Shown piece by piece: positions 1 through 64,000 of a DNA stretch of 64,000 nt. Source of the stretch: Candidatus Thorarchaeota archaeon (GTDB lineage Archaea; Asgardarchaeota; Thorarchaeia; Thorarchaeales; Thorarchaeaceae); the NCBI GenBank assembly GCA_011364905.1, contig RDNZ01000005.1:1-64000 (forward strand), written 5' to 3'. The notes under the pieces were generated by a model, which saw only the letters and a list, made by a program, of their open reading frames with translations, had not been told where the DNA came from and ran no database searches. Each line of letters begins with the position of its first letter. Position 1 is the stretch's first letter. A program made the position numbers and the translations under genes.

Positions 1-291
1 AACAGCCGGAGGGCAGTAGCGACAACATGGGACCCCCGGAAGGACACTGTTGTGGATGAAGTCCCATGTCTGAATCATTTTGTCTTCATGGTCAGGGAAG
101 GCGAACTTGGTATCTCAGTCATGATACGTTCGAATGACATGTTTGGAGCGTGGCCAGCCAATGTATATGCTCTCGGAGAACTCCTAACATATGTTTCAGA
201 AAAAATTGGAATCAGACCTGGTACAATCACAACGCACTCGGTAAATGCGCACATCTACAAGCATGACTATGAAAAAGCCTCAGAAATTTAG
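1..291 (+). CDS. thyA: Thymidylate synthase (archaeal ThyA-like), 5'-truncated by window edge
   Basis: Frame is open from base 1: SRRAVATTW..D...PC (catalytic Cys), RSND, N, and HIY motifs. Confidence 0.85.
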   Translation, partial: NSRRAVATTWDPRKDTVVDEVPCLNHFVFMVREGELGISVMIRSNDMFGAWPANVYALGELLTYVSEKIGIRPGTITTHSVNAHIYKHDYEKASEI

Positions 292-398
292 GGCGTTAAC
301 TCATCCGCTTAATTCATATAGGTCTTTAACTTGAAAGGCATATCAAGTTTCAATACTTAATCACAATGGTGTCAGTATATAGACGGAGTGAAACCAAA

Positions 399-1013
399 AT
401 GGATGATATAGATAAGAAACTGGTATCTATTCTGCAAAACAATGGGAGAACAAGCTTATCGGAGATTGGAAAGGAACTTGGGATGTCTCATGTTGCTGTA
501 AGTAAGAGGCTTGACAAGCTTGTTCAGGCAGAACTTGTAAACGTGACAGCTGGAGTCAATGCAGAGTATCTCGATGTAAAGGTCCTATTCATGGGACTCG
601 AAACTGAAGATATGGAAGTCGCAGAACGTATTCAATCTAAGTATAAGGACTGCCCCAGGATTTTGATGTTCGCACCGGTAACTGGGAGGTACAATGTCTT
701 TGCAGTCATGGTTGCTGAAGACACATGGAGTCTTGAATCAATAATCGGCACTTGTAGCATGAGAACTGAACCTGGTGTGAGAAGATCAGAGAGTTGGTTT
801 GGGAATGCGCCAGTTGCTCCTAAGTATCTTCAGGTGAATCTAGCTCCAAGCCCGACAACAAGTTCGGTTTCACCTTGTGGCAGGGATTGTGGGGCTTGCA
901 AGCGCTACAAAGCTGACAAATGTGTGGGATGCCCTCCGACGAATGTCTACAAAGGAGCACTCTGGGCGGCACCAAACAGGACCAAAAAGAAGAACAGAAA
1001 GAGCAAAGGTTAA
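399..1013 (+). CDS. Lrp/AsnC transcriptional regulator with C-terminal Cys-rich (DUF3795-like) extension
   Basis: [34 protein letters not shown] domain, then [12 protein letters not shown]; GGAGTG precedes ATG 399. Confidence 0.85.
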
Positions 1014-1047
1014 CACACACCTGTACTCCGATATTCTCGTGAATCTT

Positions 1048-1638
1048 ATGAGTGACGTCTTCATTCATCCGCTTGCAGTTGTAGACGATGGAGCCAAGAT
1101 TGGCGATGGAACCCGGATTTGGCATTTTGCACATGTAAGGGGAACAGCAACGATTGGCAAAGGGTGCAACATAGGGAAAGATGTCTATGTTGATGCCGAT
1201 GTTGTTATAGGACATAATGTGAAAATTCAGAACGGTGTGTCAGTCTATCATGGCGTGACCATAGAAGACGATGTGTTTTGCGGTCCTCATATGACTTTTA
1301 CCAATGACCTGTATCCCAGAGCATTTAGTACAACGTGGGAGGTTGCAAAGACATTGGTCAAAAGGGGAGCTTCAATTGGGGCTCACGCAACAATTGTTTG
1401 CAATACAACTCTAGGCGAATATTGTATGGTCGGGAGCGGTGCGGTAGTAACTCACGATGTTCCCGCCCATGGACTTGTTGTTGGCAATCCTGCACGACTG
1501 GTAGGATTTGTATGCAAGTGTGGGCAACCATTAACTGAAGAAGTCGCACAAAATGATACTAGCATAACGATGCGTTGTTCTAAGTGCAATGAAGAGACTG
1601 TGTTGTTGAAATCAGATATCAAGAGAAAGGCCAGGTAG
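1048..1638 (+). CDS. Hexapeptide-repeat (LbH) N-acetyltransferase, WbpD/WlbB-like, with C-terminal zinc ribbon
   Basis: [50 protein letters not shown]; likely start ATG 1048. Confidence 0.85.
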
Positions 1639-1645
1639 ACATGCA

Positions 1646-3757
1646 GTGTCCCACCTCTACAAGAAATTCGTCAATGAGAGAGTCATGGACCTTGTGAACA
1701 AAGTCCAGAATATCCGCAATGTCACAATCATTGCACATATCGACCATGGAAAAACTACGCTGAGTGATTCTCTGATTGCTGAATCAGGCTTGCTCTCAAA
1801 AGAGGTCGCTGCGACAGCAAGGCTTCTTGATTACGACTTCATTGAACAAGAAAGAGGTATCACGATAAAAGCATCAGGGATTTCATTGGTTCATGTTTTC
1901 AATGGGAAAAATCATTTAATCAACCTAATAGACACTCCGGGACACATCGATTTTTCCAGCCATGTCACTAGAGGACTTAGACTCACGGATGGTGCTATAA
2001 TCCTTATTGACGTAATCGAGGGAGTAATGGTACAAACAGAAACTGTCACGAGACAAGCAATGGCAGACCTTGTCAAGCCTGTGTTATTTGTGAATAAGGT
2101 TGACAGACTTTTCCGAGAACGTAAACTGACTGGGCGTAAAGCAGCTGAGGAGATTAATAGAATAGTACGCGAATTCAACGCGATGCTGGGAAAGTATCTT
2201 GATGATGAGAGATTGGAGGAGTGGGAGGTTTCCTTTAGTAGAGGGTCGCTTAGCGTGGGCTCAGCCTTAGACAAGTGGGGGATTGATTTGAATACATTGA
2301 GAGAGAGATCTGGAGGAAGCGATTCGCCAAAAGATCTGGCAAATGCATTCATTTCAATCTTAGAAGAGATTGAACAAATCTACAAGGCGGAAGAACGAAA
2401 AGAACTAGCAGCTCAATATCCAGTTGCACGCGTTGTCTTAGACTCTGTGATTCGAGTTATACCAAATCCAAAAGTGGCACAGAAATATCGCATTCCCCTG
2501 TTTTGGGATGGCAATCCTAACTCGAAAGTTGGCAAAAGCCTGCTCAGTTGCAATGCCACCGGTCCATGCATTTGCATGGTGGGCGAGGTACAGCCAGACA
2601 AACACGCATCAACTGCAGCAGCGGTGAGAATCTTTTCTGGCACTTTGGAAAGAGCCAAACCCTTGATGAACCTACGGACAAGAGAGCAACGGAAGTCGCT
2701 ACAGATTGGGATGTATATGTCAAAGACTCGTGTGGACATATCACATGTTCCAGCAGGCAATCTGGCTTTTATAACGGGACTCAGAGATATTGCAGTTGGG
2801 GATACACTAGTAGAACTAGCAGATTTTGAGAAATTGAAGGAAACAATTAGTCCGATGAAAGCACTACAGTATCCAACAGAGCCAGTTGTGACTTATACAA
2901 TTGAACCTAGAACCCTATCGGAACTGGGGAATATCCAAGGACCTATTGAGGCATATGTCGCAACAGATCCAGCTCTTGAGTTCGAAGTCAATTCAGAAAC
3001 AGGAGAGATGCTCATCTCCGGAGCTGGCGAGCTGCACATTGAAATCACGATGGAAAAATTAGCAAGGCAGGGAATAGAGGTCATTCTTGGTAAGCCAATG
3101 GTGTTATTGAGAGAGCAACTCACAAAAGATGGGCAATCTTGTTCAGCCGAGAGTGCCACTACGAGCGCATTCACGGTGCGTGCTATAGTTGCATCGGACG
3201 CAATGCAGCCGGACTCCTTTGGCACCGTAATTGACCAAGACTATCGGTCTGCAAGCTGGATTGTTGATAGATCTGATAAGATAAGTCCATTTGGCGAAGA
3301 AACGGAGTGGATCAAGGAGGCTTTTAGAACCATTATTCGTAATGGGCCCATAAAGGGAGAACGGATGCGAAGAGTAGGTCTTTTGATTGAGAACGCTACC
3401 GTGAAATCAACGTCTCCCGAAACATCTTGGCGCGATATCACTCAACCGTTAATTGAAGCGAGTCGAAAGAGTATAACATCGGGACAACCAGTGGTCTTGG
3501 AACCATGGATACATCTCGAGATTAGCACACCTGAGGACTACGTAGGATCTTTGAGTGCAATCCTCTCAAAACGAAAAGGCCATGTGCTTGACATAAATTC
3601 GGATAGAGCTCTCTTTAGAATCGATGCTGAAATACCCGTGCGAGAATCCTTCGGATTAGCGAATGAAATCAGAACCTCAACATCCGGATGGGCAACCTGG
3701 GGGGCACGAGCAGGAGGTTTTCGGGACATCAAGAATTCTGAGGCACGATATGATTGA
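1646..3757 (+). CDS. Divergent elongation factor EF-2 paralogue lacking the diphthamide His
   Basis: G motifs AHIDHGKTT, RGITI, DTPGH, NKVD; domain III SGAGELH; domain IV shortened with no HRG motif. Confidence 0.85.
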   Translation: MSHLYKKFVNERVMDLVNKVQNIRNVTIIAHIDHGKTTLSDSLIAESGLLSKEVAATARLLDYDFIEQERGITIKASGISLVHVFNGKNHLINLIDTPGHIDFSSHVTRGLRLTDGAIILIDVIEGVMVQTETVTRQAMADLVKPVLFVNKVDRLFRERKLTGRKAAEEINRIVREFNAMLGKYLDDERLEEWEVSFSRGSLSVGSALDKWGIDLNTLRERSGGSDSPKDLANAFISILEEIEQIYKAEERKELAAQYPVARVVLDSVIRVIPNPKVAQKYRIPLFWDGNPNSKVGKSLLSCNATGPCICMVGEVQPDKHASTAAAVRIFSGTLERAKPLMNLRTREQRKSLQIGMYMSKTRVDISHVPAGNLAFITGLRDIAVGDTLVELADFEKLKETISPMKALQYPTEPVVTYTIEPRTLSELGNIQGPIEAYVATDPALEFEVNSETGEMLISGAGELHIEITMEKLARQGIEVILGKPMVLLREQLTKDGQSCSAESATTSAFTVRAIVASDAMQPDSFGTVIDQDYRSASWIVDRSDKISPFGEETEWIKEAFRTIIRNGPIKGERMRRVGLLIENATVKSTSPETSWRDITQPLIEASRKSITSGQPVVLEPWIHLEISTPEDYVGSLSAILSKRKGHVLDINSDRALFRIDAEIPVRESFGLANEIRTSTSGWATWGARAGGFRDIKNSEARYD

Positions 3758-3766
3758 TTCCTGCAA

Positions 3767-6067
3767 CTAACGTCTGATGTAAAATCTTCTGTTCATTATT
3801 GTTCCGAGTAGAGAAAGTACTCTGCGGTCTACCAATGACACACTATCTATCATTCTTATTGCTCGAGTCAAGTTCGAGAAGACAGCATTGAGGTATGGTT
3901 GCGCCTCAACCATTTCAGACTGTTCTACCATCTGAAGATATGCATGCGTGATTTTGATAAGACCAAGCCAATCTTCAGCCAGAAGGTAATTGTATTGAGT
4001 TTCATATGTGACCAGAGGACTCTCTTGAAACTTTCCTCTGTCGACGTAGGCAGCATATTGATTCTCCAAGGCAAGGGAGAAACGACGAAGAACTTGTGAC
4101 AATGATGATGATGTGGCCTTGATGAATTCAGCAGACTCGAGGAAGTCTGGTTCCATCAAAGCAACTTCTCCAAATGCTATGGCAGATCCATAAAAGCCAG
4201 TAGCCAGCTCAGAATAGTCCTTATTATCGTAAAACGCCTTTATTGTTTGAACAAGATAAGTCTGACCAAGCCAATATTGAGCAAGCAATGGGTCAGTTTC
4301 GCGAACAGCATCATCAACGGGAGGCTGTATCCGACCACCAATCTCAGCATTAAGTGCGCGCATGTTCATTTTAGCTGTTGATAGCGCTGCCACTACTCCA
4401 GCAACACCCGCGAGTTCAGATGTGCTTTGGCTCATGTTTTTCGCCCGTTCAAGAAGAGCCCTCCATGAGCTCTCCAAAAATGGCACTACCAATGAAACAC
4501 CATGTATGAACATTGAATCATCATCCATGCTAGCATCACTCAACATTCGATCAATGTCATCGAGAAGTCTCATTAGTTTGGGAGGAATGGTTCCTCCGTG
4601 GCGTGTCACTAGCCAGACAACATTGTATGTTGCAATAGCCACCTCAACAAACGCACGATTATCCGTGGGAAACAATGGCACATATTGAACCAAGATCTCG
4701 CGGAGAGGGTCTTGAATGTTAAGATCTGCTCTCTCCTTTGTTCGCATCCGTGAAAGTGCGAGTCCCATTCGAGTACCCACAAGTTCTATCTCGGAGATCC
4801 TTCCTTCAGCAAACTGTCCCTCCCGCATCTTAACAGCCCTTTCGAATGCTTCTTGGCCAGTGGCCCAGAATTCATCACATTCAGTGCTCAAACATAACCA
4901 GCCAATCGCATTCTCGGCTCTGGAGAGGTCTATATCAATATCCGGATGGTAGCCCTCTAGCTCTCCAAGCATTTCTTTTGCTCCACTCAAGTACTCCATC
5001 GATTTTGTCATGTTCTCATGATCACCGAGGAGACCGTGAGCAAAACCTAGGCTGGCAAGTGTATTGAAAACATGCATTTTCTGGTCAGGGTTCTTTTCTT
5101 CTATTAATTCGAAAATCCTTAGTCCGAGGTGAAGCTGTTCTATTGCTTGTGGAACACCTTCGCGCCAACCATTTGCGAGAATGCTTGAGCCAATGACAAC
5201 ATGAGCAAGACCGACTTCATCTCTCCCCACCTCTCCAGCTTTTAGTGCTATGTCATAAATCTCTGCAGCCTTGTTCGCGGTTTTACGAGCTTCCTGATAA
5301 GCGATTGATTCATCCCTAGTTTCATTGACTCCAAGCTGAAGAATGACAGCAGCTAGACGTACGCGGTCGTTCTTGGCACGCGCTTGTTTTTCAAGCTTCT
5401 TCAACCACTTTCGAGCTTCAGAAAACAGACGAAGCTCTGTCAAAACACGTGCATAGTCAAAGGTCACTTCGAACGTGAAATCTTTGAGTCGGACTTCACT
5501 ACCTATTTCCATCATTCTACTAAGCAGCAACTCGGCGCCTTCAAAGAAACCCTCCTCAATTAAGCTCCAAGCTAAACTGTGAACCTCGTATAATGCAAGT
5601 TGTGTTGTACCATCATGGCGCCTGTCGTAAATCGCATTTAGTGTCATAAGAACTTCATCAGCCAGAAAAGGAAGCAAGGGTCTGAGATTGAGTCTAATTG
5701 ATGAACTAAGTGCTTGAGAGAGTTCTCCCAGAATGTCGATAAGACTAGGTATGGCTTCTATGTCAGGAAGTAACTCACACTCAGTACGTCTATAATCATT
5801 CGTATACCGCGTATCAAGAAGCATAAGAAGTTCAGGTATTGCACGGTTTTTGTGAAATGACAATCGAATGGTGAGTTCAGCAAGTTTCGCACTGGCAAGC
5901 CCGGGCCTGCGAAGGATAATCTCCTCGATGGCACGTGCGATGTCATATAAAATATCTGCTTCATCGCTGTCGTTGAAAGTAACGTTCTGAACCGCTGAGA
6001 GCCCATCATCCAGAGAGAGGTTTGCACATAGAATATCTCTCAGTGTAGCTATCAGCTTTGTTTGCAA
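3767..6067 (-). CDS. Large all-helical (TPR-like solenoid) hypothetical protein
   Basis: 766 aa ORF with repeated amphipathic helix pairs (e.g. LASLGFAHGLLGD, AENAIGWLCL); TTG start with purine-rich RBS. Confidence 0.6.
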   Translation of the reverse strand: MQTKLIATLRDILCANLSLDDGLSAVQNVTFNDSDEADILYDIARAIEEIILRRPGLASAKLAELTIRLSFHKNRAIPELLMLLDTRYTNDYRRTECELLPDIEAIPSLIDILGELSQALSSSIRLNLRPLLPFLADEVLMTLNAIYDRRHDGTTQLALYEVHSLAWSLIEEGFFEGAELLLSRMMEIGSEVRLKDFTFEVTFDYARVLTELRLFSEARKWLKKLEKQARAKNDRVRLAAVILQLGVNETRDESIAYQEARKTANKAAEIYDIALKAGEVGRDEVGLAHVVIGSSILANGWREGVPQAIEQLHLGLRIFELIEEKNPDQKMHVFNTLASLGFAHGLLGDHENMTKSMEYLSGAKEMLGELEGYHPDIDIDLSRAENAIGWLCLSTECDEFWATGQEAFERAVKMREGQFAEGRISEIELVGTRMGLALSRMRTKERADLNIQDPLREILVQYVPLFPTDNRAFVEVAIATYNVVWLVTRHGGTIPPKLMRLLDDIDRMLSDASMDDDSMFIHGVSLVVPFLESSWRALLERAKNMSQSTSELAGVAGVVAALSTAKMNMRALNAEIGGRIQPPVDDAVRETDPLLAQYWLGQTYLVQTIKAFYDNKDYSELATGFYGSAIAFGEVALMEPDFLESAEFIKATSSSLSQVLRRFSLALENQYAAYVDRGKFQESPLVTYETQYNYLLAEDWLGLIKITHAYLQMVEQSEMVEAQPYLNAVFSNLTRAIRMIDSVSLVDRRVLSLLGTIMNRRFYIRR

Positions 6068-6128
6068 TGGAGCCTCTCCTCTCAGAGCATGCTTACGGTT
6101 CCTGCTTTAAAGGTTTCACAGAAAACAA

Positions 6129-6842
6129 CTAACGTTCAATAACAAAATCGTGCCATTCTCGGGATGTGTCAGTGCCCCTCATCCGCTCCATCCTTATTTG
6201 GTGCCGGGGTGTTGGACCGCTGTCATCTATTCTAAATCTGAGAACTGCATCAGCAAGGTAGGAAAAGGTCGCATAGGTCTTCTCATCGTGGACACCCTCT
6301 TCGAGAATGTACATTATACTATGAGACTCCTGCTTTGTTCTACCGCTTAGCCGCTGCACCGCTCTCGGCATGGTCGTAGGACTGGAGTGCAGGATTAATG
6401 TGGAAAGGCTATCAATAACCACTCTTGCAACCACAAGTTTCTCCAAAACCTCTGACAACACAATCCCAAGCTCGCTAACATCATCAACTTTCGCTAAGGA
6501 ACGTGCAGGACCAGTGCTTGGTGCGCCCATCCGCTCGGAATAGCCATCAATGAAAACAAACTTGCCTGCAGCTTCCTGTTCATCAATTGTCCATCCATGA
6601 CGACTCATGTCATTGCGAATTACTCGAGGCGAAACATCTGTGGTGACAAAAACAGCAGGAAATCCTAATTCGACTCCCTCGGCGAGAAATGCCTCAGCAT
6701 AGGTTGTTTTTCCGGAACCGAGTGGACCCACTAGCATGTAGGACACTTGTGTCAACTGGCCGAACTTCACAAGGTCACTGATCATAGGAGTGGCTTTTGC
6801 TGGAGGCTGTATCACCTTTTGTGAGTCCTGATTCTCAACCAC
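6129..6842 (-). CDS. Single-domain KaiC/RAD55-family ATPase (CII-like)
   Basis: Walker A GPLGSGKT, Walker B VVIDS, FSYLAD, RMRG arginine finger; catalytic EE replaced by DV. Confidence 0.85.
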   Translation of the reverse strand: MVENQDSQKVIQPPAKATPMISDLVKFGQLTQVSYMLVGPLGSGKTTYAEAFLAEGVELGFPAVFVTTDVSPRVIRNDMSRHGWTIDEQEAAGKFVFIDGYSERMGAPSTGPARSLAKVDDVSELGIVLSEVLEKLVVARVVIDSLSTLILHSSPTTMPRAVQRLSGRTKQESHSIMYILEEGVHDEKTYATFSYLADAVLRFRIDDSGPTPRHQIRMERMRGTDTSREWHDFVIER

Positions 6843-6867
6843 TTTGCGGGCCTCGCTATCTCAATGG

Positions 6868-7614
6868 TTAAACCCCGGGACTGATCTCTCCGGGCCAAAC
6901 CCTGATTCCTTCATCTGTGATTCTCATTGAGTGTATCCTTGAACTATGCTTTGAACCTCTCAGTTTGAGAACCTCGATTGAACGAGATCGTGATGTGTCG
7001 CTTATCTTCTCGTTGTAAAGTACAATAACACCAGATGCTAAGAAGGCTTCGATATCAAAAACGCCCAGTCCCTGCTCCTGAGCTGGAATCTCGCTGGTCA
7101 AGAGGAGAGTACAACCTGCACGAGTGATGGTGGCAGCAAGTTTGAAGAACTCCTCCCGAAGAATATCCCGACTTTTGAACTTGTATGCCATGATAGAGAG
7201 CGTGTCAAGAACAACTCGCGTTGCTTTGATCTTCTTCACGTGATTCAAGATTATTGCCTCAAGTCCGGAAAGGTCAAAGCTCGGATATTCACCAATAGTA
7301 ACAGGTGTCACTTCCTTCGATGGCGACAAATCAACTATGGCAATCTTCTTCTCCTTCTCAAGCTTCTCTAAGTCCATACCAAAACGAAGCATGTTTCTCT
7401 TGATAAGGTGTGGCGGTTCTTCGAGAGTCACAAGCACACCAGGCTCATTATATTCGGTGGCGCCTTTGTATATGAACTGAGTTGCCAAGATACTTTTCCC
7501 AGTTCCAGCTTTTCCAGCAATGAGAATCGTATCACCTCTTGGGAAACCTCCCTCGATTAGTTCATCGAGGCCAGGAATTCCTGTCTTTACCCGTTCGATT
7601 ATAAGGTCGTTCAT
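6868..7614 (-). CDS. Single-domain KaiC-family ATPase (CI-like)
   Basis: TGIPGLDELIEGG, GKAGTGKS, EPGVLVTLEE, DLSP..FDLS, VVLDT, KLRGSKH, ITDEGIRVWP. Confidence 0.9.
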   Translation of the reverse strand: MNDLIIERVKTGIPGLDELIEGGFPRGDTILIAGKAGTGKSILATQFIYKGATEYNEPGVLVTLEEPPHLIKRNMLRFGMDLEKLEKEKKIAIVDLSPSKEVTPVTIGEYPSFDLSGLEAIILNHVKKIKATRVVLDTLSIMAYKFKSRDILREEFFKLAATITRAGCTLLLTSEIPAQEQGLGVFDIEAFLASGVIVLYNEKISDTSRSRSIEVLKLRGSKHSSRIHSMRITDEGIRVWPGEISPGV

Positions 7615-7943
7615 TTTGACCCATCCTTCTTTTTCGTCATGACCTTGGCTCCGAGTACCATCTTCATCAGCAAATCCGGTTCAGGGATACCGGTCACTGA
7701 TATGCCACCAATCATAACAGTTGGTAGGGCGAATATACCAAACTCTTCAGCCGCATCGGGGTTCTCACTGACGTTCACGACTTTGAGTTCGAAGACTTCG
7801 GAGCCAAAGTTCTCCAACGTTTCTCGTATAACCTCTTCCGCTCGAGGACAGAACGCGCAAGTGTCAGACTTGAAGAAGACAACCTCGATTTTATCGGATT
7901 TCTTCTTCTTGGTTGACGCCTTGCGTTTTTTCTTGTCCGCCAA
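7611..7943 (-). CDS. Thioredoxin-fold protein with CAFC motif, KaiB-like
   Basis: CxxC and cis-Pro motif ALPT; LKVVNVSENPDAAEE..I.A.PT resembles KaiB; stop overlaps the KaiC ATG (ATGA). Confidence 0.8.
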   Translation of the reverse strand: MADKKKRKASTKKKKSDKIEVVFFKSDTCAFCPRAEEVIRETLENFGSEVFELKVVNVSENPDAAEEFGIFALPTVMIGGISVTGIPEPDLLMKMVLGAKVMTKKKDGSK

Positions 7944-8060
7944 ATGGTAGCACTCCCAGGTTCGAGAAACGGCATGGTTTCAAGCATTGTTTGTCACTTG
8001 AATGTTTTGAGGGTGTCGGCTGGCGCTCAAATAAGGAGATTGGCTATTACCCAGATAATA

Positions 8061-8441
8061 TCAGTATCTCAGCAGACGTTTGATTCTTGTGGCTGCTTTT
8101 CCTATGGGTCTTGCGTGATAACGGACATTGCGAGGCATGACTGCAGCCAAAATCAAAGCCTGTTTTCCACTGGTCCCTATTTTTTTGAAGACCGCTTTGC
8201 CTTGAGTGCACCGAAGGCTGATGTCCCTGAGATCTCCAATCATGAGTTCCTTTCTCACTCGCTCGGCAGAGTCTGATATGAATCCAGAAACCGCTGCAAC
8301 AACATCTCTGTCAGCCCCTGAAGAAACGGCGGAGGCAATAGAAAACCCGTCGTCTCTGACAAGAGAAGAGAGTGTGAATCCACCCTCCTTGTTCATTTGT
8401 TCAAGGATTTTCGGGAGGGCAGCATAGTCAGGACGGCTCAT
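8061..8441 (-). CDS. Roadblock/LC7 (MglB-like) domain protein
   Basis: 126 aa; LVRDDGFSIAS..VAAVS..AERVRKEL.IG pattern typical of Robl_LC7. Confidence 0.85.
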   Translation of the reverse strand: MSRPDYAALPKILEQMNKEGGFTLSSLVRDDGFSIASAVSSGADRDVVAAVSGFISDSAERVRKELMIGDLRDISLRCTQGKAVFKKIGTSGKQALILAAVMPRNVRYHARPIGKAATRIKRLLRY

Positions 8442-8530
8442 CTTTTTCTTCTCCGATTTTCCTTAAGTCTACACTCGAGTTGGTTGTTTCCCTAATAAAC
8501 AATATGAGATTGAACCAACTACAGTAGAGA

Positions 8531-8538
8531 TTTAAATA
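8531..8538 (+). promoter_or_regulatory. Putative TATA box in the roadblock/Rab divergent intergenic region
   Basis: TTTAAATA ~30 nt upstream of GTG 8568. Confidence 0.45.
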
Positions 8539-8567
8539 ATATTTACAATTGAACAATAGTACGGAGT

Positions 8568-9125
8568 GTGAGTCTAATACCCGCTGAGTACCGTTACAAA
8601 ATTGTCATGTTAGGAGACGGTGCAGTGGGCAAAACCGCGATGACGACTCGTTTTACACAAAACTTCTTCGAAGCCGATTACAAACGAACAATTGGCAGTG
8701 ATTTCGCAATCAAACGACTCACGATTGATGATATTGATGCGCAGGTCACGTTGCAGGTATGGGACCTCGCTGGACAGCCAAGGTTTGAGTCTGTGAGACA
8801 GGGATTCTACAGAGGGGCGAGAGGTGGTCTCTTGCTCTATGATGTGACGCGTAGACGAACCTTTCTGAATGTTGAAAACTGGAAAGAGGAAGCATTCGCC
8901 AACCTCCAAAAAGAAATCCCACTGATTTTGGTAGCAAACAAGGTGGACCTTGAAGACAGTCGAGTGGTCGCAACGGAGGAGGGTGAGAAATACGCGAAGA
9001 AAAACAAACTCATCTACGTGGAGTCTAGTGCACTCACTGGGGAGAATGTTGAAGATGCATATCTCAACCTGTGCAGAACTATGATTGAAGACTCAAAGAG
9101 TGCAAACGGAGCAAATTCGGTTTAA
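8568..9125 (+). CDS. Rab-like small GTPase
   Basis: GDGAVGKT, TIGSDF, WDLAGQ, FYRGA, NKVD, ESSA; no C-terminal prenylation Cys. Confidence 0.92.
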   Translation: MSLIPAEYRYKIVMLGDGAVGKTAMTTRFTQNFFEADYKRTIGSDFAIKRLTIDDIDAQVTLQVWDLAGQPRFESVRQGFYRGARGGLLLYDVTRRRTFLNVENWKEEAFANLQKEIPLILVANKVDLEDSRVVATEEGEKYAKKNKLIYVESSALTGENVEDAYLNLCRTMIEDSKSANGANSV

Positions 9126-9131
9126 TCCAAC

Positions 9132-10259
9132 TTATTTTTTCCTAGGTGTGCCTTTCAGCAAATCAAGCTCTCGTTTGCATTGCCATACAAGATAGAATAT
9201 CTTCTTGGTCGCTAGGGTTTCTTCATCATAGTTAGAACAGAGATTCTCAAACTTCTGGATCAAGCTGTCTCTGGTTGCAGGACTATTGGTGGATTTAATC
9301 TCATCTAGGAGTGCCTCAAAGGGAGCCATGGTGGATGCAAGGTCGGTGACCTCCCAACGAATTATCGCGCCAGTACCATCTGCGGTGAGGAAAGACGATG
9401 TCTTGGGATACCACTCAATTCCATCAATCTCACCCATCGTTGACGCTTCGCCTAGAGTTTCAAACTTGGCTGTATCCCAAAGGTAGACCGTCTTATCGCT
9501 CGAACCAGAGGCAAGATATTTGCCATCCTCACTGAAACAGAGAGCTCGAACCTCTGTGTTATGAGCATGAAGAACCTGCTCGACTCTCATGGGAGTACCG
9601 GCTGAATCCCAGAGAATCAGACTAAGATCTGACGAGCCCGAAGCAAGTTTTAATCCATCGAATGAGAATCGGACCTGATGAACTGCTGCACGATGGTCAC
9701 TATGACGGTGGAGCATCTCGCCAGAGTTTGCGTCCCACTCGCAGATATTGGCATCTACAGACCCAGATACGATTCGATTGCCCTGTGGGTCCCAGTCGCA
9801 TGTCACGACGTAGAAGCCATGCCCTTTCAAATGATGCTTCATGGTATGGTCTTCAACATCCCAAATCATGAGAGTCGTGTCTCCACTTCCTGAAACCAGT
9901 TCGTTCCCATCAGGTGAAAATGCAAGTGAAAGAATGGGATACTCATGGCCACCCATTGTGGCCAGGCAGTCGCCTGTTTTAATATCCCAAAGCTTCACAA
10001 CTCGTTCTACACTTCCGGTCGCAAGGATATCACCTTTTGGACTAAAGGCAATAGATGTGCAGAGAAATTCATCCTGCATACGTTGCATTTCTTCACCAGT
10101 ATCTGCGAAATAAAGACGGATGCTTCGATCCTGTAACGCAGCAGCAAACATCCTTCCAACTCTGTTCATGGCAAAGCGTCGAGTAATCTCTGACCCACGC
10201 TCAGCTTGATCCCGCAGGATTATTGGCTTGAGGAAAATCGAGGACTCTTGGCTCTCCAT
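9132..10259 (-). CDS. WD40 beta-propeller protein with short helical C-terminus
   Basis: About 7 repeats of GH..V..FSPDG..LASGS.D..V.LWD. Confidence 0.92.
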   Translation of the reverse strand: MESQESSIFLKPIILRDQAERGSEITRRFAMNRVGRMFAAALQDRSIRLYFADTGEEMQRMQDEFLCTSIAFSPKGDILATGSVERVVKLWDIKTGDCLATMGGHEYPILSLAFSPDGNELVSGSGDTTLMIWDVEDHTMKHHLKGHGFYVVTCDWDPQGNRIVSGSVDANICEWDANSGEMLHRHSDHRAAVHQVRFSFDGLKLASGSSDLSLILWDSAGTPMRVEQVLHAHNTEVRALCFSEDGKYLASGSSDKTVYLWDTAKFETLGEASTMGEIDGIEWYPKTSSFLTADGTGAIIRWEVTDLASTMAPFEALLDEIKSTNSPATRDSLIQKFENLCSNYDEETLATKKIFYLVWQCKRELDLLKGTPRKK

Positions 10260-10442
10260 TTATGTCACGCACAGACCTATTTTTGGCAGCTCGAGGCAGG
10301 AGGCTGCGTAAAAGTGTTGTTAATACGTCGTTAAAGAACTCGTATATCTAAGCATTATGCGTCCGGTCACACCAAGAAATTAATGTCACATCACAGCAAT
10401 CATTATCAAGCGTCGAAATGCCCGTCAGTAGGAGGGTGACCC

Positions 10443-11666
10443 TTGGCTGAGAAAGACGAGAGAAAAATTCTATCCGCACTTGGTGGAGGAGAGTCTGTAA
10501 GTCGTCTTAGGAAAGCAGTTAGAGGGGTACTGAGAAAATCAGATGATGCCGTAGACAAAATGCTGTCAGAACTAACGAGTATTCAGGCCTGTAAGGATGC
10601 CGCATTGACTGGAGATGATGATATCCGGCTTTTGGCTGTCTGCAGACTTGGGGAGTTTGGCGCAGAAGCGTTTGAAGCTCTCGATATATCTCTCAATGAT
10701 GAAAATCCTCTGGTTAGGACCATGGCTGCTGGAATGCTGGCGTTTACCGAGGATAAAGAAGCAATAGACATCTTGAAACCCTATCTCCGTGACAATGACG
10801 AAACAGTAAGAGATGCTGTCAAATACTCCCTCGGTTGGCTTGAGAAAAATGCATCAGAGAAGCTCCATGGAACAAGAATTCCCGACAGGTGTGAGAATCC
10901 AGCAGAGATTCTACTCGATTCTGATGCAATACCATTGAAAACTTCGGAAGATGTGGAAGTGACTAGTACCTATTCAGCGCAGCCTGAAAGTCTCGAATTT
11001 GGGATGACAATTGAGAACAATACTCTGGAGTCAATTCATGAGGTTTGCATCAAAGTCTTGTCGTATCCAAAAGAGAGTTTGGAGCCATTAGATTCGCTTA
11101 ATCAAAATATTGAGGCGATAGAACCAGGCGGGACAGAAGCACTGATTTTCGGGTTCAAGGTGACCCATGAAATCGTGGAAGGAGAGTTTGTCACTTCGGT
11201 CCAGTTTATTGATTCCAACGGTGAAGACATTGCTGCAATCTCGGGCAACATCTTTGTGAGATCCCTTTTCGAACAAATACTTCCACTTGATATGACACCT
11301 GAGGAGCTTCTCAGTCTGAAATCGGAAATGAAGGAGTGGAACAGAGAACACTCACTGGCTGTAGAAGCAAAGGAGCTGTTTGAAATTCTTAAGGATCTTT
11401 ACCAGAGTTGGAATCTACATATTATCCAAACTGAAAACACTGAGAGAAAGAAGCTCTTCATGGGAGTCATATCCGGATCCGCAAAGGGAAGAATCAATCA
11501 AAGTAAGTTGGTGGTCACTCTCACTGTCGTGGGTAGACTGAATGATAACCTCTCAAAACTACGCATTGATGTTCTGTCAGAAGACCCAGAAGCATTGCAC
11601 ACAATCGCCAGTGTGCTGTTTGAAACAATTCAGAGAAAACTAGGCGTTATAGAAATGGAAGACTAA
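10443..11666 (+). CDS. HEAT-repeat protein with adaptin/COP appendage-like C-terminus
   Basis: HEAT-PBS repeats (DENPLVRTMAA, DNDETVRDAV), Ig-like segment (MTIENN..IEPGG), platform-like alpha/beta tail. Confidence 0.65.
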   Translation: MAEKDERKILSALGGGESVSRLRKAVRGVLRKSDDAVDKMLSELTSIQACKDAALTGDDDIRLLAVCRLGEFGAEAFEALDISLNDENPLVRTMAAGMLAFTEDKEAIDILKPYLRDNDETVRDAVKYSLGWLEKNASEKLHGTRIPDRCENPAEILLDSDAIPLKTSEDVEVTSTYSAQPESLEFGMTIENNTLESIHEVCIKVLSYPKESLEPLDSLNQNIEAIEPGGTEALIFGFKVTHEIVEGEFVTSVQFIDSNGEDIAAISGNIFVRSLFEQILPLDMTPEELLSLKSEMKEWNREHSLAVEAKELFEILKDLYQSWNLHIIQTENTERKKLFMGVISGSAKGRINQSKLVVTLTVVGRLNDNLSKLRIDVLSEDPEALHTIASVLFETIQRKLGVIEMED

Positions 11667-11668
11667 CT

Positions 11669-12235
11669 CTAGGCTAGTCCACCAGCCTCAAGAATCTTAA
11701 TGGCTAGTTCTAAGAAAGCAGCCTCAACGTTTTGTCCAGTTTTTGCACTTGTTTCAAGAAATGAGGTTATAACACCCTGAGAGGCAATCTTGTTGGCTAG
11801 TTGCAGTCCCTCTTCAGTGGTTACAATAGTCTGAGCCATCACAGGATTGTCCTTGAATTGGTCACGGAGGTCGGTCTTGTTTGCAATAAGAACGATTGGA
11901 ATCTTCTTGTTAGCATTGGTCCAGCATTCTTCTACCCAGTTCATGAGGTTATCGAAGGATTTTCTCTCCACGGTAGAATAGACAGCTAGTGCCCCCTGCG
12001 CACCTTTGTAGAAGGTCGAACGGACACTCTTGAAGTGTTCCTGCCCGGCAAGGTCCCAAATCTGTATCGACACATCATGGCCGCCCTCTAGCTGCATCTT
12101 CTTAACAGCGAAGTCTGCCCCGATGGTGATCATATAGTTTGCACGGAAACCTTCCCCCATGTAGGTTCGGCGGAGACTGGTCTTACCGACACTTCCATCT
12201 CCCATCAATACAACCTTGAACAGTGCAGTGACCAT
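11669..12235 (-). CDS. Rab-like small GTPase
   Basis: GDGSVGKT, TIGADF, WDLAGQ, FYKGA, NKTD, ETSAK. Confidence 0.92.
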   Translation of the reverse strand: MVTALFKVVLMGDGSVGKTSLRRTYMGEGFRANYMITIGADFAVKKMQLEGGHDVSIQIWDLAGQEHFKSVRSTFYKGAQGALAVYSTVERKSFDNLMNWVEECWTNANKKIPIVLIANKTDLRDQFKDNPVMAQTIVTTEEGLQLANKIASQGVITSFLETSAKTGQNVEAAFLELAIKILEAGGLA

Positions 12236-12256
12236 AATCTGTCACCTGTGTAGTGG

Positions 12257-12273
12257 AGTGTCCTGTGGACACT
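12257..12273. promoter_or_regulatory. Perfect 7-3-7 inverted repeat upstream of the Rab-like gene (possible operator or leader hairpin)
   Basis: AGTGTCC-TGT-GGACACT. Confidence 0.35.
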
Positions 12274-12465
12274 AGCGCGGTATTTGATATTTCTGCTATA
12301 TGAGTCTATGTGGATTGTACAATTAGGCAAGTGTGCTGTTAGGATAAAGGCAAGAAACGAGTTTCAAAGGTAGCACAGCTGCGTATCACAGTTAGTTGAA
12401 ATTCATTTTGGTTGGTTCCACACGAAGTTGAGAACAGGGAGTTGTTCCCTCAAGCTAAAGACAAA

Positions 12466-13740
12466 TCAAGAGTCCGTGGCGACAAGTCGTTGTTTTGCTG
12501 CTTGAAGCAAATCGTCAGGCACTTCTCTCTTGAAAGGAATCTTCTTGTTAATCTCTAGATTCTTGATAATCGAATAAGCGAATTTGCCCAGCTCACCTAT
12601 TGTGAATGGCGTGAGAAGTGAAACATCATCAATTGCACTATGGCCGACTTTACCGGTCGTTGTCCCGTAGCTTGCCAGATGTATTGTAGGAATCCCATTC
12701 GCTGTGAATACTTTGTTGTCGCCCCCTGTAGTGGATGCCCGTCGGCAATGAGCAGGGTACTTGTTTCCCACAGATATTTTGGAAACCCAATCGATCATTT
12801 CATCTGTGCCAGACGCGAAGGCTAGCAACATTCCCGGCAACTCGCCAATGCTATCAAAATTGATGCATAGTGCAATATTGTCCAAGTCCACCTGAGATGC
12901 ATAAAACCTCGAGCCTTTCATACCAAATTCCTCCCCTCCGAAAGATACGAATCGATAGCTCAAGCTGGGTTCCTGTTGTGCGAGAATACGAGCGATTTCC
13001 AGCATTATCGCCACGCCTGCTGCATTGTCTGTTGCTCCTTGAGACAATGGATGTGTATCATGATGCGCGCATAACAATACTGTTTGTGGCGATTTCCCTT
13101 TTAGTTTGCATTCAATGCTTTGCATGTTCCCAGACTCTCTAGAACCTTTGACTACCATTTTCATTTGCGAGCCAAACATATTCTCATGTAGAATTCTTGT
13201 CTGTGATGCGGATACGACTATTGATGGGATTCGTGAGAAAGATGGGATTAATTCACTGTTCAAGAAATCCCGGGGAGCCACATCTCTTTCTAGGTCCAGA
13301 AATACTACGCCATCAGGATTCATTGCATAGAGCTTCTTCCACGATTCGGTCGTTTCTCCCGGTCGGTCAACATAGAGAGTGATGACTAACTTGTTCTCAA
13401 CATCTTCACGCTTCAGGCCGTCAATCATCTGATATGATCCAATGTAGGTAGTTTCGGATTCGACGCCTCCAAGAATCGTTGATGCGCTCATCCAACAAGG
13501 GACTCCCTGTATCACTATGCTGTCATCGGGTAATCCCAGAGTCGCAGTCTGAACCTCATAGAAGGAGTGCTCATGACCTAGAATCTGCACTGTCGATAAT
13601 CCAGCGCTCCTGAAGCGTTTTTCTATCAATAGCACTGCACTGATCTCAGCATCGGATCCACTCACACGGGGTCCAATCTTACATAAATCCTCAATTGTCC
13701 TATATGCTGCATCTTGGTCAAAATCTAGATTCCTTGGCAC
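12466..13740 (-). CDS. M28-family aminopeptidase with PA domain
   Basis: GPRVSGS, CAHHD, GATDNAAG, GEEFG, NFD, HSAID. Confidence 0.9.
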   Translation of the reverse strand: MPRNLDFDQDAAYRTIEDLCKIGPRVSGSDAEISAVLLIEKRFRSAGLSTVQILGHEHSFYEVQTATLGLPDDSIVIQGVPCWMSASTILGGVESETTYIGSYQMIDGLKREDVENKLVITLYVDRPGETTESWKKLYAMNPDGVVFLDLERDVAPRDFLNSELIPSFSRIPSIVVSASQTRILHENMFGSQMKMVVKGSRESGNMQSIECKLKGKSPQTVLLCAHHDTHPLSQGATDNAAGVAIMLEIARILAQQEPSLSYRFVSFGGEEFGMKGSRFYASQVDLDNIALCINFDSIGELPGMLLAFASGTDEMIDWVSKISVGNKYPAHCRRASTTGGDNKVFTANGIPTIHLASYGTTTGKVGHSAIDDVSLLTPFTIGELGKFAYSIIKNLEINKKIPFKREVPDDLLQAAKQRLVATDS

Positions 13741-13951
13741 AAACTAACCCTCGTCATCAGACTCGTGATACATGTCGGTGCGATTTAGGTCTTATGACCC
13801 TGACAATTCGGATTGGCTCTGTTAGTCTTATCAAGGAGTCGCCACAAATCATACCCAAAGCAAATCACATTCTCTAATCCACCCAACATCAAATCTTCCA
13901 CGAACGAATTGCGACATATTTTCTATGAAGTATATGATGATATAAGCTAGA

Positions 13952-14052
13952 AAGGAGATGGCGAACACACGGCAGATCGTGGTAGGAGGGAGATTCGTGA
14001 CGATTGAGGGTTTGTTAGGAAAAACTCACCGGTATTTCTCCATGCTTTAACT
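13952..14052. repeat. Dispersed ~100 bp element, copy 1 (homologous to 47852-47950)
   Basis: Shared blocks TGGCGA.CAC, ATCGTGGTAGGAGGG, TTCGT, ATTGAGGG, GAAAAACT, TGCTTT in the same order. Confidence 0.75.
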
Positions 14053-14483
14053 GACGACCTTCGAAAACACTGCCATATAGGCGTCTTTTCATTGATGACT
14101 CTTCGAGCAATTTGCTTATACTTCCAAAACCCGTGGTTCACAATGTTTGAGTCTATTGATACGGTTGCATAAGCCAGAAATTTAAAGGACTTATTCAAAA
14201 CAAATCGCCACATGAATCCATCCTTGTACCAAATAAAGTCAAGCTTCAACTCGTCTTCCGTTACTTCAATCCCCGGTCAAAACAACCTTGGAGAAAGTAG
14301 TTACTACTCAGTTTTCTCATGTTGTTGGACTGTCCCGTATTCGATTCTTCGTGTAGTTCAGTGTGACCGATTAGATGGATAACAAAAGCATTTGTAGGAA
14401 ACAAGATAAGTTCCAATAAATATGTAGATTCAGTGTGGATATCTGCACCTGCAAAACCACGCAAATTCGATTCACCGAAATAT

Positions 14484-15380
14484 CTAACCCTGAAACTTTG
14501 AGAGACTTGTTTCGAGTGTTCGATATCTATCCTTGAGCACATCTTTCTTCTGTTTGTAAACCTCCCAAAGCATGACGTGACATCTAAAATCTGCCTGTTT
14601 AACATCTTCCGCACTATGTAGTGGAAGCCACACCTTAGGCTGTGAGATGTACGCCACCTTACGCTGTGGGATGGGTGTCATTAGTTCTCGTTTTTCAAAA
14701 TACTTCATATCTTTCGCTATAAAACTGAGGGATTTCCAACTTTTGTCTGGTGTAATATCCTGAATCCGATCATGATTAATGAAGTCAGCTGAAGCAGACT
14801 GAGGCAAATCCATGTCATAGAGGAGAAACTGTTTCAGAGTGACTCGCTTGTGGTCAATTGGTAGTCTTGGTCCTATTGCAAGAATTCTCTGATTTGTGAT
14901 TATAATCGCACCTATTCGACCATTTGCATTATTCGAGAATTTCCAAAGCAAATTACCCCTTGATATAGGTGATATGTCATAGAAGGAGAAGGCCCCGAAA
15001 TCAGCGTACTCAATCCGCTCTTCAGAATCGAGAATCAACTCAGCGAAGCGTCGATAAATATCAAAAACAGGACCCACTCCATCATCCGGTTGAAGATATT
15101 CAGGAACTTGAAACGGGAATGTACACCCAAATCGTCTTGTCAGTAACATCAATATAAGACTCGCCGACGGCAACTGGCCAGCACCGGGATAACCACGTTG
15201 GAGGAGCTCGATTCCTTTCCGGTGTAGCTCTTTGCAAAACTCAGGTGAGACGATTAGTTTTGGATCAAAAGGAATCTGTACTTCTTTCTCAAGAAAATCT
15301 TGCAGTTTTTGAACATTCTCCTGAGTAAGTTCAGATTTACTTATAGCGTCTATTTCACCCAAGATCTGAAAGATGTTCAT
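14484..15380 (-). CDS. Hypothetical protein, possible PH/GRAM-like C-terminal domain
   Basis: Long ORF, likely start MNIFQ at 15380; GAIIITNQRILAIG resembles the PH-like G.l.lTn.Rl strand pair. Confidence 0.55.
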   Translation of the reverse strand: MNIFQILGEIDAISKSELTQENVQKLQDFLEKEVQIPFDPKLIVSPEFCKELHRKGIELLQRGYPGAGQLPSASLILMLLTRRFGCTFPFQVPEYLQPDDGVGPVFDIYRRFAELILDSEERIEYADFGAFSFYDISPISRGNLLWKFSNNANGRIGAIIITNQRILAIGPRLPIDHKRVTLKQFLLYDMDLPQSASADFINHDRIQDITPDKSWKSLSFIAKDMKYFEKRELMTPIPQRKVAYISQPKVWLPLHSAEDVKQADFRCHVMLWEVYKQKKDVLKDRYRTLETSLSKFQG

Positions 15381-15614
15381 TACATGACCTAGTGAGGTTT
15401 TTCTAGAAGAATGATAAATATTCTCTGGGTTTACTCGTTGCAATATGATCCAAAGCAAGAAACCTATCTCGCATTCAATATCTAATCACCAGACCAGACA
15501 TGAATATCTATTTTCAACACCTGCCTGCAGCATTAAAAAATCCAAGATAAGCCGATGTAAAGAAGCGAAAGACATCTATCCCTAAAAGACACAGTAAAAT
15601 GAGGAGGCTTTCGT

Positions 15615-16781
15615 TTGGGCCATTCAATTAGTGGGAGATATGTTGGTGTTTCAGCTATATTCGTGATAGGTATAATACTGATTGGAACTGGTTTGTTTTT
15701 CTATTTTAACGAACACTATCCAGGACCAAACGGAACAACTACTACTACTACTACAACCACTACTACAACAGAACCAACAACCACAACCCCGCCACCTCAA
15801 GTGGAGAATCCATATGAAGTAGCCATTGTTTTTACAACTGGAGGTCTCGGAGATCAAGGTACCAACGACGCGTGCTATAGTGGCGTACTCAATGCTCGTT
15901 CAGACTATGGAATCAACTTCACATATGTCGAGCCCACTTCAATCTCCGAGTATGAAACATGGATCAGGTCATATGCAGCGCATTCTGGATACGTCAACTC
16001 CTTTGACCTCATAGTCTGCATTGGGTTCGACCAGAGTGATGCACTAATGACTGTCGCAGAGGAATTCCCAAACCAAAGATTTGCAATAATCGACGCATTC
16101 ATTGATCCTGGCGTATACCCCAATGTTGCATCATGTCTGTTTCAAGAACACGAGGGCTCAGCGTTGGTGGGGGCAATTGCAGGACTGACCACTCAAACAA
16201 ATAGTATTGGCTTCATTGGCGGGATGGACATTGCTCTTGTAAATCGTTACGCAGCCGGGTATGTCTGGGGGGCAAACTTGACCAGTCCGGGTCTCAATCA
16301 TACTGAAATGTACACAAATGACTGGGTTGACACAACCGTTGGCAAAGCTCTGGCTTCAGACATGTATTCATCAGGAGTGGATGTTGTGTTTGGAATGGCT
16401 GGAAGATCCTATCTCGGTGCATTTGACGCTGCAAAGGATGACAATGCGACATCACCTGTTCCACTTTGGGTCATTGGATCAGATTATCCTCAGATGCATT
16501 TCGGGTGTGCAGATCCCAATAACCCACTTCCTCCGACGGTGTGTCTCACCTCGATGCTCAAACGAGTGGATGTGGCAATCTATAACATCATCTATGACGC
16601 TGTAATTGGTACTTGGGCCAGTGGTCTGAAGATCTTCGACCTTTCGAACGGTGGGCTTGGATACGAGATAAACACTGACCTTCTCACACTCCCGCAGTCA
16701 GTAATCAATACTGTAGAGATGATTAAGACAGGGATTATCAATGGAACCTATGTGGTCCCTGATACCATCTACTGGACCTGA
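15615..16781 (+). CDS. BMP/PnrA-family (nucleoside) ABC substrate-binding protein
   Basis: N-terminal TM anchor, Thr-rich linker, GGLGD, FQEHEGSALVG, IGFIGG, TSMLKRVD. Confidence 0.9.
   Translation: MGHSISGRYVGVSAIFVIGIILIGTGLFFYFNEHYPGPNGTTTTTTTTTTTTEPTTTTPPPQVENPYEVAIVFTTGGLGDQGTNDACYSGVLNARSDYGINFTYVEPTSISEYETWIRSYAAHSGYVNSFDLIVCIGFDQSDALMTVAEEFPNQRFAIIDAFIDPGVYPNVASCLFQEHEGSALVGAIAGLTTQTNSIGFIGGMDIALVNRYAAGYVWGANLTSPGLNHTEMYTNDWVDTTVGKALASDMYSSGVDVVFGMAGRSYLGAFDAAKDDNATSPVPLWVIGSDYPQMHFGCADPNNPLPPTVCLTSMLKRVDVAIYNIIYDAVIGTWASGLKIFDLSNGGLGYEINTDLLTLPQSVINTVEMIKTGIINGTYVVPDTIYWT
15733..15795 (+). repeat. ACT/ACA trinucleotide run encoding a poly-Thr linker
   Basis: acaactactactactactacaaccactactaca. 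Confidence 0.8.
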
Positions 16782-16935
16782 AATGCAGTTTACTTTCGGG
16801 AGACTGTCCCCCTCAGGCTCGTACATTTGGAAGGACTAGGGAACTCCATAAAATCCACAATCAACTAGGACTTAACATACTAGCCTGATAGTCAAGAGAC
16901 CGTACTCTGGTACTGCGGGTAACGCCACTAAGAGG

Positions 16936-17220
16936 ATGCAGATCATGGGACGAACTGTCCGCACCTATAGAGATGGAGTCAGGATTGAGGAAGAAAGATG
17001 GAAGGACTTTAGACGGACCCTCAGGCCGTCCCAGAGAGACCGTTTTGACCGTATCTTCGACTATGCGAGGGGGTTCGCAGATGCAGGGACCATGATGGTG
17101 ACACCGCGAATCATTGAGGTCATTCTTCTATCTGCACTTCTAGAGATGCTTGGAGAACTTGATGAGATCAGAGAGAGGGTCCAGGTCTTGGAGAAGAAGA
17201 TTGAGGAGACCACCCCCTGA
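16936..17220 (+). CDS. Small PolB2-associated protein (arCOG07300-like)
   Basis: MGRTV..YR...EE.RWKDFRR.LR...FD; stop overlaps the polB ATG. Confidence 0.7.
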   Translation: MQIMGRTVRTYRDGVRIEEERWKDFRRTLRPSQRDRFDRIFDYARGFADAGTMMVTPRIIEVILLSALLEMLGELDEIRERVQVLEKKIEETTP

Positions 17221-19499
17221 TGGAAAAGACTGGCTGGCTCTTGGACTGCAGTGTGAACCAGGAAAAACATGCACTGACCCTCTGGATAAAGAGCGAAGAG
17301 GAGACCAAGGGTTACACCTATCGTGGATTTCAGCCCTCTGTTTTTGTAAGTACCGACCTGATGCGAAGTATGGACTGGAGTGAAACAGACATTCTGAATG
17401 CAGTCCTAGAGCATCCCAAAGTGGTACAAACGAAGATTGTGAAAAAATTCACCAGTGTCTATGATGTGGAGAAGACCCCAGTTCTGCAGGTATTCACTGC
17501 ACCAGATGCACTGCGAGAGGTTGCTAGAGACCTAGAGAGACTTCCTGGAGCTACTGTGTTTCATGCAGACATCGATCCGGTCCACCAGTTCTTCATCGCC
17601 AAGACTATGTTCGTCTTTGGACGTGTTAAGTATGAGCTGAAGGGAGATGAGATTGTCAATGTCGAGTGTCTTGACGATCGTGAGGACCCAAAGTATGAGA
17701 TTCCCGACCTTGTGGAGCTTGGGTTCGAGGTGTTCATTGACACCGAACAGATTTTCCCTAAGATAGAAGACAGGATACATCACATAGAGGTCTATTACAA
17801 AGAAGAAGTCATCCATATCGAGGACTTAGAGGAAAGGAATATTCTCTACAGATTTCAAAGCATTGTCGACAAGATAGACCCTGATGTGATTACCACGCGG
17901 AGAGGTGACGAGAGTCTCTTCAGGTATCTCAGCTTACGTGCCCAAGTCAATGGAGTAGAACTACGACTCTCGCGGGATGGCTCACCATTGAGGGTCACAT
18001 ACAGAGAGCCCCAGTCATTCTGGCAGTACAACCAGATTGTGTACAGATCAGGGACCCAAGTCACGTTGAATGGGAGAATTCACATTGACAGAGGAAAGAC
18101 AGGCATGCACTTCTTCTCTCCTGTGGGCCTAGATGGCGTCGCAGAGAGCTGCCGTCTTGCCTTGGGAAGACCACAGAGAGTCTCACGGATGACTATTGGC
18201 GCGGTGAACGCAGCTGTACAATTCTACAATGCTTTCAAGATGGACATCCTCATACCTCCAGTCAAACGAAACCCAGAGTTCCTCAAGTCACTCAACGAAC
18301 TGGCGGCCATCGACAGAGGAGGACTGATCCTTCAGCCACGGCCAGACATCTACGAGAATGTCGCTGAGTGTGACTTTTCGTCGATGTACCCAACCCTTAT
18401 GGTCAACAAGAATATCAGTCCCGAAACCATATGCACACGCACAGACTGCCCCTATGGTAAGGAGTACTGTATCACAGTCCCTGAATTGAGCTTCAAGATC
18501 TGTTCTCGCAAGAGGGGAATTGTATCAAAATCATTAGAGCTACTTGTCAACAGAAGAATGAAGTTCAAGGATCTGATCGAAGGAGGCGAAGATGCGAAGA
18601 AATACGAGTTTGTCCAGAACACACTGAAGGGAGTTCTAGTTTCATGTTTTGGATATCTTGGCTTCAAGAATGCAAAGTTCGGGCGAGTGGAGGCTCACAC
18701 TGCTGTAACCGCATTTGCAAGAGATGTCATGCTCAGGACCCAAGAGATTGGGGAAGAGATGGGACTGGAGATGATCCATGGTATTGTTGACTCTGTATGG
18801 CTGCAAGCTGAAGGCGCGATTGACTACGAGAATGTCGCGGAGTTCTGCAAACGGGTCACTGAAGATGTCAAGATTCAGATGTCGCCAAAAGGAGTCTACA
18901 GGTGGATGGTCATCCCATCCTCTCGCCTGTATCCCTCAGTTGCCCCATTGAATCGATACTATGGGGTCTATAGAAACGGAGGAATAAAGACGCGGGGAAT
19001 CGAGACCCGTCGGCGAGATACATGCTTGTATGTCGGTGACTGCCAGAAAGAGATGATTAAGACTCTTGCACGTGGTCGTGACAAAGCAGGGTTTCTGGAG
19101 CAGATACCAAGTGCGTATTCGGTGTGCCAAGAGTATATCAATAGACTGCATGATGATAATGTAGACATCAGAGACCTTGTCCTCAATGCCACGCTCACGC
19201 GAAATCCTCATGAGTATCGAGCCACATCAAGAGCAGCAGTAGTTGCTCAGCAGTTGGTCAAGGCGGGGAGAGACCTACATGCGGGTCAAAAGGTCAGATA
19301 CGTAATGACATCAGCAGACTCAGAAAACCCTATACGCAGAGTATGCGCGTTGGAGTTGTTTGATGGATTTACGAGATACGATTCAGATGCTTATGCGAAT
19401 CTTTGTAGACGCGCTTTTGAAAGTCTCATTCCCGCGCAGTATCTGAATTCTAAAATGCAACTGGATCCTGAACAGACAGCTCTTTTCATAGAAGGTTGA
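17220..19499 (+). CDS. polB2: Family B DNA polymerase, PolB2 group
   Basis: DFSSMYP, NISPET, K..LVSCFGY.G, variant motif C HGIVDS, degenerate exonuclease. Confidence 0.88.
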   Translation: MEKTGWLLDCSVNQEKHALTLWIKSEEETKGYTYRGFQPSVFVSTDLMRSMDWSETDILNAVLEHPKVVQTKIVKKFTSVYDVEKTPVLQVFTAPDALREVARDLERLPGATVFHADIDPVHQFFIAKTMFVFGRVKYELKGDEIVNVECLDDREDPKYEIPDLVELGFEVFIDTEQIFPKIEDRIHHIEVYYKEEVIHIEDLEERNILYRFQSIVDKIDPDVITTRRGDESLFRYLSLRAQVNGVELRLSRDGSPLRVTYREPQSFWQYNQIVYRSGTQVTLNGRIHIDRGKTGMHFFSPVGLDGVAESCRLALGRPQRVSRMTIGAVNAAVQFYNAFKMDILIPPVKRNPEFLKSLNELAAIDRGGLILQPRPDIYENVAECDFSSMYPTLMVNKNISPETICTRTDCPYGKEYCITVPELSFKICSRKRGIVSKSLELLVNRRMKFKDLIEGGEDAKKYEFVQNTLKGVLVSCFGYLGFKNAKFGRVEAHTAVTAFARDVMLRTQEIGEEMGLEMIHGIVDSVWLQAEGAIDYENVAEFCKRVTEDVKIQMSPKGVYRWMVIPSSRLYPSVAPLNRYYGVYRNGGIKTRGIETRRRDTCLYVGDCQKEMIKTLARGRDKAGFLEQIPSAYSVCQEYINRLHDDNVDIRDLVLNATLTRNPHEYRATSRAAVVAQQLVKAGRDLHAGQKVRYVMTSADSENPIRRVCALELFDGFTRYDSDAYANLCRRAFESLIPAQYLNSKMQLDPEQTALFIEG

Positions 19500-19504
19500 T
19501 TTTT

Positions 19505-20881
19505 CTACTCAGTCACTGCGTGAGCTTGCATCGCAATCCTCGGTCGTAGTTCTCGAACAGGAATTCCCGTTTCTTTAGAAACTCGAAAGACATCGTCAGC
19601 TTCGGGCTTGATACTGAGAATACTCCCATCCACACTTCGAGAAACCTTCACGCGAACCATGTGTTCATTGCCATCAATCTCAAATCTACACACAATGGTT
19701 TCGCGTATTGCTTTAAGCCGCTGCCAGGTCGTATAACGAATCCCGATTGTACCAAGATTCCTGATCATAACGTCAGCAATACTCTTCAACCCGGCCTTAG
19801 CCGCAATGACCTTAACAACATAACAAGGACGGTTTTTCTTACCAATCGCAGGTATAATGGTCACGTCATAGGCGAGTCCTTCCTCAAGAAGCGTGTCAAA
19901 TAATGTACCAAGAGTTTCACCATCGACATCATCGACATTGGTCTCTATTACTATCACATCATCTTCGTTCCAACCGTCGATCACATTGGATGTCTCTTCG
20001 GCCTTAGCTTTGGTTTCTTTCTGCGCCTTACTTTCTTTCTGCGCCTTAGTCTCTTTCTGCGCTTTAGTCTCCTTCTTCTTCGGCTCTTCCTTTGCTGGTT
20101 CAGCTTCTTCCTTCTCCGGAACTACTGTTTCGCCAACGACAATCGACAGCATATTTGGAATCTTCCCAAGATCCCGTATACCAAAACCGAATCCTTGATT
20201 CTGTGCAACAAAATCGTCATGCGATTCCACAAACTTGTCTGCAATTGCAATTAGGAGAGCTGCACCAGTTGGAGTCAGCACCTCAGTCTTGGCATCGCCT
20301 TCGTGATGTGGAACCTTGTTTGCTTTAAGCAACTCTGAAACAGCTGGCACAGGAACTTCAAGCACACCATGTTCAGTTTCGATGGTACCACTCCCTACTG
20401 CAACGGCCGTTGAAAGGAACTCTGCGTCCCCCAAAAGGCCTGTTCTTTCAAGAAGATAGGCGGTTCCCACAATATCGAGGATGGTATCGATTGTACCAGT
20501 TTCATGGAGGAGTAATTCATCAATGGGTGTATCGTGAACTCGACTCTCAGCTTCAAGAAGCTCATCCAGCGCTTTTGTAGCAATCTTCTTGCCCTCTTCA
20601 CATAGCTCAACTTCTTCGGCAACTGAGTGAAGCACCTCTTTAAGTGAGATGGGAGTAAGTCGAATTCCTGTGTTCTGTGACACCTGAATCTGGCGACCTG
20701 TCATTCCAGAATGGGTATGAGACTCCATGTTTATGCGAAATGAGGGGTCATATATCAGAAGACTGGCAGCAACAGGGAGTAATGCATCATCTTCTCCAAT
20801 TAAATCTGTGAGAGCTGAAAGAAACATGTCGCCTGAAGCTCCGGCGGTTGCAACATCTATGAGCACTGTTTTCTTTGTCAA
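19505..20881 (-). CDS. larC: LarC nickel-pincer cofactor nickel insertase
   Basis: GASGDM, AESRVH, HETG..D..DIVG, PVPA, TPTGAA, ETNVDD, KKNRP, KPE.DD. Confidence 0.88.
   Translation of the reverse strand: MTKKTVLIDVATAGASGDMFLSALTDLIGEDDALLPVAASLLIYDPSFRINMESHTHSGMTGRQIQVSQNTGIRLTPISLKEVLHSVAEEVELCEEGKKIATKALDELLEAESRVHDTPIDELLLHETGTIDTILDIVGTAYLLERTGLLGDAEFLSTAVAVGSGTIETEHGVLEVPVPAVSELLKANKVPHHEGDAKTEVLTPTGAALLIAIADKFVESHDDFVAQNQGFGFGIRDLGKIPNMLSIVVGETVVPEKEEAEPAKEEPKKKETKAQKETKAQKESKAQKETKAKAEETSNVIDGWNEDDVIVIETNVDDVDGETLGTLFDTLLEEGLAYDVTIIPAIGKKNRPCYVVKVIAAKAGLKSIADVMIRNLGTIGIRYTTWQRLKAIRETIVCRFEIDGNEHMVRVKVSRSVDGSILSIKPEADDVFRVSKETGIPVRELRPRIAMQAHAVTE
20003..20076 (-). repeat. Imperfect 18-bp tandem repeat (~4 units) encoding KETKAQ in the LarC linker
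   Basis: tttctgcgc(c/t)tta recurs at 18-bp spacing. Confidence 0.85.
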
Positions 20882-21031
20882 ATATCGGATCCTCCTGTTG
20901 TTACTCCTCCATCTGGAACTATGTTCATCGTAACTTTTTCATTTTTTCTAACGTGAACTCCATATCTGATAATAAAGTGACATCCGACCCAGCCTAAATA
21001 AGATTGTCAGCTCGTACTCATTTCCATGAAT

Positions 21032-21811
21032 TCAACTCGTCTGATGTTTCCTCCACTGGCTAAAAATGGCCATGTACATGCATTCCGAGGGAGGAATCCA
21101 CATTTCTGCGGAATCAAATGACTGGTCGACAAACTCAACTGGAGCATCTCTAACGATTGCCGCTGGAATCGACTCATTTGTTTCGCCCATAACTGCAGTG
21201 CATGCAGATGCCAGATTATCAGCAATAGCTCTTCGCGTTATGCGCATGACATTCCCAAACAAATCCTTATGTCCGCGCTCGTCCACAACAGGGCGAAATC
21301 CAGAAACACCAAGAGCCATTCCAATGTTTCCCAATCGCAGAGGTTGTGTCCTGCTATCGATGAGGAGAACTCCAATCGTTATGCCAAGTCTACTCTTAAC
21401 CTCATTACGTAGTCGGTCTGCGCTAGCGCGGGGATTTAGAGGAAGAAGTGATGCATGACCTGGTGGTGAATTGGATTTATCGACGCCTGCGTTTGCCATC
21501 AGTGTATTGTTCTTGATTGTGAGCAAAACATGCGGAATCCCACCAAGAATGTCATCAGCCTCTTCTATGACAAGCTCAGCGATTTCAGGTTGCAGTTCGT
21601 ATTTCCTCGCTAGTTTCTTGGCATCCTCTGATGGTTCTATTTCAGAAAGACTGACAACTCTACCCTCAGTTGTACCAAGAGGGGTCTCAGCAACACCTAG
21701 AATGTCATTATCTTTGAGCTCGAGTCCAGATTCGTCGATGGCATTCAGAAGTACATCAATGAAGTTATCCTCTGGTAGGATAATTCGCGTCTTGACGGGA
21801 ATAACCTGCAT
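21032..21811 (-). CDS. cofE: CofE-family gamma-glutamyl ligase
   Basis: ANAGVDKSN, DSRTQPLRLG, DLFG, ADNLAS, GETNESIP. Confidence 0.88.
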   Translation of the reverse strand: MQVIPVKTRIILPEDNFIDVLLNAIDESGLELKDNDILGVAETPLGTTEGRVVSLSEIEPSEDAKKLARKYELQPEIAELVIEEADDILGGIPHVLLTIKNNTLMANAGVDKSNSPPGHASLLPLNPRASADRLRNEVKSRLGITIGVLLIDSRTQPLRLGNIGMALGVSGFRPVVDERGHKDLFGNVMRITRRAIADNLASACTAVMGETNESIPAAIVRDAPVEFVDQSFDSAEMWIPPSECMYMAIFSQWRKHQTS

Positions 21812-21853
21812 CTTGTATACCCGATAAGGCTCGTAGATGACTGAAAGATAAAG

Positions 21854-23257
21854 TCATCCATGCCCCTTTTTTTGGAGCCTCATCCTCTGACCCATAATGC
21901 ATTTATCGCCCTTGCGGCCTCCCATAGGATTTTCTTTGGTGCCCATTGAGTTCATGCAACGAGCTGCGACAGCAGCGCCCATTGCTAGCCCGTCTTCAAC
22001 AAAGAGGAGGTCATGCGACGAGGACCAGCGTTCACCAGTCTTCAACCGGAGGCCATCCACGATTAGTTTCGGCTTATGTCCAGTTATGATTGACCTTCCT
22101 GTAAGACCGAGAGATGTATTCCTAAGAAGGAGTCCTTCACTGTCAACAATGTTGACGATTCTTTGAACGATATCAACCATGGCACAATCTATAGCAGTCA
22201 AAAGAACTTCGACTCCAGCCTCTGCAACGATGGTTTGACCCAGCTTTTCTAGTTCAGCGAGCTTTGACCCGTTTGTCCCAGCATCAACACCGATCAGGAG
22301 AACCTTAGACTCGTTTGCAGATTTTCCGTTCACAGGAACAGTTCCAAAACGGGTGTCGGTTTCTTTTACACGCTCCACTCGGATATAGTCATCGAACCAT
22401 TCGTTAACGATCTTCGTTTTGCTTGGATGATATGATTGTGGCAAATCTAGAACTGTCCCATTCCGCTCTGGAACCAAGCCAGACTTGCGAACTAGTGCAT
22501 CAGGAATTGCCCCAGCCAGCCCTACGAAGGATCCAATTGTCTTTGCGTAGGGATAACTATCGTCAGTAATGCGTCCTGCGAGAGTAGTACCGAAATCAAG
22601 AGTCATGACCGGATGCCGAAAGTCAATACTAGTACTTTTCGCCGCTCCTTTAATTCCCGCTGTAACTAATTCGCCCTCCATTTCATTAGCTACAATTGAA
22701 GTGTCTGATGGAGGCAGTGAACTAGCCACAGCACCGTCAAAGTAGACTTTCTTAAGCCATGTGAACTCCTGTAGATCAGGAGGGAGGTTCTCGGCCATGA
22801 GCGAAGCAGTCATTTTCCGCGGAGAAACCCCGGCCTGTAAGCACCCATCAGCAAGTGCTTGGACAATCACCCCGACTTCATCAGGGTCTGCAAATCCTGC
22901 TGTAACGCCTGTGGACCGGACTACAAAGTGAAGGTCGCGATCGATGTCTAACCTCGCCCTATTCAGAACTGTGAGAAGCACATCAGAAACCATCTCTGAT
23001 ACCGATTCACGAGTGAGGTCAACTCCAAAGATTGTCCTCCCGAAGATCTGCTCATCAGATTGAGGAGCGCGGACGTCTCTGGTCATTCGCACTTCTTTCT
23101 CAATCTCATAGATCTCTGCGGTCTTAAGATTGGTCGACACTAGAATGCATTTGGTGGTGGTGTTGCCCAGCTCAACTGACGCAACGGTATAGAAGGGACC
23201 ATTGCGGAGTGAAGATACTCCAATCGAGCGAGGTTTGATAACCTTATCTTTTCTCAC
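21854..23257 (-). CDS. Methanogenesis marker protein 14 (DUF2114)
   Basis: VASVELGNTTTKCI, FVVRSTGVTAG, NEMEGELVTAGIK, DFGTTLAG, DGLA.GAAV.ARCMNS.G. Confidence 0.85.
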   Translation of the reverse strand: MRKDKVIKPRSIGVSSLRNGPFYTVASVELGNTTTKCILVSTNLKTAEIYEIEKEVRMTRDVRAPQSDEQIFGRTIFGVDLTRESVSEMVSDVLLTVLNRARLDIDRDLHFVVRSTGVTAGFADPDEVGVIVQALADGCLQAGVSPRKMTASLMAENLPPDLQEFTWLKKVYFDGAVASSLPPSDTSIVANEMEGELVTAGIKGAAKSTSIDFRHPVMTLDFGTTLAGRITDDSYPYAKTIGSFVGLAGAIPDALVRKSGLVPERNGTVLDLPQSYHPSKTKIVNEWFDDYIRVERVKETDTRFGTVPVNGKSANESKVLLIGVDAGTNGSKLAELEKLGQTIVAEAGVEVLLTAIDCAMVDIVQRIVNIVDSEGLLLRNTSLGLTGRSIITGHKPKLIVDGLRLKTGERWSSSHDLLFVEDGLAMGAAVAARCMNSMGTKENPMGGRKGDKCIMGQRMRLQKKGHG

Positions 23258-23276
23258 CGACTAGACCAACTCCATT

Positions 23277-24212
23277 CTAGAGTAGCTTCTTGTAAGGATG
23301 ACTATCAGGTGGTTCAATACCAAACTCAATTTCTGATGACTCTCCAGCAAAGGCATCTCCCATCGCAATAACAGGGAAGACACGTTCTGCATTCTCGATT
23401 GGACCATATAGCACATAATCAGCACCCATCATTTGAACAATGAGGTTGGAAGCTGCATCTACAGTCAAGAAACCCTCACGGTTGACTTTCTTGTACTTGC
23501 GCAACCAAGGCCAAGATGATGGAGCGTTGTGAACGCCCGATCCAGTGGGCAGTCCATAAATTGACTTCGAAACAAAGGTAAATGCGGCAGCTGATCCCGC
23601 TCCCGCACCCATTGCAGTCACAGCCGTGTCAATCAAAGGTTTGGAAACACCCAACTCTTTTGAAAGGTCAAGAAGTCCTTTGTCGAGGTTCAAAGCACCG
23701 TTCTCCAGAACCTTTCTTCGACCTGCAATTGAGGGATCTTGTGGATTGAAAGCTAGGAGTATCGCACATTCGTGCTGAATTTCACGCAAGGAGTCTAGTT
23801 CCTCTTCAGTTGCGGATACATTGAGTGAGTTGTAAATTGCACGATCAAGTAGCCCGACTTCCTCAGCATGTCGCAACCCAGCAATTCTAACCATTGGGTC
23901 AGTTGAATCGATGAGGAAGGGTGCGTCCGTAAGATTGGTGACAAAGTCGATGTATTTTATCAGCGCCTCTTCAGATTCAGAAAAAATCTGAATGAGTGTC
24001 GGATTGCCGGTCATAGCTGACATCTCATCTTGCCTTTGAATAAGTGATGCAGCCACGTCCTCCTCAAAAATACCTCTCCTGGGATCAGTGACAATCTTAT
24101 GACCACTATAGAAAATTGTTCCAGCTAAAACCGTCGGGGTCTCTCCAGGATTGCCGCCTATCCTGACACCACCCACACTATGAATTATCTGCTCTTTCTC
24201 AAAAACAAACAT
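23277..24212 (-). CDS. mtrH: MtrH-family pterin:corrinoid methyltransferase (copy 1)
   Basis: MFVFEKEQ, GG.PGE.PT, IDS, IYNS, DTA, GVHNAPSSW.W, YGPIE. Confidence 0.9.
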   Translation of the reverse strand: MFVFEKEQIIHSVGGVRIGGNPGETPTVLAGTIFYSGHKIVTDPRRGIFEEDVAASLIQRQDEMSAMTGNPTLIQIFSESEEALIKYIDFVTNLTDAPFLIDSTDPMVRIAGLRHAEEVGLLDRAIYNSLNVSATEEELDSLREIQHECAILLAFNPQDPSIAGRRKVLENGALNLDKGLLDLSKELGVSKPLIDTAVTAMGAGAGSAAAFTFVSKSIYGLPTGSGVHNAPSSWPWLRKYKKVNREGFLTVDAASNLIVQMMGADYVLYGPIENAERVFPVIAMGDAFAGESSEIEFGIEPPDSHPYKKLL

Positions 24213-24217
24213 GTGTT

Positions 24218-24904
24218 CTAAACCTCCCGTCCAAAAAGAATTGTACCAGTATCATCATCTTGTACTTCAATAGCAACTAATGACGGATTCTCAGCCACAA
24301 TGGCACTTGATTTGTGACTCGTCACCAAGGAGCCATTTGATTCAAAAACAACTCCGTATTCAGGAAGGAGTATCACGTCTGCTTCCACGCGCCTCCGCCG
24401 TGATTTCTTGGCAGTCACTTTAAACTCCACCCACATAGCACCTTTTGCGAAAGCCCCGGGGTCTTTGGAACTCAGCTCCTTTGCGGCATCTGCAATTTTC
24501 ATAGGGTCATTTGTGTTAATCATATCTATTAGTTTGACTTGTTCTCTAAACTGCTCTATGCCCTCCAGTGGGATATTTTCTATATATGGGATTGCACCTT
24601 CAGCATCAATTATCTTCCGTGTTTGAGGGTCAACTCCATTGTTGTAGAGTGCCCTCATAGATCGACCAGTGAGATGACCAGGAACTTCAGGCCCCGAGAG
24701 AATCAGAAATCGTATATTCGGATTAGAAATGACATTGATGATGACTCGTTCTATACCTATGTTCTCCGTTTTGCAGGAGCCAATGATCGCATACTCTGTA
24801 TCAACACTAATCTTCTTTCCAAGCGTGCAAATGGCAACACAATGGGAAGGTGTTCCGACCTCAAAGTCTCCTGATACAGGGGGCCATTCTTCGTTCTCGC
24901 TCAT
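24218..24904 (-). CDS. mtrA: MtrA-family corrinoid protein without a membrane anchor
   Basis: WPPVSGDF.VG, KTENIGIE, SNPNIRF, EVPGHLTG (Co-ligand His), GAIPYIEN. Confidence 0.9.
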   Translation of the reverse strand: MSENEEWPPVSGDFEVGTPSHCVAICTLGKKISVDTEYAIIGSCKTENIGIERVIINVISNPNIRFLILSGPEVPGHLTGRSMRALYNNGVDPQTRKIIDAEGAIPYIENIPLEGIEQFREQVKLIDMINTNDPMKIADAAKELSSKDPGAFAKGAMWVEFKVTAKKSRRRRVEADVILLPEYGVVFESNGSLVTSHKSSAIVAENPSLVAIEVQDDDTGTILFGREV

Positions 24905-24921
24905 TGGATTTTTGCTTCCTC

Positions 24922-25839
24922 CTATTCGTATGATGGCGGATCAAATAAAGGTCGGTCGATGTCAAGTGCACTGTTTGCTTCAGCTATAGCGGTTGCCATG
25001 GCATTTCCAGTCAATGCTACAGCTGTGAACACCTCTTTCGTGTGAGCCATAGAGCCATACATGATTGAATCTGTTGCAAAGAGTTGAGCTGTCACCGTCG
25101 ATGCAACGAGTGCTGCAGTCATAGTCGAGTCATCATCGAATCCGGGTTGTTTGAGAAACCTCCATGCTGATGGAGCGTTATGTGGACCTAGACAGGTGGG
25201 GAGGCCCAACTCAGATTTTATCGCGATAGTCGTTCTATACTCGAGTCCATAACCCGCTCCGACAGGCATTGTTGCTGGATCAACAAGCACCTTTCCAATT
25301 CCCATTGACTCAGTAAGACTAAGCACTTCCTTGATTGTTTCCATTCTGTCAACAAGTGTCGTTGCACGAGGGGTCCATCCCAAGACCACAGCCATGTCAA
25401 TGGAACTCTGCTGCAATGCCTCTTTCTCATCGTCTTTCATGGAAAGGTTGACAGAGTTGTAAATTGCTCTACTAGTGAGACCGGAGTCTTGACAGTACTC
25501 AATAGCCCTCACTCGTGCGTCAGCGTTTATAGATTCGAACATGAAAGGTCCTTCATAGTTGTCAGCCAGCCACGAGAGATGATTTTCGATTGCAGTAGGA
25601 GTTCGACCATATGCTTCGATTACAAGTGGATGACCAGTCTTCTCTACCATATGGAGACCAGAGTCAATCCACTGTTTTGCAGTAGTCTTGTCGAAGGTGC
25701 CTTCCCTAGTGTTCTTCACAATAGATTGACCTTTGAAGAATAATCCTCCCACAAGAACTGCAGGATTCTCTCCTGGTTGGCCTCCAATGGTTACTCCTCC
25801 AAAATCAAATACTCGTTGTTCTTTCTTGAAAACAAACAT
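24922..25839 (-). CDS. mtrH: MtrH-family methyltransferase (copy 2, more divergent)
   Basis: MFVFKKEQ, GGQPGENP, IYNS, DPA, GPHNAPSAW. Confidence 0.85.
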   Translation of the reverse strand: MFVFKKEQRVFDFGGVTIGGQPGENPAVLVGGLFFKGQSIVKNTREGTFDKTTAKQWIDSGLHMVEKTGHPLVIEAYGRTPTAIENHLSWLADNYEGPFMFESINADARVRAIEYCQDSGLTSRAIYNSVNLSMKDDEKEALQQSSIDMAVVLGWTPRATTLVDRMETIKEVLSLTESMGIGKVLVDPATMPVGAGYGLEYRTTIAIKSELGLPTCLGPHNAPSAWRFLKQPGFDDDSTMTAALVASTVTAQLFATDSIMYGSMAHTKEVFTAVALTGNAMATAIAEANSALDIDRPLFDPPSYE

Positions 25840-25850
25840 GGAAATTCACC

Positions 25851-26774
25851 TCATTTGGGTCTAGGAAGCAGATTTCCGAGTCTAGAGAGTTCGATGATGC
25901 TTTCAGTCCAACCGACACCCATAAGATGAACTCCGTTAATCCCCTTTATTTTTCTGATGCTTCCCAGTAGTTCCAACGCAATCTGTATTCCCTCGTTTCT
26001 CTCAGCCACGACTCTCTGTGTTTCATCCAAACCTCTACCCGCATCTCTCATTCTGCTTACAATCTCTTTCGGAACTGTAATTTCTGGTACCTGATTGTTC
26101 ATGAATTCAGCCATCTCTATGTCTCTTAGGGGGATTATTCCTGCAAGCACTTTTAGATTCAAGCTAGTTGCTAGGCTCATGAAATCCTTTAGCCGCGTGG
26201 GATCAAAAATAGCCTGCGTTTGAAAGAACTGAGCTCCTGCAGCTTGTTTCTTCTCTGTAAGAAGAACTTGTTCCTCCAAAGATGGTGTATTTGGATTGAG
26301 TGTTGCTCCAATATAGAACTGAGGCGCACCTTCTAGTTCATCGCCGACAAAATCCACTCCTTGTCGAAGATTACTAGTCAGCTCAATTGCTTTGACCGTA
26401 TCTAAATCGTAGACCTCTTTTGCACCAGGATGTGTGCCATGTTTTGCATGGTCGCCAGCTATGAATAGAATGTTTCTGACACCTAGGGCATATGCACCAT
26501 ACAGCTCACTTTGAATGGAAATTCGATTCCGGTCCCTAGTTGTCATGTGCATTATCGGTTCAGCTCCAGAGCCCAAAACATAATGCGCACAGATAGCACT
26601 ACTCATTGTGGGTATACCTAGAGCATTGTCGGGGACATTAATAGCGTCGCAGAATTTTCTAACCATCTTTGTACGTTCTTTGATGAGATTGGAGTCTGTA
26701 CCATGAGGAGCTCCAATTTCTGCTGTTACAACAAATTCTCCTTCATCTAGCAATCGTTTGAGGCGGGTTTCCAA
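25851..26774 (-). CDS. metF: Methylenetetrahydrofolate reductase (MetF family)
   Basis: VTAE, NVPDN, TTRDRN, GD, GAQFFQTQ, HLM. Confidence 0.88.
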   Translation of the reverse strand: METRLKRLLDEGEFVVTAEIGAPHGTDSNLIKERTKMVRKFCDAINVPDNALGIPTMSSAICAHYVLGSGAEPIMHMTTRDRNRISIQSELYGAYALGVRNILFIAGDHAKHGTHPGAKEVYDLDTVKAIELTSNLRQGVDFVGDELEGAPQFYIGATLNPNTPSLEEQVLLTEKKQAAGAQFFQTQAIFDPTRLKDFMSLATSLNLKVLAGIIPLRDIEMAEFMNNQVPEITVPKEIVSRMRDAGRGLDETQRVVAERNEGIQIALELLGSIRKIKGINGVHLMGVGWTESIIELSRLGNLLPRPK

Positions 26775-26837
26775 AAGTTTCGATATCTCCCAATTTTCTT
26801 AATGAGAAGGATATGCGCTACCCTAAATTGCTTTTGT

Positions 26838-28640
26838 CTATTCATGGTGCTTTCTTTCGCTTATCAGAACAAGAATAGCACAAACAATAACAATCGAGTA
26901 TACTATGAATGCGGCATATTGTAATGTTTGATTTTGTGAAACGGGTGTGGAAGCGGCAGAAGTGTTGTCAAGGTTTGGTAGTGTTGGTGGTGGGAGCCAA
27001 TGATACCTTGGATTTGTGGTCAGTTCATAGTACCTTCCATCTTCGAAGTCTGTTAACAAGAAAGCTCCGCAAGTAACATGAGGTTCATCCGGATTAAAGA
27101 CAGGATTCCAAGTATTCCAACCTGAATAACCAATTTCTGTGAAAGTGTGTTCTGGAATTATGTATTCATAGGCAATTTTGTTGAAATGCCAATACGACTC
27201 AGAATCGAACTCAAAGACCACACGATATGTTGATGGCGCATATACAGAAACAAGATCACTCAAGGAATCTGCGGCTGGATTTCCATAAGCTTTGCTTCCT
27301 AGTTGGTATGTGAATGTGAACGCGATGTCATCGGCAGTCAGCATCCAGCCATCTGACCATGTGGCATTTTGTAGGATGTCAAAGGTAAAGCGCATATGGC
27401 CATCAGGGATTAACGAGTTGTTGCTATGGGTTTCAACAAGCATAGATTCTGCTAGGTCTGGAATTGGGTTCATGTTGGGATCATGTGAATAGAGGGATGA
27501 GTAGAGATTCTCAAGAATCAAGTGTGAATAGGATGAAGACGCGGTGTAGATATTGAATCTGTCCGGTTCCCCGCTAATTGCGATATCGAATAAGCCACCA
27601 TAAGACCCATCGATTTCATGAATTCTTCTCAGAGTCCATGGACCTGAGAAACATCGGCATTGGTCCTCAACATAACCTTGGAACTGGTCATTCCTAACTG
27701 CTTCAAAATAGTTATCCTGACATACAACCAATCGTGGAACATTATAGTGTAGATTCTTCTGAATCTCAGTCGAAGCCTCAAAAACCTCTTGGTATGTTTT
27801 CCCATCATGATATTTATCGATCCAGTATGAAAACGTATCATTTCGATAATTAGAGAATTGGAGAAGATTCTCCCAGACTATAGTGTTGTATCCAAAATTC
27901 AAATCCCATACCACCATATCATTAAAAATCTGTGGACTGGGCCATGGATCCAATGAATCATACCAATCATTATTGACATTCAGCGAATCAAGAGCTTCAC
28001 AAGCAAGTTGCGAGATTTTCCCAGCTATGGCTGGACTTGAAGGGGAGTAGTACCCTCTGACAGTAAATGGTTCGCCATTCGGTGCATCTCTGAATCCTGT
28101 TGTCGTATTGAATGCAAATCCAAGTTCATCCAAGAGTGAATTACCTCTCTCTATGTCAGCCTCATAGTAATGATACTCAAGAAAATCTTCTGCACACCAC
28201 CTATTCGTCGATGGAACCACTGAATCATGCAGTGTTGCATGACCTTCGTACACGTAGTCTATAGCTTTAGTTTTGTTGAAAGCAAAAGCAAAAGCCCGTC
28301 TAAAGCCACTGATGTTTAGTGGATATTCACTGCAATTAATGGTTATACCAATATTCCCATTTCTTGGACATTCTAATATGTCAATATCCGGATCAGCATC
28401 TAATGTCGAGAGTTGTGAGTAGGTGATACTACCAATATCAACCGCTCCACTTTGAAGAGCAAGGACATGTTGGTTATATCCGACAGTTACTTTGTAGACT
28501 GCCCTGTCGATAAATGGCCCATAACGGATATCTTCAGGAATATCTATAGAATCAACAAGAGGAATTTGAAGAAGGATGATTAGAAAAATGCAGCACAGAG
28601 ATAATGCACTCTTTGACCTCCTCAAAACAATCCACCCCAT
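26838..28640 (-). CDS. Family 5 (peptide/nickel) ABC substrate-binding protein, circularly permuted, C-terminal TM anchor
   Basis: FRRAFAFA block precedes PDLAES, WSDG..TADD and NP.Y.W; signal peptide and C-terminal TM. Confidence 0.85.
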   Translation of the reverse strand: MGWIVLRRSKSALSLCCIFLIILLQIPLVDSIDIPEDIRYGPFIDRAVYKVTVGYNQHVLALQSGAVDIGSITYSQLSTLDADPDIDILECPRNGNIGITINCSEYPLNISGFRRAFAFAFNKTKAIDYVYEGHATLHDSVVPSTNRWCAEDFLEYHYYEADIERGNSLLDELGFAFNTTTGFRDAPNGEPFTVRGYYSPSSPAIAGKISQLACEALDSLNVNNDWYDSLDPWPSPQIFNDMVVWDLNFGYNTIVWENLLQFSNYRNDTFSYWIDKYHDGKTYQEVFEASTEIQKNLHYNVPRLVVCQDNYFEAVRNDQFQGYVEDQCRCFSGPWTLRRIHEIDGSYGGLFDIAISGEPDRFNIYTASSSYSHLILENLYSSLYSHDPNMNPIPDLAESMLVETHSNNSLIPDGHMRFTFDILQNATWSDGWMLTADDIAFTFTYQLGSKAYGNPAADSLSDLVSVYAPSTYRVVFEFDSESYWHFNKIAYEYIIPEHTFTEIGYSGWNTWNPVFNPDEPHVTCGAFLLTDFEDGRYYELTTNPRYHWLPPPTLPNLDNTSAASTPVSQNQTLQYAAFIVYSIVIVCAILVLISERKHHE

Positions 28641-28692
28641 AGTACTAGTAGAGGATTGACTTTATTATTTCGGTTCAACCAATGAAATCATT

Positions 28693-30006
28693 TCATTGAG
28701 TGGACAGGCGTCGCAGATCACCAGCAGGCAGATCTCGATCTAACTTTTGAGCCACTTCAATGTTAAGATTGGCAACAACCTCGATGTGCTCTCCAGTGTA
28801 GTTTTCGCTTATGATATCACCCTCCTCATGAAGCCAGGATAGAAGTGACATTCCCTCATTACCGTATGGGAGTTTGATCTCATATCTATGGAGACGTGGA
28901 AGCTGTTCCATAATCGCTTCAACTAGGAGATTGAGATTCATCATATAATGTGCAGATATGGGAACGACTTTCAAGAGTGTGTCAGGAAGCGCATTGACTC
29001 TTTGCTCAATTTCTTCACCACTAAGAAGATCAATCTTGTTGAGTGCTGTTACAATAGGAATACCATTTGCTCCAATCTCATTGAACGTGTCTAGACATGC
29101 TTTTACCTTTCGTTCCATTTCTTCAACACTGTCAGAAGCATCGACTACTAGTATGACAACATCAGCGTCTGCAACCTCCATGAGTGTAGTGTTGAAAGCT
29201 TGAAGAAGAGGTTCAGGTAAATCACTAATGAAACCCACTGAGTCCGACAAAACAACACGACGACCAGGTAGGTTCAGTTCGCTAGCCTTTGTAGAAAGAG
29301 TTGTGAATAGTCCATCAGCGACTTTTGCCTCTGAACCTGTAAGCGCTCTATGTAGGGTGCTCTTGCCTGCATTCGTGTACCCAGCTATTGTGAGCTCAAT
29401 GAACCCCTCATGAACCCGCTTCTTCTTTTTGATTTTTTGTTCGGTTGTGATTTTCTTGAGCTTGTCATTTATTGTCGCCAGTCGTTTCCGAATTTGCTTC
29501 ATTCGCAGGTTAAGCAAATCCTCTCCAGCACCAATCTGCTCGGCTATTGGACGATCTCCAGTATGCTCTTTCTGAAGTCTCATTCTTATCTGGTGACGTT
29601 CAAAGGGCAATTCGTACCTTAATCGAGCCTGTTCAATTTGAAGTATAGCTTGCGGGCTTTTTGCATGTCTATCAAAGATTTCGAGGATGACTTGTGTTCT
29701 GTCACGAACCTCAATTTCCCAGAGTTCCATCAGTCTGAAAACCTGACCTGAAGAAAGGTGGGGGGAGAAGAGTACAAACTCAGGTTCGTTCACTTCTATC
29801 CATGTCTTGATTTCCTCAGCTTTTCCTGAACGGAGGTTATACTTCGCAACAGGAGGACTCACAATATCGAAAGACCCTATCACATCATATGAAGCTGTTT
29901 TTGCCAAAGCCTTAAACTCACTAAGAAGATCGGGTTCTAGATGAAACCTCCGCTGTACAAGTAAAGCTGTTGCTTCGACCATCAGGAGGTCAGAAAGAAG
30001 ATTCAT
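28693..30006 (-). CDS. hflX: GTPase HflX (start possibly 29982)
   Basis: DRT.VILEIF..HA, GYTNAGKS, LFTTL, DSVGFI, NKID. Confidence 0.93.
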   Translation of the reverse strand: MNLLSDLLMVEATALLVQRRFHLEPDLLSEFKALAKTASYDVIGSFDIVSPPVAKYNLRSGKAEEIKTWIEVNEPEFVLFSPHLSSGQVFRLMELWEIEVRDRTQVILEIFDRHAKSPQAILQIEQARLRYELPFERHQIRMRLQKEHTGDRPIAEQIGAGEDLLNLRMKQIRKRLATINDKLKKITTEQKIKKKKRVHEGFIELTIAGYTNAGKSTLHRALTGSEAKVADGLFTTLSTKASELNLPGRRVVLSDSVGFISDLPEPLLQAFNTTLMEVADADVVILVVDASDSVEEMERKVKACLDTFNEIGANGIPIVTALNKIDLLSGEEIEQRVNALPDTLLKVVPISAHYMMNLNLLVEAIMEQLPRLHRYEIKLPYGNEGMSLLSWLHEEGDIISENYTGEHIEVVANLNIEVAQKLDRDLPAGDLRRLSTQ

Positions 30007-30071
30007 CTTAAAGAGTTTGATTTATGTCACACGGAAAGATTCTTGGCTAGATGAATGTGTGACCGAGTAGA

Positions 30072-32111
30072 ATGCATATGACTCAATTTGAGATTCGAGC
30101 AAAGGATGGTCTGGCACGCCTAGGCAGATTCACAACAAATCACGGAACAGTAAAAACGCCCTTGCTCATGCCTGTGGTCCATCCAGGAAAATCTGCTATT
30201 CCAGCCCAGGCACTAATTGATGAGTATGGATTCCAGATGGTCATCACCAATTCGTACATTATCAACTCTCACGAACGATTTAGAGCAAAAGCCCTGTCGG
30301 ATGGATTACACAGTCTGCTTGGCTTTGATGGTCCAATCATGACAGACTCCGGGACATTCCAGATGTATTTTCATAATCTTCCTGAAAAGGAAATCGAACC
30401 AGTAGAGATAGTTGAGTTTCAACGAGATATTGGAAGTGATATTGGTACAATTCTTGATGTCTTCTCAGACCCTGATGTTGGGAAGGATAAGGTAAAGGAG
30501 GATGTCCAAAAGTCATTTGACAGAGCGAAGATTTCAATCGACAAGAAGGGAGAGATGTTTCTTGCAGGCACAGTTCAAGGAGGCATTTACACTGACCTGA
30601 GAGAGGCCGCAGCAAAATCCCTTGCCAGCTTGGACTTCGATGTGCATCCCATTGGGGGAGTCGTGCCGCTTATGGAACGGTATAGGTTTTCGGATATTGT
30701 GAGAATCACGTTGGCAGCGAAAAAGCATCTTCCTCCAGACCGTCCCGTTCATCTCTTTGGCTGTGGTCACCCCATGCTCTTCGCACAGGCGGCTTTGCTT
30801 GGATGTGACTTCTTTGACTCCGCGTCTTATGCAAAATTCGCTGAGTCCGGAAGGATGCTTCTGTCAACAGGAACTGTGCACCTAAATGAGTTAGATGAGC
30901 TTCCGTGTAGTTGTCCTGTCTGCAGCGCGACATCAGCTGATGAATTAAAAAGCGCAAAGAAAGAGGAACGCGAACTAGAGCTCATGAAACACAATTTGTT
31001 TGTGAGTGCAGCTGAGATACGCCGTGTGCGTCAAGCAATCTCGGAGGGCAAGTTATTCGAGTTGGCGGCGTATAGAGCCAGAGGTCATCCAGCGCTCTAT
31101 GAAGCACTGCAAGCGGTGGTGAAAGAAGCTCAACAACTCGAAAAAAGCGACCCAGTTGGCAAGACCGGATCGATATTCTATACTGGACCTGAAACCACGT
31201 GGAGACCAGAGATTACTGGATTCCACTCTCGTCTTATCGCACGATACCCCTACAAGAAAACAATGACTCTACTGCTCGTGTCTGACTCTGGCCTCAGACC
31301 ATTCTATGACACCTTTGAGGTTGTCATCAAGGAGGTCAGGAAAAGATCAGCTGATGACTTGCTTCTTCTGTTTGTAACACCACTGGGTGTTGTGCCATGG
31401 GAACTAGAACATGTTCATCCAGCCCAGCAATGCCTCTTTCCAGAATCATTAGATCCAGAAACGCTGGAAGCTGTCGAAAAAAGAACAAGAAACGTTCTTG
31501 AGATGCTCTCATTTCAAGACGCAGTTTGGTTCAAACGAAACTCAAACGTGGACTCTGCAGTTGCAAGGTTACAGAAGGAGTATCAACTTGATACTGTTAC
31601 TTCCGCTTCTGAAGTAGTCAGTCATCTCCCTTCCGAAAAGGAGAACGTTTCATGGATGAGAAGAAAATTGCGAGCTCTCTTTATCCATCAATGGGGCAAA
31701 AATGCAGGTGAAGTCGCAGATCTTGAAAACTTGGAGATTGTGCTTTCCAAGAACACTGGCAAAATCAAGCATGTCAAACTAGATGATGGGATTCTATTCA
31801 CCATTGTACCAACCACAGGACTAATCACACCAACCCTACGAGGAGGCAAAGAGCTCCTGCGCGTCGGGATTGATGACACTTACAAGGTAATTATGGATTC
31901 TGAGGTCTCACAATTTGTATCCTCTGGAAAATCGGCGCTTGCGAAGTTTGTGAAACACGCAGATAGGAATCTGAAGGCGGGGGAGGAAGTAGTGGTCTTG
32001 GATGAAGCCAAAAACCTACTAGGAACTGGCAGATCCGTCTTAAGTGGTGAAGAGATGATTGCCTTTAATCGTGGCGTCGCAGTCATGATTAGGCATTCGA
32101 GGAAGCCCTAG
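30072..32111 (+). CDS. tgtA: Archaeosine tRNA-guanine transglycosylase with PUA domain
   Basis: TDSGTFQ, IGGVVPLME, HLFG.GHP, DSASY, CSCPVC..HNL, C-terminal PUA. Confidence 0.93.
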   Translation: MHMTQFEIRAKDGLARLGRFTTNHGTVKTPLLMPVVHPGKSAIPAQALIDEYGFQMVITNSYIINSHERFRAKALSDGLHSLLGFDGPIMTDSGTFQMYFHNLPEKEIEPVEIVEFQRDIGSDIGTILDVFSDPDVGKDKVKEDVQKSFDRAKISIDKKGEMFLAGTVQGGIYTDLREAAAKSLASLDFDVHPIGGVVPLMERYRFSDIVRITLAAKKHLPPDRPVHLFGCGHPMLFAQAALLGCDFFDSASYAKFAESGRMLLSTGTVHLNELDELPCSCPVCSATSADELKSAKKEERELELMKHNLFVSAAEIRRVRQAISEGKLFELAAYRARGHPALYEALQAVVKEAQQLEKSDPVGKTGSIFYTGPETTWRPEITGFHSRLIARYPYKKTMTLLLVSDSGLRPFYDTFEVVIKEVRKRSADDLLLLFVTPLGVVPWELEHVHPAQQCLFPESLDPETLEAVEKRTRNVLEMLSFQDAVWFKRNSNVDSAVARLQKEYQLDTVTSASEVVSHLPSEKENVSWMRRKLRALFIHQWGKNAGEVADLENLEIVLSKNTGKIKHVKLDDGILFTIVPTTGLITPTLRGGKELLRVGIDDTYKVIMDSEVSQFVSSGKSALAKFVKHADRNLKAGEEVVVLDEAKNLLGTGRSVLSGEEMIAFNRGVAVMIRHSRKP

Positions 32112-33249
32112 ATGGAGCAGGTGCAAGTGCCAGCGGATGGCCTGGGACCTTTCTAAGAGCATCGACCCCACCAATTGGTAGGATCATCACCTCATCTTGT
32201 GGTGCAAAAAGATGAATATCATCGCCTTCTGTCACTCCAGAATCAGGATCAAGTAAAGCTTCAGCTGAAATGTCTCCAATTCGGAAATAGGCTTCGAGGG
32301 CATTTCCGACGTAGATGGTCCTTGTAACGGTGCCTATAATTTCGTTATCTGTGGCATTTTCCTGCACAGAATGTAGGTCTTCGGGTCTTATTGCCACCTT
32401 CACCTTCTCACCTGACTCAAAGGGGTAATCATTAATTGTTGTCCGTCCAACTACTAACTGATTGTGTGGTATCCGTGCGGTCAGGGTTTCACCAACATCT
32501 TCAATGGTTCCATCGATAAAGGTGCACTGACCAATAAAATCTGCAACGAATACTGTTTGCGGATTGGCGTAAATTTCACGCGGAGTGTCAAACTGCTGAA
32601 CGTAGCCATGGTCCATGACTGCAACCTTATCAGAGATACTTAATGCTTCATGTTGGTCGTGTGTGACATAGACAGTTGTTATCGACAACTCTTTCTGGAT
32701 TCTGATGATTTCTTCCCTCATATCAATCCTGAGCTTGGCATCAAGGTTTGAAAGAGGTTCATCCAATAACAAGACATCTGGTTCTATGGCAAGAGCTCTT
32801 GCCAGCGCGACGCGTTGTTGCTGACCACCTGAGAGCTGGTGGATATGACGACCAGCTAGCTCGCCCATCCGAACCATCTCAAGTGATTCGTTCACTCGTC
32901 TTGAGATAGCGCCCTTAGTGTATTTCATCCCACTGACACGTTTTAGCTTCAGTCCGTATGCAACGTTGTCAGCAACCGACATGTGCGGCCAGAGTGCATA
33001 GTTCTGAAAGCACATTCCAGTGTTTCTCTTGTACGGAGGAATCATTGTCACATCTCTATCATCGAAAAATACCTTTCCATGATCAGGAACGTAAAATCCA
33101 GCAATGATTCGTAGTAAGGTTGTTTTTCCGCAACCAGATGGACCCAGCAGAGTTGAGAGTTCACCCTCTTCCAAGACCATGGTCACTTCATCGGTCGCCA
33201 CAACATCACCGAATGTTTTGCGCAAGTTCTCTAATACAATCTCGACCAT
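32089..33249 (-). CDS. ABC transporter ATP-binding subunit (FbpC/PotA type)
   Basis: GPSGCGKT, LSGGQQQR, DEPLSNLD, TOBE tail. Confidence 0.93.
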   Translation of the reverse strand: MVEIVLENLRKTFGDVVATDEVTMVLEEGELSTLLGPSGCGKTTLLRIIAGFYVPDHGKVFFDDRDVTMIPPYKRNTGMCFQNYALWPHMSVADNVAYGLKLKRVSGMKYTKGAISRRVNESLEMVRMGELAGRHIHQLSGGQQQRVALARALAIEPDVLLLDEPLSNLDAKLRIDMREEIIRIQKELSITTVYVTHDQHEALSISDKVAVMDHGYVQQFDTPREIYANPQTVFVADFIGQCTFIDGTIEDVGETLTARIPHNQLVVGRTTINDYPFESGEKVKVAIRPEDLHSVQENATDNEIIGTVTRTIYVGNALEAYFRIGDISAEALLDPDSGVTEGDDIHLFAPQDEVMILPIGGVDALRKVPGHPLALAPAPSRASSNA

Positions 33250-33258
33250 CTAATCACC

Positions 33259-35313
33259 TCATATTCCAGTCATGGCTGAAGATCGCGCACCTAGAATCTT
33301 GTTAGTAATAGTGATGACTGTCATTTGCATTGCCATCATTAAAACTCCCAAACAAGCCGCGCTATTTGCAGCCGAATAGCTTGCTGAGTGAGATTCAAGA
33401 ACTTCTTTGGTCCAAAAAGTCATTGGAGCTTGTTCAGGACCTAGACTTCCTAATATCAGACTCGTACTCACCTCGCTAACCGAGTAAACAAATGATAAGA
33501 GGGAACCAGCAAGCACACTAACACCTATCAATGGTAAAGTGATTTTTGCAAATGTTTGATTCTTGCTGGCGCCCAGATTTTGAGATGCTTCTTCAAGCAC
33601 TACAGGCGTTGATACCAGCCCGGCATAGGCTGCTCTAACAGTGAAGGGGAATTTCCGAACAGTATATGACATTATTATTAGGAACGCTGGACCATCCAAA
33701 GGGAAGAAAGGAGTCCGGAAATACATAATGAAATATCCCGTAGCAATGACAATACCCGGAAGAGCAATCGGAGATGTCACAAGCAAGTCGAAGGAGGTCT
33801 TCCCTGGAATATCACGACGCGCAATGATATATGCCGCACTGGCTCCAAGAAGAACAATGAAAACAGTGGCAATCGCGCCATAGATTAAGGTAAATATTAT
33901 CGACCTCGTGACTGCGGGATACGTAGTGAATATGGAGTAGTTCTCTAGGGTCCAAGTGTTAGGCAAAGGTGAAGTGGTTGACCAAATGCCGGCGAATGAT
34001 AGAATTATGACGCTAATCTGGGGAATCAGAGCTAAAAACAACAGGGGAAGCAACAATATGTATAGCAGTAGTGTTGTACGTTTCGAGAGTTTACGAGTTC
34101 GAGGATTCCATTGACCGCCCTTAGTACCGGATTCGTATGATCTCACTCCAGCGTATTTTCGAATTGCCAAGAAACCTAGAAGCGCAAATAAAAGCAGAAT
34201 CATTCCGATAGCAGGTCCTTTAGGATCTATTCCTAGAGCTCCAGATCTGAAAGAATCGAAGACTTGGAAAGCAAGGGTGTTTTTGGCCTGTGGATCCTCT
34301 TGAAATACAATTGGAGTGCCTAAGTCTTCAATGCTGAGAATAAATGTCAGAATGGATCCAGCCTGGATTCCGGGCATTGCTAGAGGGAGGGTGATAGAAC
34401 GAAACAGCCTCGATCCTTTTGCACCCAGATTCTCTGCCTGTTCCTCTAAGGATGGGTCGATTGACATGAAAGAGGAATAGGCGTTGAGATAGACAAGCGA
34501 AAAGAGTGACAATGACTGCACAAAGATAATAGCAGCGAGACCCTTGATTTGTATCTGCATAGGAAAGATATGCAACGTGTCGTAGAATAGATTGTTAATA
34601 AAACCATTAAGACCGAGAAACGACTTGATTCCAATCGCGCCTATAAAAGGTGTAGCAAGAAGCGGGAATATCAGAATTGTTCGGATCACTGATTTTCCAA
34701 AGAACTCGTATCGCGCAACAATGAAAGCCAAGAAGACTCCAAGTAAAACCGAGAATCCGGTAACAATAATCGCTACATATATCGAGTTTATTACTGCACC
34801 GAGGTCCCAGCCCTGAATCACAACAGTCTGGCCAATAATCACCGTTCTGAGATCACCAAAGAAGTGCCAAGTTTTCGTGCCAATATCAAAGTACCATGGC
34901 CAGATGGTGGGATCCTGAAACAGTTGTGCAAAATGATATAATGAAGGCAAACCTGTGCTAGGGTCTGTAAAGGAGTATACTACCACGCTGATTAAAGGCA
35001 AAACAAGAAAGAGAGTGAACGTGATGAGAACGGCTGCCAATTGGATGGAGGTGAGTGTATCCAACTCTCGACGAAGCTTTTTCAATCCGCCTCGAAATCG
35101 ATCCCCAGGGTTTTGCAAGAAATCGCTAACACCATCTAGACGCCGCCCCGTCCAGGGTCCAATCCCTCGAATTCTGCCAATAAGACCATTCTTGAGTCTT
35201 CTTGGAAACGCTCTAATGGTCAGTTCAAGATTATATTGAAACGAATCAGGAACTAACTCGTCTTGTTCAATTGGCACCTCTTCTACCATTTCGTCAGCGG
35301 TGTCATCGTCCAT
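33259..35313 (-). CDS. ABC permease, fused double domain (FbpB type)
   Basis: Two EAA-like loops (LEEQAENLGA, LEEASQNLGA), many TM helices. Confidence 0.92.
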   Translation of the reverse strand: MDDDTADEMVEEVPIEQDELVPDSFQYNLELTIRAFPRRLKNGLIGRIRGIGPWTGRRLDGVSDFLQNPGDRFRGGLKKLRRELDTLTSIQLAAVLITFTLFLVLPLISVVVYSFTDPSTGLPSLYHFAQLFQDPTIWPWYFDIGTKTWHFFGDLRTVIIGQTVVIQGWDLGAVINSIYVAIIVTGFSVLLGVFLAFIVARYEFFGKSVIRTILIFPLLATPFIGAIGIKSFLGLNGFINNLFYDTLHIFPMQIQIKGLAAIIFVQSLSLFSLVYLNAYSSFMSIDPSLEEQAENLGAKGSRLFRSITLPLAMPGIQAGSILTFILSIEDLGTPIVFQEDPQAKNTLAFQVFDSFRSGALGIDPKGPAIGMILLLFALLGFLAIRKYAGVRSYESGTKGGQWNPRTRKLSKRTTLLLYILLLPLLFLALIPQISVIILSFAGIWSTTSPLPNTWTLENYSIFTTYPAVTRSIIFTLIYGAIATVFIVLLGASAAYIIARRDIPGKTSFDLLVTSPIALPGIVIATGYFIMYFRTPFFPLDGPAFLIIMSYTVRKFPFTVRAAYAGLVSTPVVLEEASQNLGASKNQTFAKITLPLIGVSVLAGSLLSFVYSVSEVSTSLILGSLGPEQAPMTFWTKEVLESHSASYSAANSAACLGVLMMAMQMTVITITNKILGARSSAMTGI

Positions 35314-35334
35314 CTCTCTTTCCTCAAGTGCGGA

Positions 35335-36804
35335 CTACGTTTCTGCTTCAACCTGTGCTTGGATATTTGCATACTGTATATTGGCGGCCGCTGTCCACCG
35401 TGATTGAACACTATTAGCATACGCCGAATCGTAAATCATGTCGTTATTAATAGCGGTAGCGTACGCAGGAGTAAACGTTTCCATAGTGGAAGTCTTTGGA
35501 TCCTGAATGGTCATCATCTGACTCATAAGACTTGCATAGCTGTCCAACTCAGCGGCATTAATTCGACCTTCATGATAGGCAGTATAGATTGCGTACCAGC
35601 AGTTCACAAGCGCAGTATGAGCGTCCGTAAGCACAGACTCCCAATATTTGATGAATGCTCTGTTCATCTGCAGTGACATTGTGTCGTTGAAATCAATGCC
35701 TACCGTGTCAATTGTCTGATTGAAGGCGGTATAGAGATCTTCAACTCCTACAGCAGTGGGTTCATCAAAGGCGCATCTCATGACAGGCATTCTACGAATG
35801 TTATTGTTAAGCCAAAGAGACTGGCCATAGCAGCTAAGAATGAAGTCTACGAAGGCTTCAGCCGCGGCTTCCTGCTGAGTGTTGGCTGCAATAGCTATTG
35901 GATCACCATTCACGATTGATTGACCTTCCGGTACAAAATACTGACAGTCCGGATTTCTTGCCTGAGAAAGGTATCCGTAGAAGTCAATAGACATGGAAAT
36001 ACCAACCTCTCCAGTTTCTACGGCGTTTTGTGTTTCCACAGATCCGCTGTAGATACCTGCACTCCCCGCCATTCGGGACATAGTTGTCCAGCCTTCTTGC
36101 CAGCCAAGTGCTTGAGTAATAATCTCGTATATACGCGTGTTTGATGTCGTACCGGGAGCATTACCCATAGAAATTGTTGGGACTGTAGGCAGAAGAGAAG
36201 CGTAAACTGGATCAGCAAGGTCCGTCCAAGTACTGGGAGTGGGAAGTGAATAGGTGTCTAGAAAGGCATTATTAACAGTAAAGCCGAAGGTTGATATTGC
36301 TGCTGCAATCCACACGAGTTCGTCAGCAGTATTGTTTCGCTTCATATCAACTCCTGCGATAGTATCATTGACTCGAGCTGCCACAGTCTGCATCCTGGGG
36401 CTAGTAAGTGGATACAGTAGGCTATCCCTCATCAACTGATCGAACAAAGTCGGGCCGCCGCCCCAACAGACATCGATTGTTCCTTCATTAATCAAGTCAT
36501 CCCAGAATTCCTCGGCAGGGGCTCTGAACTTCAAATCAACAATATTGGCATCATGAGCGATATCACTAGCCAAGAATGCCGATTTGAAAACATTTTGAAT
36601 AGATATATCATGTCGTGTTAAAATGGTGAGGGTGATTCCGCTACTTGTTGTGGTAGTTGTGGTTCCGGTCGTTGTATTATTGGGACCGAATCCGCCTCCT
36701 AAGTAGAATATTGAAACACCAGCAACACCGATTATCACGATTACTATAACAGCACTAAGCATAGTTCTAGTTCTTCCAGCTGTTTCAAAATCACTCATTT
36801 GCAC
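35335..36804 (-). CDS. ABC substrate-binding protein (Fe3+/thiamine/phosphoester-like class)
   Basis: N-terminal TM, Thr linker, DVCWGGG, P.TW.DL, SNTRIYE, GDPIAI. Confidence 0.88.
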   Translation of the reverse strand: MQMSDFETAGRTRTMLSAVIVIVIIGVAGVSIFYLGGGFGPNNTTTGTTTTTTSSGITLTILTRHDISIQNVFKSAFLASDIAHDANIVDLKFRAPAEEFWDDLINEGTIDVCWGGGPTLFDQLMRDSLLYPLTSPRMQTVAARVNDTIAGVDMKRNNTADELVWIAAAISTFGFTVNNAFLDTYSLPTPSTWTDLADPVYASLLPTVPTISMGNAPGTTSNTRIYEIITQALGWQEGWTTMSRMAGSAGIYSGSVETQNAVETGEVGISMSIDFYGYLSQARNPDCQYFVPEGQSIVNGDPIAIAANTQQEAAAEAFVDFILSCYGQSLWLNNNIRRMPVMRCAFDEPTAVGVEDLYTAFNQTIDTVGIDFNDTMSLQMNRAFIKYWESVLTDAHTALVNCWYAIYTAYHEGRINAAELDSYASLMSQMMTIQDPKTSTMETFTPAYATAINNDMIYDSAYANSVQSRWTAAANIQYANIQAQVEAET

Positions 36805-36997
36805 ACCTCTTGGATTATTGAGTATCTAGTTGAGTCATGAGAGAGTAGATTGCAGTAATTAAGGTTTGTCACTCACGAGAAGATTGCGTACTCCAAACAT
36901 TTCATAGAACCTCTTGCAATTCGAAGTGTTCATATAGGGAGAGATTCTGCAATATGACTAAGCTGCTATCTTTTATAGATAGGAGAGGAACCTGAAA

Positions 36998-38035
36998 ATG
37001 AAAAACATCAACGGAAGACAAGCAGCATCACTTTTTGTGATTGCAGCTTTATTCGCATCCTTTCTTGCGTTTTCATCTGCGACTCCGGTCGCCGCAGCTT
37101 CTGGAACAATCGTCTTTGATTATTCCCATGGGCAAGCACCTTCGTTTGAGGAGGTCATAGCCTATGATGCACAGCTAGGAGCAAATCTGACGGCCATGGG
37201 TTATACTGTAGTGTGGGCGCGAGGAGGAATTAATGCATCAATCCTGAGCGGAGCTACGGGCTTGGTTATGGGTTCGTGCTATGGAGCCAATAACGGATAC
37301 ACGGCCGGGGAAATATCAGCAATAGGTGACTGGTTTAATGCTGGTAATAAGTTCCTATGGGTCGGCTATGACAGCGATTACACTTCCCTTCCCGATGCGG
37401 GTCAATGGATTGACAACAACATGACACTCATTCTAGAAGCAGTCCATTCAGATGTCTATGGTGAACCGACAGCAGTCGAGGATCCGGTGAATAATGGAGG
37501 CTCTGGATACCGTGTGGTTGCAAACAAAACGAGCACCAATCCATACGTCGCAGACATCGTTAGTGGAGTCACAGAAGTTCTTATGCATGGACCTACCTGT
37601 CTCTACGGCGCTAGTGGTAGTTCTATGGCATCTCCTGTAGCATTGGAAACAACAACAGTGACTGATGTCTACCCGATTCTATACACGGGTGGAAACGGTA
37701 CTATCAATGACGGCGATGCTACCGACCCAATCGTTCATACTAACGGACAGCAGGGAAGTTTCGTCATGATGGCGATGCAGATCAATGCCGGTGATGCTGG
37801 AACTGGAAACCTCATGGTATCCGGTGCCTCACCATATGGTGACTATCAGCCAATGTACGCCAGCTATTACAATAAGGTATTGGACGGCTACAACTTAGTA
37901 AAGCAAGCAATAGACTTTGGTATGCAAGCAGTCCAACCCGCAGGTGCGCCAATTAATTGGATACTAATAGCAGGTGTTGGCGGTGCTGCAGTCGTAGTAA
38001 TCATCATCGTTGTCTATTTCGTAAGGAAACGATAA
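36998..38035 (+). CDS. Surface-anchored GIFT/DUF4350-like domain protein
   Basis: Signal peptide, IVFDYSHGQ, C-terminal TM plus RKR. Confidence 0.7.
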   Translation: MKNINGRQAASLFVIAALFASFLAFSSATPVAAASGTIVFDYSHGQAPSFEEVIAYDAQLGANLTAMGYTVVWARGGINASILSGATGLVMGSCYGANNGYTAGEISAIGDWFNAGNKFLWVGYDSDYTSLPDAGQWIDNNMTLILEAVHSDVYGEPTAVEDPVNNGGSGYRVVANKTSTNPYVADIVSGVTEVLMHGPTCLYGASGSSMASPVALETTTVTDVYPILYTGGNGTINDGDATDPIVHTNGQQGSFVMMAMQINAGDAGTGNLMVSGASPYGDYQPMYASYYNKVLDGYNLVKQAIDFGMQAVQPAGAPINWILIAGVGGAAVVVIIIVVYFVRKR

Positions 38036-38046
38036 GTCAATATCGA

Positions 38047-38083
38047 GTAGTCTGGGTTTTCCAGACTACACCTCTCTTTTTTT
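38047..38083 (+). terminator. Hairpin plus T-tract terminator
   Basis: GTAGTCTGG/CCAGACTAC stem, then TTTTTTT. Confidence 0.7.
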
Positions 38084-38190
38084 GTTAGTAATGCGGATTG
38101 AGTGTGATTAGGATTCAGTCCTCTTACGCCAAAAAAAGCAAACTTTAAGAAACTGTTTCCACGGAGGTAATATCCCCAAACGGTGATTCT

Positions 38191-40596
38191 ATGAAACATG
38201 ATTCATTATCTAAATACTTAGCCTTGTCATTTCTTCTCTTACTAGTTGTGTCAGTCCTACAGACTAGTAATTCCTGGACAACAGTATCCTCTCAACCATC
38301 AGAGAATTACGTAAATGCTTCCTTTACCCCAAAGTCAATTCTATTTGATGAGTCACATTGTGATAACGGAAGCAGTCTTTGGGCACCAGGCAACGCTTCG
38401 TTGTTTAGTTGGATCTTGGGTGAAAGCGGGTATGACTCGGATACAAATTTTAACACAAGTCTGGATTCAGGAGTACTTGACCAGTATGATATCCTCGTCC
38501 TGTTCTTTCCAGTTATTCCGTTGACGAGTGGTGAAATAGGCGCTGTCCATGCGTTCGTAGATGCTGGAGGCGGTTTGCTTCTTGTTGGCGTAGATGATAG
38601 CAACTTTTGGGAATTTCGTTCGAATTATCTCAATCCGATCTCAAGTGGTTACGGAATCACCTTTCAATCAAACACTGTAGACGAAACAGTAACATCCTTT
38701 GCCACACACAACATCACATACGGAGTGACATCGATAAATACACGCGGAGATGACTTCAAATTCTGCACGATGTCTGTTTCAACACCGGCTGTTTCAGTCG
38801 TGGATTCAACATCAGGTCCAATCATCGCAACTTCTGAATCGGGCTCTGGCAGAGTAGTTGGCGTGGGAGGCCCAAGCATTTTCTATATGTATAGAAAGAA
38901 TGCAGGTAGCTTTGGAGATTCGCACTTTCAAATGTCAGTGAACATCATCGACTGGCTAGCGAGAAATCCAAAGAGAATTGCAAACATCCCGTCAGAGGCT
39001 GTGATTACAGTCGGTCCTGGACCCTCTTTGTCGCCATCTGCAGTTGAAGACTATGTCATGTTTACGGGAGCATACCATGAACATACGACTCACAGTGATG
39101 GAGCCAATACCCCATTGGAAATGCTTGAGAAGGGAATTAGGCTGGGCTATGATTTCTTTGTGATGACAGATCACTCTCATAACACTCCGGGTGACGTTGG
39201 CGGAATCACCGGAGCCCTTGCAATGCAAGATATAGTGAATGCGAATCACATCGACTTACCAATAATTGCTGGTGCGGAGCTGTCATCTGTCAAGCACACT
39301 ATTGGGTTCCCACTGACTGAAAACATCTGGACGGATAATCAACAATATGCAGTCGAGCAGATACATGCTCAGGGAGGAATTGCTATTCTGGCGCACCCAA
39401 CAATTGGATTTGATTACGCGCCCATCTATGAAAACCGAACTGCCTTGGGCTACGACGCAATTGAGGTGGACAACAGAGGCTTCTTCTTCGGCGGTGGAGA
39501 AGATGGCTTTTTTGACAACTTCATGGGTTCTGCGGATACACACACAGATTTGGAAGACGGACTTCGAGATGCCATATTCGTCGAGAATCCAAGTGGACCC
39601 AATGGAAGAGTGACCGCAGGGGACATCATCGATGCTGTTCTCAATAAAAGGGTTGTAATAATAGATCCATATAATGGCATGATCTATGGGCAGGAAGTAT
39701 GGGTCAACCGCTACATAGAGATTAGAGATCAAGCCGAATCAGCAATCCAGTCATGCAATGCATTACTTGACAGCTTGAAGGATTCGGGTGAAGAAGTCGG
39801 TCTGTCTGAGTTCTACCTCGCTGATGCTATGAAATCTCTTGACGCCTTGAATCCTGATAGAGCGCTTAGAATGGTCCAGAATGCAACCTCGGATGCAGTG
39901 CTTGGAGTCGACCTATCCATAACATCTCCAATGATTATGGAACCAGACACGGACCATGAAGTACCACTAGCATTGAAAAACAATCATACATATGGTGTCG
40001 AGATTGCCTCAACTTTGTTTGTTGGCAAGGGCATCTCTGTTACGTCGAATGATTTCAGCATTGTTGTGGCTGGAAAAAGCACTTCGACAGTGACACGGGA
40101 TTTCAGATCGAATAGTTATGGACTCACGACGTATTACTTGAATCTGTATGAATTCAATACTACGGGATTCATTAATCCCATCTTGATACCGATGAAGGGA
40201 ATCATTGATAATGTCACAGTAGAAGCAATCAAAGAGGGTGGTGACTATAACGCCGATGTGGCCTTTTGGATAGGAAGAGCTTCTGCCAGACAGATAGTAA
40301 CGGCCACTTTGTTCTACGACGATGGGACAGGTGAGCAACAAGTCGATATGAGCAGAGAGTTTAACCTGTTCCTCTATACGCTCGGTCCGTTTCCATCAAA
40401 CACAGAGCTGTCTATCCACATCATTGTGGTAACCTTCGAGGGAAACACGTACACGATTGGTGAGCAGGTTTTAACGCTAGGAGCAACTGGGCAGCCTCCT
40501 GAAATCGGTCCAATACTGCTTCTGGCGGCTGTCGGCGGCGCGGCTGCAATCATCCTCGTAATCGTAGTGGTTTTCTTAAAGCGGCGACGTGGATGA
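38191..40596 (+). CDS. Surface protein: GIFT-like domain + PHP phosphoesterase + C-terminal TM
   Basis: ILFDESH; HEHTTHSDG, TDH, GAE, AHP, GSADTH; TM plus KRRR. Confidence 0.82.
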   Translation: MKHDSLSKYLALSFLLLLVVSVLQTSNSWTTVSSQPSENYVNASFTPKSILFDESHCDNGSSLWAPGNASLFSWILGESGYDSDTNFNTSLDSGVLDQYDILVLFFPVIPLTSGEIGAVHAFVDAGGGLLLVGVDDSNFWEFRSNYLNPISSGYGITFQSNTVDETVTSFATHNITYGVTSINTRGDDFKFCTMSVSTPAVSVVDSTSGPIIATSESGSGRVVGVGGPSIFYMYRKNAGSFGDSHFQMSVNIIDWLARNPKRIANIPSEAVITVGPGPSLSPSAVEDYVMFTGAYHEHTTHSDGANTPLEMLEKGIRLGYDFFVMTDHSHNTPGDVGGITGALAMQDIVNANHIDLPIIAGAELSSVKHTIGFPLTENIWTDNQQYAVEQIHAQGGIAILAHPTIGFDYAPIYENRTALGYDAIEVDNRGFFFGGGEDGFFDNFMGSADTHTDLEDGLRDAIFVENPSGPNGRVTAGDIIDAVLNKRVVIIDPYNGMIYGQEVWVNRYIEIRDQAESAIQSCNALLDSLKDSGEEVGLSEFYLADAMKSLDALNPDRALRMVQNATSDAVLGVDLSITSPMIMEPDTDHEVPLALKNNHTYGVEIASTLFVGKGISVTSNDFSIVVAGKSTSTVTRDFRSNSYGLTTYYLNLYEFNTTGFINPILIPMKGIIDNVTVEAIKEGGDYNADVAFWIGRASARQIVTATLFYDDGTGEQQVDMSREFNLFLYTLGPFPSNTELSIHIIVVTFEGNTYTIGEQVLTLGATGQPPEIGPILLLAAVGGAAAIILVIVVVFLKRRRG

Positions 40597-40803
40597 GCAT
40601 ACTCTGTCTGTGTGACAATATCAGGACCATATAATACACAGCGACGGTCAAAACACTCTTGAAGACATGTTAGACAATGGACTTTCTCATGGCCTTGATT
40701 TCAGGGCTATGACCAGCCACTCTCAAAAAAGTCCCAAGTCAATAGAGGGGGCATGCCCTCCAAGCATACCACTTAATACCGACAAGTCTTGAATATGGGA
40801 GTC

Positions 40804-42771
40804 ATGAAAAAAGCAAGTGCAGTACTAATTATTTTGCTGTTGCCAATCTTCACCGCGGTTGTCTTCACACCGATGGTGACTACGGTGGATGCATGGGGAC
40901 ATGCAACCCACTTTTTCATAACGGAACAAGCCATGGCGGGGATTAGCAATCAGAGCTGGGCTGATGCCTTTGAATACTACTCCGCAGAGGTCATAGGTGG
41001 TAGTGTCTATCCTGATGTCGCATGGCAGGATTGGGACAATCATCTATACTATCCTGTAAATGGGACCCACCATGCACCAGAAGCTGCACAAAGATGGTAC
41101 AATTTTACAAGGACCAACTTTACAATTGGAAATTGGGAGGATGGTTTCTTCGCAGCAGGTGTCATGGCACACTATTTCAGCGACCCCTGTATACCGGTTC
41201 ACACTGACGTCTTCTGGGCAGGCCATTCGGCCTATGAAACGGATATCAACAATAATCTTGATCTCTTCACGATCTCGACTCCAACTGAATCGTACATCGC
41301 AAACGCTAGCCAATTAGTAGTCGATTCTGCAACTTACTCACACCAGTACTATGATGATGTGGTTTTTGCATATCCAACAGATAGCTCTCAAGCAATCCAA
41401 ACCAATGTGACAATCAAGAACTTGACTCAGGACTGTCTCAACTTGGCTATAGATGGTCTTCTTGATCTCTTCTATACTGCGACTTTAGGCATCAATGCAC
41501 CAGACGTAACAATCACCTATCAGTACAAAGCGATGATGGATGTTGCCCATGGTAATGACTATGCGGCTGCGGATTTGGATACGATTAACACGACTCTGTC
41601 GCAAAAGGGGTATCAGTTGACTGAACAGAGTACAGCAATAACGACTGAGAGTCTTGCAGGTGTTGACTTATTCATCGCCACGTGCGCTAGTTCACCTTAT
41701 ACTGCCAATGAACTCAATGCGATTTCCACATGGGCAGCCAGCGGAAATAAGGCGTTACTACTTACAGGAAGAGGTGATCATCCTTCAAGCCCGACGAACA
41801 CATCATATTCTGATGCCATCTTGGCAGCGATAGGCTCCAATATCAGAAATAATGATGACAATGTCTACATGGAAGGAACCTACAATCCATGGTATGATGA
41901 TTTGACAGTAATTCCTGATTCATCAGTTACCGTGAACCTCACAGCAGGTGTAAACACAGTGACGTTCTTCTCACCGAATAGTCTCTACTTCATAGACGAT
42001 GGTCCAGTTCTTCCCATAATCTATGCGGACGTTACAGGGTATCAAACTAACCAAGCCCCTCCCGCTCCTGCAGTCATCTATGATGATTCTATGGATGGCA
42101 TTTGGGGTAATCAGATCCCACTAGCTGCAGCTGAGGAAATAGGAAGCACGAGACTGTTGGTCACGGGAACGACATTCTTCAGCGACTTTGATTATAGTAA
42201 GCCTCAGTTTGATAACGTTCAATTGCTTGAGAATTTCCTAGATTGGGGAGTTGGGAACCGTTCTGAGTGGAACATCGCAAATGTGGATGAGGTTGGACCA
42301 AGAGTCAGCAATGTGGAGTGGAATCCAAGCAGCCCAGATGATGGGGAAAGTGTGACTGTTACAGCAACTGTAGCAGATCCAGGCGGCGTTGATGCTGTAT
42401 ATCTGAAGTACAACAATGGAACCGACTTGGTGACATTACAGATGGATGCAGGTGCTGGGGGAGTTTATTCGGGAGTCATCTCGGATGTGACCACTGGATC
42501 ACTCTCCTTCACTATTGAAGCGCATGACAACTCAGATAACATAGAAACACGAACACCGTTCACAATCACTTGGACACCTCCAGTCACAACTACTACCACT
42601 CCTCCAACTACCACAACAACGGCACCCACGACCGAAACTCCGACTACCTCTGAAACACCCACAGGCACAGGAACTGAACCTCCACTGCCAACGAACTTGC
42701 TGCTGATAGCAGGCATTGGAGTTGCTGTAGTGGTGTTGTTAGTTGTTGCGGTCTTAGTCCGGAAGCGGTAG
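40804..42771 (+). CDS. Surface protein: Zn-dependent phospholipase C/S1-P1 nuclease domain + GIFT-like + Ig-like + Thr linker + TM
   Basis: Mature N-terminus WGHATH, YPD, HYFSD...PVH, HSAYE; MDVAHGND; TM plus RKR. Confidence 0.82.
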   Translation: MKKASAVLIILLLPIFTAVVFTPMVTTVDAWGHATHFFITEQAMAGISNQSWADAFEYYSAEVIGGSVYPDVAWQDWDNHLYYPVNGTHHAPEAAQRWYNFTRTNFTIGNWEDGFFAAGVMAHYFSDPCIPVHTDVFWAGHSAYETDINNNLDLFTISTPTESYIANASQLVVDSATYSHQYYDDVVFAYPTDSSQAIQTNVTIKNLTQDCLNLAIDGLLDLFYTATLGINAPDVTITYQYKAMMDVAHGNDYAAADLDTINTTLSQKGYQLTEQSTAITTESLAGVDLFIATCASSPYTANELNAISTWAASGNKALLLTGRGDHPSSPTNTSYSDAILAAIGSNIRNNDDNVYMEGTYNPWYDDLTVIPDSSVTVNLTAGVNTVTFFSPNSLYFIDDGPVLPIIYADVTGYQTNQAPPAPAVIYDDSMDGIWGNQIPLAAAEEIGSTRLLVTGTTFFSDFDYSKPQFDNVQLLENFLDWGVGNRSEWNIANVDEVGPRVSNVEWNPSSPDDGESVTVTATVADPGGVDAVYLKYNNGTDLVTLQMDAGAGGVYSGVISDVTTGSLSFTIEAHDNSDNIETRTPFTITWTPPVTTTTTPPTTTTTAPTTETPTTSETPTGTGTEPPLPTNLLLIAGIGVAVVVLLVVAVLVRKR

Positions 42772-42787
42772 ACGCAAATTGAAGATA

Positions 42788-42824
42788 TGTGACCAGGACC
42801 TTCCTGGTCACACCCCCTATTTTT
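42788..42824 (+). terminator. Hairpin plus T-tract terminator
   Basis: TGTGACCAGGA-CCT-TCCTGGTCACA, then TTTTT. Confidence 0.7.
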
Positions 42825-42961
42825 CGTTCTGTAATTTTGACTGGGAAAAAACAGCAGACCCTTCGATTTGAGCAAACCCTCATTCCAAAAATCGGATAGC
42901 TATATCTTCATATGTTTAGATGAGATATGAATTACGATATAATAGAGAGAGGGTTTGCAAA

Positions 42962-43606
42962 ATGACTTACGGGTTGGACGCCAACGACCTGGAAAGAGAG
43001 GTTGAGATAGGTGTAGTGAGCGCCTTTGGTTGGGCGGTCATTGAGTTTGAAGCCACGCTATTTCAGAAATATTTGTTAATGTCAGCACCCAGCTCCTTGA
43101 TTACTGAAGATATGTTTCGGAAATATCTGAAGGATATGGAGGCAAAGGGGTACCTTGCGCCGGTTGATTTTCAAGGAAAGAAAGCATGGAAACGATTGGT
43201 GATTGATTCAGAGATCCAAGAGCCAGCAATGACTCCGGAAGAAGTTAACGAGTTCATTGCAAAAGCGCAGGCGGCATCGCAAAAGAAAAAGAAGAAACGT
43301 GAAGTTTTTAGTGATCATCGATTTCGGGAGTCCAAGAAGGTTGCGGAAAAGATTATTCGTACTCTTGAGCAGGTTATGCCTAAGTCGAAAGCTGGTAGAA
43401 TGCCTTGGGAACCAAAACTAATAGGCCATGTTGAGGGAATGCACAAAGCCCTCGCGGAGTCGAAGGATGAGTTTCTCAAGTACCTGAAGAAGAATATACC
43501 GAGCGCATATGATCCAATGAAAAAGATACTCAAATCGGAAGGAGAAGAAATGCTTCTCCTAAGTCTAAGATTCATTGAGTCTGGACAACGGGCGTATCCA
43601 CCATAG
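42962..43606 (+). CDS. Hypothetical protein, possible N-terminal winged helix
   Basis: Long ORF; FRKYLKDMEAKGYL...W resembles a wHTH recognition helix and wing. Confidence 0.55.
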   Translation: MTYGLDANDLEREVEIGVVSAFGWAVIEFEATLFQKYLLMSAPSSLITEDMFRKYLKDMEAKGYLAPVDFQGKKAWKRLVIDSEIQEPAMTPEEVNEFIAKAQAASQKKKKKREVFSDHRFRESKKVAEKIIRTLEQVMPKSKAGRMPWEPKLIGHVEGMHKALAESKDEFLKYLKKNIPSAYDPMKKILKSEGEEMLLLSLRFIESGQRAYPP

Positions 43607-43656
43607 CTGTAAATGGTGATCTATGAAAGCTATATCACTGTCTTCTGTTTAATTTG

Positions 43657-45051
43657 CTACTGTCCAACGAGCTCTGTTCCAGAGAATGCAATAGTAGGCA
43701 GTATGACACTCCCGTTAACTCCAATATCAGAAATGCCCTGGACTTGTATGTCGTTCGCGATGTATAGGTCGCCCTTGAGGCTCTCGTATAGATTGCCAAC
43801 ATGCAGCGCGTGTTTGATTTGACTGGTTAATTCACCATTCTCTATTAGCCGAGCGTTCCGAATCTCATTCGAGAAGGAACCTGAAGTTGGTTCAACTTGA
43901 GGCCATGCAAAGTGCTCTATGAATACTCCTTTGTCGATTTCACTTACCATATCATCGACGGTCTTCGTTGACGGAGTGATTTCAAGTGTTGTTATTCTGC
44001 AAGTCACTGGAGCTGCAAACGCACCGTTGATTTCACGGGCACCACGCCGCATTCCATTACTTGTCGATTCCAAGTCCAATTGGGCTGCATTATAACTATC
44101 ATTCAAATATGATGTGAGAATACCCTTTTCAATCACCGAGGTCTTCTTCATTGGCATCCCTTCATCATCGACAAGTGCACTGAGGAGACCCCTCTCAGAT
44201 AGACCATTGTCATATATGGTCAAGACCTCGTTTGCCACTGTGTCTCCAACCTTGTCGGTCCAAGGACTTGACTTCTTGTTGACATTCTCTCCTGAAGCTG
44301 AAAATTCAATAATCCGATTAAGTAGCTGTGCAGTTTCACTAGGTGCAAGAACAGCAATGACATTGTCCCACTTCTCCTTAAAGGCATCTGCCTTCAAGAC
44401 ACTCAATGCTTGCTCTTTCAGCTTCTCACCAACTTTATCAAATTCAATCTCAGAAACTTCACGCGACCAACATCTTTGAACACCCTCTCCAACAGCGCCA
44501 GAAACCTCAGCTTTCGCAGTGAAAAACCCATAGACCATCGTTGATTTTGAACCAGCGTCAACACCAAGCGAGTTCATCACTTTAAAATCGACAGAACTTG
44601 CTCGAAGGGTACCATTTGGAACAGTGACACTGTCAGAGGCTGCGCTCTCAACAACCAACATGGCTTTGTCTGTAAGATATTCGCTATCTAGATGTGCGGT
44701 GTTTTTGTCATAGAATCGCTCAGGACTCCCAGATACTTTCTTTGGGCTTGGTAGCGATTTGAATTTGAGATCAGGACTACTCACTTTTGCCATCGAACTC
44801 GCTCGAGAAACGAGGTCATCTACTGACTCTAAAGTGAGTGTGGAACTGGTATACCCTATTTTCTTGTCTATTATGAGTTTTAGCCCAAATCCCAACTCTG
44901 TTTGGGATGTACCCATCTTCGCAATATCATCATCGATATAGACGCCGGATGTTCTGACGATGATCCCAAATACCTCTGCCTGGGTTGCACCTGCTTTCTC
45001 TGCTAGATGGAGAATTTTACTATTGGTGGATTCTATGTCCATCTCAACCAC
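43657..45051 (-). CDS. pmbA: TldE/PmbA-family protein
   Basis: DDEG.P, GIL.SYL, SNG.R; no HExxH; overlaps tldD. Confidence 0.88.
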   Translation of the reverse strand: MVEMDIESTNSKILHLAEKAGATQAEVFGIIVRTSGVYIDDDIAKMGTSQTELGFGLKLIIDKKIGYTSSTLTLESVDDLVSRASSMAKVSSPDLKFKSLPSPKKVSGSPERFYDKNTAHLDSEYLTDKAMLVVESAASDSVTVPNGTLRASSVDFKVMNSLGVDAGSKSTMVYGFFTAKAEVSGAVGEGVQRCWSREVSEIEFDKVGEKLKEQALSVLKADAFKEKWDNVIAVLAPSETAQLLNRIIEFSASGENVNKKSSPWTDKVGDTVANEVLTIYDNGLSERGLLSALVDDEGMPMKKTSVIEKGILTSYLNDSYNAAQLDLESTSNGMRRGAREINGAFAAPVTCRITTLEITPSTKTVDDMVSEIDKGVFIEHFAWPQVEPTSGSFSNEIRNARLIENGELTSQIKHALHVGNLYESLKGDLYIANDIQVQGISDIGVNGSVILPTIAFSGTELVGQ

Positions 45052-46432
45052 CTCCCACTATAAGTTCGACACGCATGTTGGGGCCCCCGGACGAAACCGG
45101 AATGAAATCCTCTTCTCCTTTCCCACAAGTACCACCGCTAAAAGACAGAGTGTCACCCACTGCGTCTACAGTTTTTAATAGTTCGAGGACCTTTCCTGCA
45201 ATCGACAGTTGTCTGACAAGCTGTGTCTTTTGCCCGTTTTTTATGATATACCCTTTTAGAGCTGTACCTTGAACTCCGCCCCCAACAACATCTTCCATTC
45301 CAGATGTGAATTTTGTGATAAACAAACCTTCCTTTGTGTCCTCGACAATCTCTTCATCTTTCCAATCACCTTTGTCAAAAAACGTGTTGGTCATTCTAGC
45401 AAAGACGCGTCGGTTGAAATCCTGTGCCCTGCCATTGCCGGTCGGCTGAACACCCATCAGTATCGCTGTTTCAAGGGTGTGGAGGTATCCCTTGAACACA
45501 CCGTTTTCGATTATCACGTTTCGTGACGATGGAGTCCCCTCCGAATCATAGGGTACACTTCCCGATGGCCCCTTCAATGTTCCATCATCAACCATTGAAA
45601 CTAGTTCAGTGCCAATTGTCTTGCCAACAAGACCTGTCAGAAATGACCGACCCTTGACTACCTCGTCCGCCTCACTTGCATGACCACAGACCTCATGAAC
45701 TATCAGACCTGCAATATTCCCATCAATGACGGTCGTGAGTTTTCCTGAAGGTGGTTTCTCAGCTGAAAGGAGTTCTATTGCTCCCTTAGCAGTCTTTGAT
45801 CCAAAGGCTTCAGGGTCAACACTTCGGGCTAGCTCAAAACCAGCAGTGCCATCAACCACATCGAAGTCGAACTGAACATTACTCCCCTCCCTTGCAACAG
45901 CTTGAGTCACAACACGGATTCTTGATTCATCCCATTCAAGTTTTGACCCAGCTGTGTTGACCAGCTTGTAGATTCTTCTTGCATCACCATAGACTGAGTT
46001 TGTGTTGACTATCTTGTCATTTAGCTTCTGAGCCTTATCGAGATTCATGAGAAGCTCTATCTTCTCTTCAGTTGACACATCACCCGGATCCTCCTCAACC
46101 TGCTGGTGGACTGTCCTCTCAATGCCCTCTATTTCAGAAAGATCAATATCCTTTCTAGAGTGTTTCGAACAAGCCTTTGCCATTTTTGCGGCTTTTTCAA
46201 GAAGGCCCAAAAACTCCTTTTCAGAGAGGTGTCTTGATGATGAGGCAGTACCCCAGCATTCGCCGACGAGAGTGCGAGCAACAGCACCAGCAGTAGACCT
46301 TCTGTTGAATGAACGAAGCGAACCATTTGTCACATAAAGGTTCGTTGCATTCCGATCTTCAAGGCGAATGTCTGCAAAGGAAACCGCCTTATCGGAAAAT
46401 GAGTCAAGAGCCTTATCCATAATATCCAGCAT
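45044..46432 (-). CDS. tldD: TldD metalloprotease
   Basis: HEVCGHASEAD, YDSEG, GNGRA, RMTNT, CGKG. Confidence 0.92.
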   Translation of the reverse strand: MLDIMDKALDSFSDKAVSFADIRLEDRNATNLYVTNGSLRSFNRRSTAGAVARTLVGECWGTASSSRHLSEKEFLGLLEKAAKMAKACSKHSRKDIDLSEIEGIERTVHQQVEEDPGDVSTEEKIELLMNLDKAQKLNDKIVNTNSVYGDARRIYKLVNTAGSKLEWDESRIRVVTQAVAREGSNVQFDFDVVDGTAGFELARSVDPEAFGSKTAKGAIELLSAEKPPSGKLTTVIDGNIAGLIVHEVCGHASEADEVVKGRSFLTGLVGKTIGTELVSMVDDGTLKGPSGSVPYDSEGTPSSRNVIIENGVFKGYLHTLETAILMGVQPTGNGRAQDFNRRVFARMTNTFFDKGDWKDEEIVEDTKEGLFITKFTSGMEDVVGGGVQGTALKGYIIKNGQKTQLVRQLSIAGKVLELLKTVDAVGDTLSFSGGTCGKGEEDFIPVSSGGPNMRVELIVGGG

Positions 46433-46507
46433 CTGGCTTCACTACTGCTCTCGGTTTTTGCAGTGGAGATAAGTCTTTGGAGAAAAGCAACTATAATGAC
46501 CAAAGGA

Positions 46508-47437
46508 TCAATCTTGGACGTAAAGAGTGCCCTTCATCATAGTCACTGCAGTACCACTCACTTTGACCTGCTCAATGTTTTCCTGGTTGCCACGAACCTC
46601 AACGAAAATTTTGCCAGGTCTATCTACATAGTGGCCTTGCTCGATGACGATGCTCGTTACTGGATATGTTGTTTCCATGATACCATATCTGATTAAGTAG
46701 CTACCAAGACTTCCAGCCGCTGAGCCAGATACTGGATCCTCATAGATACCAAACGCAGGACCGAAGTGACGGACTTGAGCATCTGATGTTGGCTCCCTTG
46801 TATCTCGAGTGAAAACACTAAGAGAAACATAGTCAGAGTTAGCCTGTAACTTCTTCAAGCACTCCCAATCAGGTTTGATTCTATCAAGAGACCTACTTGT
46901 TGAAACCGGCATCATTAGATGAGGCGTTCCAGTACTCACAGTCTGCAAAGGATTTGGTGAAAGAATATCTGCTAACGAGAGACCTAAAGCTTCAGCATAT
47001 TCTTTGGGATCATAAGTTTCTAGGAACTGAGGCTTTTTGTGAGTTATTTGAATCTCGGGATGTCCGGTCGATTCATTCCTCACAATCTCAATATCAAGGA
47101 TGCCCGTACTGGTTTCAAGACTTACCATTGTGACATCCTGGACTAATTCGATAAAGCCCTCTTCGACAAGTGCATGAAAAGCGGCAATAGTTGGATGTCC
47201 AGAAAATCCTATTTCCCTTTTGGGAGTCATGTATCGAAAATGGAAGTCAGCTACTTGTGATTTAGAAACAAACACTGTTTCAGTCACATTCATTTCACGA
47301 GCAATTTTATTCATCGTCTGCTCGCTGACACGATCTGCATCCAGAACGACAGCAGCAGGATTCCCTCCAAACGGCTTATCGGTGAATGCATCAACTTGAA
47401 TCACGTTGAGGGTATGGTTACTAAGCATGGACATCAA
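46508..47437 (-). CDS. PhzF-family isomerase/epimerase
   Basis: VDAFT..FGGNPA, ETVF, GHPT, EDPVSGSA. Confidence 0.9.
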   Translation of the reverse strand: MMSMLSNHTLNVIQVDAFTDKPFGGNPAAVVLDADRVSEQTMNKIAREMNVTETVFVSKSQVADFHFRYMTPKREIGFSGHPTIAAFHALVEEGFIELVQDVTMVSLETSTGILDIEIVRNESTGHPEIQITHKKPQFLETYDPKEYAEALGLSLADILSPNPLQTVSTGTPHLMMPVSTSRSLDRIKPDWECLKKLQANSDYVSLSVFTRDTREPTSDAQVRHFGPAFGIYEDPVSGSAAGSLGSYLIRYGIMETTYPVTSIVIEQGHYVDRPGKIFVEVRGNQENIEQVKVSGTAVTMMKGTLYVQD

Positions 47438-47501
47438 CTTGTGGGGAAACCGCTCAATGGTTAATTAAGAATTCCATAAGGACAGAGTAGCTGCCACACA
47501 T

Positions 47502-47771
47502 TCATTTACTCTCCATATGATGGGAGAATTGCTCTTTGTGTTGTGAATGATACAAGACTCTATCTGCAGGGATTATCTTAGCCGGTCCGAACCTGGCTTT
47601 AGCAGGTTCGTAGTCACAATCAAGTAGGGTTGCAGACCACATATCACGACCCTGCTTCCCAGTAGTTTCGTGAGCAGCGCTCGGTCTGTTCTTGGTTATC
47701 CTAACACTATAGGCATAGAATAGCATTGACAGTAATACGCCAAACCCAAGCAGATAGATTATGAACGGCAT
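47502..47771 (-). CDS. Small membrane-anchored hypothetical protein
   Basis: 89 aa with N-terminal hydrophobic helix; fills an intergenic gap. Confidence 0.5.
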   Translation of the reverse strand: MPFIIYLLGFGVLLSMLFYAYSVRITKNRPSAAHETTGKQGRDMWSATLLDCDYEPAKARFGPAKIIPADRVLYHSQHKEQFSHHMESK

Positions 47772-47851
47772 TGTTAACTATTGTGAATTATATTGATTTA
47801 AGGTTTCTGTTAGACTGACAAACACATTGTTCAGATATGGAAGGCAATGGA

Positions 47852-47950
47852 AGAAGGTGGCGAGCACGTGGGAATCGTGGTAGGAGGGGGGAGTTTCGTA
47901 ATTGAGGGCATGTAACGAAAAACTAGCCCACACGCTCGCCTTTGCTTTTT
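47852..47950. repeat. Dispersed ~100 bp element, copy 2, with terminal inverted repeat
   Basis: GGCGAGCACGTGGG...CCCACACGCTCGCC; core shared with 13952-14052. Confidence 0.75.
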
Positions 47951-48175
47951 ACTTTAATAGGATTTATGCCCGGCTATTCCTACTTAGACTTGTATTAATT
48001 CTTTTCTCCACTTATTAAAGTTTGTTTTGGTACTAGGAAAATTCGCAAAATAATTGAGCCCTATTCATTGTATAAGCTCTATTTTTCAATAGCAAAAATT
48101 GTAATCACATCACCATTTCAGTGGATGAATTGTTCTTAAATTACGGCGAATTGTTCTAATGAGAAATTATAGTGG

Positions 48176-48217
48176 AAAAAGAAAAACAGAGGTGTGTGTT
48201 CATGATGAAACACACAC
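48176..48217 (-). terminator. Hairpin plus T-tract terminator of tes
   Basis: GTGTGTGTT/AACACACAC stem, then TTTTTCTTTTT on the minus strand. Confidence 0.7.
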
Positions 48218-48230
48218 ATGTTAGCGATCT

Positions 48231-49883
48231 TTACTTTTCACTAGTATAAGGCGTTGAGATGCTTTCCTCTTCAACCTTGGTCGGTTTGTGGCCAGACCGC
48301 CATTCATCGATTGTCTTTGAGAACTTCTTCTCAATCCTCGAACGGTGAATAGTGTTCATCGTGCAGAATGGGATAATACGTCCATCTGGGACAGAGTAGT
48401 TGATGTCACAATGCTGGACACGTTCAAGGTCGAAGTTGTAGGGGTCTTGGAAGTGCATCATCCCTAGCATGATGATACGTCTCATGAGTTTGGCAAGTGA
48501 GTCATAGTCTCCACGATTGAGGAATGCACCAAGAAGGTCTTTGATGATGCCTTTCTTCTTGATATGACGAACACCAGCTGCAAGTTTCGCTTTTGCACGT
48601 GTGCTCGCACCTCTTGCTTGGTCGGCAAATAGATTCGCAATTTCCTCAAGCAAGACTAGGAATTTGTCAACATCGATGATGTCTGTGATTGGTCTGTAAC
48701 TGCCATCATCATCAATGTAAATGAAAGTGGCCATTCCGCATGCAAAGTGAGAACTCAACTCAAGATCAGGACCGCCCTTGATCAGACCAAGAGCACGACC
48801 AACTGGCATCATTGAGGGCACAGGGTACCATTCGGTATGAGGTATCTTGCCGCCTGTTTGCTCCTCGATGAGGTGAATGGCATCAGGAATAGTGATTCTC
48901 ATCTCGTTACGTGCAGCATAATCAATCCGACCAGTAATGCTCACCGGTTGGAAGTTCACGCAACGCACAACGTCACGGTTCTCTACAGCAAACTCGACTA
49001 TTCCACCAAGCTGGCCATCATTTACGCCTCGTACAACAGTTGGAACCAAAACTAAAGATTCCATTCCAACCTCACGAGCGTTCTGGATAGCTTGCTTCTT
49101 TAAAGGCAGGAGATTTGTACCGCGGGCCGCAAGGTAGGGCTCAGGAGTAATCCCATCGAATTGCATGTATATAGTTGAGAGACCAGCATCACGAAGTTCC
49201 TGCAAGTATTCTTTGCTTTTGCCAATGCGTATCGCGTTGCTAGCTATCTGTACGTGACTGAAACCAAGCTGCTTTGCCCACTTGATATATTGGGGCAGAT
49301 TCTTACTGACAGTTGGTTCGCCTCCAGCAAATTGGATCGCAGGAGCTGGAACAGGTAAATTGCTACGGAGGTTCTTCATCATATCAAAGACCTCCTGAGG
49401 TTCTGGCTCATAGACAGTTCCACCCTCAGCAGCAACAGCGAAGCAAATAGGACATCGAAGGTTACAGCGATTAGTCACATCAAGAAGAGCAAGAGCTGTG
49501 TGAGACTTGTGTTCAGGGCATTGGCCACAATCTTCGGGGCAGCCTTTCACAGTTTCAGTTCGCGGATTGTCAAGACCAACTGACTTGTACCACCACTTTT
49601 GGGCTTTCTTGAACATTTCAACATCACCCCAGTAAACATCCACAAACTCTCCATGCTTCTCACAGGTCTTCTTGTACATGACCTTACCATCGTCTTCATA
49701 GAGGGTTGCATCGATCACATGGACTTCATCATCAGTCAAGAAGCATTCAGGACAAATCGATTGAGTCGTATATGGTAATTCTTTGACTGGGTACCGTTCA
49801 ACATGATACCTTGATATTGGCCCACCATCTTCATGTTTTACGGGTTCTTCTGGTATTTTTTTAATATCATTATCAGTAGCCAT
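48231..49883 (-). CDS. tes: Radical SAM tetraether lipid synthase (Tes/MJ0619 family)
   Basis: CPEC..CEKHG, GCPEDCGQC, CNLRCPIC, HFACG, MHFQD.YNFD.ERV..C, IPFC. Confidence 0.88.
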   Translation of the reverse strand: MATDNDIKKIPEEPVKHEDGGPISRYHVERYPVKELPYTTQSICPECFLTDDEVHVIDATLYEDDGKVMYKKTCEKHGEFVDVYWGDVEMFKKAQKWWYKSVGLDNPRTETVKGCPEDCGQCPEHKSHTALALLDVTNRCNLRCPICFAVAAEGGTVYEPEPQEVFDMMKNLRSNLPVPAPAIQFAGGEPTVSKNLPQYIKWAKQLGFSHVQIASNAIRIGKSKEYLQELRDAGLSTIYMQFDGITPEPYLAARGTNLLPLKKQAIQNAREVGMESLVLVPTVVRGVNDGQLGGIVEFAVENRDVVRCVNFQPVSITGRIDYAARNEMRITIPDAIHLIEEQTGGKIPHTEWYPVPSMMPVGRALGLIKGGPDLELSSHFACGMATFIYIDDDGSYRPITDIIDVDKFLVLLEEIANLFADQARGASTRAKAKLAAGVRHIKKKGIIKDLLGAFLNRGDYDSLAKLMRRIIMLGMMHFQDPYNFDLERVQHCDINYSVPDGRIIPFCTMNTIHRSRIEKKFSKTIDEWRSGHKPTKVEEESISTPYTSEK

Positions 49884-50000
49884 AATTATTCACTCCATGG
49901 CCAAATAAAACCACCACTGAACAGGGTGGTATTGTCTGATACGGTGCGCCAAGAATTTGAATATAAGTTTAATCCGAAGTTTCCGAATATGTAAAGTGAG

Positions 50001-50354
50001 CTACTCGTACCCTTCAGCTTCTTCAGATGAAAGAACATATCCCTTCGTGAATCCGCCTCGAGCAAGAAGTTTACTGTGTCGTTGGAGTTCAATGAGTGCT
50101 GTGTCTGCTTTTCTGAGTCTAAGTAGGGCATCGATAGCCTCTTGAATATCGACTAGTTCCTCAGTATCACCAGAGAAAAGAAACTCCTTTGCCTCTTCGA
50201 CAATCTTCTCGCGAAGCAGCACTTCAAGCTCATCAGGTCCGGCAACGCGAACCCTGGGATTTCCTCCATTTTCACGAATAATGTCTGGAATCTTATCTCG
50301 TACTAGTTTTTCTGCCAAGAGAATCACCCATTTCTTATCTGATTGCAAGCGCAA
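50001..50354 (-). CDS. MazG-like / PRA-PH nucleoside triphosphate pyrophosphohydrolase
   Basis: KLVRDKIP, EE..E, EELVDI.E, RGGF; true start probably TTG near 50318. Confidence 0.82.
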   Translation of the reverse strand: MRLQSDKKWVILLAEKLVRDKIPDIIRENGGNPRVRVAGPDELEVLLREKIVEEAKEFLFSGDTEELVDIQEAIDALLRLRKADTALIELQRHSKLLARGGFTKGYVLSSEEAEGYE

Positions 50355-51009
50355 CTTCTACTTGATATTTCGCAGCATCCAAGAATGCATCTGCAGCAAG
50401 TCTGACTGAATTGGGAAGTTCTGAGGTCCAAGGAGACTCAGCATCTCGTGGTGTAGATTCAGTCATAGCTGAGAATGCCAGATACTCGACATTCATTGCA
50501 TCATCAAAGGAAATCGTTCCCACCCATTGACCCTCTCCATCCACAACCTCGTACGTCGGGAGGAACTTCTTCATTCCTTCAGGAACAATGGCATTCCAAT
50601 AGATCGACATGTCATTGAATTGCTCTGGGTCTCCGAGACCTATGGTGTACGTGTCCATTGTCGCAGTTGCTGTCACTAGCTTATAGAGAATACCTATGTG
50701 ACAATTCAGACACTGATTGAACTCAAGACCATCGCCGCTGGGTTCGACATATGCAATTCCATTTTTCTCAATATTATCGTCATTGCAGTGAACACAGAGA
50801 TTCATGCCCCATCTCACTTCAAGGTGGTCGCTAAATGGCCCCTTGAGAAAACGGTCTTCAGCTCCTTCAAAAGCGCTTCTTACTGCTTCTTTCCCTTCGC
50901 CGTCCATTTTGGTCCGGATGGCTTTCCAGACTTGAAGACCATCTTGCCAAAGAATGTTGAAAATCATATCTGCAAGCTTGTCAAGAGACCTTTCTTCTAA
51001 TGCGCTCAT
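50335..51009 (-). CDS. Hypothetical protein with CxxC...CxxC
   Basis: 224 aa ORF with CVHC and CLNC. Confidence 0.6.
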   Translation of the reverse strand: MSALEERSLDKLADMIFNILWQDGLQVWKAIRTKMDGEGKEAVRSAFEGAEDRFLKGPFSDHLEVRWGMNLCVHCNDDNIEKNGIAYVEPSGDGLEFNQCLNCHIGILYKLVTATATMDTYTIGLGDPEQFNDMSIYWNAIVPEGMKKFLPTYEVVDGEGQWVGTISFDDAMNVEYLAFSAMTESTPRDAESPWTSELPNSVRLAADAFLDAAKYQVEVALAIR

Positions 51010-51313
51010 AGCATCACGTCAATAGAATAAGGACTAGACATTTCAATTAAACATTGGTTGGACCTCCTGAAGGTCAACTATTGCTAGCCTAAGATTTTTA
51101 ACTAAGTCAGAATGAGATTCCAGAGGACGAATAGGTGAGAAAAGGATGGATTGCCAAATTCACTAACTCATATGAAAGTGAATGTAGTCCGTTCTCTGAT
51201 TGCATGCTTGTTCGATCTTTTATGGTGTATTCAGAGCAATATGTTAGACAACCATACTCCATATCGAGCTGCCATACTGCATTTGCAAGTTACAGATATT
51301 ATCTATTCCGACG

Positions 51314-54300
51314 TTGGTGATGGAAGTGTTCAAGCCAGTACCCAGTCAAGTTGATTTTGTTGCCCAAGAAAAAGAAATGCTCAAGCTGTGGAGTGATTCG
51401 CAGATTTTTGAGAAACTAAAGAGTCTCAGAGCAAATGGGCCAATCTGGTCATTCCTTGATGGCCCCATCACAGCCAACAATCCCATGGGAATCCATCATG
51501 GATGGGGACGCACCTACAAAGATCTATACCATCGTTTCAAAGGTATGCAAGGATACCACACCCGATATCAAAATGGATTTGACTGCCAAGGGCTTTGGGT
51601 GGAGGTCAATGTGGAACGGGACTTGGGATTCAAGGGCAAGCAGGACATAGAAGCATTCGGATTGGAGAAGTTTATCATTCTATGCAAGCAGCGTGTTTTG
51701 AAATACGCTGCAATCCAAATGGAGCAGAGTGTACGTTTAGGCTATTGGATGAACTGGGACAATCCAGAAACTCTTCAAAAATTGCACGATGCTCTTGGTA
51801 AAAACCCGTTAGCAGAAATGACAATCGAAGGCGTGAAAGGTCCGGTCACTGGTACAGTTGAACAACTTGTTGGAAAGCTTGGGACACCTGAGGTGGGAGG
51901 ATCGTATTTCACATTCTCTGAAGAGAACAACTATACGATTTGGTCTATGCTAAAATCCTGTCATGATAGAGGGTGGATATACAAAGGCCGGGACGTAATG
52001 CCATGGTGCGCTCGATGCGGAACGGGAATTAGTCAACATGAGATAGTAACCGAGGGCTATCGTGAGTTGACGCATCCTAGCATCACATTGAGATTTCCAT
52101 TGGTAGATCGACCTGGAGAAAGTCTTCTTGTATGGACCACGACGCCATGGACCCTGAGCAGCAACGTTGCAGCAGCTGTTGGTCCAGACTTAACATATGC
52201 AAAGGTGCGTCAGGGAGAGGAAATTCTGTACCTCAGTAACAAGACTTTACACATGCTGAAAGGAGATTTCCAAGTTGAGGAGGAACTCCTAGGTCTCGAT
52301 ATGGAGGGGTGGGTATATCATGGCCCTTTCGATGAGCTTCCGGCTCAGAAAGAGCATGACGTTGCAGGAAAGCACCGAGTGGTTGCTTGGGATGAGGTAG
52401 GTGAGGAGGAGGGTACAGGGATTGTACATATTGCACCAGGTTGTGGTGCAGAAGACTTCGAACTCTCAAAGGAGCTTAATCTTGCTGTAATTGCGCCACT
52501 TACGGAGAATGGAATTTTCCTGGATGGATTTGACTGGCTGACTGGGATGAATGTGAAGGAAGTTGCTCAGCCAATATTCGATAACCTCCGCAAGAAGGGT
52601 CTGGTGTACAGGATAGAGGACTATACTCACCGATATCCTGTGTGTTGGAGATGCCAAGAAGAGCTGGTCTTTCGGCTTGTAGATGAGTGGTTCATTTCCA
52701 TGGGTGCGAAACTAGACATTCCGTATGAAGATGTCATGGAAGAACAGAAAGAACATAATCTTCGCTACCAAATCATGGAGGTGGTTACCAGCGATACCAA
52801 TTGGTATCCTTCCTTTGGAAAAGATAGAGAGCTAGATTGGCTTCGAAACATGGATGATTGGATGATCTCCAAGAAACGCTATTGGGGACTCGCGTTGCCA
52901 ATCTGGGAGTGTTCGCACTGCGGCCACTTCGAAGTGATAGGCAGTAGAGATGAACTCAAGAAGCGAGCTGTTGCTGGATGGGATGCTTTCGAGGGGCATT
53001 CACCACACCGACCGTTCATAGATGAGATTGAGATAGAGTGCACTGAATGTAAAAAGAGAATGAAGCGAATACCTGACGTTGGAAACCCATGGCTGGATGC
53101 AGGTATTGTTGCCATGAGTACAATGAGGTACAATTCAGATAGAGAGTATTGGAACAAATGGTTCCCAGCAGATCTCATTAGCGAGAGCTTTCCGGGGCAA
53201 TTTCGAAACTGGTTCTATAGTTTACTCGCAATGAGCACAATCCTTGAGCGTCGAGCACCATTCAGGGATGTCTTCACCTATGCCACACTGAATGCTGAAG
53301 ATGGAAGGCCGATGCACAAATCCTGGGGCAACATGGTGGAGTTTGATGATGCAGCCGATTCGATGGGAGTTGATGTAATGCGCTTAATCTATTGCGCTCA
53401 TCGACCTGAGAAGGACCTTGCCTTTGGATACCACCGTGCTGATGAGGTGAGGCGACAGTTCCTGATTCCGCTATGGAATGTCTACTCATTCTTTGTCACA
53501 TATGCTTTGATAGATGGATGGGTTCCGCATAAGGAGAGGAGACTGACTCTAAGCCTATTGGACCGATGGATACTCTCAAGAATGAATGAGTTCACTCGCG
53601 AGGTTACAGATTCTTTGAATGCATATGAGCCGGATACAGCGACAGCGGCCATCGCTCGTTTCATAGATCATCTTAGTAATTGGTATCTCCGGCGAAGCCG
53701 AAGGCGATTCTGGGCTGAATCAGGAGCAAGTGACGATGTTGATGCAGATAAGAATGCAGCATATGATACGTTGTATCGTGTGCTCATCACTCTATCTCGA
53801 CTACTTGCCCCATTCGCACCGTTCGTATCAGAAGCTATGCATCAGAACCTAACACAGGGAGTTGAAACAGACACACCTGAAAGCGTTCATCTTTGTGATT
53901 GGCCTCAGAGCGAGTCCATCGATACAAAACTCAACTCAGAAATGGAGTTCATCTTACGTCTGGTTTCACTTGGACATGCAGCAAGAAACCAAGCGAATTG
54001 TAAACTTCGCCAACCATTGTCAGAGATCGCATTTGCTGTTACTTCTGATATGGAACAAGAAGTAGTTATGCGCTATAAAGATGTGATAGCAGATGAACTG
54101 AATGTAAAAGAAGTCCGGCTGCTAGATGTTACTGCTGAGGTGATAAGTTATCAGCTCAAGCCACTGCCAAAGCAGCTAGGTCAGAAATATGGCTCGCGTT
54201 TCCCTGAACTCAGAAAAGCCATATTGCAGCTAGACACACGAGATGCTTCAACCCAGTTTCTGAATGGCAATTCAGTTGATGTGACCTTAAATGGAGAGAA

Positions 54301-54682
54301 ATTCAGTATTCTGCCCGAAGAGGTCGAAGTAATCGTACAAGCCAAAAAGGGCTTTTCAACTGCGTCAGAAGGACCCTACCTTGCAGCCTTAACAACACAA
54401 GTGACGCATGAACTGAAACTTGAAGGCCTTGCTCGAGAGTTCGTCAGACGTGTTCAGAATTTGCGCAAGTCGGCGGACCTCAACGTCAATGACCAGATAG
54501 AAATCCAGTACTCTTCAAGCAAGATTATGGCTGAAGCAGTAGAGAATCATCAAGTGTATATCTCAGAGGAAACGCTGGCTGAAAACTTGAAACAAGTGCA
54601 AAAGCCTGCAGGCAAATTTCACGAGGAATATACATTCGCGGACGAAAAGCTGGTGTTAGCGATTACTCGTATTAAGAGCTAA
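51314..54682 (+). CDS. ileS: Isoleucyl-tRNA synthetase, IleRS2 type
   Basis: DGPITAN, HHGWGR, WTTTPWTL, GTGIVH, DWMISKKRYWG, MHKS, C-terminal EGLARE..RRVQ..RK. Confidence 0.95.
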   Translation: MVMEVFKPVPSQVDFVAQEKEMLKLWSDSQIFEKLKSLRANGPIWSFLDGPITANNPMGIHHGWGRTYKDLYHRFKGMQGYHTRYQNGFDCQGLWVEVNVERDLGFKGKQDIEAFGLEKFIILCKQRVLKYAAIQMEQSVRLGYWMNWDNPETLQKLHDALGKNPLAEMTIEGVKGPVTGTVEQLVGKLGTPEVGGSYFTFSEENNYTIWSMLKSCHDRGWIYKGRDVMPWCARCGTGISQHEIVTEGYRELTHPSITLRFPLVDRPGESLLVWTTTPWTLSSNVAAAVGPDLTYAKVRQGEEILYLSNKTLHMLKGDFQVEEELLGLDMEGWVYHGPFDELPAQKEHDVAGKHRVVAWDEVGEEEGTGIVHIAPGCGAEDFELSKELNLAVIAPLTENGIFLDGFDWLTGMNVKEVAQPIFDNLRKKGLVYRIEDYTHRYPVCWRCQEELVFRLVDEWFISMGAKLDIPYEDVMEEQKEHNLRYQIMEVVTSDTNWYPSFGKDRELDWLRNMDDWMISKKRYWGLALPIWECSHCGHFEVIGSRDELKKRAVAGWDAFEGHSPHRPFIDEIEIECTECKKRMKRIPDVGNPWLDAGIVAMSTMRYNSDREYWNKWFPADLISESFPGQFRNWFYSLLAMSTILERRAPFRDVFTYATLNAEDGRPMHKSWGNMVEFDDAADSMGVDVMRLIYCAHRPEKDLAFGYHRADEVRRQFLIPLWNVYSFFVTYALIDGWVPHKERRLTLSLLDRWILSRMNEFTREVTDSLNAYEPDTATAAIARFIDHLSNWYLRRSRRRFWAESGASDDVDADKNAAYDTLYRVLITLSRLLAPFAPFVSEAMHQNLTQGVETDTPESVHLCDWPQSESIDTKLNSEMEFILRLVSLGHAARNQANCKLRQPLSEIAFAVTSDMEQEVVMRYKDVIADELNVKEVRLLDVTAEVISYQLKPLPKQLGQKYGSRFPELRKAILQLDTRDASTQFLNGNSVDVTLNGEKFSILPEEVEVIVQAKKGFSTASEGPYLAALTTQVTHELKLEGLAREFVRRVQNLRKSADLNVNDQIEIQYSSSKIMAEAVENHQVYISEETLAENLKQVQKPAGKFHEEYTFADEKLVLAITRIKS

Positions 54683-54715
54683 GTCCGACACTAGAATTGC
54701 ATCTATCTAGAGGGA

Positions 54716-56044
54716 TCAGAGAGAACCGGATTTCCGTATGAGCACATCGATTAAGGTGTGATAGACTTCAGAAGTTGTTCGTAAGGACTCTATTGAAACC
54801 CATTCATTCACTCCATGAACGTTGTCGCCTATCGGACCAAAGTCGAAGAGGTCAGCGCCTTCGCCAGCAAAAAACCGAGAATCAGAAGCTCCAAACCCCT
54901 CAATGACTCTATATGGTATCCCCTCTTTCTCAAGAGCCCATCGCGCAGCTTTGATGAGCTGTGAATCAGGGTCGCAGTCCACGTAGCCTATACCTGGATG
55001 AACTTGAAGTGAGAACAGGTTTACTCGGTCCTTCAAGGCGTTTTCCATAGCCAACTTGATAGATTCATCGTCATTCGTCATTGAACGAATATCAATGTAC
55101 AGAGTCCAAAGGTCACCTTCCTTTGACAGGATGTTGGGACAAATGTTGGTCCCCATATCTGAAGGGTGCGTCGGAAATGCAATACGAGTAATTGGAAGCA
55201 AGGACCGCATCAGATTGGTCAGAGCTGAGTCATAGGTATAGTCTGAACCTGTTTCACTTGGATGAATAACCTCCATCTCAATCCAATCTGGTACAACATT
55301 ACCCTTGAGAAATGCACCTTTGACTGATTCTACCACGGCTTGAGGATTGAGATCAAGATACTTCGATGCGGCAATCATCGCGTGCCTATCTACGCCAAAT
55401 CGCAAGTAAGCACTATGTCGAGTGTTCGTACCATAGGTTTCAGTCTCCACTCGTATTGTTTCTTTAGTTCCTCGAATCTTCTGTTTCTCTTCTTTGACTT
55501 TAATGAATGTAGGAAGGATGTTGCGTCGGCGATGAATGATATTCTGCCCAGATCCATCTGCGACAACAACATGGTCCGGGAAGAGACCCTGCTTTATTAG
55601 ATACTCCTTCAAGAAACCTGCTCCTTGACGACCCCCTAGCTCTTCATCCCCAGATACGGCAATCATAACTGTACAAGGAAAATCGGATTCCGCAATCTTT
55701 TCAGCGAGGAGCAGAAGCGAAACAACATTCCCCTTATCATCACATGTTCCTCTTCCGTAAGCTCTGTCACCTTCGATTCTAAGCTTCAACGGATCCGAGT
55801 CCCAACCATCACCAAATGGGACAACATCAAAGTGAGCAAGGAAGAGGATTTTGAATGAACCATGACCTCTTCGAGCAAACACTGTGAAGTATCCATTGGA
55901 CTCTAGGATTTCAGAGTGAAAACCATAATTCTGAAGTACGCCACTAATGAATTCTGGGCACTCTTTTTCTGGCTTTGTGTTTCCATCATTTCTTGTGTCG
56001 AACGAAATCAGAGTTTCTAGAAGGTCGGTGGGGTCTAGTTTCAT
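54716..56044 (-). CDS. M20-family metallopeptidase/deacylase (ArgE/DapE-like)
   Basis: AHFDVVP, GRGTCDDKG, DEE, SD.RFF, HGVNE. Confidence 0.9.
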   Translation of the reverse strand: MKLDPTDLLETLISFDTRNDGNTKPEKECPEFISGVLQNYGFHSEILESNGYFTVFARRGHGSFKILFLAHFDVVPFGDGWDSDPLKLRIEGDRAYGRGTCDDKGNVVSLLLLAEKIAESDFPCTVMIAVSGDEELGGRQGAGFLKEYLIKQGLFPDHVVVADGSGQNIIHRRRNILPTFIKVKEEKQKIRGTKETIRVETETYGTNTRHSAYLRFGVDRHAMIAASKYLDLNPQAVVESVKGAFLKGNVVPDWIEMEVIHPSETGSDYTYDSALTNLMRSLLPITRIAFPTHPSDMGTNICPNILSKEGDLWTLYIDIRSMTNDDESIKLAMENALKDRVNLFSLQVHPGIGYVDCDPDSQLIKAARWALEKEGIPYRVIEGFGASDSRFFAGEGADLFDFGPIGDNVHGVNEWVSIESLRTTSEVYHTLIDVLIRKSGSL

Positions 56045-56105
56045 CTCAATCAGTTGTAGACGTGCTTAAACGAGTCAAAAGTCTATCCTCTGGGGAAGCC
56101 GTTCT

Positions 56106-56145
56106 AAAAAAAGTAGGGTCGAGGAGCAATCAATGGACTGCTCCT
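56106..56145 (-). terminator. Hairpin plus T-tract terminator of EF-2 gene
   Basis: Minus strand AGGAGCAGTC-CATT-GATTGCTCCT, then TTTTTTT. Confidence 0.7.
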
Positions 56146-56159
56146 GTCTTCAAACTGGA

Positions 56160-58373
56160 TTAAGTTCGTTTGTACATCCATCGACTCCAAGAACTCAGGC
56201 TTGGCATTTCCTCAGGCATACCTTTTCGAGCTCTAATCTCTAGGATGATCTCTTCCTGCATGTTGCTAGGTAGCGGTTCGAATCCTCTGAACTCATAGCC
56301 AAAGAAGCTCCGACCCGCGGTTGCACTCCTGAATTCATCTGCAATCCCTATGGTTTCTGCAGTCGGGAGTGTACCCTTCACAGTGACTGTGTCTTCTTCA
56401 CCTTCGATTGTCACGATTTGACCGCGATGTCCTGTCAGGACCTTGATAACCTGTCCCTGTGTATCGGTTGGAGTTTTGATATCAGTGTTCAGAACGGGTT
56501 CAAATAGTCCAGGTTTCCCTGTTAGAAAACTCATGTTAAGTGCAGCACTCACCATTGTGGCGACCTCGTTGTAACCAGTGTGAGCAGGGTCGGTATGGAC
56601 CGTTGCATCAGTGAGCACTACTCTAACACCCATCACAGGCTCTTTTGCGATTGGACCGCCTTCAATAAACTCTCTGAATGTAGTCTGAAGATATGAGAAT
56701 ATTCGCTCAAATCTCTGGACACCGCTCATAGCATCGACAAGTATGGAGGACTCGTAGATATCAAGGATCTTTCTGGCTTCCTTCGCATCCCATCCAGCCT
56801 CGTCTCGGAGAATAGCTGCACGCTCACGGTCCGGCATTTCAGCTGTAATCCTCTTCTTTCTGATGAGCTCCACAGTCTTTTCGTCAAGCGGTTCAAGATA
56901 CATTCGAATCCTGTTGTGTCCATTGGGAGACTTGGTGTGAAACTCGTCGCCCTTATCAGTCATCTTTTCTCTGTACACAATGATTGGCTCAGATACCTTG
57001 ATCTTGACTTGCTCGTTGATTCTCTTTGTCAGAATCTCAATCTGAAGTGGGTCAATACCATCAAGTCGGTACTCACCGGACTCCTTGTCGTGAACGAACC
57101 GTGCAGTGGGGTCAGCCATGATCCACTTTGAAACGACCTCACCGAGCTTAGCGATTTCTTGTGGATCGACTGGTTTAATGCTTCTACTAACAACAGGTTC
57201 ACTGACATATTCAATGGCCTCAAAGCCCTTCATATTGGAACCCGGCATAACGAATGACTCACCACTTGGACACATGAACCCAAAGACAGAGAAGAGGTTA
57301 CCAGCAGGCACTTCATCCATGTCAAGAATGTCGGTGATCTCTTGGACACCCAAACGTTTCACCTTTGCATTCTGTTTCATGTTGACTAGTTGAATCTCCT
57401 GTCCAGACTTGATTGTGCCTGAGAAAACCCGTCCAATGAGTGTAGGTCTCTTGCTTTTGGGATCAATGAAAATCTTGGTAATCATTCCGAGCAGAGGTCC
57501 ATTCGGATCACATTGTACAAGCGCCTTACCCTCCGGACTGTCAAGTTCTCCAGACCAGATTCGAGGTATCTTGTACTTTTGAGCCTCTTTTGGACTGGGC
57601 AAGTGTTTTACAATCATCTCGAGGAGTGCATCATCGAGCGGTAGATTCTCTCGTAGCCAGCGCTCGTCACCCTCGTTGTATTTCTCGAAGACAATGAGAG
57701 GTTTGATATCCTTCTTCTCTAGGGTCTTCATAGTGAAAGCCCAACCAGTCTTCGCGCTTCCGATTGCAACACTTCCCTCTTGGAAACTCACTCTCCAGTT
57801 TAGGGCATACTCCTTTGGAGCGACCTTCTTGATGAGTTCGTTCACCTTTGCGATGATGATGTCAATACGCTCATAGACCTTAGCTGGTGGGAGCTTCAAC
57901 TCGTTGATGAGTCGGTCCACTTTGTTGATGAACAGGACTGGCTTGCATGCTTCGCCGCCCACAGCAAGACGTATGTTAGTTTCCGTCTGAGTCATCACTC
58001 CCTCTAGAGCATCGACAAGAATGACCGCGCCATCGCTGGCACGCAGTGCTCGGGAAACCTCTCCAGTGAATGAGAGGTGTCCAGGAGTGTCAGACAGCTG
58101 AACGAGATACTCCTCGCCGTCGACCTCGAAGTTCAACAGCACGACTGAAGTGAATATAGTGATACCGCGCTCCTGTTCCTCTTCGTCACTGTCTGTCATC
58201 AGTGCCTGTCCAGCAGCGGCATCACTCATCAGACCAGCGCGACGCATCAGATAGTCAGTTGTTGTGGTCTTTCCATGATCGATGTGAGCGCTAATGGAGA
58301 TGATTCTCTTGTGCTCGAAATCGTTTGAAAGGATGAGCCTTTTGATTGCATCTGGCTCTTTGATTTTAACCAT
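56160..58373 (-). CDS. fusA: Elongation factor EF-2 family GTPase with HTG in place of HRG
   Basis: AHIDHGKTT, RGITI, DTPGH, NKVD, KSPNGHN, DATVHTDPAHTG, RSATAG, IRARKG. Confidence 0.85.
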   Translation of the reverse strand: MVKIKEPDAIKRLILSNDFEHKRIISISAHIDHGKTTTTDYLMRRAGLMSDAAAGQALMTDSDEEEQERGITIFTSVVLLNFEVDGEEYLVQLSDTPGHLSFTGEVSRALRASDGAVILVDALEGVMTQTETNIRLAVGGEACKPVLFINKVDRLINELKLPPAKVYERIDIIIAKVNELIKKVAPKEYALNWRVSFQEGSVAIGSAKTGWAFTMKTLEKKDIKPLIVFEKYNEGDERWLRENLPLDDALLEMIVKHLPSPKEAQKYKIPRIWSGELDSPEGKALVQCDPNGPLLGMITKIFIDPKSKRPTLIGRVFSGTIKSGQEIQLVNMKQNAKVKRLGVQEITDILDMDEVPAGNLFSVFGFMCPSGESFVMPGSNMKGFEAIEYVSEPVVSRSIKPVDPQEIAKLGEVVSKWIMADPTARFVHDKESGEYRLDGIDPLQIEILTKRINEQVKIKVSEPIIVYREKMTDKGDEFHTKSPNGHNRIRMYLEPLDEKTVELIRKKRITAEMPDRERAAILRDEAGWDAKEARKILDIYESSILVDAMSGVQRFERIFSYLQTTFREFIEGGPIAKEPVMGVRVVLTDATVHTDPAHTGYNEVATMVSAALNMSFLTGKPGLFEPVLNTDIKTPTDTQGQVIKVLTGHRGQIVTIEGEEDTVTVKGTLPTAETIGIADEFRSATAGRSFFGYEFRGFEPLPSNMQEEIILEIRARKGMPEEMPSLSSWSRWMYKRT

Positions 58374-58647
58374 CAGGGTGTCTCCTTGCTACTTACTTTG
58401 TGTCCCCTCGTGATATTGTACGATAGCATGTCCCCAACTGTCCATTATCACACGAGAGAACTCGTTGGGAGCACCAGCAATCTCACTGGTGGCTTGCGCG
58501 ACCTCGCGAGCAGATGATTAAAAGTATTTCTACAGGGGAATTCCAAATTGCTGAAGAATTGAAGACGACTCCTTCGGTTATGAAACTTCAGCTTGACAAA
58601 TGCGTTTCAAACGTCGAGTTAGACGACTCAATGCTCAAATATCAATT

Positions 58648-59427
58648 CTAGCGATGAGCAATCACAACCATGCGTTCAGAATTAGAAGCATACGGAAGTC
58701 GGGGAAGAAAGTGCTGGCCGTAGAATTCCACTTTTGAGAATCCGACCTCTTCAAGCATCTCTCGAATCTCAAGGGCAGTATACACTCGGGTGTCATTATT
58801 TGAGAGCGCGTCTTTATCCATCAGGACAAGTCGATCCTCTTCCGTGTCGATAAACACAGCAGGACGACCGATGAGGACACCTGCATGTGCATCCAGAACA
58901 TGAGGCTCATTCAATAGAAAACCCTCTTCCAGTTGGGTCCAAGTCTTCTGGAACTTTGGCAAGTTGTAAGGATTCATTAGGTCAAGCAGAAGGCAGCCAC
59001 CCTCAAGCAATGCGTCATAGGTCTCTTTCAGCACATGCTTATTCATCTCATGATCAAAGAATCCAAAACTATGACTGAGCATGACTGCAGCTTTGAACTG
59101 CGATTTGAAGGACATGTCCCTCATATCGCCGGCATAGAAGTTGGTATCTACCTTGGCATCCTTTGCGCTTCTCTTTGCAAATTCAATCAAAGACTGCGCT
59201 ATGTCAAATGCTGTTACTTTGAAACCCTGCTTGGCAAATTCAATAGACTGGTATCCTGCGCCACAAGCGATATCCAGTATTTCATTGCCTTTCTTAAGAT
59301 TCAAGACCTCAATGATGAAGGATACAACGAGCTTGTCATACTGGTCAATCCCTTGAATTGATTGGCGGTGTCGTACACGAATGATTTCAGCCCAGAACTC
59401 ATCCCAGCCAAGTTCGACCTTCTCCAT
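58648..59427 (-). CDS. Class I SAM-dependent methyltransferase
   Basis: ILDIACGAG, GDMR, SFGFF, GG.LLLD; start 59427 or up to 59499. Confidence 0.88.
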   Translation of the reverse strand: MEKVELGWDEFWAEIIRVRHRQSIQGIDQYDKLVVSFIIEVLNLKKGNEILDIACGAGYQSIEFAKQGFKVTAFDIAQSLIEFAKRSAKDAKVDTNFYAGDMRDMSFKSQFKAAVMLSHSFGFFDHEMNKHVLKETYDALLEGGCLLLDLMNPYNLPKFQKTWTQLEEGFLLNEPHVLDAHAGVLIGRPAVFIDTEEDRLVLMDKDALSNNDTRVYTALEIREMLEEVGFSKVEFYGQHFLPRLPYASNSERMVVIAHR

Positions 59428-59610
59428 TGATTTGCACTTCCAATCGATGCCCTGCATTGACTTGGATATGAAGATTGTCATGGTGAAACTAGTTGTCATG
59501 AAAAGATCGGTTTCACCAATATAGGAACAGACCTAACCTATCATTGTGGATGCTGCAGTGCGTTAGAGGTCGATGAGATTATGTTCACGAACGAGAAGAA
59601 AATTAGAAAA

Positions 59611-59698
59611 TGGAGAGTCCGCATTTTTCCTTTCTCCGCCGGGAGGGACGCAGTACAACAGGAAAACTCGAAATGAGCATAACCTGCGGGCTTCTCCA
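59611..59698. ncRNA. Candidate structured non-coding RNA (unknown family)
   Basis: 13-bp terminal stem TGGAGAGTCCGCA/TGCGGGC-T-TCTCCA enclosing TTTTCCT/AGGAAAA and CTC-GAAAT-GAG. Confidence 0.4.
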
Positions 59699-59919
59699 CC
59701 TGAAACGAAGGTAAGTTATCTAAAAAACCTTTAGGTTGTCTACAAAAGTATCACTTTTGACTAATTTTCGTCAAGTCTTTCTAATTTTTGGACTGTTACT
59801 AAAAGATGAGTTGCGTATGGGAAAAAACCGGTCTTTGAACGAAATGAACAGCAAAAAATGAGGATTGCGTACCCAAATATGTGAATCAACGATATGAAAA
59901 AGGCAAATCAAGAAGTGAT

Positions 59920-59995
59920 TGGTAGCCCCGCCAGGATTTGAACCTAGGTCCGGTGGGCCAGAACCACCGATGCTGGACCACTACACCACGGGGCT
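59920..59995 (-). tRNA. tRNA-Gln(CTG), CCA encoded
   Basis: AGCCCCG/CGGGGCT acceptor stem (A1-U72), GGTGG-TTCTGGC-CCACC anticodon arm, GGTTCAAATCC T-arm. Confidence 0.96.
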
Positions 59996-60101
59996 ATGTG
60001 TGGCTCCGAAGTCTGCTAGTGTATTTTTCATCTTTTCGGTTCGAAGGCAAACTAGACGCTTCTTTTATAAAAAGACTCAGCTAAGCCATCACGATTTAGA
60101 A

Positions 60102-60848
60102 ATGCCACTCTGGTCGGAACTCACTCACGGAAACTTCAAAGAAATAGCTTGCAAAACTGAAGTTGTAGTCATGGTGACTGGAGCTCTCGAAGCTCATGGA
60201 AAGCACCTTCCTCTTGGGACAGATACAATACTTCCTGAGTCTCTCGGAACCCAGATAGCTAAGAGAACAAACGCACTAGTCCTTCCAGCAATCCCATTTG
60301 GTGAGAGCTGGTCGTTTGATCAGTACGATGGGACCATCTCGATTCAGTCAGATGTTTTGACAGGATACTATGAGTCAGTCATGACAGCCATATTCAAACA
60401 TGGATTTCATTATATTGTGGCATTGAATGGCCACGGAGGAAACGACCCGATTCTACGCCAAGCCGCGAGAAAGGCAACTCAAGAGGGGGAAAGGACAGTC
60501 GTTATCGTGAACTGGTGGAGAGATCTGGCAAAGTCTGTGCGAGAACTAGTAGAAGAAACTCCAGGAGGCCACGCGGCGGAGGATGAGACTTCTGAAGCCA
60601 TGCATGTACGCCCTGACCTCGTTGACATGACTGTTGCTGAGGCACATCGCATCGAAACGAAGTTCACCATTGTATCTGGGGCTTATCGAAAAGACCTTCT
60701 CCCATCCGCGGTTTATGGAGACCCAAGAAAAGCATCAGGGGAAAAAGGCAAAGCCATCATGGAACAGGCTGAGAAAGAACTCCTTGAGCTGATTAATCAA
60801 TTAGAACAGGGACAACTCCCTGTTGAAAAAACTAGATTCCAACCTTAA
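60102..60848 (+). CDS. Creatininase-family amidohydrolase
   Basis: EAHG.HLPLGTD, NGHGGN, HAAEDETS; real start MPLWSEL at 60102. Confidence 0.9.
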   Translation: MPLWSELTHGNFKEIACKTEVVVMVTGALEAHGKHLPLGTDTILPESLGTQIAKRTNALVLPAIPFGESWSFDQYDGTISIQSDVLTGYYESVMTAIFKHGFHYIVALNGHGGNDPILRQAARKATQEGERTVVIVNWWRDLAKSVRELVEETPGGHAAEDETSEAMHVRPDLVDMTVAEAHRIETKFTIVSGAYRKDLLPSAVYGDPRKASGEKGKAIMEQAEKELLELINQLEQGQLPVEKTRFQP

Positions 60849-61644
60849 AGATTAGGGCATCTCGAAGGACCCGTTGAAACATGCGTAGAAGGTTCTTTCC
60901 TTCAGTGGCGATAGTGTCAAATACCGGATATCCCTCCAAATCCAACATCTGGACCATATAGTCAAGGGGCAGTGCGTTTGGAAGGTCCCTCTTGTTCAAC
61001 GCCACAATGATAGGGAGTGTTGCCATCCTATCGGTACCTAATGCAATTCTGAGCTCTTGTATCGATGCAAGATTCTCATTCATCTGTTCAGGCGTAGAGT
61101 CTGCCATGAAGATTAAGCCATCACAATCTCGTAACACTTTGATTCGCTGGCTTGCATGTCGTCTCTGTCCAGCCACAGTAAAAACATCAAACACAACCAT
61201 CTCGCTCGCTGAAACCGGAACGAAGTCGAAGAAGGTCGTTCGACCGAGCTCATCATGAATCTCAATTATCTTTCCCTTGGCGAGCGAGCGAACATTAGCA
61301 AACAACCATCGGAGAGCAGTGGTCTTCCCAGAGAGAGATGGCCCATAGAAAACAATCTTGATGTGAACCCTTCCTACTTCGTCGCGTTTCAAGATATGAC
61401 CTGGTACAATCTCAGCCGCGCTTTGAGGCTTAATACTAGCCCGTCGAGCATACGCAGCGGTTGCTTCGGGATCAAAACGAACCTCCTCTGAAGAAGCGAC
61501 TAGCGTACCCATAGGTGCAGGAGTTGACTCAGGAACGGGTGGAGTTTCAACCGCAGGTTTGGCATCAACACTAACTTCTACTGATACTTCCTCTTCATCT
61601 TCAGGCTTCTTGGAGCGCCCGGTCAACCTGCGGAACACAGACAA
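60832..61644 (-). CDS. MglA-like small GTPase with N-terminal extension
   Basis: KIVFYGPSLSGKTT, RTTFFDF, TVAGQ, ADS, NKRDL, IATEG. Confidence 0.88.
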   Translation of the reverse strand: MSVFRRLTGRSKKPEDEEEVSVEVSVDAKPAVETPPVPESTPAPMGTLVASSEEVRFDPEATAAYARRASIKPQSAAEIVPGHILKRDEVGRVHIKIVFYGPSLSGKTTALRWLFANVRSLAKGKIIEIHDELGRTTFFDFVPVSASEMVVFDVFTVAGQRRHASQRIKVLRDCDGLIFMADSTPEQMNENLASIQELRIALGTDRMATLPIIVALNKRDLPNALPLDYMVQMLDLEGYPVFDTIATEGKNLLRMFQRVLRDALIFKVGI

Positions 61645-61745
61645 ACGCCTCTCCAGAATTTAGGATACTCAATCACCGTTTAAATCTTAGGGGGCTTTCA
61701 TCCGCAGTAGGCTTTATCAACTAAAAGGCTTTGGAGAGATTCATA

Positions 61746-62870
61746 ATGACAGATTTGATTGAATCAGAGTTCATCTCTAAGACATGGCCTACACTCAGTC
61801 AGATGACTTACCTGAATAATGCCTCGACTGGGATTCCACCAGTCAACGCTTTCAAAGCAATGAAGCAGTATTTGGACAATAGTGCAAATGCAGCTGGTAA
61901 AATCGAAGACACACTCAAGGCATTCAAAGAGATTCGACAGAATCTTGCTACGCTTCTTGGTGGAGATTACAACCAATATGCATTCGTGCCAAGTACTAGT
62001 GAGGGAGTCAACACAATCGCGCATAGCGTGGAATATCCTCCAGGCTCAAACGTTGTGCTCTGCGACCTCGAATTTCCAGCCAATTATGTTCCTTGGCAGA
62101 ACGCAAGCAAGCTGTACGGTTTTGACCTTCGAGTTGTAAAATCAGATGAGGGCGCGGCTCCCTTGGAATCATTCAAGGACAAGGTCGATGAAAATACAAA
62201 GGTCATTGCTGTAAGCCAGATTCAGTTTGGTACGGGATTCAGATCAGATTTGAGTAGACTCTCAAAACTTGCGCATGACAACTCTGCCATTCTATCTGTT
62301 GACGTGATTCAGGCTGCAGGATGCATCGATACAGACTTGGTGAAGTCAGGCGTAGACTTCGCAACCGGACAATCAGCGAAATGGTTGCTAGGACCTATCG
62401 GAGCAGGGTACATCTTTGTTGGGCAGTCAGTACTAGAGAAACTGCGACCTCGGTTCATTGGATGGTGGGGAGTTGAAGAGCTCATGGAGTTCGAATACCG
62501 TGAACGGACACCACTACCTGATGCACGAAAATTTCAGGTAGGATCACCATCAATGGTATCATATGTTGGATTGTTGGAATCATTGAAGACCCTACTTCAG
62601 ATTCCTGGTAAAGTTAGAGAGACAGCGGCTCTAAGTAATTCAGATTATCTCCGTAAGCGGCTCTCAGAGCGCGACATTCCATTCTATGACTTCGGTCCGG
62701 AGAACAATTCAGCTATTGTTTCCTGCAAACCCCAAGATGTTGAAAAGCTCCATGAAGAATTGTTGAAGAACAAGATTCATTGCTCTGTAAGGAATGGCAG
62801 ACTACGAATATCACCTCACTTGTATAATAATCAGGATGAGATTGACAAAATTGTCGATAATTTGAGGTGA
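61746..62870 (+). CDS. Class V PLP aminotransferase / cysteine desulfurase-like
   Basis: YLNNAS, EFPAN..PW, D.IQ, KWLLGP.G.G, RISPH.YN. Confidence 0.88.
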   Translation: MTDLIESEFISKTWPTLSQMTYLNNASTGIPPVNAFKAMKQYLDNSANAAGKIEDTLKAFKEIRQNLATLLGGDYNQYAFVPSTSEGVNTIAHSVEYPPGSNVVLCDLEFPANYVPWQNASKLYGFDLRVVKSDEGAAPLESFKDKVDENTKVIAVSQIQFGTGFRSDLSRLSKLAHDNSAILSVDVIQAAGCIDTDLVKSGVDFATGQSAKWLLGPIGAGYIFVGQSVLEKLRPRFIGWWGVEELMEFEYRERTPLPDARKFQVGSPSMVSYVGLLESLKTLLQIPGKVRETAALSNSDYLRKRLSERDIPFYDFGPENNSAIVSCKPQDVEKLHEELLKNKIHCSVRNGRLRISPHLYNNQDEIDKIVDNLR

Positions 62871-62874
62871 CTCG

Positions 62875-63561
62875 ATGCTAGATCAAATCGCAGACTCAAT
62901 CTATTTCATAGAGAGTAGGTCATTCGATTCAAACATCACCTACATCAAGTCAGGAAACCATGAGATTCTTGTGGACACAGGCACGGGGCTCTATTCATCG
63001 GCGCTTGATAGAGATTTGCAGACGCAGGGTTCATCATTGGAGTCGATAACTGACGTGGTCCTTACCCACTGCCATATCGATCATATCGGTGGCGTAGTAC
63101 CGCTCTTGGAAGTAGGATCACCAAAACTCTATCTTCACAAGGCAGAGGCCGAGTCTATTAACAGTGGCGACATGAGCCCTACGCTTAGTGACACCTTTGG
63201 AGCAGACCTCCCACTATTCAAAATTGATGTCATACTTGAAGAGGGGAGCTTGATTGACTTCGGAGATATTAGACTCAAAGTGTTCCACACACCAGGACAC
63301 TCAGCCGGGAGTATCGTGATGAGAGTGGAAGGCTCAGGAATCCTATTCACTGGAGACACGCTATTCCCCGGTGGTAGTTTTGGCAGAGTTGACTTCCCAA
63401 CTGGTGATCCGCTCAAACTTGTGGAGTCGCTTAGACGGATCTCTGAGATGGAGTTTGAGATTGGTTTGCCTGGACATATGAGTGCCATGAAGCATGACGC
63501 TCGTCGGTCTGCACTTACATCGTATCAGATGGCGAAGAATTGGTTCAATGTGAGTGGTTGA
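62875..63561 (+). CDS. MBL-fold metallo-hydrolase
   Basis: THCHIDH, TPGHS, GD, PGH. Confidence 0.9.
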   Translation: MLDQIADSIYFIESRSFDSNITYIKSGNHEILVDTGTGLYSSALDRDLQTQGSSLESITDVVLTHCHIDHIGGVVPLLEVGSPKLYLHKAEAESINSGDMSPTLSDTFGADLPLFKIDVILEEGSLIDFGDIRLKVFHTPGHSAGSIVMRVEGSGILFTGDTLFPGGSFGRVDFPTGDPLKLVESLRRISEMEFEIGLPGHMSAMKHDARRSALTSYQMAKNWFNVSG

Positions 63562-63771
63562 CAAGAACAAAATCATCATTGTAATACGGGGATAATGTGG
63601 GGTATTCTACTAAGCAAAGAATATATGAGATAAATCGTTTGAGCGTGAGTGTCGATGATGACACCATCAGTGGAAAAGCCGTCGGCATTAATGCTCAAAA
63701 CAGACTCTCAGACCATCTTGATGGCCTTGAGGGGATAAAGAATAAACAATCCATCAGTGAGTGTGGAATAT

Positions 63772-64000
63772 TTGACTGACCCTCCTCGTGACTTGGAAGA
63801 ACTACTAAAAGAGTTCAAGCCCGAGAAGAAGGCTCGTTTTCAAGCATTCGACAGGGTAATCAGTGCACTCAATACACCCAGCCAATCACTCTTTGTCACA
63901 GACAACGATAACGAGGTCGACACATTTCATCGAGAATTCGACCAATTCTTGGTTTTAACAGGAAGAATGGAGGAAGGTGGAGAACGACCATATCATATGG
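63772..64000 (+). CDS. Hypothetical protein, 3'-truncated by window edge
   Basis: Frame from TTG 63772 (MTDPPRDLEELLKEF...) stays open to the end of the window. Confidence 0.45.
   Translation, partial: MTDPPRDLEELLKEFKPEKKARFQAFDRVISALNTPSQSLFVTDNDNEVDTFHREFDQFLVLTGRMEEGGERPYHM

Follow-up and report, generated by a model that had tools for sequence, protein, structure and literature searches.

The window analysed here, 64,000 nucleotides at the start of contig RDNZ01000005.1 from a Candidatus Thorarchaeota archaeon (GCA_011364905.1), carries a thioredoxin-fold gene (trx; product, Trx) followed by two KaiC-family ATPase genes (ATPase1 and ATPase2). The order trx, ATPase1, ATPase2, as well as the coordinates and motifs given for these genes in a first-pass annotation, was confirmed, with all three on the minus strand. 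The proposed translational coupling of trx to ATPase1 could be read directly from the sequence, where the trx stop codon overlaps the ATPase1 start codon in an ATGA. The three genes are a conserved, tightly coupled unit, and the full unit is larger, reading Rab <-> Roadblock–Trx–KaiC–iKaiC–TPR, in which KaiC is ATPase1 and iKaiC is ATPase2 (Table 1).

Table 1. Positions and main features of the genes of the cassette within the window
Feature	Position	Strand	Description
Rab-like small GTPase	8568..9125	+	Pfam Ras, 179.6 bits; orthologue of the crystallised Thor-Rab; divergent from the operon
Roadblock/LC7 (MglB-like) protein	8061..8441	-	Heads the co-directional run
trx	7611..7943	-	110 aa; TTG start; CAFC at residues 29–32; ALPT cis-Pro motif; Lys-rich tails
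trx/ATPase1 ATGA stop/start overlap	7611..7614	-	Read from the sequence
ATPase1	6868..7614	-	248 aa; Walker A GKAGTGKS; EPGVLVTLEE; IVDLSPSKEVTPVTIGEYPSFDLSGL; B-loop-like segment
ATPase2	6129..6842	-	237 aa; Walker A GPLGSGKT; EE pair replaced (VFVTTDVSP); FSYLAD, including S194 and Y195
TPR-like helical protein	3767..6067	-	766 aa; closes the co-directional run

Conservation of the locus and its flanking genes

The adjacency of the genes proved to be conserved. Across 29 loci of the family, drawn from ten genera, the order Roadblock–Trx–KaiC–iKaiC–TPR was recovered as far as each fetched stretch extends, and the complete block with its divergent Rab neighbour was present in 11 of 12 further genomes of the family; Rab was absent from one fetched family locus (L065). 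In the sister family, Rab–Roadblock–Trx–KaiC–iKaiC lies on a single strand, with Rab co-directional and at the head of the cluster. The TPR-like gene, found downstream of ATPase2 in every family genome examined that reaches that far, is missing there. The 4-nt ATGA-type overlap between trx and KaiC recurs in 25 of 43 related loci, and the junction measures between -20 and +7 nt in 41 of the 42 loci besides that of the window; the value computed for the 42nd (L043, -744) is a read-through artefact.

Outside Thorarchaeia, the Trx–KaiC pair was seen in three genomes and one metagenome contig only. Such pairs occur in two other Asgard lineages with differing neighbours, once with a RagA/Gtr1-like GTPase. 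In Atabeyarchaeia, the order is Trx–KaiC–RagA/Gtr1-like GTPase with trx directly upstream of KaiC, an order shared by the metagenome contig, and family f18 has Trx–Trx–KaiC–DUF7504 iKaiC. The Atabeyarchaeial proteins of 153 and 139 aa encoded upstream of trx showed no similarity to the Roadblock profile. Further close single-domain KaiCs also adjoin small GTPases, several of the nearest KaiC relatives are without a thioredoxin, and none of the other KaiC paralogues of the window's own genome has a thioredoxin neighbour. Trx-like genes retrieved from outside Asgard archaea with the Atabeyarchaeial protein as query (Desulfurobacterium, Methanosarcinales) had no KaiC neighbour.

The Rab-like protein matched the "Thorarchaeota Rab" of PDB entry 7EZB over residues 4–180 (340 bits, E = 2e-101). 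For the Roadblock protein, the Robl_LC7 profile matched 14 of 14 orthologues (best E = 2.2e-7); the window's own copy scored 18.3 bits, below the Pfam cut-off of 23, with a clear fold match. Its AF2 model (pLDDT 83.7) has the Roadblock/LC7 fold, with elements in the order alpha-beta-beta-alpha-beta-beta-beta-alpha, and Foldseek returned Roadblock3 of MK-D1 (TM 0.85, rmsd 1.5) and MglB in its complex with MglA (TM 0.87). As with the MglA/MglB switch and Rag–Ragulator, a Ras-superfamily GTPase gene thus adjoins an MglB-like Roadblock gene; here, by contrast, the GTPase is Rab-like, and the pair is joined to Trx–KaiC–iKaiC. A Pfam search with the 766-aa protein gave no match, and its language-model look-alikes were TPR families (0.92–0.94), which is weak evidence of its kind.

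Two single-domain KaiC ATPases

ATPase1 matched the KaiC profile PF06745 at 240.7 bits and has the Walker A, Walker B, catalytic Glu pair and Arg finger of a KaiC domain, with G34–S41 (Walker A), E65–E66, D137 and R219 invariant in 27 orthologues. The CI hallmarks attributed to it were borne out, as it scored 179 bits against KaiC CI and 78 bits against CII, appeared catalytically intact by its motifs, and has a conserved loop ending in FDLSGL at the position of the CI B-loop. By sequence comparison, both the CI resemblance and the B-loop-like segment are common to other single-domain archaeal KaiCs; loops of this length also occur in those without a thioredoxin neighbour, and ATPase1 nests among single-domain archaeal KaiCs in the tree.

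ATPase2 matched PF06745 at 104 bits and DUF7504 (PF24336) at 46 bits (cut-off 27). The first-pass annotation had described the two genes as a KaiC split into CI-like and CII-like halves, which is supported for ATPase1 as the CI-like half and not supported for ATPase2 as the CII-like one. The latter scored 44 bits against CI and 14 bits against CII, and 63 and 35 bits, respectively, against these halves of a two-domain KaiC. The circadian KaiC models TIGR02655 (cut-off 546 bits) and NF006799 (cut-off 408 bits) aligned through their CI half only, giving 39 and 61 bits for ATPase2 and 157 and 205 bits for ATPase1. Neither protein has the two fused domains (~500 aa) or the above-cut-off score of a circadian KaiC.

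The lack of the catalytic EE pair in ATPase2 was correctly noted. The P-loop is kept, T68-D69 replace the pair (E318/E319 in CII), and the surrounding TTDVSPR is invariant among orthologues. HMMER also gave the proposed register of FSYLAD opposite ISTITD, in a weak CII alignment (14 bits); the Ser of S431 is kept as the invariant S194, and the T432 position is Tyr (Y195), or Phe in the sister family. A quick tree search performed poorly, giving the constrained tree the higher score. In a careful ML tree, ATPase2 was placed among single-domain KaiCs and N-domains (UFBoot 95, SH-aLRT 86); an AU test did not reject a grouping of ATPase2 with the CII domains (p = 0.27). Because ATPase1 and ATPase2 both nest among single-domain archaeal KaiCs, the suggestion that they resemble a pre-fusion state of KaiC is not indicated.

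ATPase2 is a KaiC-family protein that has lost a catalytic residue and is encoded beside an active KaiC, as is characteristic of iKaiC/DUF7504; other lineages likewise have related DUF7504 genes downstream of active KaiCs. Among 400 genomes of the phylum, ATPase2 orthologues were found only in families f1 (76 of 85) and f2 (1 of 1). Its best solved-structure match was PH0284 (66 bits), and PH0186 scored 171 bits with ATPase1. The single-domain KaiC-like proteins PH0284 and PH0186 and the paired thermo_KaiC_1/2 genes of Thermococcales share the domain and size of the two ATPases, tandem KaiC genes being common in archaea, but ATPase1 and ATPase2 fall under the NCBIfam cut-offs for these families and have other neighbours.

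The thioredoxin and its relation to KaiB

For Trx, the Pfam search gave Thioredoxin_3 at 34 bits, above the KaiB profile PF07689 (27.5 bits, cut-off 27), of which only positions 17–55 of 82 were covered. The KaiB model TIGR02654 scored 22 bits (cut-off 145), and TIGR00411 (MJ0307 family) scored 52 bits, below its equivalog cut-off of 92.75; Trx represents a subfamily related to MJ0307 but distinct from it. A profile built from 27 orthologues and searched against the PDB gave 63.5 bits for MJ0307 (1FO5) and 50.6 bits for MTH895 (1NHO), compared with 22–24 bits for KaiB (24 bits, E = 3e-4), a level equalled by E. coli-type thioredoxins. The advantage of MJ0307-type thioredoxins over KaiB is ~40 bits.

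The ungapped resemblance to KaiB reported earlier does exist; alignment paired KaiB residues 24–65 with Trx residues 35–76 (20–21 bits, E = 0.003–0.008). This local match is significant and present in 27 of 27 orthologues, and trx is the sole thioredoxin-fold gene of its genome to match a KaiB model. It is not specific, however, as the match is neither full-length nor better than those to other families, and the KaiB-resembling segment searched alone again scored best with MJ0307. The AF2 model (pLDDT 85.6) shows an ordinary Trx fold, with a helix at the C terminus, for which Foldseek returned thioredoxins and NrdH as best matches (TM 0.61–0.76) and fold-switched KaiB (5JYT) at rank 19 (TM 0.63). 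Of the idea of a KaiB fixed in the thioredoxin fold, the fold is upheld by the model and the KaiB identity is not supported by the profile scores.

KaiB has a fold-switching C-terminal half and no redox CxxC, whereas CAFC and the ALPT cis-Pro motif are invariant in Trx (27 to 31 orthologues), with CxxC in 31 of 31. Trx shares with MJ0307 and MTH895 the CxxC, cis-Pro, Trx fold and length class (core of ~85 aa), and differs from them in its CAFC active site, Lys-rich tails and the fixed position of its gene upstream of a KaiC ATPase. At least three canonical thioredoxins are encoded at other loci of the genome, and Trx, at most 29% identical to the other redoxins of the genome, is a distinct paralogue. 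These comparisons identify it as a specialised, dedicated redox-type paralogue closest to MJ0307-type thioredoxins. Selenocysteine was considered for three relatives displayed with "1 TGA"; in the one inspected (G351, at L043), the TGA is a stop codon.

Among the co-encoded proteins, ATPase1 has its single Cys in 23 of 32 orthologues, ATPase2 has none, and the sister family has neither Roadblock C78 nor Rab C169; across the order, none of these four proteins has a conserved Cys as disulphide target. Trx is therefore more likely to bind ATPase1 in a redox-dependent manner than to reduce a disulphide in a co-encoded protein, as judged from cysteine conservation. The invariant CxxC nevertheless argues for genuine thiol chemistry on some substrate, which counts against this reading.

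A candidate redox-linked KaiC hub

The module is a real, conserved signalling module, which we consider, with moderate confidence, to be a lineage-conserved Asgard "KaiC hub" with a redox input and a GTPase switch, neither a clock nor a split KaiC. The family assignments, motif states, Trx and Roadblock folds and synteny are direct observations; which components touch one another, and which way the signal runs, we infer throughout, gene order by itself being no proof of binding. ATPase1 would be the working enzyme, a single-domain and probably ring-forming ATPase and a possible autokinase. ATPase2, the inactivated paralogue, probably binds nucleotide without hydrolysing it and would serve with ATPase1 as a regulatory or adaptor subunit. 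Trx, synthesised in step with ATPase1 through the stop/start overlap, would provide the redox input; Roadblock and the divergent Thor-Rab may form an MglB/MglA-like switch that is partner or output of the ATPase pair, and the TPR-like protein may be a family-specific scaffold. This reading is weakened by how few Trx–KaiC pairs were seen outside Thorarchaeia, by the near KaiC relatives without a thioredoxin, and by the missing TPR-like gene of the sister family and the missing Rab of L065.

One alternative is a timer. In kaiBC operons, kaiB comes first and kaiC follows, an order mirrored, with its coupling, by trx and ATPase1. A KaiB analogue locked in the Trx fold would dock on the ATPase1 B-loop under redox control, the ATPases would assemble in the manner of CI and CII, stacked or mixed, ATPase2 would be phosphorylated at Ser194, and the whole would run as a KaiA-less timer or hourglass. 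The KaiB match of all 27 orthologues, unique in the genome, the FDLSGL loop, the invariant Ser194 at the S431 position of the weak CII alignment, the AU test result and the neighbours' lack of any conserved Cys target, a point in favour of binding, are all consistent with this. Trx is far nearer MJ0307-type thioredoxins, however, with its CxxC and cis-Pro kept; B-loop-length loops occur where there is no thioredoxin; every score and the ML tree place ATPase2 nearer CI than CII; and ATPase2 is without the Glu pair required for CII autokinase activity, with Tyr195 replaced by Phe in the sister family. We regard such a timer as quite unlikely. The structural comparison divides likewise: as with fold-switched KaiB or the SasA N-domain on the CI B-loop (5JWO, 5JYT, 6X61), a Trx-fold gene is coupled upstream of a CI-like KaiC with a B-loop-like segment, and Trx is locally similar to KaiB 24–65, but the KaiC here is single-domain, its companion ATPase is not CII-like, and there is no KaiA, SasA or CikA.

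It is unlikely, if slightly less so, that Trx acts on a substrate outside the cluster, its position reflecting co-expression or inherited order with no direct link to the ATPases or the GTPase. The invariant active site, the ordinary archaeal redoxins that are its nearest relatives, the neighbours' lack of a conserved cysteine and the derivation of most of the synteny from one order, whose members are kin, point that way; against it, the overlap or short junction is maintained across the order, two distant Asgard lineages also have the pair amid otherwise different neighbours, and Trx is a paralogue set apart from the other redoxins of its genome. A role in recombination or repair, with RadA/RadB-like accessory ATPases and a thioredoxin serving DNA metabolism, is very improbable: KaiC lies within the RecA/RadA superfamily and weak, sub-threshold DnaB_C and RadA matches were seen, but KaiC models scored 10-fold higher in bits than those of RadA, RadB and DnaB, and in Thorarchaeia the conserved partners are GTPase, Roadblock and TPR, with no DNA-binding or nuclease neighbours. 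An extension of the hub reading, to which we also give little credence, is that Trx is a redox-sensing KaiB-like partner that docks on the B-loop-like segment of ATPase1 in one redox state only and so gates control of Roadblock/Thor-Rab by ATPase1/iKaiC, the Trx–KaiC pairs being relatives of the ancestral state of KaiB. If true, KaiB would be a thioredoxin fold that lost its cysteines and arose from a Trx-then-KaiC-like ancestral state.

The hub reading agrees with a described archaeal theme, that of inactivated KaiC domains and KaiC hubs, as outlined in PMC5847659 with reference to Makarova et al. 2017. In the hubs as described there (Makarova, Galperin and Koonin 2017), a single-domain KaiC likewise has a degenerate paralogue beside it, along with small proteins for input and output; the KaiC and DUF7504 profiles both match ATPase2, and similar KaiC–KaiC–DUF7504 runs occur elsewhere. 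What differs from that outline is the set of partners, here a Roadblock protein, a CxxC thioredoxin of dedicated type and a Rab or Rag GTPase of eukaryote-like kind. A literature search returned no paper joining KaiC with an Asgard GTPase, Roadblock or thioredoxin, although Makarova et al. 2017 may already list such a link. According to a structural study (PMC10933270), in which Thor-Rab was purified, the small GTPases and the Roadblock proteins of Asgard archaea are rarely linked in operons.

Both of these protein classes are under study as precursors of the switches that act in eukaryotic membrane traffic. Fixed Roadblock and Trx–KaiC–iKaiC neighbours of the crystallised Thor-Rab point to specific proteins, amenable to purification, that may regulate it or supply its upstream signal, and would carry the archaeal "KaiC hub" concept over to GTPase switches of eukaryote-like type. 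A natural thioredoxin-then-KaiC pair also provides a test case for the possible beginnings of KaiB-type docking on KaiC.

Organization and conservation of the cluster

Features of the cluster and its flanks in the window
Feature	Coordinates	Strand	Remarks
EF-2 paralogue	1646-3757	plus	convergent on operon end; 9 nt from TPR gene
TPR-like helical protein, 766 aa	6067..3767	minus	no Pfam match
ATPase2, KaiC-domain paralogue, 237 aa	6842..6129	minus	PF06745 104 bits, DUF7504 46 bits
ATPase1, KaiC-domain ATPase, 248 aa	7614..6868	minus	PF06745 240.7 bits
Thioredoxin, 110 aa	7943..7611	minus	CAFC and ALPT; co-directional run
Lys-rich thioredoxin tails	7890-7943 and 7614-7640	minus	N-tail KKKRK...KKKK; C-tail KKKDGSK
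Roadblock-like protein	8441..8061	minus	first of five co-directional genes
Rab (Ras/Rab-family GTPase)	8568..9125	plus	divergent from Roadblock gene
WD40 protein and second Rab-like GTPase	9132-12235		beyond Thor-Rab

All sequence features that the first-pass annotation listed for the thioredoxin, ATPase1 and ATPase2 genes were found in the window, and the thioredoxin stop was read as overlapping the ATPase1 start in an ATGA. The names borne by close homologues assign this genome to Thorarchaeota. The Roadblock assignment, from profile and predicted structure, is firm: Robl_LC7 was matched by 14/14 orthologues, and the AF2 model (pLDDT 83.7) aligned with MK-D1 Roadblock3 (TM 0.85, rmsd 1.5) and MglA-bound MglB (TM 0.87). 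By its match to PDB 7EZB (340 bits, E 2e-101), the divergent GTPase is an orthologue of the crystallized Thorarchaeota Rab, whose genomic context is left undiscussed in its structure paper (PMC10933270); the second Rab-like GTPase is ~40% identical to the divergent one. In MK-D1, small GTPase genes generally lie outside operons with Roadblock genes, making partners hard to predict (PMC10933270).

Of the 85 family genomes, 76 carry an ATPase2 orthologue, as does the single sister-family genome; such counts register conservation within one clade of kin rather than independent events. No orthologue was found in the other 314 phylum genomes searched, where the best match was 33% identical. The adjacency of thioredoxin, ATPase1 and ATPase2 is conserved, the order Roadblock-Trx-ATPase1-ATPase2-TPR being retained wherever the stretch reaches (29 family loci, ten genera). 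With wider flanks, the block running from Rab through the five genes to the EF-2 paralogue was seen in 11 of 12 further family genomes. The EF-2 paralogue converges on the cluster in all 12 of these and likewise in the sister family. The WD40 and second Rab-like genes, outside Rab, are both present in 10 of the 12; one further locus has Thor-Rab without them, and the stretch examined in the sister family contained neither. There, Rab, Roadblock, Trx, KaiC and degenerate KaiC are co-directional, no TPR gene stands at the cluster, and the EF-2 paralogue directly follows the degenerate KaiC. The 4-nt thioredoxin/ATPase1 overlap occurs in 25 of 43 loci, and the junction spans -20 to +7 nt in 41 of the other 42; a value of -744 nt computed at locus L043 was discarded as a read-through artefact.

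For the wider phylum, the thioredoxin profile was searched across 400 genomes. In two Atabeyarchaeia genomes (one CP147779.1), relatives lie directly upstream of ATPase1-like KaiCs (39-42% identical), and the next gene encodes a RagA/Gtr1-like GTPase (L046: 4074-7296; L047: 3535-6714). Upstream of both pairs lie genes for a small wHTH protein and for two proteins, 139 and 153 aa long, for which no family and no likeness to the Roadblock profile was detected. In a genome of another family, a degenerate KaiC of DUF7504 type comes after Trx-Trx-KaiC, and the order Trx-KaiC-RagA-like GTPase is met again on one metagenome contig. Other near ATPase1 relatives adjoin small GTPases with no visible thioredoxin, fall within KaiC-KaiC-DUF7504 runs, or have unrelated neighbours. 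The pairing of thioredoxin with KaiC thus recurs in distant Asgard lineages, as does the link between KaiC and a GTPase, but neither is universal. The nearest non-Thorarchaeal ATPase1 relative (GCA_964633445.1, L052: 4001-6095) starts a KaiC-KaiC-DUF7504 run, its third gene 29% identical to ATPase2, with no thioredoxin in the run. Two other KaiC paralogues of this genome likewise have no thioredoxin gene beside them: one (contig C68, L032: 1531-5580) diverges from genes for a 531-aa TPR protein and for a 460-aa GvpD/KaiC-like ATPase, and one (contig C61, L031: 3225-4450) lies downstream of an AsnC-type HTH gene.

The thioredoxin and its likeness to KaiB

The thioredoxin had been proposed as KaiB-like, and a local likeness does exist. 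Pfam KaiB was matched by 27/27 orthologues, barely reaching the cut-off and covering under half the model, and this gene alone among the thioredoxin-fold genes of the genome matched it, so the resemblance is real. The closest matches are nevertheless MJ0307/MTH895-type redox thioredoxins (TIGR00411, 52 bits; single sequence against PDB 1FO5, 49.7 bits). The 27-orthologue profile scored 63.5 bits against 1FO5 and 50.6 against 1NHO, versus 22-24 bits for KaiB entries (E 3e-4 to 1.5e-3, profile positions 16-58 only), a level that E. coli-type thioredoxins also reach. Even residues 34-80, the segment singled out as KaiB-like, scored higher with MJ0307 (28.8 bits) and thioredoxins (22-24) than with KaiB (20-21). 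The fold of the AF2 model (pLDDT 85.6) is that of an ordinary thioredoxin; in Foldseek, thioredoxins and NrdH came first (TM 0.61-0.76) and fold-switched KaiB ranked 19th (TM 0.63, rmsd 4.6). The CxxC and cis-Pro are invariant in orthologues. Judged from these comparisons, the likeness to KaiB is one within the thioredoxin superfamily. With at least three canonical thioredoxins elsewhere in the genome and its nearest paralogues ≤29% identical, the operon thioredoxin is a specialized copy. Its Lys-rich tails are common to the genus; the sister family has an acidic N-tail instead.

Affinities of the two ATPases

ATPase1 is, by its residues, catalytically complete, Walker A, E65-E66, D137 and R219 being invariant (n=27 orthologues). 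It is CI-like, as had been suggested, scoring 179 bits with CI and 78 with CII of 8ZN5 KaiC, and 151 and 61 with those of S. elongatus KaiC; PH0186 matched at 171 bits. In alignment, the strongly conserved loop IVDLSPSKEVTPVTIGEYPSFDLSGL falls on the CI B-loop region, but equal-length loops also occur in single-domain KaiCs with no thioredoxin neighbour.

The P-loop, Walker B and RG-motif Arg are retained in ATPase2, which, as first described, lacks the catalytic Glu pair; T68-D69 stands there and is the same in every orthologue, those of the sister family included. The scores did not support the proposed CII character: CI was favoured over CII (44 versus 14 bits), as was the N/CI side of two-domain KaiC (63 versus 35), NCBIfam KaiC models aligned with their CI half only, and the top match was PH0284 (66 bits). 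In the motif FSYLAD, Ser194 is invariant and sits on S431 in a weak CII alignment, but Tyr195, equated with T432, is Phe in the sister family.

The trees were built from 111 two-domain KaiCs cut into N and C domains, 22 single-domain relatives, the ATPase pair of six genomes and, from this genome, two paralogues. In this sample, biased by selection for likeness to ATPase1, FastTree (258 rows) grouped ATPase1 with nine single-domain proteins (support 96) and placed both ATPases on the N-domain side of the tree, inside a single-domain group separate from the C-domain clade. A careful IQ-TREE analysis (76 rows) put ATPase2 among single-domain proteins and N domains (UFBoot 95, SH-aLRT 86). Joining ATPase2 to the C domains cost 9.5 lnL units and was not rejected (AU p 0.27); given also the long branch of ATPase2, the tree leans against a CII affinity but falls short of excluding it. 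A 497-aa two-domain KaiC from a metagenome (P0122), with halves 43% and 39% identical to ATPase1 and FDLSGL in its N-half, seems to have arisen by a relatively recent tandem fusion of ATPase1-type domains.

A proposed KaiC-centred signalling module

The first-pass annotation had proposed the locus as a KaiA-less, redox-gated timer or switch with KaiC split into CI and CII genes; its observations stand and its interpretation does so in part, with no support for a split KaiC or a clock. Regulation of the neighbours through reduction of a conserved disulphide is probably not the thioredoxin's role, because no co-encoded protein has an order-wide conserved cysteine to set against the invariant CxxC: ATPase2 lacks cysteine altogether, ATPase1 carries its single Cys in 23/32 orthologues, and Roadblock C78 and Rab C169 are retained in the family and replaced in the sister family. 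Two options are left, namely that the thioredoxin may bind the co-translated ATPase1 depending on redox state, or that its substrate may be encoded outside the cluster.

We favour a KaiC-hub cassette, all of whose internal contacts we infer: ATPase1 would be the enzyme and ATPase2 an inactive, nucleotide-binding regulatory partner, with the thioredoxin supplying redox input, Roadblock/Rab serving as the switch and the TPR protein as a scaffold. Archaeal KaiC hubs and inactivated KaiC domains are already described (PMC5847659); none of the papers covered by our literature search brings KaiC together with an Asgard GTPase, with Roadblock or with thioredoxin. The module is KaiC-centred signalling of a kind already known in archaea, joined in this case with a dedicated thioredoxin and a eukaryote-like GTPase/Roadblock switch.
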